From the NCBI RefSeq assembly GCF_035594765.1, contig NC_085843.1:79027971-79091970 (forward strand): DNA of 64,000 bases, read 5' to 3'. Positions within the stretch are counted from its first letter, which is position 1, and every line of letters starts with the position of its first letter. Positions 1-64,000 of this stretch are shown in pieces. The notes under the pieces were generated by a model. That model was not told the origin of the DNA. It was given only the letters and a program-made list of their open reading frames with translations, and ran no database searches. A program made the position numbers and the translations under genes. This stretch comes from Anolis carolinensis (taxonomy: Eukaryota).

Positions 1-585
1 CTGGATAAATGAATAGTTGCTCTATTTTGCAAGCAGCTCTAATGAGTGCAGTTCCTCATTATTGGAAGACGACAAGTATATAATTAAACGCTATGCTTGT
101 GAAGATAAATACAATTAAAACCACAGGGTGAAGAGACTTGAAAGATGAATCCCTCTAAATCAAGTCTTTTCTAATGAACAGGAAATACAATTAAGGGAAA
201 TAACATATTAAAAACACCTACACAAATATCAAAACATCTCCCGAGTGCATTAAAATGTGTGTGCCTCTAAGAAAGGAGAAGGCTGCATTTCCTTCATAAA
301 ATCAGAGAAACTGAACTCATTCATACCCCAGAGAAAAATTGACACCTCAAAACTTACCAAGCAGAATGCAGCCGGAAGCTGAAAGGAAATCACCACTTTA
401 TTTACATGTTTTTATAATGCCCTGAGCTGATGATTTTAGAAAGCAAGTTATTCATATAGTAGAAAAGGGTTTGGAAGAAAAATAGACTATTTTACATTAC
501 AACAATGTGTTTGCAATGAAAGAAATAAATTGACAACACTTTTTGCCTTTGTAAAACAAAGCAACTATCCGGGTTGCAAAAACAT

Positions 586-796
586 TTTTTAATTTTTTTA
601 TTTATTATGTCAGAAGCGAACTGAGGGTACAATTTGTAATGTATTTAAAAACACAAAGTTAAAAAAACATCTTGGCATTATACTAAATGTCCTTTGACCA
701 GTAGCTGGCCACTTGGAGTGCCTCTGGTGTTGCTGTAAGAAGGTCCTCCATAGGGCATGTGGCAGGTCTCAGACTGCATTGTAATAGGCGGTCTGA
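586..796 (-). mobile_element. Vingi/Ingi-clade LINE, 3' end fragment
   Basis: Minus-strand peptide LLQCSLRPATCPMEDLLTATPEALQVASYWSKDI* resembles the Vingi ORF C-terminus (recalled), followed by a short 3' UTR and A/TAAA-rich tail. Confidence 0.6.
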
Positions 797-1184
797 CCAA
801 AAATATTGATATTCCACATCATTACAGGGAGGAACAACATCTACATTTTCCCACGCTATGGCATGGTTCACACAACCAGTACCAACTATGTACTGGGCAG
901 TTTACATAGGGACGAGCCTGATCAAACATAGATTAAAAACATGAATCAATAAAATTAACAACATTATAACAACATAAAACAACATCATCAAACAATAAAC
1001 AGCCTTCCAAAACATCTACTGCCATGGTGTTTTGTTGCACAGTTATAAGCAGAACTTGAAAAGGTTACTCTAAATTATGACTCTTAGGTAGTAGCTGCTG
1101 TGCTCTCTGTGGAATCTTAGGAGCTGTTATCCAATAATTTGGTGTGGGTTATGAAATGTAAGTCTAATCAACTGTCTTGAACCG

Positions 1185-1186
<2 letters not shown>

Positions 1187-1247
<61 letters not shown>

Positions 1248-1500
1248 TTTATTTATACCCCGCCACCATCTCCCCAACAGGGACTTGGGGCGGCTTACAT
1301 GGGGCCATGCCCAGAACAAAACAGTATAACAAAATATAAAAACAACATATCATAGAGCAATTAAACAATACAGTAAGTAATAATATACATTACAACACAA
1401 GTCAAAGAAACAGTAAAAACAGGGGCGGGCCGCATGAATACAAAGATAAAAAACTCGGGGTGAGAGAGATAAAGGAATAAAAACCACAGAACCGTATTAG
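1187..1500 (-). mobile_element. L2-type LINE 3' tail with (AAT)n microsatellite
   Basis: (AAT)n at 1187-1246 followed by ctttatttataccccgccaccatctcccc...gggacttggggcggcttac, the same terminal motif as the L2 at 51102-52236. Right end approximate. Confidence 0.7.
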
Positions 1501-1983
1501 CTGATATGAGTGTGAATCTCCAAGTATGGTGATATTTGTAGATCTCGAAGAAATCTCAAATTCTGCACTGAACTGGCCTTGTGACAAGGCCAGTTCTCAC
1601 GTCTTACAAGCATTCTAAGCTCCTGGAAGATCTCAAATTCCATGATATTTCTTCCAAATGCCTAGTAATGTCACTATGGAGGCCAGTAGCAATCATACAG
1701 TGAGAGATTGTATCATTACCAGAGTAACCATATTGCTCAGCATCAAAAACAGACACCATCTGCACTCCTTAGAATTTGATGTACAATGTGGGGGTAATGG
1801 GTTTGACCGATACCACAAAATATGATTTTTGCCTTCTTCTATAATGCACATTCTTGAAATGTTCTCCATCCCTAAATTAGGGAAATCACTTATAACATGG
1901 GACACCCAGCAAATACTCTAACACTGGGCAAACACTGAATATGCACATATGTGTGTGCTTGCATGTGGACACACACACACTAA

Positions 1984-2123
1984 GGCCCTTCAACACTGCT
2001 ATATAATCCAGATGATCAAATCAAATAATCCACATATCTGCTTTGAACTGGATTATATGAGTCTGCCATATAATCCAGTTCAAAGCAAATAATCTGGATT
2101 TTATATGGCAGTGTAAAGGTGCC
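1984..2123. mobile_element. Palindromic PIF/Harbinger-like MITE (ggcccttctacactgc family)
   Basis: About 140-bp imperfect palindrome flanked by TAA/TTA; many related copies in the window. Confidence 0.75.
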
Positions 2124-3984
2124 TTAGTCTAATCCTTTGGCTTGGGGGCTGAATTTGCTTTAGGCAAGTAGGTGCAGAACTAAACCAGTGGAGGTTGCAG
2201 ATTATGGGCACTGCAGAACAAAATGTAACTTTTCCAAGTATTGGATTATTGTCAAAGTGGTCACAGTTACCCAACACTATTGGCAGGTAGCCTTTGTATG
2301 CTTCCTTTTCCACATCCCTACATCCTAGCATCCACAATCCAGCCAAGGCATAGAATAGAATTCCTAGAGAAGTGATCTGTTTCGGTCTCTAGAGCTATTC
2401 TGTTATCAATTTTGGGCCATCTTAGCCTCACAAGAGAGAATTCTACAGTCTGGGAGCGGCTGCTGAGAAGGCTGTCTCCTGTCCTCACTTGTGATGGTGA
2501 TGAGACCAAACTCTCATCTGAGATCTTATTGTGAGCAGGTTCATGTCACAAATTGTAAGCAGGCTCAAAGTTGGACATGTGGAAAGGAGATCGGGGACTG
2601 CCAACCTTCAGCAAACATGTAGGAAATGCTCCTTTAGATCAACATTTAGATCAAACAGATGCACACAAGACTGTAGGGACAGCTCTGGCCTGAGAGCCAG
2701 AACAGGCACTACTACCCAAAAAGGACAAGAGACCAGATAAGATGGATCAATAATCTGACTCAGTGCCAGGTAACTTAATTCCTTCCTAATTGGCATCAAT
2801 TTGCAACATAATAAAGATCTCACATAGTATGTGAAAGACTTGGATAACACCCAGTAAAAGATGCAACCACAATCTTTCCAGCCCCACCCATGATGACGAG
2901 TAGCAATGTGGCATGTGTTCATTTTGCACGTTCTATTAAAAATATGCCCTAGAGCAATCTTCCAAAACACCTCAGTGCAATGTCTAACACTCTTAACCAT
3001 GCTGACTTCGGATGCTGGGAGATGTAGCCCATTTCTTGTGTACACCTGTTTGCTAAAAATTGATCTAAAGGAGCATTCCCCAGAAATGTTTGCTGAAGGC
3101 TGGCTTGAACTGATACTGAACTACATGACATAACCCACAAGGACAAGATGATTCATTTACTACCACACACGTGTTGCAGCACTTTACCTCACAAAAAAGA
3201 GTCAAACCAAATGCTGAGTAATCCAAATTCCTGATTATCTGCATTCACTGACAATACACACCAAGACAGAATTAACCTATGCAAATTAGAGGCATTGTGA
3301 TCTGAACTTTGAGACTATTTTAATGTCTCTGTTCTTCTATTTATACATGCATTGTGTTTTATAGGGGATTGCGCTCAATGAAAAAACGTTTCTAAAATAT
3401 CGTAAGGCTTCTGTATCATAACTATAAAAGTATAACAAATTTTTGTTACTTTTTCGTTATGTAATTGTGCAAGTGGGGAAGCTTTCAGGGTTCCTTTCTC
3501 CCAATTTTTTAGAGTATTGTGATGAAACTTGCTACAGTTGTAGAACACATGTACCACTGTCCTCTCCCCCCCCCTGCCCCCCACCCAACATTCAGATTGT
3601 TTCACATATCCACTGATTTTTAGGTTTAAAAAAAGTTTTTATGAACAACATTTAAAAACCTACAAGAGTTGTATCCTTGAATTTCTATTTCCAATGATAC
3701 AACATAACCAGGGTATCATTCCCCCAAGTTTCAGATAGATTTACACATCCACTGATGTTTAGGGAATTTTAGCCAACAAACTTAACAGTACTACTTTACT
3801 GGAAGACCCCACTCCACAAGATAGTTTTGAAAAACTAATCCTTTGGGACTGTTGTCTCAGTAACTCCAGCAGAGATAGTTTCAGATGAAATAACTGAGAA
3901 GAGTTTCCTACCCACATAATGGTTTTGGAAAAATAAAATAAAAAAAACTTCTGCTCCTAGCAGTCACCTCCAGTCACACACCAC

Positions 3985-4206
3985 CACCACCCCAAAAAAA
4001 TTTCAGGTTTTTTTTTTTTTAAAAAAAAAAATCTGGTTTACTCATGAATTTTAACTGATTAACCAAATCCCTGTGAGTGTCCACTGAAGTTTATCAAAGG
4101 AGCCTGATTTCTAAATTATTTTGTGTTATGGAAATACACTTCATGATTTGCTAAAAAAAAGTTTCAACCCCCCCCCCCCCCATTATTTTTCTGGCTATGG
4201 CTCTAG
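3985..4206 (+). mobile_element. Partial hAT MITE, same family as 33846-34150
   Basis: Shares tggtttactcatgaattttaactg..taaccaaatccc and the ttttctggcta.ggc.ct end with the complete copy. Confidence 0.7.
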
Positions 4207-6326
4207 CAGAATCAATAATAAATTAAATTATAGAAGGAAATAAAATAAATATAGAAGACTCCCAGAAGTCTGAATTCCTCCTAATAGCAGTCAGTTACTC
4301 AGTCCTCCTTGCCTCTCTCAGTGTTGCCTAGCCTTAGCCTAGCCTGCTGCTCTGCTCTCTCTCCTTTCTGAGCTTGCAATGCAGGAAGCCTCATGGTGCT
4401 CCTTTATTTAAAGGGGAATGGCTGTGGCTCCACCTCCACTTCCGGCTCTCCCCCCCCCCCCCCCCCTCCATCTTCCGCCTCAGCCCTCAAAGGCTGAGAG
4501 GCATACCAGTTTGGCTTCACCTCCTGGTATAGTTTGCTTGCCCTAGAAATTAAAACTGTGTCACAGAGAGAGTTACAATACTTAAGCAAAAGTACTGGAT
4601 GACAGTTTTGATTCTTAAGTTTTTTGCCTGGGTGCCGCCCGTGTTTTTTAATATCGCGTCATATGTGCAAAGCTTACGAAATAGATCTGATATACAATAC
4701 ACAAATGATTTTTTTGTACAGCCTTAGTGTTTTATTTCAAATCACTGGCATGGAAAAGTGTAATGCAAGCTGCCTGAGAATGTGGTCATCTCCCTTTCTT
4801 GGGCACAATATCTGAAATAAGCAGAAACCCTGTGAAGAGGAATTTTCTGTAGCCTTAGATATGTGTATAGTTTTTCCATCTAGAAGACTGACAGATGTTT
4901 CATTATGAATAATGAAAATGCCGAAACATAAATGAGGTTACTCAAGTACATCTCATTCTAAAATCAGTAGACTGACTTGGGATTCTGGGAACTGAGAACT
5001 AAAAAAGTAAACTTTTCAAGCTCTGCCAATAAGCACCAGCAGATCTTGTTTGAACCACTGTAGTCCTGGAAAGCTATATGGTCTCCTTTTCATTTTTCTA
5101 GAACAATTTTAATGCTTATCAGGACAGCTTTGAGGGAAGAGGCTGGTACATAATCTACATTCAGCTACCTTTCCCCACCTCCACAGGAGTATGAGGTTCA
5201 TATTTCTATAAAGAAAGAAAGGGATGGGGCATCATGAAAACAAAGGGATGAAGCTGATAACCAAGCAGAGGTTGAAAAGTAGGTTTGCACATATCTTTCT
5301 ATTGGGAGAAAACTCAGACATCAATGGGATTGAGCAGTCCCACTTTTTCTCTGACCTCCATTCACATTTCAGCATTTTTTTTTTACATTCTGGTACTAGT
5401 TATTCATTTGATTGCCTCTTTCTTCCATTTCATATACATGTCTTTTAAAATGCTCATCAAAAAGTTTTTTATACATCCAACCTGGATTTCTTCAATAACC
5501 TCCCAGTTTTATTTTTCTTTGGAATGGTTTGAATTCTGCCTTCACTATTTCAGTTTTACAATATGTCAAACAATTATGAACTTCCTTCTCTTTGATATAT
5601 TATTGATCCTTTAGGTAGCATGAATGTGTGAATATTACGTATATGTGTTGAAAAACATAAGCTAAGTTTGCTGACATTGATTTTCTTAAAGTCCAGTGTG
5701 TGTGTGTGTGTGTCTTGGCTTCCCTAGTAAAGTGTATGTGTGTGTGTTTGTGTTTGTGTGTGTGTTTATCCCAGGATAACTACATGGACTTTGTGATCCC
5801 TTCCAACTCTATAAATCTGCGTTTACACTGGCATCAAAACCCAGCCCAATATGTTTAGTATGTAGGGGGAAATCCAGATTGAACAAACAGTGCAGAAATA
5901 TAGTAGTGCATTAGAAAATACCCTCTAGTTCTGGCTTTCAAATTGTGGGTGATGCTGCTTAGTAGATATCCAATTTGCATAGCCTTCCTTCCACAGATAG
6001 AGATCATGCCATGTGTTGGGTGACTCTCATGTCAGGGAAGTACTGTATTGAAACTGTTCTGTATTTTAGTCTGAACTATCCAAAGTGCTGAACTCTATTC
6101 CCAAAATTGATCAAGCATTTTGGGTAGATCCCTTGAAAGGGAGAGCAGATTCGCACCAGGTGTTGTTTACTTAACCATCGGTGCAAAGATTTCCAAAGAA
6201 GTCGCTGGTATTAGGAACAGCTTGAATAATCTGAATGCACATGTTCTCTTGGAAGTTTAGCAGGGCCAGTCTTGATGGGCACTCGGACAGGGGACAACCA
6301 CAGGATACCAGGTGTTGTAGGATATA

Positions 6327-6743
6327 TCCTGTTTCCCCTAAAATAAGACATCCCCAGAAAATAAGACCTAGTAGAGGTTTTGCTGAATTGCTAAATATAA
6401 AGCCTCCCCCGAAAGTAAGACCTAGCAAAGTTTTTGTTTGGAAGCATGCCCGCTGAACAGAACACCAGAGCATGCAGGATCGGTAAATGTACGTACCATA
6501 GAGTGTTGTACATGGAAATAATGGTAGTAACAAGAAATTCTTGATAGGATTCAGTTTGTCTGGTTATACTGGTTTGTGATTACAACTACTGTACAGTATA
6601 TAATAAATGTTCATTTTTTTGTTCAACAATAAATGTGAATTCTTTTTCATGGAAAAATAAGACATCCCCTGAAAATAAGACCTAGCGCATCTTTGGGAGC
6701 AAAAATTAATATAAGACACTGACTTATTTTCAGGGAAACACGG
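6327..6743. mobile_element. Tc1/mariner (pogo-like) MITE
   Basis: TIRs tcctgtttcccctaaaataagac / cttattttcagggaaacacgg, TA flanks, internal gaaaataagac repeats. Confidence 0.8.
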
Positions 6744-7410
6744 TATTTCAGAGGAAGGCAATGGCAAACAATTTCTGAGTATTCCTTGCTTATGTAATTC
6801 ATGTGGTTACCATGAGACAACAGATGACTTGAAAGCAGAGGGAAAGAGAGAGATGTTCTCAAAGTATGTTGCAGGAAAGAGAACAAAGACTCTTCTAGCA
6901 ACTTCATACTGTCAGTGATAACACAAATATCCTGACATTCAGTAAGTCCATTACATACTGCAGTGACAAACCACATGTTAATTGACTTACCAAATACCAG
7001 CTGTTTGTGTTGTTTTAAGCAACAGGTTTGTGAGTGACCAGGGCTAATTGTCACTGTCAGTATTTCTGCATTTCATTTCCTCTTCATCATCTACAGAGGA
7101 TTATATATAAATGAAATTCTATGCATCTCATGAAGTGGATGACAGTCCATGAAAACCAAAGGCATGATAAGTGTGGTATTCATTAAGGCGCTACAAGTGC
7201 AGAGCACCTGGAAAATTATTTTTAGAGCAAACAATAACAGACAGAAGCCACCCATAATTGAGCAGTGGTACAATGAAGCTCAGTGACCCACATTCTTGTA
7301 AACAGTTAATTTGTGTGTTTTCTATCATGCTTTTTATTTCCTTTGCTCAGCAAACTGCTGTGTGGGTGGATGGGTGTGTGTGTCATCCCATGGTAGTTGG
7401 TAACATTTGT

Positions 7411-7850
7411 AGCCCTCTTCTACACTGCCATATAATCCACATTACCAAAGCAGATAATCCACACTATCTGCTTTGAATTGGATTCTATGAGTCTACACTG
7501 CCATATTATCCAGATAAATCAAATAATCTGGATTTTATATGACAGTGTAGATGGAGCCATAGTCAAAGTGATAAGCATTAGCAGCTACAACAGTCTAGTC
7601 CATAAGAAGTTGGAAAAGTCACTCCTCTTTTTTGGACTGCAACACCCTCCCCCAAAAGAAGTTTGTCAAGCTTTGGTTTTATCCATTTACTTTACCTTGG
7701 GCCCTTTCTACACTCTCCTTATATCCCAGGATCTGATCCCAGATTATCTGCTTTGAACTGGATTATATGAGTCTCCACTTCCAGGTAATCCGGTATAAAC
7801 AGATAAGCTGGGATCAGATCATAGGGTATAGGGCAATGTAGAAGGAGCCT
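7411..7850. mobile_element. Two palindromic Harbinger-like MITEs (about 7411-7558 and 7699-7850)
   Basis: ctacactgccatataatcc...ggattttatatgacagtgtag and ctacactctccttatatcccaggatctgatccc...gggatcagatc...gtag fold-backs. Confidence 0.7.
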
Positions 7851-9949
7851 TTGTTTAGTGGGCAAGAATACAATGAAATTACTCTAAGTTTCTCCTCCTG
7901 GAGGCCATGTTACCTTCAGTCTACATCCAGGAAGGAATTCTATGCATAGACAGCATAAAATGAACAGTATGCATTGGCCATTAAAACAGCAGCATGCACT
8001 CTTGTTCTCAACTTGATGGTTAATGGATCATAGTACATTTTGTAAGATAAGCACACAGTTTTGTGTGCTTCCTCATTAGGCCTACTGTTCTCTCTTTCTT
8101 TCGACATAGAGCTTTTTCTACTAATCTAATCAAACCAATTTTATAAAGGAAAGGGAAATTCCATGCAATGAATGCTTTGGTAATCTTTTGAGAGGGTGGT
8201 GGCCCTATTTGGGGAAGTGGTATCTTACTTTTTTTCTCAACAATGCTGTGCTAAGTTCTGTTATCAGTTTGCTAGTGGTGTTGCTATCAGATGCTGAATT
8301 AGAGACCTGTACATCATAGAAGCTTCTGTGGGTCCTGGAATATACCACTTGGTATACATGCTTATGGCATTTCTTGTGATCGTCATAGTTTGCAAGCTCT
8401 TTCCTTAGCTACTTGATATACTCAATGGGTCATATATCATGTGCAAAATAACAATTCGTTGTGAGCTACAGGTTCAAATGGATAGGGTCACCATGTGGTG
8501 CTGCAATGATTTCATTCAAATATTGGAAATAAATAATATATTACATAGCCTGCATGAGATGTTTAGATAAGAAGTCCTGAATAACAATAACTTTTGTTTA
8601 TTCAATGAGCAATGCACCACAGAGCTATTGGTGGTGTTACTTTTGCAAAGAACACTCTTCTTTAGTCACAGGTACAGTACGTACACATACCAGGCTGTTC
8701 ATGTTTAAAACCTCAATTACTTATGGAGTGAGGAAATTACCTTGGAGGATATGCCATATTTGGTGTTAAAGTCTCCTAAATTTACATTTCTAAGTTTTGC
8801 ATCACATCAGAAAATACCAGAAAAAATGGCATTAATATAAAGAGTTGTTTTTTAAGGGAAGAAAAAAGAAAATGTTGTATTGTTTCCATTATATTTTACT
8901 GACATAACAAATTAACCAAATATGGTCTAGGGTATGTAATACAAAATATCTGGAATGTGTCAGAATGAAAAAGGCAATAGTTAAACCCACCTGTTTTAAA
9001 AAGTTGCACATTGGATTGGTATTTTGTGTTGCAGGCATAGTTTAAACACTTCTGATTTTTTGGTCAGACAGCATAGAGCACAGTAAATGCACTTTTTTTG
9101 GATCAGACTATGGTTTAAAGAAGTTATTTTTATGGACTATATCTGGTAGAATACCTTTACATAGCAGGAGCAGTGACTATGCTGGTTTAGAGATTTGGGA
9201 GATACAATCCATAAAGAGGTTTTTACAGCTTTTGATCACATATCTTCTCATAAGGTAAGGATTCTGTTTTAGGAATGTTACATTTTCCCAGTGATGTAAT
9301 ACAATATAATACTAAGAAAATGTTAATTTCCTCCACCTCACCTCCATCTCATGAATTCTGCAGCATATTGAATCAGAATCTGGAATGTGTCCTCGGCAGC
9401 AAACAACACAAAGCCTCTAGTCACATAGCAGACTGAGACAACACAATCACATGTTAGCTTTCAATGAATATTTTGACTAGAAAATTTTAAAGATCTTCTT
9501 TACCTACACCAGCTGCCCTGTGCTTAAAGATTAGTCTCAGAAGCTCTTCTTCCACTCCTGCCAACGAAATCAGTTGGGATAGATGTGTGTGGGAGGAAAG
9601 ACATTTTGAGAGTGTCCCCAAATACTCTGTTGAGGAAATAAGACCCCGTCTTTAAAGACGTACTCATTTCAGGTTCTACTTCTAAGTGAAATAAGTGATC
9701 CTGAAATCGAGCTAAAATTTGGAGGTCCCCTCCTGATAGAGAGGGACCTGAAACTCCTTCAAAAGGGTCCATTTTCCCCGGCAAGAAAGAAAGAGAGCCG
9801 CTAAGAATCAGAGTTTACCAGTCCCAAATAAATCTCACCAGTAGGCTGAAGAAAGAACCACCAAGTGTTTAATGCGATCCAGCTGGAAAGGATGTCAAAC
9901 CGCAATCATTCATCAAGTAAGACATATCATACCACAGAGGATAGCACCC

Positions 9950-10096
9950 TTTATAATGAAAAGACAGGGCGGAGAGGTTTGAATTTCCCGCCCTGTCTCC
10001 CTCCGCCCGCTCTTCGTTGACTGGTTGTTGGAGTGAAGGTGCAAACATCCTGTCTAATCAGAGAGCTATCCCCGCTTCGGCTCCTCAGCCAATCAG
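9950..10096. promoter_or_regulatory. Orphan promoter-like motif cluster (GC boxes, CHR, E2F, NF-Y, minus-strand TATA)
   Basis: GGGCGG 9967-9972, TTTGAA 9978-9983, TTTCCCGCC 9984-9992, CCGCCC 10003-10008, AGCCAATCAG 10087-10096, TTTATA 9950-9955. No associated gene recognised. Confidence 0.4.
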
Positions 10097-13000
10097 AAGT
10101 GAAGGGGCAGTCTGAGTCTTTGACAAAGAGCAACTGAGTGAATTTGTGAATGAATCAGTGGGTCTAATCTGTACATGATGGCACTGATATCTTAAAAAGC
10201 TCTCAAGATGTCCAAAGGTTATTTTCCATGGGTGAAAATATACATATTGATCTGGTGTAGCTTGCCAGATTCCAGTTGTCAAATAGCTGGAGGCAGATCA
10301 GATGGGCGAGTGCTCTGTCAATATATTTGGCCGGGTAAATAGACAAAAGGAATAATCAGGCAGGACGATCTTGGCTTTCCGAAGGCTAAACCGCCCCAGA
10401 TATGAATGTGACAAGGAACCAAGTGATCAATTCCTCTTCTTAGCAGCTGGCTCCGGGACTCAAAAGGGGAGACCAATGTCTATTGTTCCTGCAAGGGGGT
10501 GTGGTGATGTCCTTTTTGTGGAGGGATTATTCTCCCTCCTTGGGAATGAGTGTGGCTTCCTGGCAGCCAGGTCACGCAAATGTGTCTTCTTAATATTTCA
10601 TAATATAGCTCACATATGAGGGACAAAAGGGAAGGGAAACAAGGATACATGGGACACATTCAGAGATCATATCCACCCATCCCACTCCCAGAAAGTCCAG
10701 GATAGACCCCAAGTTTCATAGGAAAGCATAAAACCCCAAGAAGGGAGAAACTGTCAACAAATGTCCATGAAATACGGCCAAACTGGCTAAAGTCCAGTTG
10801 AAAGGGTCAATGGGGCTGTGATGGTCGCCTGAGGCATAAGGGGACCCTTGGATGATCCTCTCTGTGTTCAGCATGCAGTCCGAACTTGATGATCCATGAA
10901 ATGGCGGTGAGGCAAAGAGGCTTGGTTTGACAATCAGCTGTTGTCTCTTTAAATCTGATTCTCATATATATAAAGGTGATTCCCGGCGCGGAGAGGTTCC
11001 AAATGTAAAAAGCAAGATAGCAGTTATGCTTAGGGTTAGTTCAGAAAGAAGCGGTGTGAATTTGGGGTCAATCCATTAAAGCGTGGTTACTGAAACCCTG
11101 GGATCTCCGTAATTGCAGTTTAAAGGAAAGCATTCCAGCCGGCAGCTGACAGCTTGCCAGCAGCTTGAGAAGGGAGGGAAAACATTGCGGGGGGGGGGGG
11201 GTAGTTATTAGTAAGAAAGGAAAGGTTCCCATGCCAGAGACAAGGAAAGATACAAAATAACTACTATGAGAAAGGAAGGTTAGAATATTAGGGATTAGTT
11301 ACATTGTTGGGATAGGGAGGGAGGCAAAAAGGAAACATGTTATAAGCTGCTGTTGGAACACATATTTCATTTAGTGATAGGTCCAGCAGGGCTTTTCTCC
11401 AGATCTGTGGAACTCCCTGCTGCAGGTCAGATTAGGACCTATTATGTTCGACCTCAATCCTACTGAGTGTTTTGATGTTTAAATCATCTTGGTACACTTC
11501 AATTATTTTTAGTTTATAGTGCAGTCCCATGAACTCATTGTATGTATTGGAAATCCTTTCTGGACAATCCATCTTGCTACTGAAAGCTAAGATTGAGGGA
11601 GAGAAAAGAGATCTATCAGAGTACCAGTGGCTGTGCTATTTGCCAGACATCTCCTCAAATTACCTGCCAGTCTATGTCAGCCTGGTAGGTTGCAGAAAGG
11701 AAGAGAGGAAACTTGGAGGAAAGAAGATCTTGAAAGAGTATTTCCTCCTTGATTTCCATTGTACCAGCATTAACATGGTAGGAATAAAAACTCAATTAAT
11801 TTAATCTATATACAATGGTTAGAATTTCTGGTAAGACAAATAGATTTCATAAATTCTGTTCATACCAGTCTCACTTCAGTTTCTCCCAATCCACACTACA
11901 CAACAGCTAGCATAGAATCTGAATGAGCTATTCAATCTACTATAGCAGGGTGTGTGTGAGTGTGTTACTTTGGCCTCCCAGGTGCTTTTTTCGCCCTTAG
12001 ATCCCATCAACATTGTGAGGTCCCAGTTTTCTTTTTGGCTTAATAGTGAACCTAAGAATGAGTTGGGAAAACTGTCTGGCGATTTTTCAGTTAACCTCAA
12101 TACATATATTATCAGACCATTCCTTTTGCATTCCCCCCTCTAATGGACTCATCAAATTCTATCCATTTTAAGCCACAATTGTATCGTGACAATTTGGCAT
12201 GACCACCTTCCTTCAGCAAAAAAAAGGAAAAAAAAGAATGATTCTCAGGGTTATGTTAAGTCTATGCTTCTTAGGACAATTAGTACTTCAGGTTTACGTT
12301 CTAATGTCACAACCCAGGACTTTAAATAGGAAGCTTACGAGTAATGGCTATCTTCGCAAGCAATAAAATGACCACATAGGAAGGAAATTAGACAATTTGT
12401 TCCTCTTAAAGTACAAGTTGGTAACATTAAAAAAATTAGCAACTTGAGACACAGTATTTTTCTATTTCCTTTCCTCAGGATCTCATTTCCTCTTTTTCAA
12501 ACACTTCAGCTTGGGCTCTGTAAAATAATTTGAGTGTAAACTTTAAAGTTAGTTCTCAGCTGTATGAGAACCACTTGGTAACAAATGTCATGATTGTTGC
12601 TAAATGAAGCATTCTGCAGCCTAGCAAAGAAAGTAACATTATCAAGACAAGTTTCTGAAGTCATCATCAGAATTTGTTGCATTTGTTTCCCTGGAAATGC
12701 AAATATACTACCTGCTTTTCCTCCAGTGAGCAAGTGGAAGGCAGTGCACATGGCTCTCTCTTTCCTCTTCTCTATTTTATCCTTAAAGTCCTGAAGTAGC
12801 CAAGTTCAGCGAGTGGCTGGCCAAAGCATTCTGCAAATTGGGACTAAACCCTGGATCACCAACATCCCAACACCACCACCACCACCATCATCATATACTG
12901 ATGTTTTTATACTCATATAATTTATTATATGCATCAATAATTTTAGAATTATAATTTTCATAGCGCTCCTCCTGTTGTATTGTGTTGGATATAGATTATT

Positions 13001-13596
13001 AGCATGGTGCATGTATACACAGAAACATGCTTTATATAGACATGCCAACACTTTCTTTTACCTAATTTGTTCTCTGTGTCCAGGAAGAGAATGAAACCTG
13101 CCAAATTGCCATTCCCTTCACTACCTCACCACCTTCTCTCATCACTGAAGAGATAGGATTGTGGGACATCTTTCTCACTTTTATTTACATTGCTTTCTTT
13201 CAACACAGCTTTATGATTTTTGGTAGAACTGACAGTCAGTTTCATCAAGTTCTTTTCAAAGGTGTTTGACAGTGATGTTGTACTTATAAGATACTATCTA
13301 TGTCATGACCTTGTCATTTTCACCAGGGCAAGTGAGGGCACTGTAAATAGAAGACAGAAAAAGAAAGGGAAATAGAGTACACACAGAAGAAAATACACAC
13401 TCAGTAGATGGCAATATGTAATAGAAGATATTTGTGGGGTGGTAGCATCCACGTGAGGCATATGAAAATGGAGGCAATAAGGACAGCTTTAGGCAAATAA
13501 TGGCAAATACATCAACTGAAGCAGGAGAGTATACCAAACTGCTTCTTCCAGCTCTTGGAAATAATTATTTTAGGGTTTGATTCATGAATATATATA

Positions 13597-13900
13597 CAGT
13601 AGAGTCTCACTTATCCAACACTCGCTTATCCAACATTCTGGATTATCCAACACATTTTTGTAATCAATGTTTTTATTACATCGTGATATTTTGGTGCTAA
13701 ATTCGTAAATACAGTAATGACTACATAGCATTACTGCATATTGAACTACTTTTTCTGTCAAATTTGTTGTATAACATGATGTTTTGGTGCTTAATTTGTA
13801 AAATCGTAACCTAATTTGATGTGTAATTGGCTTTTCCTTAATCCCTCCTTATTATCCAACATATTCGCTTATCCAACATTCTGCTGGCCCATTTATGTTG
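13597..13900. mobile_element. Tc1/Tigger-like MITE truncated by assembly gap
   Basis: TA + cagtagagtctcacttatccaac TIR; same family as 27444-27910. Confidence 0.85.
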
Positions 13901-14053
13901 NNNNNNNNNNNNNNNNNNNNNNNNNNNNNNNNNNNNNNNNNNNNNNNNNNNNNNNNNNNNNNNNNNNNNNNNNNNNNNNNNNNNNNNNNNNNNNNNNNNN
14001 NNNNNNNNNNNNNNNNNNNNNNNNNNNNNNNNNNNNNNNNNNNNNNNNNNNNN
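13901..14053. other. Assembly gap (153 N)
   Basis: Run of n. Confidence 1.
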
Positions 14054-14384
14054 GCCTTCCCTGTGATACCAGATTGTGTAAAGGAATGTTGTAAACCTCC
14101 ACTATGGGGTCAAGCTCTACAAGTTTTTGTGATTTGCGGTGATACAATTAACTGTCTTGAGTATGTACTCTGCTTCTTAATTTTGCACTTTTAAATGACT
14201 TTCCAGGTGCATTCTAGGGGGAATATTCCCCAAGGTGCAAAATGCATTGTTCCATCAAGAAGTTTCCAAGTTTACATAATACATACATTATTTTAAAACA
14301 GTTTGTTTCAATGTTTGAATGAACAATACCGACTAGAAATCTTAACAGTTCCTATGCCTATTGACAAATGGAAAATCAATCAAT

Positions 14385-14685
14385 CAATCAATCATCATCA
14401 TCATTATCATCAGCAATTCCTCGTGTCCGAGTATGATTGCCTTCCAAATATAGGGTCTTGGTGGTGGGTCCGTAGGTGGCTGTGGAAGCCTATTATTGAT
14501 CTGCATGTTCTTCTGCAGTAAGGACATTGGTTTCCAGATGGAAGGCAGTCCTGATCAGGATTGTTTTGATGCGCCTTCCTCTTGACGCGTTTCTCCCTTT
14601 CGCCCTGCATTCATGTCTCTTTGAATTCCACAGCACTGTTGGTAACAGCTGACCTCCAGTTAGAATGCTCGAGGACCAGGGCTTT
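14385..14685 (-). mobile_element. RTE-clade LINE 3' end with C2H2 zinc-finger remnant
   Basis: Minus-strand ORF 14410-14610 contains CPYCRRTCRSIIGFHSHLRTH; (ATG)n/(ATTG)n-type tail. Confidence 0.7.
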
Positions 14686-15329
14686 CGTTCTCTGAGTCTA
14701 TGCCACAATTTTAAAAGTTGGCTTTAATGGTTTTAGTTCATAGTGATATGTTATTGTTTAGATAATATGCTTTGATTTTCACATGTATGTTTGGCATTGA
14801 ATTTTGCTATTATTATGTTGGAAACTGCTTTAAGTCCCCCAGGGGTGAGAAAAGTGATATAGAAATGCAGTAAATAAACCCTAAATGCTTTCAATCAATG
14901 AAGGAATGGCCTTACAATGTAATTTTCCCCCTTTGTGATTATAGAAGAAAGGTTAGCATTTTATGATTTTCATTATTTTATGCTGCAACAGAGGTTTATT
15001 TTATGTTGCTTTGAATGCCAAGTTCAAATAAAACAGAGCTTGCAATTGCCTTGAATAAAAACTTTATTTAAAAGGTTTAATAGCTTGACCAGTAAGGGGC
15101 AATTTTAAACAGCAAGGCTAAAATTGAAGGGGATTTTTTTTTCATTCTTCATTTAGATTAAACAGTGAAAAAGCAGGTGATTGATTGAATCTCAATTATT
15201 TTGTTAAGGCTTGCAATTGTCTAGAGAGAGGGTGTCAAATGGCTTCAAATCTTGCTTCCAAGTTTTATTATCTGTGATAAACAGGGACTGAGTTAAGCCT
15301 AGAACGAGAAAAAAAAGAACATAAGCCAT

Positions 15330-15467
15330 GCCACACAGCCTCTGAGGATGCCTGCCATAGATGTGGGCGAAACATCAGGAGAGAATACTTCTGGAACATG
15401 GCCACACAGCCCAAAAGACATACAACAATCCTGTGATCCCGGCCATGAAAGCCTTCGACAACACATA
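15330..15467 (+). mobile_element. Penelope-like element terminal (pLTR) fragment
   Basis: cctctgaggatgcctgccatagatgtgggcgaaacatcaggagagaat...ccatgaaagccttcgacaacac; homologous to 33280-33392 and 53604-53820. Confidence 0.75.
15339..15379 (+). ncRNA. Minimal type-I hammerhead ribozyme motif (Penelope-associated), probably degenerate
   Basis: Stem I CCU/AGG; core CUGAGGA; stem II GCCUGC-loop-GUGGGC; GAAA; cleavage triplet AUC. Confidence 0.7.
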
Positions 15468-15611
15468 GAACATAAGCAAGTTTACTTGACAGAATAATTT
15501 TTTTTTCTTTCTGATCGGCTTTCTTCATTACAGTTTGGACTGGGTTGGTTAGAGCCCTTTTGTATTTGGTGTATTTGGTGTTTTAGTTTAGTTTTAATTC
15601 AAACACACGCA

Positions 15612-15930
15612 GGAGCCCCCTATGGTGCAGTGGGTTAAACTGCTGTGCTGCTGAACTTGCTGGCAGTTGGAATCTGGGGAGCAGAGTGAGCTCTCACTAT
15701 TAGCCCTAGCTTCTGCCAACCTAGCAGTTTGAAAACATGGAAATGTGAGTAGAGCAATAGGTACCGCTTCTGCAGGAAGGTAACGGTGCTCCATGCAGTC
15801 ATGCCGGCCACATGACCTTGGAGGTGTCTACGGACAACGCTGGCTCTTCGACTTAGAAACAGAGATGAGCACCAACCTCCAGAGTCAGACACGACTAGAC
15901 TTAATTTCAGGGGAAACCTTTACCTTTACC
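15612..15930 (+). mobile_element. Sauria SINE
   Basis: tRNA-like head ggagcccc..tggtgcagtgggttaa, body gaaaacatg.aaatgtgagtaga, (ACCTTT)n tail. Confidence 0.9.
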
Positions 15931-15941
15931 CTACATGAACA

Positions 15942-16158
15942 GGGCACATCTATACTGTAGAATTAATCGGACAGTATCAATTTTAACTGCTATGGCTTAG
16001 TGCTATGGAATCCTGGCATTTGTAATTTGGTGAGGTACTTTACCTCTTTGGCAAGAAAGGCTAAAGACCTTGTAAAACTACAACTCCCAGTATTCCATAG
16101 CATTGGCTCACGGCCATTAAAGTGGTGTCAAACTGCATTAATTCTGCAGTGTAGATGC
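15942..16158. mobile_element. Harbinger-like MITE (catctacactg.agaatta family)
   Basis: Inverted ends catctatactgtagaattaat / attaattctgcagtgtagatg; relatives near 26467, 29309, 30140, 38895. Confidence 0.65.
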
Positions 16159-16296
16159 AGTGTAGACTTCTGTTAAAATTAATATTTTGTTTTTTAAAAA
16201 AGAACTCAAATGAGTTGGCTGTGTTGTATCATGTTCATATCTAACAATCTAAAGCTAACAGCCAGTAAGCAAAATGATAGCTGGGAGCAAAGAACA

Positions 16297-16988
16297 TAGA
16301 ATCATAGAATAGTAGAGTTGGAAGAGACCTCATGGGCCATCCAGTCCAACCCCCTGCCAAGAAGCAAGAAATTGCGCTCAAAGTTCCCCCGACAGATGGC
16401 CATCCAGCCTCTGCTTAAAAGCCTCCAAAGAAGGAGCCTCGACCACAGTCTGGGGAAGAGAGTTCCACTGCCGAACAGCCCTCACTGTGAGGAAGTTCTT
16501 CCTGATGTTCAGGTGGAATCTCCTTCCCTGTAGTTTGAAGCCATTGTTCCGCGTCCTAGTCTGCAGGGCAGCAGAAAACAAGCTTGCTCCCTCCTCCCTA
16601 TGACTTGCCTTCACGTATTTGTACATGGCCCTCATCATGTCTCCTCTCAGCCTTCTCTTCTGCAGGCTAAACATGCCCAGTTATTTAAGCCGCTCCTCAT
16701 AGGGCTTGTTCTCCAGACCCTTGATCATTTTAGTTGCCCTCCTCTGGATGCTTTCCAGCTTGTCAACCTCTCACTTCAATTGCGGTGCCCAGAATTGGAC
16801 ACAGTATTCCAGGTGTGGTCTGACCAAGGCAGAATAGAGGGGGAGCATGACTTCCCTGGATCTAGATGCTATACCCCTATTGATGCAGGCCAGAATCCCA
16901 TTGGCTTTTTTAGCAGCCGCATCACATTGCTGGCTCATGTTTAACTTGTTGTCCATGTGGACTCCAAGAACTTTTTCACACGTACTGC
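16297..16988 (-). mobile_element. CR1 LINE, 5'-truncated
   Basis: (ATTCTATG)-type tail; minus-strand peptides [18 protein letters not shown]...[15 protein letters not shown] and FSLQKRRLRGDM...WNSLP, typical of the CR1 ORF2 C-terminus. Confidence 0.95.
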
Positions 16989-18310
16989 AGTTTCATCTTC
17001 AGCTCTCAACGAGGGAGATGTTTAGCCAGGGAGAAATTTAAATTTAAAATGTGGAGTATACAGGCAGTATTTTGCTAAATTTAGGAAGTCATTCACTTTG
17101 GTACATGAAGTTCTCTTTCATGACAATTATAAATGAAAATTGCATTTTTTTTTCAGTAGTCTTAACTGGCACTTCTAAGACCAAAAAAGAAGAGAGGGAA
17201 GAAACAAAGACATAGTCACTAGATTTACAGCTATAGTTGATACTACGCTCTTTCCTCCCTCAGATCAAATTACAGTTGGATTGCTGCTTGAGAGTGTCAT
17301 TTCGAAACACTGTTTTTTAAGTAAAGGGTTGTCAAGTGTTCTTTATCAGCTTGCTTTTCATTTCTTTGTCCTTTTTTGAAAAACTAGTAGGCACCTTTTC
17401 ATACTGCAAGTTGAAATCGTCTGTGGGAGTGCACATATGGAATATTGCACACAATGAGGCAACTTTGCAGAGGTCTTTTCATTCCACGTAGGTTGCATTC
17501 CACAATGGCTCATCCCACATGATTGGCTGTGGGCATAATGTATGTGTCCATATTTACAAACATAGACTTTTAGTGATGACTGGTAGCTACTCTGTCAAGC
17601 CCCAGAGGCAATGTTGTTGACAGTGCTCTGCCTCCCTTCCAAGGGGACACCATGTTGCCAAATGTATGTGGCAGTATTACCGGTCAGACCGGTGGCAGCG
17701 ACTGCTAGAGAAGCCACTTGTAGATGCAGTTCCTCTCTAGTCCTTCCTTCATCCTAGTAGGACTCAATCCTTTTGAGTCACTTAGGGCCGGTGAGCCAAT
17801 CCTCCCATATCAGCAAACCACTGGGCTTCTGGCACTGGTTTTCCATCAAAAGCCTCCCTGAAGGGATATTGTGAGCCCTTGGCTGGACAAGAATGGCAGA
17901 GATGGATATTCTGAAAAATATACAAACATAAACATAGTTATACCAATTCAACATGTGCTCAGTTAGGTATGTTTGATTTTTTTTTTTTTTTTTTTGCAAA
18001 TTTTAAGACAAACTAGCCAGGCCACAAGCTCCCATGGGCCAAAGATTATTCAGATTTTAAACTTCTCTGATACAGTTATTGACATGTGTGTGTCTATACA
18101 CAGATACACCATATTTCTTCAATTCTAAGACACACTTTTCCTCCCATATAAATATCTTCTAATAATTGGGTGTGTGAAAGTATCATGGGTGCTTTTTTAC
18201 ATATAAACTTTTTTTTCCTGTTGGTGGCACTGAAATTATTGTGCATCTTATAATTGATGGTGTCTTAGAATCAAAGAGGTACACACCGATATTAAGGTTC
18301 AAAGCAGATA

Positions 18311-18637
18311 GGTAAAAGTAAAGATTTTCCCCTGACATTGTCTAGTCGTGTCCAACTCTGGGGGTTGGTGCTCATCTCCATTTCTAAGCCAAAGAGCCGA
18401 CATTGTCCGTAAACACTTCCAAGGTCATGTGGCCAGCATAACTGCACAGAGTGCCGTTACCTTCCTGCCAGAGGGGTACCTATTGATCTACTCACATTTG
18501 CATGTTTTTGAAGTGCTAGGTTAGCAGAAGCTAGGGCTAACAGCGGCTGCTCACCTCGCTTCACGGATTCGAACCGCTGACCTTTCGGTCAACAAGTTCA
18601 GCAGTTCAGCGGTTTAACCCACTATGCTATCGGGGGC
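18311..18637 (-). mobile_element. Sauria SINE inserted in a Harbinger-like MITE
   Basis: Reverse complement of 15612-15930; flanked by tcaaagcagata (18299-18310, 18642-18653). Confidence 0.9.
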
Positions 18638-18709
18638 GTAATCAAAGCAGATATTGTTGGTTTTTCTGTCTTGATATTCTGGATTATATGGCTGTGTGGA
18701 AGGGCCCAT

Positions 18710-18905
18710 AGTCAGTATGGTGTTTGATCACTAGGCTACGACTCTCCTGGAGAACAAGTGGCTAATCTTGGGCCAGTCACACTCCTTCAAAGTCAAAGGA
18801 AAGCATAAGTCATTTGCCCCAACAAACCTGGTTAAGAGAACCCTGTGATATGTTCACCTTAGGGTCTCCATAATTCAAAAATGATTCAAAGGTACATAAT
18901 AACAA
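18710..18905 (+). mobile_element. Old tRNA-derived SINE (unnamed family)
   Basis: Shares cttggg..agtcac...ccctgtgata.gttcaccttagggtc.ccata with 22211-22440 and 45285-45485. Confidence 0.55.
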
Positions 18906-19769
18906 CTTTTAGAAATAGGGATAAACGAGAGGGGAAAATACATTAAGAAATGCATACGTTACATTTTAAAATTTAATGCAGATTTTAAAAAATAAAGTAT
19001 TGAAGAAAATAACTGGATAATATATGTAATATTAACACAAATATGAAAAACTGGCATCAATAAATTCCTGTTCTATGAGCAAAAGATCATTTTCAAGGCC
19101 AATGGAAATCATCTCAAGTAAAACATAATGAAATAAAACTGGCATGTTCTGGGCTGTATAAATTTAACAAAGCCAATATTATCTAACTTGGTTGTTATTC
19201 ACTGTTTACCAATTCAATCAGTTATTACATTTCATGAATTTCATTTTTTTTAAATGCTCAGCTTATTACAATTACTTACATGACCAATTTTCAAGAAGTC
19301 ATCACAATAGCCAGTTTGGGGTAATTGGTTTAATTATTCAAGTCTTCTAACTGCAAGTCTTTCAGCACACTGTAGGTGGCTTTAATGGGGCTTAATTATG
19401 CACACGTCACACTGAAATGTATAATCTGTGTGCGAATGATAGCTAGAACCTGTGTGAGTAAGGAGAGGAATTTAGATCACTACAGACAAATTCAGATTGA
19501 AATCTCAATTAAATAAAGTGTATCTCAATTTTAAGTAGAGCATAGCAATCATTTCTATAAATAATAGCACAGTGGAAAGGAGGAGTTGATGACTGGTAGT
19601 TAAATCCCGGTAATTAGGAATGACTCCAACTTTGTTTACTATACCTTAGACTGCCACTTGGTATTGACATCTTGGATGACCTATTCATCAAGAAGTGTTT
19701 GTCTCCATTGCCAAACATCTGGGACACAAACAGCTGGAAGGTGTTTCAGTAGAAAATGAAGTGAAATGA

Positions 19770-20436
19770 GGCTGGATCTACACTGCCATATAATCCAAAT
19801 TATCTGCTTTGAACTGAATTATATGAAGCCCCTTTTACACTACCATAAATCGTATATACTAGAATATAAGATGAGTTTTTCAGCCCTTTCTTAGGGCTGA
19901 AATGGCCCCCCTCGGCTTATACTCGAGTGAGAGTCCTGGCTGGTTTATATTCGGGTTGTCTTATACTCAAGTATATAGATAATCAGAATTGGACAGTCTT
20001 ATCTTAAATTACAGTTTTATGTAAATATTCAATAAACATTAATTTTTGAAATGTACCAGTAGCTACTGCATTTCCCACACTTATCTTATACTTGAGTCAA
20101 TACATTTTCTCAGTTTTTTGTGGTAAAATTAGGTGTCGCGGTTTATATTCGGTTTGGTTTATATTTGAGAATATACGGTAATCCCGTATCTGATACCAGA
20201 TTATTTGCTTTAAACTGTATTATATGAGTCTATACTGCCATATAATCCAATTCAAAGCAGATAATCCAGAATTTATATAGCAGTGTAGTCTGGATCTACA
20301 CTCCCCTATATCCCAGGATCTGATCCCACGTTGTCTGCTTTGACCTAGATTATATGAGTCTGCACTGCCAGATAATCTGGGATAAGAAGATAATCTGGGA
20401 TCAGACCCTGGGATTTAGAGCAGTATAGATTCAGCC
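19770..20436. mobile_element. Harbinger-like MITE cluster with nested pogo-like MITE (about 19850-20179)
   Basis: cgtatatact.gaatataag ... tttatatttgagaatatacgg TIRs inside ctacactgccatataatcc-family palindromes. Confidence 0.7.
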
Positions 20437-20696
20437 ATAAATGGTGCCTGGGAGTCAAGATTGAGCACAGTTTTTTCCCCTTTCCAGATTGGGTCCATTC
20501 ACTTTCAGAGGAAAAGTAATTTCTGGAGAAATTTCTGGCAAAATTTTCTTAGATAAAGAAACAGCAAGATGGGATAAATATCCCCATTATTTTTGGGGAA
20601 AGACCAGGGTGACTGTAGAGCATTTCACTGAATGCTCCACTTTGGAAGCATTCTGGAATCAATGTACAAAGGCTGACGGCTGAATCATTTCAGTAT

Positions 20697-21100
20697 TGGT
20701 ACCATAAGGAAGGCTGAGTGAAGGAATATAGATGCTTTTGAACTTTGGTGCTGGAGGAAAATGCTGAGAGTACCTTGGACTGCAAGAAGATCCAACCAGT
20801 CAATCCTCCAGGAAATAATGCCCGGCTGCTCACTAGAGGGAAGGATACTAGAAGCAAAGATGAAGTATTTTGGCCACATCATGAGAAGACAGGAAAGCTT
20901 GGAAAATATCATGATGCTGGAGAAGATGGAAGGAAAAAGGAAGAGAGGCCGACCAAGGGCAAGATGGATGGATGGTGTCCTTGAAGTGACTGGCTTGACC
21001 TTGAGGGAACTGGGGGCGGCGACGGCTGACAGGAAGCTCTGGCGTGGACTGGTCCATGAGGTCACGAAGAGTCGGAAACGACTGCGTGAATGAAGAAGAG
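20697..21100 (+). mobile_element. RTE-BovB LINE 3' fragment
   Basis: Peptide LRVPWTARRSNQSILQEI...YFGHIMRRQESLE...GKRKRGRPRARWMDG...VHEVTKSRKRL. Confidence 0.92.
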
Positions 21101-22210
21101 TAAGACAGTTCTTATTCCATGCCACCTGTTTCTAGCACATACGCCTGAGATGTACCCAGTCTTGTTATTGTACTAGTAATCCTGTGTAGGCCAAGTATAG
21201 TTCTGGGACTCAATGTATCCCCCAACTGAATGTATAGCTGCTGGTTCTCCATTAATCCTCCCATGGTTTCTTGCACCACAGAGGTTGAAATTGTGTCTCC
21301 TGGAAAACTCCAGAAGCAGCAGTCTTCTTTCATAAATGTTGCAGCATCCCATGTGCTCTTTTTCTGTAAAAGGCCTAGACATTTTCCCTTCCCCAACCAG
21401 AAATTTTCTCACCTTGGTTTTGGGCATTTTGGTAGTCCATACGGCTCCAGACTACTCACTGTTGCTCATCCTATGACACCGCTGAGGATTGCAAGTAGGA
21501 TGGCCAAGTAAAAGGAAATACAAGGCTTCTGTGACTTTTATGAGTGACACACAAGTTTCACCTGCTGAAATTTCCTTTCTATATAGTTGATAGAGATACA
21601 GGAAGGCTGCTCTTTTCTCATGCCCACCCACTGTGCTGGCAACCCTACTAGTAAAGGAATGTATAGCCAGCTAGGCAGTCAACTCCAAGTGCACTATGCA
21701 TTATGTAAAGGATAGTTTTTATGGTGTTACCTTATATAAATAATACCAATAATTCATATAAGTATTATAAGGCAAGGTTAACATGCCATGGCTGGCACTC
21801 TGTTGATCCAACTGCAGTAGACTCATTCATTCAATTGTTCAATAGTGAGTCTACATATAGATAAATCGAATAGAGTCAATAATACTACTCTAGTTAAGCC
21901 TGAAATATAATTTAGGACTATATTTGTAAAAAGAAGTTGCATAGCAAAATATGCTGAAAATTTCCTGTGGCCATGTGTATCAGATACTTTGTCCTAGAAC
22001 CCTAGAACTACTATTACATGCAATGAGTTTGTTCTAGATTCAGCAGTTGGCCTAGTTATGTTTATTCATAAACAATTTGCCAGATGTAGAGCACATTTCT
22101 TCCCTAGTGCACACCCTCACATTAATCTCCACATAACATAGCATACCTCCTGGAGGCCATTTCATAACTAGTAAAAGCACGGGTTTTCCAGCATGCTATG
22201 AAATATCTCA

Positions 22211-22440
22211 CAGAGCCAGTGTGGTCTAGTGATTTGAAAGTTGAACTAGGATTCTGGAAGACCAGAACTGAAATTTCTGCTCAGCCATTGAAACCCAAAA
22301 GTGATCTTGGGCAAATCACTCTTTCAGTCTCAGAGGAAGACAATGGCAAACTCCTTCTGAACAAATCTTGCCAAGAAAATGCTGTGATAGGTTTGCCTTA
22401 TGATTGCCAGATATCGGAGATGTCTTGAAAGCATACAGCA
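22211..22440 (+). mobile_element. Old tRNA-derived SINE (unnamed family)
   Basis: A-box-like gtgtggtctagtg, tcagccattgaaac, gtgatcttgggcaa.tcac, RTE-like tail cttgaaagca. Confidence 0.6.
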
Positions 22441-22455
22441 GCCACTATGAAGTAT

Positions 22456-22459
<4 letters not shown>

Positions 22460-22488
<29 letters not shown>
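22460..22488. repeat. (CA)n microsatellite
   Basis: Direct reading. Confidence 0.95.
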
Positions 22489-22491
<3 letters not shown>

Positions 22492-23601
22492 TCTTCTTTA
22501 AAACATATACTTGCTCTTTATATACAAGTATAATTTTACTCTGAAGGCTAGTGACTCACCTTAGCCATTGTTTTGTTTTGCCAAAGTCCAAGTTATGTTG
22601 ACTAAGACAACATATCACACCTAGACAATGTAATTAATCCAGATCATGTTTGAGGCTTATTGTGTGCTGATAGAAGATCATTGTTGGTACACCTACCTTT
22701 CTCAAAAGTATCATTTTGGGAGGAAAGATCAACCACTAATTTAATGTGTTAGTAACCTTGAAGAAAACATATTAGGGCATGCTAGTTAAAGTTTGCTTAT
22801 TTCATATAGTAATTCATGATGTGCTCCTTAAGACAATCTTTTCCAATCTGATATCTTCCTAATACATTGGCTACACTTCTTATTATTCCCAGCCAATAAA
22901 GGCCCCTTCTACACTGCCATATAAAATCCAGACTATCTGCTTTGAACTGGATTATATGGCTCTTTACAGTGTTGCTAGTAACTGAGGTTAATAAAAAGAG
23001 CACAGCTTTGAAGATTCCGTATCATGTCGTAACAATCTACCTCCCTTTCCCAATACATCTCTTTTAAAGGAAATGGTTGCAAAACCTACACATTAGAGTA
23101 AATTTACATTTTTTTTTAAAAAAAAAGGTCAGCTCTGTTGTCAACTACCATGCATTTTGCACAACACAACCGGGGTACATGGTGAACTTTATTCCAACTT
23201 CTCCTAAGAATTTCAACATGTGCTTACTTCAATCTGTCAAGAGTGACCTATGTCTAGATATAGATTTCCAAAAGTCAAATTTAGCAGAAGGTCTATAAAG
23301 AGCCACTGCAGATGCACTCTTTATTGAGCTAGTGGAGTTCAATGTGAAATTTTCACCCCTCTCCATTACTGTTATTGGTTTGGATAGGGGTGGAGAGCAT
23401 TATTGGCACTTCCATATATAACTCCCTCTTAAAAATTAGCCGTCCTGTGTGGTAGTTAGCCTTAGATAAAGTTCCCATGGTGTATTAGGGAGGAGTACCA
23501 GGATGAGAGAAGCATAAGCTGTGTCCATAGGCTTCCCCCCACCCAATTTATATTGCACTTCATAATGGTCTCCATCTACCTTCATGCTGCAATCCTTACA
23601 G

Positions 23602-23736
23602 CAGTGGTTCTCAACCTGTGGTTCCTTAGGTGTTTTGACCTACAACTCCCAGAAATCCCAACCAGTTTACCAGCTGTTAGGATTTCTGGGAATTGAAGGC
23701 CAAAACATCTGAGGACCCACAGGTTGAGAACCACTG
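23602..23736. mobile_element. hAT MITE, 135 bp
   Basis: TIR cagtggttctcaacctgtgg; perfect 8-bp TSD ccttacag. Confidence 0.92.
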
Positions 23737-25444
23737 CCTTACAGTAATTCTGTATGGTAGGTGTGGTCAAAATGTGGTCCTGCAGATGTGACTGGACTTC
23801 CATCTCCCATCATCCCTCTCTATGGATTGTGCTGGCTAGGGCACAGCAAAGGGCTTCATTTTGCCACCTCTACAGTGTGGAAAGTCAGTAACCTGAATCC
23901 TATTATTAGTTTCCAATTCAAATCGATCTGTTGAATCAGTAGGATGTACCCATATGTCAGTTCATCATTCAACAAATGTTTCAACTTCACTTGGCTCTAA
24001 CCAATAGGATTCAGGCAAATATGATCATCTCCATTTGAGGGAGAGGAATGAAGCTGACAGCCATATTTTTAAGTCTAACCTGGCTCCCTTTCACAAACAC
24101 AGAGGGTTATGGCTGCCAAGTACCTAATTCTGACAATCAATATGTGGACATCATTGATTCAACTAAAAATCCCATGAGTGTTTCCTGGACAATTCCAGAA
24201 GTGAACTATACAGTTCATTTAGAAGGCAGCCATTTCAGAAAGACTGAGCATGTTTAAACATTTTTTCACGTAAGCTTGAGAGAAAAATAATTGACAAAGA
24301 ACAAAGAACACTCATTCTGACATCTTATCCCATCTTTTTTTCTTTTTTGACAGCTGCTTCCTCAATATAAGGGTGGTATAATTGTTCTCATCAGTCTTAT
24401 AATTAAAATCACTATCCAGCTGACGTACAATTTGCAGAGGCTTCCCTAATGAGTTTGACAGATGTTGCCTTATTAGATCAGGACTCTGCCATCATTATAA
24501 TCAGGTCTTTTGTGTGCGTCTGTTAATGTTTGTTGTCATAATCTTCTCAATTGTACATATATGAGAGAAAAATGAGATCTCGAGTCTCAGTCGATCCAAT
24601 CCACACTGTCAATTCAAAGGATACCTCTACAATTGTAGTATATTTTCTGCCCATGAGATTATCTACCAAGTTCCCATTCAAATTGACTGGGTGGGTAGGT
24701 AGCAAAGGAGCAATATTCCAGTAGGAGAAATATTCTCTCCGATGTGGGGAAAACCATTGTTCTCCCTCCCTGATCCTGTTTTTATCATTATTGATTTTTA
24801 AATATGATATGTTCAGCAGGACTCATAAAGAAGAAAGCAGCTTGAGAAAAAGTAACTTTTGCAAGAGATGAACACTGACCAGGGGCCCTTTTATACTACA
24901 GTAGAAGCTACATTTTCATGGGAGCTTAGTGGTGCAGAACTTCTGCAGAAGTGGGGAAAGCATGAATTAAAAACCCAATTTTTTAAAATCTGAGATAACA
25001 TCTTCCTAGCAATCTCTAGGACAGTCCTCTAAGGTGACTTCATGGTCATCTTCTGCCAGGAGTGATCCAAGGGGGTGAAGTATATCCCCCCAAATGTTCT
25101 GCACCTTCCATAGCTCATGTAAAAATTTAGACCCAAACTCAGGGGAGAACTGCAGGTACTGCAGGTGTGGATGGGGAGAGAGTGCAGCTAATTCATCTCC
25201 AGGAATAGTGAATGATCATTGGGAATGAGCTCTCCTTTATTTATCACTTGCTGTGTATTTCTGGTTGCAAGACAATTTCATGTTCTGCTGAGCAAGGCCT
25301 TTGCTCTCTTTCTAGGCATTTCTGAGCTTATAAAGGAAGAAGAGCTCCCACCAAACTCAACAGTATTTTCTTCTGGGTAAACAACATGTATACTATCTGG
25401 CTGTAAGGCTGCAGCTCTATTACATTGATTTATTACATCGACTA

Positions 25445-25705
25445 GAGCCCCCAGTGGTGCAATGGGTTAAACCCTTGTGCCAGCAGGACTGCTGACTAAC
25501 AGGTTGGCAGTTCGAATCTGGGGAGAGCGGGTGAGCTCCCTCTGTCAGCTCCAGCTCCCCATGCAGGGACATGAGAGAAGCCTCCCACAAGGATGGTAAA
25601 ACATCAAACATCTGGGCATCCCCTGGGCAACGTCCTAGCAGACAGCCAATTCCCTCACGCCAGAAGTGACTTGCAGTTTCTCATATTGCTCCTGATACAA
25701 AAAAA
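25445..25705 (+). mobile_element. Poly-A tRNA-derived SINE (Anolis SINE2-like)
   Basis: A/B boxes (tggtgcaatgg, gttcgaatc), ggatggtaaaacatcaaa body, A tail; paralogues at 34255 and 41247. Confidence 0.85.
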
Positions 25706-36001: not shown

Positions 36002-39000
36002 TTCGGCAGTGTAGACGTGGGCCCAAAGGAGTTGCCATTGGGTTGGGTTGGCAACCTTAACCCCTGGCCACCCCAGATGTGGTACTTTGGCCCCACACTG
36101 AGAAGAATGACACCTCTTTTGTGTCCTTTGTTGTTTTGGTGTCAGTCATGGCCTCCCTGACAAGCCAGAAGTCAGTCACCTCCAACAGATCTCTTTGCTT
36201 TTCTATTCCCTGGAGTTATTTCCAAGTGGAGCCTTTGGGATTCATCAGAAACAGCATGGACTGCTTAGGGAAAATCTCATTGAAATCAGGGGCCCGATGG
36301 TGGTGGTTTTCTAGTCCTTTTTCCTGTCTTTGGCACCACTTTGGGTAGAAATCAAGCCCTAAACATGTTTCAGTAATCTATGGTTTTAAAAATATTTTTG
36401 AACATGAGTTCCAAAAAGCAAGTCAGATCCATGTATTTCTGTCCTTTTCTATCATTTTGATGTTCTGTGTGAGTTATATAAAAAGGTGATGTAAATACTT
36501 CCCAGTGTTAGTATTATTTTTCTCATCAATCTGATAAATATCATACTCAGAACAACAAGGCCTCTGGGATGGTCACTTGTTGCAGTATATTTGTAGTTTG
36601 GTTACTGTTTGCTCCTCTTCTCTAAAGGAAGCATTTCTGCTTATAAGCCTTCGTTCGGTAAACACTTCCCTTTTGAAATTTAATTTAAGCTGCTCTATCC
36701 AAGCGGGGATGGTATTTGCACATGTTGCTTTGGATGCGGTGCTGTGATTGGAGGAAAGAAGGAGCTGTTGTGTAACTGTCAGATATTTTTTTCAAATCAA
36801 AAGGTATGGCTTCTTGCATAGCAGCTCACCCTTTTGTGTGGGCAGGCAGCTCATTTGCTTGCTAAGTACAGTGTTGCACACAGTCACATTTGCAACTCAC
36901 ATTCACATTGCATCGTCAACAGGGCATCTGAATGTGTTTGTCAGAAATTAGCTAGTGTAGTTCTATACTGGAAAACAGTATTGTGCCAGGAAATGATTTC
37001 ATTTCTAGTGTTTAAAATGTCACCTGCTTTTAGTCTCCCTAATCACCATTTGGAGTGAGAAAGTCACATCTGCTTGTAAATAAACATTGGTCACAAATGG
37101 TTTTCTTATGTCTACAAGGAAAGTTACCAAATATTACTCAGTTTGTCAATAAAGTCTAAATCTTTTGTCGGATTGCGAACACACAATCTTTAGGGATAGG
37201 CCCTGTTTACTTGCAGTAAAACAGGTGATGCTGTCTAGCAGTGGAAGGCTGAGGCCTAACCTTTTCCATGAAATCTTATGCCGTAATACATTTGTTAATG
37301 ATCAAGATGTTCCCTATCTTTTTAGGCCAATCTTGTGGAACTGTATGTTTCAGAATTCGTATTGCTTTTGCTTTTTTTCCCCATGGATCATTCATATATC
37401 ATCTAACAGGGAGTGATTCTATTAGCTCACTGTATTTGTTCCTTTCCTTTGAAAAGGTGCAGCTCTTATATCAAAGCCTTTTTTTTTTTTGCTCCTTTTC
37501 GCAGGGCATTGCCAGTATATAAGAAATGAAAACACAGTATGTTGATCTTTGAAAGCCTCTAAAAGTTGGTTTCGACATGATTGAGAATGATCTGTATGCT
37601 TACAGGATTTCTAGTCACTTCCTTGGAAATCTAGTACCATAGATTACAGATGGCCTTACTGAGATATACTGCACTGTCTTCATGTGTTTTTAAGAACCTT
37701 ATCTGCAAAATTAATGCAAAACCAATTAATCTGGAGTGGAGGTGAGGAGATGATTGCTCAAGAGATTAGTTGTCAATTCTTATTTAAATCTTACTGAGGA
37801 AAAAACCAGTTAATTGTTCTGCATTGTTATGTGGAAGGTAATCTTCACATTATCTGATTTTGGGGATTCTGTTAAACCTAGACATATAGATGGCTAAACT
37901 TTAGTTTTGGGAAATGTTGCAGTTGTGACTAGAGGTTAAACCTCATAGCCAGAGCCTGTTTTGCACTTAAATAAAAATAAGAAGATACTTATTTCACTTA
38001 AAAGGGAAATAAGAATCGTCAGAAAAAGCTATGGAACACTGCTTTTTAAAAAGTGCTGTCAATAGTTGAAAAAAAAAACTCATAACAATGGTATTTTAGA
38101 AGTAGAGGCAATTCTTGATCTCTCTTGTCCACATTCAGTTTTCAGCTTTTTCATATTTGAGAAGTGCAGTATACAACTCAGACTTCATTTCAGTACTGAT
38201 TTCTTTTCTTTGTTTCTTTGTTTTCAGTCATTTGAATGGATCGTTTAGCAGTCATAAAACCAAAATGGCTTGTTAGGGTATTATTATTTGGGAATTTTAC
38301 AAAATCAACTAGAGAAAGGCATGTGATGAAGGGAGAATGAAGAGGAATGAAAGATCACTCTTTACTTTTATAAACTGATTGGGAACACTACAGTAAAATG
38401 ACAACAATTCTGTTTTCTTTTAAACTTGGTTTTTGTTAGGGAAATGCAATCAAATGAATACATTCATGCATGTGTTCAGAAAACTGGCAACAAAGACGAA
38501 GATAAGGCTTAATCCAGTTTAGTGGCAAAGCATTTGATAAAGCATTTGTACTCATTATAACAAATCAGCTACGCCCCATACATCTGCTTTCATGGCATTC
38601 TCTGGGAGCCTTGTATATTGACTGCACGTATTCAAGCCTTACCGCAATTCCATCAACTAGAGGTTTAAGAGAATTAGTCAAGAAACCTCACATTATTGTA
38701 TTCCCAGCACTACTGAGAATCACTTCCCCCTACTGTACTGGAACCTGACTGAGAGCTTTTTAAACATCATCCTTTAAAGGGCTTGTAAAAATGGTGTACA
38801 GATGCCCAGCCTGAAAAGTTGTAGACATTGACTTTCAGTGTGTTAGCAGCTCAAGGAAATATACAGGATCCAAGTTTTCTGACCCAGACAGAGTGGACAA
38901 ACACTGCAGAATTGATGCTGTTTGTCATCATTTTAACTGCTATGGCTCAATGTTATAAGATCAAAGGTGAGGCACCTGCGCTCTTTGGCAGAGAAGACTG

Positions 39001-39591
39001 TAGACTTCTCTGAGCCTACAGTATTGGCAGTTGGTTCTGTATATGGGCTGACCACCTAGACAGGTGAAAATCTTCTTTCAGCTTGGGTATGAATGAATGA
39101 ATTTTATTGTTACAGTCACAAACCAAAAGTGTAAAACTTTAAAACATTGAAAACAGAGTTTGGGTAGGAATTGATACAGGCTAAATTAATCTAGGACTGG
39201 ATTTCTGAAATTCAGTTGGTATCTTCACTTTGCCTTGTAGCTTTTGTAGGTCTGTTGTGGTTATTGGAGTAAATAAGGGTGGAATTAGAGTTTGCTTAAC
39301 TGGAGAACCATAGATTGTATCTTACTTGTGGCTCAGAAAATCTGGAGCCAAGATTGATAAAAAGCATCTCCACCCTAAAGCATATGCCTTTAAGTAATGA
39401 GTAGCAATACTCAGATCTTTTCTATGGAAATTTAACCAATATGAGAAAGATATTGTTCCAATCAAAATACTGTGTGTGTGTGTGTGTTCTATATATTCAA
39501 GTTGCCTGTCGTCTTACGGTGACCTCATGAATTTCATGGTGTTTTCTTAGGCAAAGTATGCTCAGATGTGGTTTTGCCAATTCCTTCCTTT

Positions 39592-40211
39592 TAGGCCCCT
39601 TCTACACTGCCATATAAAATCTAGATTGTCAGCTGGATTATATGGCAGTGTAGATTCATATAATCCAGTTCAAAGCAGATAATGTGGATTATCTGCTTTG
39701 ATAACCTGGATTCTATGGCAGTGTAGAAGGGGCCCTAGATGAACAATTATAATTTGCATAGAAGGGGCAAAAGATAACGAGAATGCAGGCTGAATAGAGC
39801 TAATAATTTACATATGTTTCCCAATTTGTTACAAATTCAAACTGTTGGGAGTTTCTAATTGGTTTTAAGAGATTGTCTTCCATAAAACTACTACTGAAAA
39901 GAAATTCTCCAAGGGCCCTTCTACACTGCCATATAATCCAGAATATCAAGGAAGATCCACATTGTCTACTTTGAATTGGAATATCGGAGACCACACTGCC
40001 ATACGATCCAGTTCAAAGCAGAGAATTTGGATTTTATACAGCTGTGTAGAAGGCACCTTAAGCCCCTTCTTCCCTGCCCTGTATCCCAGGATCTGATCCC
40101 AGACTATCTGCTTTAAACTGGATTATATGAGTCTCCACTGCCAAATAATCTGGGATAAGTAGATAATCTGGGATCAGATCCTGGAATATAGAGGCAGTGT
40201 GGAAGGAGTCT
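39592..40211. mobile_element. Cluster of three palindromic Harbinger-like MITEs in intron 1
   Basis: Copies at about 39592-39737, 39911-40040 and 40041-40211. Confidence 0.8.
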
Positions 40212-40736
40212 ATGACAAACTGTTCATAATGTCCATATGATGATTAGTTTAACTAGCAGTATCATTTTCAGGTATTTTAAACTCTTTCAGTCTAAAGACG
40301 TCAATCGATTCCAGTGATAGAAACGAAGGGGTCACTCTACATGTACTTACGTATTTGGATAGTAAATAGAAAGTACAGAGAAGATGAAATACAGCAACCC
40401 TATGAGATGCATTAGGTTGAGCTCCTGGGAAAGATGTTGAGTAGGTTGGGCAAAATTTGAACATTGCCTGTCTTCCAAATTCTTGAGAAATTCCCCACAA
40501 TTTCAAGGAAGTTTCATGAGGTGGGGTATTGGACCTTAAATGTGGTGGTATTGTTGCTATAATTTTGTGCAACTGAAAGAACTAAATTTGCCTCAGTTTA
40601 ATGTGGCACACTGTAATACCCATGAATGCCCTCTTTGTATGCTATAAAGGCCAAAAAGTGTAGGTATAAATGGAGACTGTGTGTCTTATTGTTTCTATCA
40701 ATAAACAGTCCCTATGAATTTTGTTTTCTTGTTTAG

Positions 40737-40808
40737 ATGAGTGACTTTGGACTCAAGAACATGGACCAAGTAGCACCTGTATGCAGTGCTTATAGAGGAC
40801 TGCTCAAG
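40737..40808 (+). CDS. ETS2: ETS2 exon 2 (first coding): MSDFGLKNMDQVAPVCSAYRGLLK
   Basis: tttag|ATG...AAG|gtaagg; matches the ETS2 N-terminus; 72 nt. Confidence 0.95.
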
Positions 40809-41246
40809 GTAAGGCATTAATAAAATTCTCAATAATAGGTAGTTTAATCTTTGCACAAAGCATATCACTTGGATGCATTGCATTTGCAGGTAGTAGAGAG
40901 AGTATGCATTGTGGGAAAACTATTCCATCAGCAGCAATACTTTCCAGTCACTGTGAAAGGAAGGCTGCTTACCTAGTGAATTCAGTGAAACTATAAATGT
41001 TTTAAGATGCGAGAGAAAATAATAGTTAAAGAAATAGGTTTTTTAATTTGTTTATATACTAAAATCTGAATTCTAACCGGACATCTCAGTAAAAGAGTTG
41101 CATAAACTAAACACATTGCTGGAATAGCCAAAGGTTTAATATGGCAATGTTCAAGTTGTATTTGTATATGCAGTTGGATTTTATGTACACCAGAGTAGTA
41201 TTTAATCGAGAGGATGTTAGACTTCAGTTTCCATCATCAGCATGAT

Positions 41247-41493
41247 GGAGCCCTCGGTGGAGTAGTGGATTAAAGCCTTGTGACTTGAAGGTTGGGTTGC
41301 TGACCTGAAGGCTGCCAGGTTCGATTCCCACCCGGGGAGAGCACGGATGAGCTCCCTCGATCAGCTCCATCTCCAAGGATGATAAAAACATCAAAACATC
41401 TGGGCGTCCCCTGGGCAACGTCCTTGCAGACGGCCAATTCTCTCACACCACAAGCGACTCAGGTTGCTCCTGACACACAAAAAAAAAAAAAAA
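41247..41493 (+). mobile_element. Anolis SINE2-like element with internal deletion
   Basis: Poly-A tail; TSD cagcatgatgg (41238-41248, 41495-41505). Confidence 0.88.
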
Positions 41494-41551
41494 CCAGCAT
41501 GATGGGCAGCGTGACCACTGATCACATATGATGAGAAGTGTTATAAAGATA

Positions 41552-42599
41552 CAGTAGATTCTCAGTTAACTGGAAATCAAGAAAATGGAACTCTCAAGCA
41601 ACTGGCAAAAAGTGATACTTTATTATTATTATGTTTTTTTTAAAAAAATTATAATACAGTAAATCAGAAACTCTTGTTACATTAAGTTATATTTGTCTTT
41701 ATTTGCCTTTAATTACTGTATTTCAATATTAATACAAGTCAATATAGAATTTGTGATATGGTATTGTATTAGTTAGGCCTATTTTTAATAGTAACTCTCA
41801 AAAAACCAGAAACTATTGGAAATTGCAACCTTCTTCAGTTATTTGTTATGTATATAATTCAGATTGCTTTCTGTATTGTATATGTGTATATTGGTATGCA
41901 GTTTTCCTTAACTCTTTGTTGTGGGAGAGGCTACAGACCATGTGATCAGAACTGGGATTGTTCAGGACTTAGACTCCATTTTAGATCTCAGACTCAGTTG
42001 GACTTTCAGACTATGAGATATGCTTTGAACTTTGGGTTGTTGGTTATACGAAAGATGTCCTGTGTTACCTACACAGAGAAACTACTTCAAATCTATTTGT
42101 AACTGGATTGATATGCAAAGTGCCTATATGCTGAATACATGAAGTTTGTGAATAAATCAACTATGTTACTTTAAAAGATGTTACTATGCTACTTTTAAAG
42201 ACGTCTACTTCTTTTTGTCTCTTGAGAGCATCATTTAAAGGCAAATATATTTCAAGGGAGATGTTTCTGGGCAACTAAAAGAACATTCCTGAAACTCTAA
42301 TATATATGTGTGTGTGTATTTTGTGCATTGGCATATCTTTGTCTCTAACAGTTCAAAGTGATAACTAGGTACATCAGTTTAACAGCTGAGAAACCTAATT
42401 GTCTTGCATAAATGCCATTTTCCCAAAAGGTTATGGCACAATTTTAAAAAAGATTTTGACTTCTGATAAGGTCAGGTCATGCCTTTCCAAATATCATAAA
42501 ATCTCCAGAAGGTTAAGGAAATTTCCATCTTCCAAAATAAACTATTTTTTATCCCGCATCTACAATCCCCATGGGTGCTGGTTAACTGAGAGTCCACTG
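41552..42599. mobile_element. Tigger-like element with internal insertion
   Basis: TA-flanked TIRs cagtagattctcagttaac / gttaactgagagtccactg. Confidence 0.75.
41844..42350 (+). mobile_element. Possible solo LTR
   Basis: TGTTA...TAACA ends, AATAAA at 42151, short agact repeats; no clean TSD. Confidence 0.4.
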
Positions 42600-44189
42600 T
42601 ATATACAAAATGTTAACTTATAGTTTAAAAACTCAGCTTTGTCTACTTTTGGCATGCATTGACATGATAACGTTATCTATTAAAATCCCACTATGGTTTC
42701 TGTGGTTCACAACTTTGGATTCTTGTCAGTGCTACTTAAAACTCAAAATGTCCAAGGCACTGTTTGCAGAATGTTTTGCAGAAATTGCCCTAACTTAGTA
42801 AGAACTTGTGAAGAGGTTGTATTTCCCCTTAGGCCAGCCACATAATAATATAAATGTAGGCCTTGTAATAGATGCTTATTAACCTGGGCTGTGTTGTACA
42901 CTACGCTCGCTGGCCTGGCCATGTGACAAAGCATATTAGAGGCATAATGGTTGACTCATATCAGCCTTTGGGGCACAGTTCCATCATTGTATGGCTGTTC
43001 CCAGTATTTCAGGATTTCTCAATGAGTGCTATTTTCCACTACTCTTTAGCAATTTTGGCACAGAAAATGAAATTGTGTTGCTCATGAGTTTGGTAGGCTT
43101 TCATGCATGCAGCTATTCAACAGACTCACTATACAGTTTAGTTTCATGTTTTAAAAATGCAGCTTAATGTTTAAAGTACAGTGTCCCTTTTACTCATCCA
43201 TATAAAGCTACATTTTTTCCAGTGACTCAGTGTAAGGGTCACTTATTTATACAAAACACAGGAGTTTCCAGATTATGTTGAAAGAGCTTGGCCTTTCCCC
43301 TAGGTACTGGTGATGACTCATATCTTTTATCTAATAACACTGGGGAAGGGGGGGGGCTATCGTGTGAGAAGGCTAGACAGCTGGCTTATAATTAATCTGA
43401 TGTAACCATTAATCAAGAGAGTTTGGGATCCTTAATGTTGTAGTTTTTATGCCTATATATGAACAGTTTCTTTGTCCTGGGATAAATCATTTTGACTACA
43501 TTACGTTTAGAGTTTCTACTCCTGAAATCAACCATTAGAGATCCTTATCTGAGAAATATATTTTATTCATGTCACCACCTCCATGATCTTTCTTCAAAGA
43601 AGGTGGGGAGTCGGTACAAAACATCCTGAATTGGCAAACAATTCTTGAAATGCTGCTGTCATCACAAAGAAAAACAATGCAGCATGAAACAGTCCTATAC
43701 TTGCATACCTGATAGTAATCCTCTTCAAACTCAGAGAAGCTTACTTGAATAAGCAAGCATGTATGGAGTTACATTGTAAAAGGTTTTTAACAGGGGAACA
43801 CACATAGTATCGGTTGAAAGTCAAACACATTTTTCTTGGTAAAGCCACTTAAACCATTAGCCTCCTAACACGCTACTTACATCTGTTTTTAAACAAATTA
43901 GAAAGTAACTTTAATCCTTTCTCTCAATGGTCCTAGGACTGCAACAAAGATTGTATTGCTGTCTTTTTCCTCCTTGTGTGTCTTAAGTTTTGTTTAACGA
44001 TATTTTACAAACATGTGGCACATCTGTATTAGACATGTTACTGTGCACACAGGTCTTTCTGTGTTCTGATACATTTGTTTGTAAAACATCTGTTTGATTT
44101 TTTTTAAAGAAAACAAATACTTTAAGTATTTATATGTTTTTAAATTTTGTATAATTTTTTTATTAAGTATTGTTAACTGTTTTAAATGC

Positions 44190-44282
44190 GTTGCTTGATT
44201 TTATTGAATTTTGCCAATTCTGTAAGCCGCCTTGAGTCCCCTTGGGTGAGAAAGGTGGGGTAGAAATGTAAATAAATAAATA
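44190..44282 (+). mobile_element. L2-type 3' tail
   Basis: tgtaagccgccttgagtcccc...gtaaataaataaa. Confidence 0.65.
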
Positions 44283-45567
44283 CATTTATAGGTTGAGGTT
44301 TTAATTACAATACAGTCCCTGTATCCATGGGGCATATATTCTAGGACTTTGCATGGATATGCAAAATCATGAGTGATAGGGAACCCTATTGAGCAAACAA
44401 CATCTGGTGGAGTCACATTAGAGGACCTAGGAAATGCCTAGAGGGGATATATTTTGTCAGAAAGGAACTGTGGGTACGGGTCCCACAGATCGTACTGTAT
44501 TCCTGCATGGCAGAGTTTAAACTCAATGGCATTTGTGGTCTCTTCCAGATCTATGACATTAATTGGCCAAAATGGCCATGGTCTCCAAAAGCAATGGTTC
44601 CGAACCTTTGGTCCTCCAGGTGTTTCAACTTTAGCTCCCATAATTCCTAACAGCTGGGATTTCTGGAAGTTGAAGTCCAAAACAACTGGAGGATCAGAGG
44701 TTGGGCACTACTGTCATAGAGCGTTCTTACCCACATGTACCCCATCAGGTTTCAGGTTCTATTAGTAGAAACTAATAAAAATGCACACGAGACTTGGTCA
44801 ACTTACAGTAAGTCTCCTATTGTATGCATATTCACTCACTATAAGGACTTAATGCAGTATTGTAATTATGAGAGCACTGAGACTTTTAGTAAAATTGGTT
44901 TATTATTAGTGTTTGTAAAATAAGACTTTAGATACAATATACTTATTCTAAGCCACTTTCAACCCCATTCTGGGAGAAAAGCAGAGTTCAAATCAAATAT
45001 AAAAATAATGCATACTGATTTGAATAAAAAAAATACCCTTCAACACCCTAGATTTGTATGTGAGGAATTTCTCAACTAAACTATGGAGTTTTAAGGGAAC
45101 CATCAAATCTTTGTATGTGTTTGGCATTATGGAAAATATATAGTTATGTGAAAAGTCTTCTTAATACAGAACATCAATGTTAGAATTCCTTAATGGTGAT
45201 TTGTATAAATATATTGCACAGATTTTTCAAAATATGTTAGAAAATTATCCCTGTGCTAACTAGTAAATGTAATTTAATTCAGAGTATTATGTGGTGTGGT
45301 GGTCTAAGCATTGGACTCTGACTCCAGAGGCCAGGGTTGAATCCCAGCTCAGCCATGGAAATGCACTAGATGACCTTGGACATGTCACCTTCTCTCAGGT
45401 TCAGAGAATGGCCTTCTGAATAAATTTTATGAAGAAAATGCTGTAACAGGTTCACCTTAGGGTCACCATAAGCTGGAAACAACAATCATATTCCACTTTT
45501 TCAGAAGGTATTAAAGTTGTATTGATGTCCTAAAATATATTAAATTGTATTTTTTCTTTATTTTCAG

Positions 45568-45688
45568 CGGCAGCCTGCGTTTGATAGCTTTGAAGGTGCA
45601 AACTCTCTATTCATGGGATACTTTCCCTCCTTAAATGAAGATCAGACACTTCAGGAAGTGCCCACAGGCCTTGACTCTATTTCTTATG
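45568..45688 (+). CDS. ETS2: ETS2 exon 3: RQPAFDSFEGANSLFMGYFPSLNEDQTLQEVPTGLDSISY
   Basis: ttttcag|CGG...TAT G|gtaaat; 121 nt. Confidence 0.96.
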
Positions 45689-45772
45689 GTAAATACTAGT
45701 TTAATAAACATATCAGATCAGATGGTTAAACTAGGTTATTGGAACATATTGGAACCCTAAGTCCCTCTAAGT

Positions 45773-45906
45773 CAGTGGTTCTCAACCTGTGCTCCCCAGA
45801 TGTTTTGACCTTCAACTCTCAGAAACCCCAACAGCTGGTAAACTAGCTGGGATTTCTGGGAGTTGTAGGCCAAAACACGTGGGGACCCACAGGTTGAGAA
45901 CCACTG
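45773..45906. mobile_element. hAT MITE, intron 3
   Basis: cagtggttctcaacctgtg TIRs; TSD ctctaagt/ctctaagc. Confidence 0.9.
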
Positions 45907-47115
45907 CTCTAAGCTTAGAACCATAACTCGTAAGTCATAAGGAATTGAACACGAATTGGCAGGGAACTCAGAGCTTCTACCAGTGTATAGCATCCATTCA
46001 CAAGTGTCAGCAGGAAATGTCTTGATAGAACATATACTTCCTATAATCAATGTCATCTCATCACTCATTCAAAATACGATTAGATGGGCATCTCATCTTA
46101 CTTGTGCTTGTGGCTCCCTCACAAAATGCATTCATTGATTGACTCCATCAATTGAAATCCATAGGGATGCCATTCCAAACAAAGGAAAATTATAGATTAG
46201 ATCAGAACTTGGAAAGTTTTTTTTGTAACTGAAATTCCAAGAATCTCATCAGCGTCTAAGAACTCACTAAAGTCAACCATATTTTGATTGTGCAAAAGAA
46301 TCTTGTAACCCCTTTGAGACTGAGAGAAAAAGTGGCATCAGCTGTTATAGGCTTAAGTTTAATTCATAAGATGCAGAAGCATGTCTCTATGTCTTTGAAT
46401 TATACCAAATTTTAATTAGTTCATTTTAAATGCCAGTACAGCAGTCAGCGAACATTTCTGGTCAAATTGGCTAGGTGTTTAGCCAAGCCTCATTTTCAAC
46501 TTTAAAATTATGGATGAAAGCATATACCAAGGAAAATCTAGTGATTTAAAAATGATTACAATTCTTTATAAGAAAGGCAAACACTTTTTATCATAGAAAG
46601 TATATTGAATTAAAGTAATCAGGAATGAAGGCAGCAGTCCTTTCCTGAAGAATGGCAAAGTTACAGAACAATGTACAAGTAACTGCTGGGTTTATATAAA
46701 TCAACCTGACCCTGTCTTCTTTTAAAGTTTTTCCGGTACTGAAGTGTTTATTTGCCACTTGCAAAGCAAAATAGCCTTCCTAAAATATGCTGTTTGGCTG
46801 TAGTCATTTATCTGGTGATAGGTTTGAAGGATAGGTTCACAAAGCAGCATGAATATTTCAACTACTCTCACTCATCAGCTACCATTCTATTGGATTTATA
46901 AACAGATGAAGCAAGTTACAGTTTAGGGCCTCATTTTATGATGCATCTGTAAATACTTGCCCATCAGACACACTCAAAGACAACAAAAAATCTCTTAAAA
47001 TAATTCATAATTTGGTGGTAGTGTGGTGGGTAATACTATTCAACTTGACATAATATAACCTCCCAGCATATCTCAATTGACCATGTTTATAACATTCAAT
47101 TTTTTTTCTTTTCAG

Positions 47116-47235
47116 AATCAAATAACTGTGAGTTGCCCCTCTTAACTCCAAGCAGTAAAGCGGTGATGAGTCAAGCTTTAAAAGCAACTTTCAGTGGTTT
47201 TACCAAGGAACAGCGCAGATTGGGCATCCCAAGCA
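47116..47235 (+). CDS. ETS2: ETS2 exon 4 (MAPK site PLLTP, start of PNT domain)
   Basis: ttcag|AA TCA...AGC A|gtaagt; (E)[39 protein letters not shown]; 120 nt. Confidence 0.97.
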
Positions 47236-47624
47236 GTAAGTATGTTTTCTTTCTAGTGTACAAGTTTATGCAGATTGAACAGGAGTGAAAATGAGAGTTT
47301 TTGCCATGTAGGCCCGATTTCCTAAACCTGTTGGCCTGACTCTAATGTGAATAAACCCATCGAATCAATAAGTATTGAGTTACCAAGTCCCCATTGATTT
47401 CTTTTCAAGTTGGGATTATTGTCTTGAGAGCATCACTTGCTAGTAATCTTTGTTTATTTGGGTGGGATTCAAACAATTATATTTAGGCTTGTTGCCTGAA
47501 TTGCTTTACTAGAAGCTTCTCCGAAGTATATGAAATCATATAGGGAAAAGGGGTAGCAATAAGCTTCAGTATTTGCTGTAGGAAATTTCCCTTCTAATGT
47601 TAATTGTTCCCTTACTCCCTACAG

Positions 47625-47825
47625 ATCCATGGTTATGGACCCAGCATCAAGTGTATCAATGGCTTCTCTGGGCTACAAATGAATTTAGTTTGACAAATGT
47701 AAACTTTGAAAGGTTTGCCATGAATGGTCAAGAGTTATGCAACCTGGGAAAGGAGCATTTCTTAGAACTGGCACCTGATTATGTGGGTGATATTCTTTGG
47801 GAACATTTGGAGCAGATGATAAAAG
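47625..47825 (+). CDS. ETS2: ETS2 exon 5 (PNT/SAM domain)
   Basis: acag|AT CCA TGG...AAA G|gtaaat; [22 protein letters not shown]...[21 protein letters not shown]; 201 nt. Confidence 0.98.
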
Positions 47826-48425
47826 GTAAATTGCAAAGCCAAAGTGATGTTTTAACATTTATGTGGATAAGCCTTTAAAGGTTTTACAAATATTGGAAAC
47901 TTAATCAAATATCAGAGGGCAATGTTGACATTTGTTAGATTCTTTATCAAAAGGTCCAGGAATGTGGCCGCCTTTCTTTTTGATACATCTTTTATAATCC
48001 TTTATGCCAAATTCCAAAGCCATAGTGTGGAAATTTCTGTGTGCTTTCTATTTGAACAGACCATGGATTGGATCTGAACCTAGCTATGACTTATGTTTGT
48101 ACACAAATATGACTACTTTAAATCCCATTTAGTTTAAAGAGTATGATCATAAGTATGACCAAGTTGGGATTCTAACTCACATGTATTCAAAAGAGAGCAT
48201 TAGTAATATATATTAATTCCTGTGATACAAGTGGAAAGCTAAGAGAATGCTTAAGTGTTCATTTAGATTTCAGACCATTAAAATATATATTTGTGTGATA
48301 ACATTGGACAAGAGAAAGTTCAGTTATAATGTATAATTATAACAAATACATGACGTATTGCATAACATGTCAAAGCAAATTCTCCTAAGCAATTGTAATT
48401 CAAACAATGTTTGGTTTGTTCATAG

Positions 48426-48509
48426 ACAATGAAGAAAAACCACAGGAACAATATGTAGAAAATTCCCATCTCACTTCATCTCCACACTGGGTCAACAACA
48501 ACACATTAG
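48426..48509 (+). CDS. ETS2: ETS2 exon 6
   Basis: catag|AC AAT...TTA G|gtaagc; (D)NEEKPQEQYVENSHLTSSPHWVNNNTL; 84 nt. Confidence 0.93.
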
Positions 48510-49114
48510 GTAAGCTTTTTAATTAGGCAAATTGTCTTTACTCAAATAAGTAAAAACTGAACAGAGATGTATAATTTAATACAATTTAATAATCTGAATA
48601 TGGTGATTTAAATCATTGGCAAAAGACATAAATTGAATCAATTCAAATTACTGTTTTTTGAAAGTTGTGGGAATTGTTAAAGCAAATATGGGAACCTTTG
48701 GCCCTCCAGCTGTTTTAGATAAATCTTCCAGAGCATTAGCTGTGTTATGAGTGGAATTGATGGAAACTGTAGGGCAGACTATTTGGGGTGACAAAATTCC
48801 CTAATATTAATGCAAGTGCTCACAAAACCAAGAAGAAGTACCAGGCTGATTACATCTATATTTCATCTGATCTGCAGTTTCAAAAACTTATTAGTTATGA
48901 ACCATAGTAATTTGAAGAAAACATTAGTGTCTTTGTGTGGCAAAGATTGATACCAGTGAGATTTTCTCCACTTAATGCTTAAAAATAAATGGCAAATATT
49001 TGCAATAATTTTAGGCCCACATATGTATTCCTCTATTTGGGAAGGAGCTACCATTCTAGAGTCCGTAAGAAGAACTGTTGACTGAAAATCAAATTGCATT
49101 TTTTGTGTTTTTAG

Positions 49115-49357
49115 GTACTGACATTGATCAATCCCAGTACTGTGCTCAAGTACCCAGCTATCCAAAAACCTTAAGCTATCCAAAAACCAGCCTTCTAAGT
49201 GACTTATGCCAGACATCAACTGGACAAAATCTTATTAACTTGAAGCAAGAATATCAGATGTTTCCTAAAGCACAGCTAGAAACAGTCGGCATGAATTATT
49301 GCTCCATGAGTCAGGACTTTGCAAGAAACAGCCTGAACATGCTGTTGGATAACTCAA
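49115..49357 (+). CDS. ETS2: ETS2 exon 7 (transactivation region)
   Basis: ttag|GT ACT...TCA A|gtaagt; (G)TDIDQSQYCAQVPSYPKTLSYPKTSLL...NMLLDNS; 243 nt. Confidence 0.93.
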
Positions 49358-50170
49358 GTAAGTATATGCACTCTGATCATAATGCTGTTTAAAGTATAAT
49401 TTAGGGATTTTAAGATAGATGTCCCTAACATAACAAAGCAATTGTCATTTGCTTAAGTAATTCTACATTCAGATTCCCAGTCTTCTTGTAGAGCGCAGCA
49501 GATCATGTCATATCTTGTTACTGAGATACAACACACTAGTTTTTATCTGTGGAGAATTGCTAGTGTTTTAAAAATAAGTTTCAATAAAGTCCAGTTCGGT
49601 TTGTAAAAAAAAAGGACAAAGGGTTACATTCACTACAGTGGGCCTTAAGTTTGATTTCAGGACGATCCCCAGCCCTTTAGTACCAAAATCCATGGATGCT
49701 AAATTCCCACTTTATAAAATGGGGTGGTAAAATGGCGTCACTTATATAAGATGGCAATATTAAGCTTTGCTTTTGAATTTTTTTAAATTTGTATTTTAAA
49801 TGGTAGAATCTGTAGATAAAGAGGGCTGACTATATAGTTTTGTAATAAAGTAGAAATTAATGTTTTATTCAAACTAATGCTAACCAGAACTGGTCTGTTG
49901 AGCAACCATTCTAAATTACAGTACATTGTATCCCTAGTAAAGTATGTTCTTTCTAATTTAATTGTTGAGAGGGCCACCATCATGGTAAATAAATTAGCAT
50001 GAAATATGGTAATCATGTGGTCCTCTAGATGCTATTGGATTGCATTTCCCAGCATTTCTCACTGCTTGTTCTGCTCTGTAATTAATAATGTTATTAATAA
50101 TTAAAATATCAACAAAACCTCCAAAATAAGTGAACTTGTATTTATGGTGCTTTCCCAATTTTCCATTCAG

Positions 50171-50434
50171 GTAAACGTAAAGAACTTGATTCGAGTGACA
50201 GTGGCACAGAAAGTTATGAGAGCTCAGACTCATTGCTACAGTCTTGGAACAGCCAGTCCTCCTTATCAGACGTTCAACGTGTGCCATCCTATGAGAGTTT
50301 TGAAGATGACTGCAGCCCGTCACTGTGTCTAAATAAGCCCACAATGTCTTTTAAAGACTACATACAAGAAAGGAGTGACCCTGTGGAGCAAGGAAAACCA
50401 GTTATACCAGCAGCAATTCTAGCAGGATTTACAG
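50171..50434 (+). CDS. ETS2: ETS2 exon 8 (serine-rich / autoinhibitory region)
   Basis: ttcag|GT AAA...ACA G|gtaaat; QSWNSQSS..QRVPSYESFEDD...SFKDYIQERSDPVEQGKPVIPAAILAGFT; 264 nt. Confidence 0.97.
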
Positions 50435-50713
50435 GTAAATCTTTATCTTTCTGCCTGTAAGGCAGTAAAAGAAAATCCCACTGTCCAGAGAATTGGAATA
50501 CTATTTTTGGTTGGTTAGTTTGTTGGTTTTTGAATTCCCATCTTCCAGTATCCACTTCTGGTGTTTGACAAACAATTAATTTTCCAACTTCTGCCAATAT
50601 CTCATAAAGAAGGTGCATATTAAGTAAAAGTTACAGCAAAGTAAGCTGCCTTTAGCACATCTGGCTAATTTGGAGTTTAAATTTTGCATTTATTGTCAGA
50701 ACAAAGATTAAAG

Positions 50714-50847
50714 CAGTGGTTCTCAACCTATGGGTCCCCAGGTATTTTGGCTATCCCTCCCAGAAATCCTAGCCAGTTCATCAGCTGTTAGGATTTCTGG
50801 TAGTTGAAAGCTAAAACATTTGGGGACCCACAGGTTGTGAACCACTG
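50714..50847. mobile_element. hAT MITE, intron 8
   Basis: TIRs as 23602; TSD gattaaag/aattaaag. Confidence 0.88.
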
Positions 50848-51100
50848 AATTAAAGTCTAGATTGTTACAGAGAATTCTCTGTATATGAAAGTCAAGTAAA
50901 AAATCACAGTTTGGCAATTGTGTTGTCCTGTTACTTTCTGAAATCATAGTTTCAGATAAAGTTTCTTCAGTTGGAATGAGCATTGAAATGGAACTCCATG
51001 GTATTGCAACTTATAAACACCAGCTGAGAGTGAAAGAAATTGGGAAGCCATTATAAACCATTGTGGTGTTTTTTAAACTCAGAAATTCTAGTAAATTCCT

Positions 51101-51101
<1 letters not shown>

Positions 51102-51150
<49 letters not shown>

Positions 51151-52236
51151 TTTATTCTTATATCCCGCCCCATCTCCCCGAGGGGACTCGGGGCGGCTCA
51201 CAGCAATAATAAAAACAGTGACAAATTACACATTATAAAATCAAACATAAAAAGCAGTCATACAATCAATACATACATCACATGTTAAAAACAAAGAGAT
51301 AAAACAGTTCTAGGCCGAAATAGAGGGCTTCTGTAGCTTCGAGGCAGAAGTACTCAGCAAGGTATCAATAATCATGGCAGAACACTCTCTAATTAAATTA
51401 AATGGGCAGACAAATCAACCCCCAAAAATTAGTCGTCGAAGGCCCTCTGGAAAAGCCAGGTTTTAAGGCTTTTTCGAAAGGCAAGGAGGGTGGGGGCCTG
51501 TCTAATCTCCCTCGGGAGTGAGTTCCAAAGGCGGGGGGCCACAGCGGAGAAGGCCCTCTCTCTCGTCCCCACCAGCCGCAACTGCGAAGGTGGTGGGAGC
51601 GAGAGGAGGGCCTCCCCCGAAGAGCGAAGAGATCGTGCAGGTTCAGGGGGATCGTGCAGGGGGAGATGCGGTCTCTAAGGTAGGTGGGTCCCAAACCGTT
51701 TAGGGCTTTGTAGGTGATAACCTGCACCTTGAATTGGGCCCGGAAAACAAACGGCAGCCAATGGAGCTCCTTAAACAGAGGCGTAGAACGCGCCCTGTAG
51801 TTTGCTCCTGTTAGAAGCCTGGCTGCCGAGCGCTGAACTAATTGCAATTTCCGGGCCGTCTTCAAAGGCAGCCCCACGTAGAGTGCATTGCAATAATCCA
51901 GTCTAGAGGTAACTAAGGCGTGGACCACCGTAGTCAGATCAGACTTCTCGAGGTATGGTCGCAGCTGGCGCACAAGTTTTAATTATGCAAAGGCCCTCCC
52001 GGCCACAGCCAACACCTGGGCCTCAAGCGTCAGCCCCGAATCCAGGAGGATCCCCAAGCTGCGGACCTGCGCCTTCAGGGGGAGTGCAACCCCGTCAAGC
52101 ACAGGTTGCCACCCAATACCCCAATCAGACATACGACTGACTTGGAGGACCTCTGTCTTGTCAGGATTAAGTCTCAGCTTGTTCACCCTCATCCAGGCCA
52201 ACACAGCGGCCAGGCACTGGTCCAGAATCCGAGGGG
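51102..52236 (-). mobile_element. Young 5'-truncated L2 LINE with (AAT)n tail, intron 8
   Basis: ORFs WMRVNKLRLNPDKTEVL and LRPYL...VHALVTSRLDYCNALYVGLP...ELHWLP; CpG-rich. Confidence 0.93.
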
Positions 52237-52474
52237 CTTTATACTATGTATAAACTTTTACTCCTGACAAATTCTGGTACAAGGTTTAGCCTTTTAACCA
52301 GGGGTCCCCAAACTTTTTAAACTGGGGGCCAGTTTAATGTCCCTCAGACTGTTGGAGGGCCGGACTATAGTTTTTTAAAAAACTACGAACAAATGTATAT
52401 GCACACTGCACATATCTTATGAGCCTGCTTTTGGCTAATAAGATGGTCAATGTCTGGTTCCATATTTGATCCCC

Positions 52475-52646
52475 CAGGCAGGAATCAGCCAGGCCTCAAA
52501 GCTGCAAGGCTTTTCAATATTAATCAAGGTGGTCAATTGAAACATTCACATTGGCCTTTAACAGAGAAGAGTTTTTTTCTCCCACCCTGGACCTTCCACA
52601 GATATATAAACCTTCCTTGCCTAGTTTCCAACAGACCTCACAGCTT
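52475..52646 (+). mobile_element. Penelope pLTR upstream part (with TATA-like ATATATAAA)
   Basis: Ends in tagtttccaacagacctcacagc, the sequence that precedes the hammerhead at 33280-33303. Confidence 0.55.
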
Positions 52647-52788
52647 CAAAGAAATTTAGCAATGTGTTTCCTTTAGGAATACTGCTGTATGACTACTATT
52701 ACAACAGCAGCAGCAGCAACAACAACAAATACTAATAATAGTATTTTAAATGTATGATAAAGCTCAACTCACTATTTCTCTTTTTTCA

Positions 52789-53113
52789 GAGGCCCCTTCC
52801 ACACAGCCCTATATCCCAGAATATCAAGGCAGAAAATCCCACATTATCTGAGTGTGGACTCAGATAACCCAGTTCAAAGCAGATATTGTGGGATTTTCTG
52901 CCTTGATATTTTGGAATATAGGGCTGTGTGGAAGGGCCTGTAATATGTGAAGAAAGGTGACTTAGGCCCCTTCCACACAGCTGTATAAAATCCCACATTA
53001 TTTGCTTTGAACTGGGTTATATGCCAGTGTGGACCCAGATAACCCAGTTCAAAGCAGATATTGTGGATTATCTGCCTTGATATTGTGGGTCACATGGCTG
53101 TGTGGAAGGGCCC
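52789..53113. mobile_element. Two near-perfect palindromic Harbinger-like MITEs (52789-52938, 52965-53113)
   Basis: ggccccttccacacagc...gctgtgtggaagggcc; the second has TTA TSD. Confidence 0.85.
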
Positions 53114-53603
53114 TTAGTGGCTAAATGCATTGCGTAATTATAGCAGAGTGATGTCACTTTACCTGCCTTGGTTCCATCCTATGAAACACTGGGATCTATA
53201 GTTTGGTTTATAACCATTTCCCATGTTGATCACCTTTGCCTGGACACCTCCACTGTGTCAATATACTGCATTTCCTGGATTGACTTACTAGAAGCAGCTT
53301 TGTTTAACCCAGTCTGGGAAAGACGCCTGTGGCTTTTGTGGCTTTCCCCCAAAAGTTTGATTTCATATTATTTTGTTTTATCCTATTTTCCCTTGCAGTT
53401 TTTATATTAATTTTCAACTTTTAATTTCCTCTTAATCTATTGCAGTGTGGGAGGAGAATTGTATAATTATGTTATACAACCAATTTTAAATTACTTTATA
53501 GCAATTTTTGACATGCTAAATGCCCCTAGTTGATTCCTGTCTGATATGGGTTGAAATTCTGTGTTCTTCTTGAATTGGAAGGCTTTTAGTGATTGTTAGG
53601 AAA

Positions 53604-53820
53604 GGTTGTTGTGAGTTTTACAGCCTGTCTGGCTATGCTCCAGAAGCATTCTCCCCTGACATTTCACCCACATCTATGGCAGGCATCCTCAGAGCCTCTG
53701 AGGATGCCTGCCATAGATGTGGGTGAAATGTCAGGACAGAATGCTTCTGGAGCATGGCCAGACAGCCCGGAAAACTCACAGCAGCCCAGTGATCCCAGCC
53801 ATGAAAGCCTTCAAAACAAT
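53604..53820. mobile_element. Head-to-head inverted Penelope pLTR pair with two hammerhead motifs
   Basis: Arms 53604-53694 and 53696-53786 around a single C; hammerhead at 53695-53735 (+) and 53655-53694 (-). Confidence 0.85.
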
Positions 53821-54299
53821 GTTTGTCTTGATGACTGAAGCAGCGGGTGGGGGAGGGACTTAGGGGCCCAATCGCCATTCTCCTTTTCCTCTCCTTTCTT
53901 CCTCATCTTCCAAAGCGGCGGGCAGAGGAGGGCCCGCTCGTCGTTGTCCTCCTATTCCTATTCCTCTCCTGCCTTCTCTTCCAAAGCGATGGTGGAGGCT
54001 GCTTCGGGAGAAGAGGAAGGAAGGCGAGGAAAAGGAGGAGAGCGAGCAGGTCCTAAAGTCCCTCCTCCGCTCGCCTGCTGCCAAGCCAGCAGAAGCAGCA
54101 CCGCTTAAGAAGAAGCAGTACAGTAGCAGCAGCAGCCTTCCTCCTCTTGGCTGTTCCTCCCTCCCGCCCAGGGTAGGCCGCGGGCCGGATAGATGGCCTC
54201 AGAGGGCCTCATGTGGCCCGCGGGCCTTAGTTTGGGGACCCCTGCTTTTAACAGTAATATGTGTAGTATTCTACTATTCTAAGTGGTATTTTTCATGTA

Positions 54300-54944
54300 C
54301 AGTGTTCCCCCGCTACTTTGCGGTTGGCTTATTACAGATTTCCTGTTTCGCAGGAAAAATGATTTTTTATTTATTTACCCTGCTGCTTCTCCTCAGGGCT
54401 GCCTCTTCCAGGGAAGAAGGAATGCCGCTCCGCTCGGTGAGTGAGCGAGGGTGGGTGGGTGAGAGAGTGAGGGTATGCGGCAGCGGCAGAAGAAGAGTGT
54501 GGAAGAGGCGGCCAGGCTCCTCTTCTTCCGCTGCTCCAACTGGCCATGCCAGGAAACGTGGAGGATCGGAAGAGAGAGTGGGACAAGTGGAGGACTCCGC
54601 CTCATCTTCCAAGTCCTCCACGTTTCCCGGCATGGCCGGCTGGAGCAGCAGCAGAAGAGGAGTCTGGCCGCCTCTTCCAGGCTCTTCTGCCGCTGCTGCC
54701 ACCCACCCTCACTCTCACCCACCCTCCCTCCCTCACTCACTGAGTGGAGCGGCATTCTTTCTTATCTGGTAAAGGCAGCCAGAGCAACATGGCAGGGCCG
54801 AAGCAAGGGAGCAGCCCTGAGGAGGAGAAGCAGCAGCAATGGGGTAAATAAAATAATGTATAAATATTAAAATTAAAATAGCGTCCCTACTTGTATCGTG
54901 GGTGGTCCTGGAATGTAGCCCCTGCGATAAGTGAGGGAACACTG
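54300..54944. mobile_element. Tc1/mariner-type MITE with large internal GC-rich inverted repeat
   Basis: TA-flanked cagtgttccc / gggaacactg; internal fold-back about 54365-54855. Confidence 0.85.
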
Positions 54945-55023
54945 TACATGTTGTGCATGCATGTGTGTGAGAGAGACAGAGGGAATGAGTTATGCTTTGA
55001 CAACCTTCTCTTGATCTTTACAG

Positions 55024-55142
55024 GCAGTGGGCCTATACAGCTGTGGCAATTCCTTCTAGAACTATTAACTGACAAATCATGTCAGTCATTCATTAGCTGG
55101 ACTGGGGATGGATGGGAGTTCAAACTTGCTGACCCAGATGAG
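55024..55142 (+). CDS. ETS2: ETS2 exon 9 (ETS domain, N-half)
   Basis: tacag|GC AGT...GAG|gtgagt; [39 protein letters not shown]; 119 nt. Confidence 0.98.
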
Positions 55143-55337
55143 GTGAGTAGTTCAGTTGTTATGGCTAAAAATCCTATTCTCAAAGCCTGAAAGACGAACC
55201 TTTCCAAGCTCTGCCCATTCTTATATGGGACTGTCAAGCAGCTACAATCTACCATAGCACTTAAAATCAGCTAATTGATTCTCTTGTCAAATACTTGACT
55301 AAAATAACTCTGTTTTCCCCCACTGTTTTGGCTTAAG

Positions 55338-55553
55338 GTTGCACGGCGATGGGGCCGAAGGAAAAACAAGCCCAAAATGAACTATGAGAAGCTTAGCCGT
55401 GGCCTGCGCTATTACTATGACAAAAACATTATTCACAAGACTTCAGGGAAACGCTATGTATACCGTTTTGTGTGCGACCTACAGAACCTGTTGGGATATA
55501 CAGCAGAAGAGCTGCATGCAATGCTAGGAGTACAGCCGGACACAGAGGACTGA
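55338..55553 (+). CDS. ETS2: ETS2 exon 10 coding part (ETS domain C-half, stop)
   Basis: taag|GTT GCA CGG; [71 protein letters not shown]. The LADPDE/VQPDTED signature fits ETS2 rather than ETS1. Confidence 0.98.
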
Positions 55554-58500
55554 GACAGCCTGGTGATATTGATGCAAAATGCAAGAATGCATGAACTGTG
55601 AATGGAACCTTCTGCACCAGTCATTGGTTTGATCCTCTGGCTGTTTAGGGGGGTGCACTGTTAACCACCTTAAAGAAGTGCTTTTGTTCTTGTGGAAGGA
55701 AAGAAATGGCCTTATTCTTGGGCGCTCTGGCTACGTCTGTCCTCTTGAACAGCATTGAGGTCAGCACCGTTCCCAGCTGTAATCTGAACCTGTGAAAGTG
55801 TCTGAGGGCTTGTTCTCTGTGTTGTGTACACCGCCGTATCATTAAGGGTGTTTACTCCCTACCAAAGGCTGATAGCCATTGGCATTTCTATCACAAAAAA
55901 GAAATTCTCCTAAAATAGCAGCCTTGCAGATGTCAACATGTTGTGGTGTGTGCGCTTATAACAGAAAGGGTGAGCTGTCTTTCAAGTAATACAAGTGCTG
56001 AAGTGAATTTTCAATGGGCATTCTTTCAAATAACGTGTTTTACTACTTGATGCCAACAGACAGGTTGCATAACCCTGGAACCAGGTGGAGCAATGACAGG
56101 TGTTCCTCACAGGGATGGAGGAATTCATACTGTTTCAGACATCTACATATGTCTGTGTGTGTATAATATGCATATGTGTATTTGTAAGCATGTTTGTACA
56201 ATTTCCTGACAATTTATGCTTCTATTTAATAGTTATTATATACTGTAATTTAAGCTCATGTAAGCATTTGAAAGAGAAAGAAAGCAAATGTTTCATTTTG
56301 AAACAGTAGCATCTGGAAGAATTTACTCTGTGGAAGGAGTTAATGAGATACAATAGAATAGGCACATGCCAAGTGCCATTGTTGTACAAAATGGTGTGGT
56401 CACAGCTACCAAACTCTGGAAGCATTTTTTTCACAATCGACTAATAGTGCAGTCTACAGCATAAAGGCTCAGTTTGACTCTCTTCTCCCCTGCAATGAAA
56501 TTGAAAATGCTAATATTGTTTAAAAATTATTTATTGATGGGTTTTCCCATGCATGCCCTTTAAAATGTATATACAATCTTTATTTTTCTCTCATTCCACT
56601 ATTTCCCACCCTCTTTCCCTCACCTAGAATTATCTTAATTAAAATATGGATTCTATTTTTGGTAATGTTTCTGACACCATTTCAGTGATTTAGAGAAAGA
56701 TGTGTAGCAGCTATTTTTACTGCCAAAAAGTTCACTGGAAATGTGATTTGTATGACTATTTTTTAATCTGAGTTTGATGTAAATGTACAGTGTGAGGTTT
56801 AAAGGTACCAAATTTTATTAAAACCTCTTGAACAAAGATCAGGAGCTGTGAATGTTTGTTTACAATTTCTCAGCTGTCTTCAAATTTCTTCATCTGCTGA
56901 TGCAGTTTTAAGTTTCTGATAAGGTGATAAGAGATGATAATATCTTCTTGCAAATGCCAAAATAATGAGGCTGATCCAACATTGTATGGATAGTTGATGG
57001 AGGCAGAAAGTACCTACATCTGTGCCTTACTTGGGTAGATTTGATGCTTCCATTGAACAGAATGGGCAATAACTGAAAAGATTATATAATCTAGAGTATA
57101 ATCCTTAAATTCTTCACTATGAAATTGTTTTGAATTAGACTTTGAAAGGAAAGCACTTCTTTGATTTTGTGTTAATTACTGCAGGAACTTTGCAGAATAA
57201 TTCAAAAATGTATTAAAATTTTCATGTGAAACGTGTTAAATGGACCCAAAGCATCAGCATTTGCTACAGTTCCTATGAATGGCCTCTCTTTGTTTGCATA
57301 AATGAACCCCCCCCCCCCCCCAGTGGATCCTATATTTTGAGCTTTTCATAACAGGAGCTTCCTAGCACTTGCTTTTATAAACTCGTTAAGAAGAGATATT
57401 GAAAACATTGCTAATTTTCTCAGTATTTGGAATGAACTTTCAGACAAGACTATTCCTTTCAGATATTCTAAGAACATTTACGTTTCTTTGTAGGAGGCGG
57501 TCATATTTTCAAGAAAACAATGTTGTTTCTTAGAAGCTCTGGTTGTCGTAATTCATATGCCAGACATGTGACTGATAAAAACACTGGGGGTACAGATATA
57601 TATTCTTAGAAATGGAAGGAATTCAAATTATAATTTGGTGCATGTGTTCCTTTTTTATGAAGGAGTCTTGTATTTTGAGCATGTGAAATGCGATGGGAAG
57701 CGCACAACCTCAAAGCCTATGACTAAATATAATTTGCCTCCTGTAAAATGAGATTTTTCAAAGTACAGATCGTTCTGAATAATGTTTTCTCTTGTGGCAG
57801 TTTAGGGGCAGGGAGTGCAAATGCTTGATTTATTTCAAAGCATCTGCCTTCATCAATTTTGTGCTCTTTGCTTTGTAAATAATGCCATGGAATTTCAAGC
57901 AGTGCAAACTGGGAGAGTCTCTTATATATCTGTATTCAGTGCAAATGATGTACTGTACTTCTCTCCAGCCTTGAAATCCATGGCAAAGCAATGCACTGTG
58001 CTTTTCAGTCCGGTTCCCCATCCAGAACCTACAACTCTGACAGCAGTATGATCACCCAATGGAAATTATTACGGGAGAAAACTTTCTAACAAGTTGCCCA
58101 TTAATATTGATGCAGCAATTGTACCAATGTGGTTTATTGAAGCCTAAAAACTATATACGAAATATTAAGATATAGAATCTGAACATGTCACGGAATTCAG
58201 ATGATCTATACATTATTGTGATGTAATTCAAAAACATGTATTTGCTAGGATAACTTGGAATCTAATTTTAATTGCAAAGTATAAAGCCATTGTCTCCGTT
58301 TCTACTGTAGAGAAGTCCGTCTCCTACAAATGAAATGAGCAGGTCTTAGCCACTGAAATGATCTAGGAGAATGGAGATTATGAATTAAAGCCATCATAAA
58401 TGTGACAAAAATAAGCAGAATGTGAGGAGCAGTTTCAATTTCTTTGGTGCCACTAGGTCATGTATTATGAAAAGGGATTTTCTCACACCAGCCTTCAAGA

Positions 58501-58830
58501 TTATTGGGAATAAGCATTATACTATTGTAAAATGAGGGCTTCCCTGTATTTTTGAACTTTTAGAGTTCTTTAAAAAAAACCTCTATCAGAACAGAAGCAA
58601 TTTGCAATAGGGAAAAATACAAAATAGTGTGAGATTCTGAAAATACATGTCAAGAACAATTGTTTGAGCATTCTTTAAATTTAATGAAGGAAAAATGTCT
58701 AAATTATATTAACTTTGTATTCAGCTTGTTACGAGGCTAGGGAAATTGACTGACTGTGACCTGTAAGGAAAACTGTTAGGATACAGACATGTTGGCTGAG
58801 AGTAAAAGCGATTCAGTAAAAAATAAATAA
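55554..58830 (+). other. ETS2: ETS2 3' UTR (end uncertain)
   Basis: No recognisable TE. ATTAAA near 56638, 56817 and 57212; first AATAAA I found is at 58822. Confidence 0.5.
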
Positions 58831-59998
58831 TTTAAAGTAAAATATAATTGGGTTATTGATCCATTATGCTATGAAACAAATTGCCTTCATTCCCCCTGCC
58901 CCCATCCTTTTTCCTTTAGAGAGCTATATTATGTATCATGGCTGTCATGACAACCTTCTCAGATACCTTCTGGGCATCGCTAGACATATGCTGAATATTA
59001 TGAAAAAAACCTTGTCCTTAGTGATGTCACAGGAGGTATTTGTTAAGGTTGCCATGACAGTGGAGCACATATCTTTCGCAACCATACAAGTGAGGGAAGA
59101 CATTGTTGTCCAACACAGAAGAAACAAAAACTTTCCACTGTGCCATGCTGGTTAAAAATAAATATAGGAACTGGAAACTAAACCATAGTGAAGTCATGGG
59201 CGATTACTATGGGTACACATGGACCCATAAAGTTATAAAAGATGTTCTGAATTGAGAGGTGAATGTGTTAACGTTGTGGTAAGATTGATATCCTTGAAAA
59301 TTACTGCATTTCTACTGAAATAATGAGGTCACGACGAGTGGGAAACGACTATGCGACTGAGCAGCAGCATAAGCAATGAGTGCAAAAGCCTGTAATCATT
59401 TACAGTAAAGCAGAAGAAGAAATGTTGCATCACAGTACTAAGAATGACTCTTGCAAAGAGGGACTAGCATTTTTTTAAAACAACCATTTAGTCAGCTGTC
59501 AAACTGATGTGGTGTAATAGCTGGGCTTTTTATGAGTTTTCTGCATTAACTATTCATATTAAATCTGGGTAGCAGAAGACAGCCTTTTTCCAACCTGGGG
59601 GCCACCAGTTATATTTGAATTCAACTCTCATCTCTGACTGCCACTCATTTCAGTTCATAGAGAGGGGGAATAGAAATAGTCCAAAATACCTGGAGCATAC
59701 CAGATGGGGGAAAGTTGGCATAAGGTGTCACACAGCAATTCTTTTTAAAAAAACAACATTGATGTCTAATTTGAGTTTAGGATTTGGCTCTGACAACACA
59801 TTTAATAAAACTTCAGCATAGGGGTACCTGGAGAACAGAGGTTCTAAAGTCATCTGTGGAGTGTCAACCAGCTCTCACATGTTGAAGTTTCAGAAAGAAA
59901 GGACTTCCAGAGGGAAATTCAAAGTGGATCTATGCCCCACCATGTTTAATTTCTGAAATGTAGCTTTGCATAATATACGGAGGGTTTCTCCCCACATC

Positions 59999-60331
59999 GG
60001 AGCCCCCGATGGCACAGTGGGTTAAACCTTTGAGCTGCTGAATTTGCTGACCCAAAGGTTGGCGGTTCAAATCTGGGGAGCGGAGTGAGCTTCCACTGTT
60101 AGCCCCAGCCTCTGCTAACCTAGCAGTTCAAAAACATGCAAATGTGAGTAGATCAATAGGTGCTGCTCCAGTGGGAAGGTAACGGCGTGCCATGTAGACA
60201 TGTCAGCCACAAGACCTTGGAGGTGTCTACAGACAACCCTGGCTCTTCAGCTTAGAAATGAAGATGAGCAACAACCCCCAGAGTCAGACACGACTGGACT
60301 TAATGTCAGGGGAAAATCTATCTACCTTACC
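59999..60331 (+). mobile_element. Sauria SINE, full length
   Basis: Head, body and tail as 15612; TSD ttctccccaca (59986-59996, 60332-60342). Confidence 0.92.
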
Positions 60332-61518
60332 TTCTCCCCACAATAGTCATATCCAAACCATGCAATCCATGTGCGCTGATGACCTAAGTTCATATTGAGC
60401 CACATCCTGTCACCAACTCATACATAGCTGACCACAATATTTGCTTAAGCTTCTGCCTTTTGCCCATCACACAAGCAAACAATTTCACATTTCTTGTTGC
60501 ATTTCCAGTTATCAGCACAAAATATTACAGCAGCTGCCATTGAGATATCCCATTAGTAAGGGAAGGGTGATGTTGGCATTTTTCATGGTGAAGTGTCAAA
60601 GCTGGTCTTGATTGTTTAAGTGCTTTCCATATGAATTGTTTTCTTTTTAAGAAATTCAATTTTTTTAATGATTCCCTGTCTGTCTTTGTCACACATACAC
60701 ACCTGCACTCACTTTAAGCTTACTCTCACCTAGGTCCCCTGTCTCCTGTGTAACATTTTCAGAAAGCCATTCACCTAAAAATATTACTCTGTTTCCATAA
60801 GCTCTGTTGCATGTACCCATGTGGTTATTTGTATTCTGTTCTATATTCCATAATAATCAAAGAATTCCCAGGATTCGTGTTTTTTCTGCAACAGACGCCC
60901 TGAAGTTCGTTATTCAATCTCTGATGAGGAATGGAGGGGCTTGGAGAAACATGTGGTTATTTCCCTATGGCCAAATGCAGAATAATTACATCATTGGCTG
61001 AGACATTTGGAGGACCTTGGTGGAACTTGGCAAAAGATGACTTTGGTCTGCATCTGCCCATGGGGCATAGCCAAAGCTTCCAAAACTCCCACCCCATCAG
61101 CCATGGAATAACTGTTCAGTGAGGCTATTGCAGTCAAACCATGGGTCAAGAAGGTAGTAAGTGACCTCCACCTGAAAAATTCTTATACTGTACAGAGCAA
61201 AGTAGGGTCTTGGTCACAGTCTACATGAGGGGAAGCTCCCATGGCCCCCAGATAATTTTGGATTGCTGCCGTGATAACATGGTCTGAGGGACATTATAGC
61301 CCACCAAACCATTAAGAAGGCCACGGTTGCTCTAAGTAAATTATCTAATGTAGATTTTTGGTACATAATTGGAACCTTCATCAAGCTCCTATATTGTCAG
61401 ATGTTGCTACAACAGTGGAACTCCATCATTATAGATACTCCTACCAATGCCAAGCCCCACCCCCATCCAAATATCCTCCTAAGCAAGATAACACCTCATT
61501 GAATGGATTCCAAGGAAC

Positions 61519-61846
61519 CAGAGCTGGCCCTAGGTATTTTTCAAGTGTAGGCAAACAGAATTTTGGCGCCCCCCCTCCCCAAACTAATCACTGAAAAATA
61601 AAAGTGTTGGATAAACGAAAATGTTTGATAATAAGGAGAGATTAAGGAAAAGCCTATTAAACATCAAATTACATTAAGATTTTACAAATTAAGCACTAAA
61701 ACATGTTTTACAACAAATCAACAGAAAAAGCAGTTCAATACCTTGTGGAGGCAGGCCGCAGCAGACAGGAGTTGCCTCGATGGCGCCCCCAACAAGATGG
61801 TGCCACAGGCAACTGCCTATCTGGCCTGATGGTTGAACCGCCTCTG
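61519..61846. mobile_element. hAT non-autonomous element carrying a Tc1-MITE fragment
   Basis: cagag...ctctg ends, perfect 8-bp TSD caaggaac; 61604-61740 is the reverse complement of 27730-27880. Confidence 0.8.
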
Positions 61847-63088
61847 CAAGGAACTATAGATCAGGACTACTTTGGGAAACAATGACCGCAGTGCTCTTTC
61901 AGTCATGGGGCATATTGAGGCAGGCAATTGGAGAGACCACTTGATATCGCATAAAACAAGAGTTTTTGTGCAAGTTTGAATTTGAACAAGACTCCCTGGA
62001 GCTAAGCACAGACTATTTGACCACAAAGACATATAACCTATCCAGTACTACTACTTTTAAGTTGTTATGCAATAGGTCAATAGTTATCTCTCCATTCCTC
62101 TATTTTGCAGAGTTGATAAAATGTGAAAAACTAGTCTTGTAGGCATGCAACTTCTCTGATTCTGAAAAAAAATCTTGCAATTCAGGTTGAGGTAACTGAT
62201 TGATTTACTGGTCCTATTTATCACTTAAGGACAAAGTAAGCCTGTATCTGCACCTTCAGTATCAAAAGTCCTATGGCCAGTTTCTGCATCTCCTCCCTTT
62301 CACTTCAATGAGTTTATAAGACTTTTTTTTTTTTTTGGCTTCAGATGATAGCTAAGATGAAGAAGGAAGCCTAAAGGAGTTGGCAATGACATCTCATTTA
62401 TCATAGAACAAATCAGGAACAGCCATTCTGGATTTCAGCCTGAGGGTAGAAGTGTACTTTTGAATGTATGAGTGAAACTAGTGCATTCAAAGTCCAACTA
62501 AATGAAATACCTGTTGAAAATCATGGTGGGAAATATTGCAAGCTAATAAATCTTGTAGGGAATTAGTAATTAATATGTGTGTGTGAGTACATGAGAGAGA
62601 GAGAGAGAGAGAGAACGAGAAAGAACATCCAAAATACTTTGCAGTTGGATAAAAGATCAGACAATGTCCCTCCCCCCCACTCCATTCCATTTAGCAAAGC
62701 CAACTAAGTCAACAATTAGTTTTAGAAAGGGGTAGCACCTTCTTCCTCACCTGTGAGCAGCAGGCTAGCTTACAGCATTTAGGACAAACTGTCTGGAACA
62801 TACTGCTCTGCCCTTTCTGGAGAATAGCCAGGAACAGCAACAAAAACTGCTGCTGCCTGCCTTTCACAATTACTGTCTTTGGCCACTGCCTCATTCTGCC
62901 TAGTGATAGGCCTGGCCCAGGTGTGCGTATAAGTGATTTATCATGTAGTTCAGTAAACGCAATACCCAGTTCAGGTAGTTACCTAAGGGATCATTTCTGC
63001 ATGTATAAACAATAGCGGTGGATGTGAATAGGCACATTTTTCTGTCAGTATCAAGATGTTATTTGCATCCCAATCAAGCAGGCTAGAT

Positions 63089-63222
63089 CAGGCATCAGCA
63101 AACTTCAGCCTTCCAGTTGTTTTGGACTTTAACTCCCACAAATCCTAACAGCTGCTAGGCTGCTAGGAATTGTGGGAGTTGAAGTCCAAATCACCTGGAG
63201 AGCCGAAGTTTGCCCATGCCTG
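63089..63222. mobile_element. hAT (URR1-like) MITE
   Basis: caggcat..gcaaactt / aagtttgcccatgcctg; perfect TSD ggctagat. Confidence 0.88.
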
Positions 63223-64000
63223 GGCTAGATGCTTTTATCTCCTTGCGGACTGGCATGCTCACCTGCATCCAGGTTGTAACTAAAGTGACTTGGGGCCTGA
63301 CAGTTTTGACATTTATTTAACAAGAGAAGTCTGCTAATTTCTAAAAAGTGAGAAGATCTGGTTCAGATTGCTTTATGTAACAAGCATCATGTGATTCCAC
63401 ATTATGGAAAAATACAGTATTTTCTTCCCAAATAGGTGTCATGATACCTCAAGCTTTGGAATATCCTTCTGGGGGAGATAGTTCTATTACTGTATTTGCT
63501 TTCTATTTAGTGCCTGGTTCCAATGCTGATTTTTTTTACCCAGGCATTTATATATAATTTTTTATTATTGTTTGCTTTGTTCATATTATTTATGGCTTTT
63601 TGTAGGCCACGCTAATTGGGGTATAGTCTAAAAAAAGAAACTTTCCTAAGTTTTATTCTCAAATTATAGAGCATTGATGTAATTGCATGAAACTCAGGAA
63701 AATGAGCTAAGAACAATTTGCATAGCCCCCCACCCCACCCCCATGCATACATGCCAGTTAATACCATGGTCAGACCGCAATATGGACCTGGCTTTTCTGA
63801 AAGAAAGACACACATACTCTCTGTATATACATATTTCCCCCTGAAGGGAATGCATGGCCTTGGAATGTCACTGTTAAGTAATAGCTCAAGTATTTCTGGA
63901 AACCATGTTTCTCTTAGTATATACACAAAGCAAAGATTTAGATCTAGACAATCAATCATCAAAATAATTATATATTACCTTATACCTATATCTCAGATAC

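What the first reader, a model, noticed from the sequence alone, without database searches (positions are those of the whole stretch)
53604..53786. Back-to-back hammerhead ribozyme palindrome in the ETS2 pre-mRNA
Seen: two 91-bp Penelope arms inverted around one base, each with CUGAGGA-stem II-GAAA-UGUC-AGG. A transcript of either strand therefore carries a ribozyme preceded by its own antisense. Both arms share variants (GGGT, ATGT) that together are absent from the other two copies, suggesting copying or conversion between arms. Known: Penelope insertions often create inverted pLTRs. Inference: a self-silenced ribozyme tolerated in an intron and a long dsRNA substrate for ADAR/Dicer. The G-U stem II closure and missing stem III make monomer activity doubtful.
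Basis: partly seen in the sequence, partly recalled or inferred. Interest (0 to 1): 0.7.

Follow-up and report, generated by a model that had tools for sequence, protein, structure and literature searches.

The report
Penelope palindrome riding a hAT transposon
The palindrome is a real back-to-back scrap of a very common lizard retrotransposon that sits inside a 1.9-kb DNA transposon found at 40 places in the genome, one of them this ETS2 intron; its two ribozyme motifs are damaged and predicted to be locked in a hairpin, so it is likely an inert passenger, not an ETS2 control element.

Summary
In detail: two 91-bp arms (83 of 91 complementary) around base 53695, each with a minimal hammerhead core, in an ETS2 intron. 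It is not special to ETS2. It lies inside a 1,946-bp non-autonomous hAT transposon (52299-54244; hAT-HT2-type terminal repeats, 8-bp target duplication) present at 40 loci. Head-to-head pairs are a routine product of this Penelope/Poseidon family: at least 2,164 short-spacer junctions genome-wide; 47 of 49 sampled have one tailed and one tail-less arm, as here. The shared variants are CpG transitions (6% of all copies carry both); ATGT was inherited from the carrier's founder, and left-arm GGGT is in only 13 of 34 two-armed sisters. Arm-to-arm conversion does show in two sister copies. Both cores have lost the G-C closing stem II, the ACGU dimer palindrome and distal stem I, fold into a -161 kcal/mol hairpin, and the intact family ribozyme is reported to cut only with the element's protein. 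Editing and small RNA could not be tested. Side result: junction geometry favours two separately primed cDNAs joined head to head. Ordinary; interest 0.2.

The parts
53604..53694 (-). Left, tail-less arm of a head-to-head Penelope/Poseidon (PAc-type) stub; hammerhead on the minus strand, antisense in ETS2 pre-mRNA
53695..53695 (.). One-base centre where the 5' ends of the two arms meet
53696..53786 (+). Right arm; hammerhead in the sense of ETS2 pre-mRNA
53695..53735 (+). Minimal hammerhead core: stem I CCU 53695-97 / AGG 53733-35, CUGAGGA 53698-704, extra U 53705, stem II 53706-11 / 53719-24 (G10.1-U11.1 instead of G-C), GAAA 53725-28, UGUC 53729-32 (family form CGUC), predicted cut after 53732
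   Evidence: sequence; numbering and dimer design from PMC4209133; position of ATG and cut site fit PMC11167929
53655..53695 (-). Mirror hammerhead core with the same two CpG transitions and only 2 bp of stem I
53787..53812 (+). Decayed 'tail' present on the right arm only (end approximate)
52299..54244 (+). Carrier: 1,946-bp non-autonomous hAT DNA transposon with captured interior, 40 loci in the genome
52299..52314 (+). Left 16-bp terminal inverted repeat, same letters as hAT-HT2N1_AC in Table 1 of PMC3014272
54229..54244 (-). Right 16-bp terminal inverted repeat
52291..52298 (+). Left copy of the 8-bp target site duplication CTTTTAAC
54245..54252 (+). Right copy of the 8-bp target site duplication CTTTTAAC
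50435..55023 (+). ETS2 intron (GT..AG) that hosts the carrier

Best explanation
The palindrome is a 5'-truncated, head-to-head Penelope/Poseidon insertion that sits as cargo in a 1.9-kb non-autonomous hAT transposon with 40 copies in the genome, one of them in this ETS2 intron, where it is likely inert. Shown: arms, tail asymmetry, carrier ends, target duplication, copy number, inherited variants. Inferred order: (1) one Penelope insertion event made both arms from the same donor sequence, likely by priming cDNA from both nicked target strands at the two known start sites (one with tail, one without) and joining the two cDNA 3' ends at the front of the hammerhead; (2) the stub aged (arms differ at 9 of 91 sites in the majority of carrier copies) and was captured with its neighbouring DNA between hAT-HT2-type ends; (3) a hAT transposase in trans spread the composite, recently also into ETS2 (nearest sister differs at 10 of 1,726 sites outside the arms). 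In the pre-mRNA the antisense arm is made first and is predicted to pair with the sense arm into a 91-bp hairpin, so no hammerhead would fold; the cores are also damaged and the element's protein is needed for cutting. The hairpin may be A-to-I edited like any intronic inverted repeat and would leave with the spliced intron.
For: Same palindrome with the same 1.3-kb and 0.45-kb flanks at other loci; 41 matches at 40 loci for the non-Penelope flank; exact 8-bp duplications at 29 of 40 copies, 3 more with one mismatch, 8 not scorable; terminal repeat as in PMC3014272 Table 1. At least 2,164 head-to-head junctions with up to 30 nt between among about 40,000-48,000 hammerhead copies; 13 head-to-head and 0 tail-to-tail neighbours within 1 kb among the first 100 sites. 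Exactly one tailed arm in 47 of 49, 28 of 29 and 9 of 11 long-spacer loci; target duplications of 8 bp or more in 32 of 43 scorable, 1.1 in shuffles. T at arm site 34 in both arms of 34 of 34 two-armed carriers; left-arm T29 in 13 of 34. Hairpin -161 kcal/mol against -14.5 for the sense core alone. PAc hammerhead shows no cleavage without protein and no RNA-seq reads end at its cut site (PMC11167929).
Against: The right carrier junction appears at about single-copy depth in contigs of 4 of 4 studies laid (only 22 letters lie on the element side, below the tool's 31-letter rule), so the insertion may be common or fixed and was not shown to be neutral. Left-arm T29 needs 7 parsimony steps against at most 4 at 52 other CpG half-sites, which hints at repeated conversion toward the right arm, possibly in the ETS2 lineage too (the young part of the tree is poorly resolved). 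No target duplication was found for the founder Penelope insertion inside the carrier and no donor locus without hAT ends turned up among the 40 loci. Family identity rests on fit to the published description, not on alignment to the Repbase sequence (one search found none in the held supplements); the endonuclease-like frame in L157 had no Pfam match.
Confidence: 0.87

Rival explanations
1. Self-silenced ribozyme: a sense hammerhead would cut ETS2 pre-mRNA, and the copy is tolerated because its antisense arm masks it.
For: The hairpin would mask the core; the antisense arm is transcribed first; catalytic letters CUGAGGA and GAAA are intact.
Against: No masking is needed: the intact family ribozyme is reported inactive without PAc protein, minimal hammerheads need a dimer partner, and these cores lost G10.1-C11.1, the ACGU palindrome and distal stem I. 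Inverted partners come with the insertion (47 of 49 one-tailed pairs, mostly inside one target duplication), and this one came in a carrier at 40 loci. 6 of 40 sisters lost one or both arms.
Confidence: 0.04
2. The hairpin has been co-opted as a regulatory double-stranded RNA in ETS2 (editing substrate, nuclear retention signal or source of small RNAs against the tens of thousands of Poseidon copies), kept in shape by arm-to-arm conversion.
For: 40-bp perfect inner stem; conversion tracts in sisters L068 and L064; possible repeated gain of T29; junction present in 4 of 4 studies with the caveat above; Penelope elements yield small RNAs in rotifers and flies (PMC3846280 passages).
Against: The ETS2 copy still carries 8 of the 9 founder mismatches; inner-arm change rates (0.24 and 0.15 steps per non-CpG site) are like the left flank's 0.25; it is one of thousands of like hairpins, so any small-RNA role would be collective, not this copy's.
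Confidence: 0.07
3. Alternative origin of the head-to-head layout (does not change the verdict on ETS2): one strand folds back and primes its own copy, and the endonuclease later trims the tail from either arm.
For: Proposed in print as self-priming (PMC3846280) and endonuclease resolution of the tail (PMC8557442); about 20 of 46 junctions show microhomology of 2 nt or more, many fitting a small fold-back at stem I; copying one arm from the other explains shared variants.
Against: The arm that runs further at the inner junction is tail-less in 23 and tailed in 22 of 46 (6 are ambiguous), whereas plain fold-back needs the tailed arm to be the longer; 1-nt blunt centres, as here and at 9 of 29 independent loci, leave no loop; the two tail ends are the two RT start sites and both strands are extended in vitro.
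Confidence: 0.3

Closest known systems
PAc / Poseidon_Ac Penelope-like element of Anolis carolinensis (PMC11167929)
   Same: Hammerhead at the pLTR-ORF junction, ATG at the start of stem II, cut site 26 nt after the start codon, tail ending about 111-118 nt into the ORF; very high copy number.
   Different: Here only ~91 and ~120 nt stubs, head to head, with two CpG transitions in the core and no distal stem I; carried by a DNA transposon. Not aligned to the Repbase sequence.
Inverted pLTR plus one-sided tail layout of endonuclease-bearing Penelope-like elements (PMC8557442, PMC3846280)
   Same: Inverted 5'-truncated copy next to the 5' end, tail on one end only, target duplication.
   Different: Truncated so far that only the two ends remain; target duplication of the founder no longer visible; asymmetry counted here (47 of 49 one-tailed, 0 both-tailed).
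Minimal dimer-type hammerheads of metazoan Penelope-like elements (PMC4209133)
   Same: Long stem II, extra base between 9 and 10.1, short stem I, no own stem III.
   Different: G10.1-C11.1 changed to G-U and the palindromic 15.2-16.2 pair changed to U-G; partners face each other on opposite strands and cannot form the tandem dimer on one transcript.
Non-autonomous hAT families of the anole with hAT-HT2 ends, and composite hobo-N families carrying Penelope pieces (PMC3014272)
   Same: 16-bp terminal repeat CAGGGGTCCCCAAACT, 8-bp target duplication with central TA bias, captured host DNA with nested repeats, low divergence.
   Different: No family of 1.95 kb with this terminal repeat is in Table 1 (listed: 732-1,485 bp, autonomous 2,246 bp); cargo includes a complete head-to-head hammerhead palindrome. 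Repbase and Dfam were not checked.
Twin priming of LINE-1 5' inversions (recalled; seen only as search listings)
   Same: Two cDNAs primed from opposite target strands and joined at their 3' ends.
   Different: In the Penelope case the two arms duplicate the same sequence and start at two fixed sites about 33 nt apart.

Membership tests
Penelope/Poseidon (PAc) element | Hammerhead at the pLTR-ORF junction with ATG at stem II and cut site 26 nt downstream | tested here: met
   Sequence against the description
Penelope/Poseidon (PAc) element | Optional 30-40 bp tail on one end only | tested here: met
   Right arm tailed, left not; 47 of 49 family loci
Penelope/Poseidon (PAc) element | Linked RT plus C-terminal GIY-YIG ORF in longer family members | tested here: inconclusive
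   A 153-aa frame upstream of the pLTR in L157 looks like a GIY-YIG domain by recalled motifs but has no Pfam match; no full-length copy was fetched
Penelope/Poseidon (PAc) element | Sequence identity to the Repbase consensus Poseidon_Ac | not testable with these tools
   Held supplements of PMC11167929 gave 0 matches
Penelope/Poseidon (PAc) element | Target site duplication around the inverted unit | tested here: inconclusive
   Not found for this copy's founder (longest match 4 nt); present in 32 of 43 independent loci
Active minimal hammerhead | Catalytic core C3-U-G-A-N-G8-A9 and G12-A-A-A15.1 ... U16.1-C17 | tested here: met
Active minimal hammerhead | G10.1-C11.1 pair closing stem II | tested here: not met
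   G-U in both arms; pair called highly conserved in PMC4209133
Active minimal hammerhead | Palindromic 15.2-16.2 for the dimer's stem III, and a same-strand partner | tested here: not met
   AUGU instead of ACGU; the partner is on the opposite strand
Active minimal hammerhead | Core free to fold in its transcript | tested here: not met
   Predicted only: whole core paired in a 91-bp hairpin
Active minimal hammerhead | Measured self-cleavage | not testable with these tools
   Needs a bench assay
Non-autonomous hAT DNA transposon (hAT-HT2 ends) | Short terminal inverted repeats beginning CAG, as hAT-HT2 | tested here: met
Non-autonomous hAT DNA transposon (hAT-HT2 ends) | 8-bp target site duplication, different at each locus | tested here: met
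   Exact in 29 of 40, one mismatch in 3, 8 not scorable
Non-autonomous hAT DNA transposon (hAT-HT2 ends) | Dispersed copies with the same ends and no transposase frame | tested here: met
   40 loci; no frame over 112 aa lies wholly within 52299-54244
Non-autonomous hAT DNA transposon (hAT-HT2 ends) | Autonomous partner with the same ends in this genome | not tested
   Reported for the green anole in PMC3014272; not searched here
microRNA precursor (mir-2041, mir-1295 Rfam hits) | Score at the family's gathering threshold | tested here: not met
   58.7 of 70 and 56.2 of 100 bits, matches on both strands as for any perfect hairpin

The most novel reading that the evidence does not exclude
The thousands of back-to-back stubs of which this is one record how Penelope-like elements insert: a protein dimer primes cDNA from both nicked target strands on one RNA, one copy starting at each end of the tail, and the two cDNAs are joined head to head, often stalling just in front of the hammerhead. 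That would explain the inverted pLTR, the strictly one-sided tail and the variants shared by both arms, and it makes the anole genome a source of thousands of near-perfect intronic RNA hairpins, some multiplied further by DNA transposons.
Probability: 0.55. Interest if true: 0.5.

Novelty: new member of a known kind. Interest (0 to 1): 0.2.

Why it matters
For ETS2 it most likely does not matter. It is a clean example of one transposon's debris being amplified by another, and the 40 sister copies give a small natural experiment on palindrome conversion and deletion. The family-wide counts (one-sided tail, even split of the longer inner arm) bear on an open point: how Penelope-like elements make their inverted ends, called 'still undefined' in PMC8557442; an in vitro system that could test it exists (PMC11167929).

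Tried and rejected
Rfam: no hammerhead match; miRNA hits below threshold. Independent Penelope insertion into ETS2: rejected, flanks shared with 39 other loci. Shared GGGT/ATGT as proof of local conversion: rejected as stated. Sequencing runs: no RNA holder listed; runs guessed as RNA were contigs only and cannot show editing, ends, strand or level; the two A>G differences listed for X19 and X18 are also in the DNA run X2; no verdict on editing or small RNA. Empty-site allele: none among the joints shown, but 232 joints were not shown; no verdict. Second carrier as a hobo-N family: no hobo terminal repeat within 1.5 kb in 20 of 20 loci. Full-length element by a tail pattern: 9 hits, not pursued. 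Pfam on the L157 frame: no match. Repbase sequence in supplements: not found in 3 files held as text, other files may hold it. Genome-wide orientation test: not possible, no gene annotation on hand. Earlier findings by sequence and by words: nothing. Literature searches for a twin-priming account of Penelope inversions and for Penelope-derived anole miRNAs listed none; the library lacks most subscription papers.

Full report
Observation. The palindrome is as described: arms 53604-53694 and 53696-53786, one base between, 83 of 91 positions complementary, the inner 40 perfect. It folds at -161 kcal/mol; with flanks z = -19.7 and 0 of 200 shuffles fold as well. Each arm carries CUGAGGA-U-stem II-GAAA-UGUC-AGG. 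The flanking exons belong to ETS2 on the + strand (34 of 35 residues identical to PDB 4bqa; the last exon alone does not separate ETS1 from ETS2), and the intron runs 50435-55023. Rfam has no hammerhead match here.

The element. The motif fits the described PAc/Poseidon element of the green anole: ORF start at stem II, cut site 26 nt after the start codon, reverse transcription starting at two sites that bound a 'tail' about 111-118 nt into the ORF (PMC11167929; I read parts 1-2 of 4 of the text, passages; a search of three held supplement files found no sequence). The genome holds 40,218 exact copies of a 22-mer of the core and 48,386 of a 23-mer with CpG sites left free. A frame upstream of the pLTR in L157 looks like a GIY-YIG endonuclease by recall but matched no Pfam family.

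The carrier. A search for the exact kind of centre gave 70 loci, 50 listed; I examined all 50. 21 of 50, the window included, share both flanks with the ETS2 copy. A search with the non-Penelope flank gave 41 matches at 40 loci, all fetched. The shared unit is 52299-54244, bounded by CAGGGGTCCCCAAACT inverted repeats and an 8-bp duplication (CTTTTAAC here); duplications are exact at 29 of 40 copies, one letter off at 3, not scorable at 8. The terminal repeat is that of hAT-HT2 non-autonomous families, and anole hAT elements are known to carry nested repeats including Penelope pieces (PMC3014272; passages and part 1 of 2 of the hAT section); no 1.95-kb family with this end is in its Table 1. 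Eleven of twelve other elements with the same first 34 bases share only the ends. The ETS2 copy belongs to the young group: 10 of 1,726 sites differ from its nearest sister outside the arms (2 of 40 rows dropped for low cover), while the arms differ from each other at 9 of 91 sites in most copies. So the palindrome was old when the carrier brought it to ETS2.

Shared variants. GGGT and ATGT are both C-to-T changes at CpG; 2,906 of 48,386 copies carry both. In the carrier, T at arm site 34 is in both arms of 34 of 34 two-armed copies, and the left arm has T29 in only 13 of 34. Arms of independent insertions also share rare letters: 28 shared pairs against 11.6 expected in 44 of 49 loci kept, 8 against 1.7 in 28 loci, as expected if both arms come from one donor. 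Conversion does occur: L068 and L064 show tracts copied from right to left. For T29 the case is open: 7 parsimony steps against at most 4 at 52 other CpG half-sites, on a tree poorly resolved among young copies.

Head-to-head pairs are routine. At least 2,164 junctions have up to 30 nt between the cores. Among the first 100 sites, neighbours within 1 kb are head to head 13 times and tail to tail never. I fetched the 50 places listed as 49 loci: 47 have exactly one tailed arm, none both, two none; 32 of 43 scorable have a target duplication of 8 bp or more, 1.1 in shuffles. The earlier set gave 28 of 29, long-spacer loci 9 of 11, with one both-tailed and one complex. The layout is known (PMC8557442 and PMC3846280, passages). 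The arm that runs further at the inner junction is tail-less in 23 and tailed in 22 of 46 (six are ambiguous), and 1-nt centres occur at 9 of 29 independent loci. With the report that PAc extends both target strands from two start sites, this favours two separately primed cDNAs joined at their 3' ends over plain fold-back; fold-back followed by trimming of a tail is not excluded. Three searches listed no paper that states this model; other unreviewed notes of this scan reached the same idea, which is not independent support.

Ribozyme and RNA. Minimal Penelope hammerheads lack their own stem III by design, need a same-strand partner and cut poorly; G10.1-C11.1 and a palindromic 15.2-16.2 are conserved (PMC4209133; parts 1-2 of 4 read). 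Both features are changed here, distal stem I is cut off by the junction, and the minus-strand core keeps 2 bp of stem I. The intact PAc ribozyme is reported to cut only with PAc protein, with no RNA-seq reads ending at the site. The hairpin outweighs the core's own fold by over 140 kcal/mol. Cleavage of ETS2 pre-mRNA is therefore unlikely with or without the antisense arm. Editing is plausible for any such intronic hairpin (general knowledge) but the available runs were contigs and gave no verdict. Contigs at about single-copy depth carry the right carrier junction in four studies, with 22 letters on the element side: the insertion may be widespread; an empty allele was neither seen nor excluded.

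Verdict. A real, ordinary Penelope stub, cargo of a not previously listed member of a known kind of hAT element; no sign of an ETS2-specific role. Interest 0.2. The part worth keeping is the family-wide junction geometry as a testable account of Penelope's inverted ends.

Noticed in passing
L074, L075, L076, L077, L078, L081, L082, L086-L091: A second multi-copy carrier with a hAT-like end (CAGGGCCGGCCC, close to the hAT-N6/7/8 terminal repeat in PMC3014272) holds a single, tail-less Penelope stub with the same GGGT, ATGT, GAGCAT and CCAGAC letters as the ETS2 arms: 13 of the 20 loci fetched. Suggests an older shared donor lineage.
   Followed up: partly
L068 and L064 (arm sites 41-75 and 61-75); L066: Right-to-left arm conversion tracts in sister carriers: L068's left arm has the right arm's derived AC at 41-42, L064's has an A at 66 shared with its own and L065's right arm.
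   Followed up: yes
L055, L060, L063, L066, L070, L071: 6 of 40 carrier copies lost one or both arms; five have a breakpoint within about 25 bp of the palindrome centre. Not tested for significance.
   Followed up: partly
window 52576-52645: A separate fragment of the Penelope pLTR (the part just upstream of the hammerhead) lies in the same carrier, 1 kb from the palindrome.
   Followed up: no
window 54300-54944: A second non-autonomous DNA transposon in the same intron, TA-flanked, with ends like TcMar-N9/N11/N16 of PMC3014272 and long inner inverted repeats.
   Followed up: no
window 51398-52243, minus strand: Two adjoining frames that look like a broken non-LTR reverse transcriptase fragment (by recall), also in this intron; high copy.
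   Followed up: no
L141-L152: 146 exact matches to the carrier's first 34 bases; 11 of 12 fetched are sibling elements (355-1,107 bp where the far end was seen) that share only the ends and have other interiors.
   Followed up: partly
L047 and L050: Two head-to-head stubs at different places share both flanks, so a third carrier or a duplication is likely.
   Followed up: no
window 15331-15456 and 33294-33393: Two solo Penelope stubs on the + strand, one tailed and one not, both truncated just upstream of the hammerhead.
   Followed up: partly
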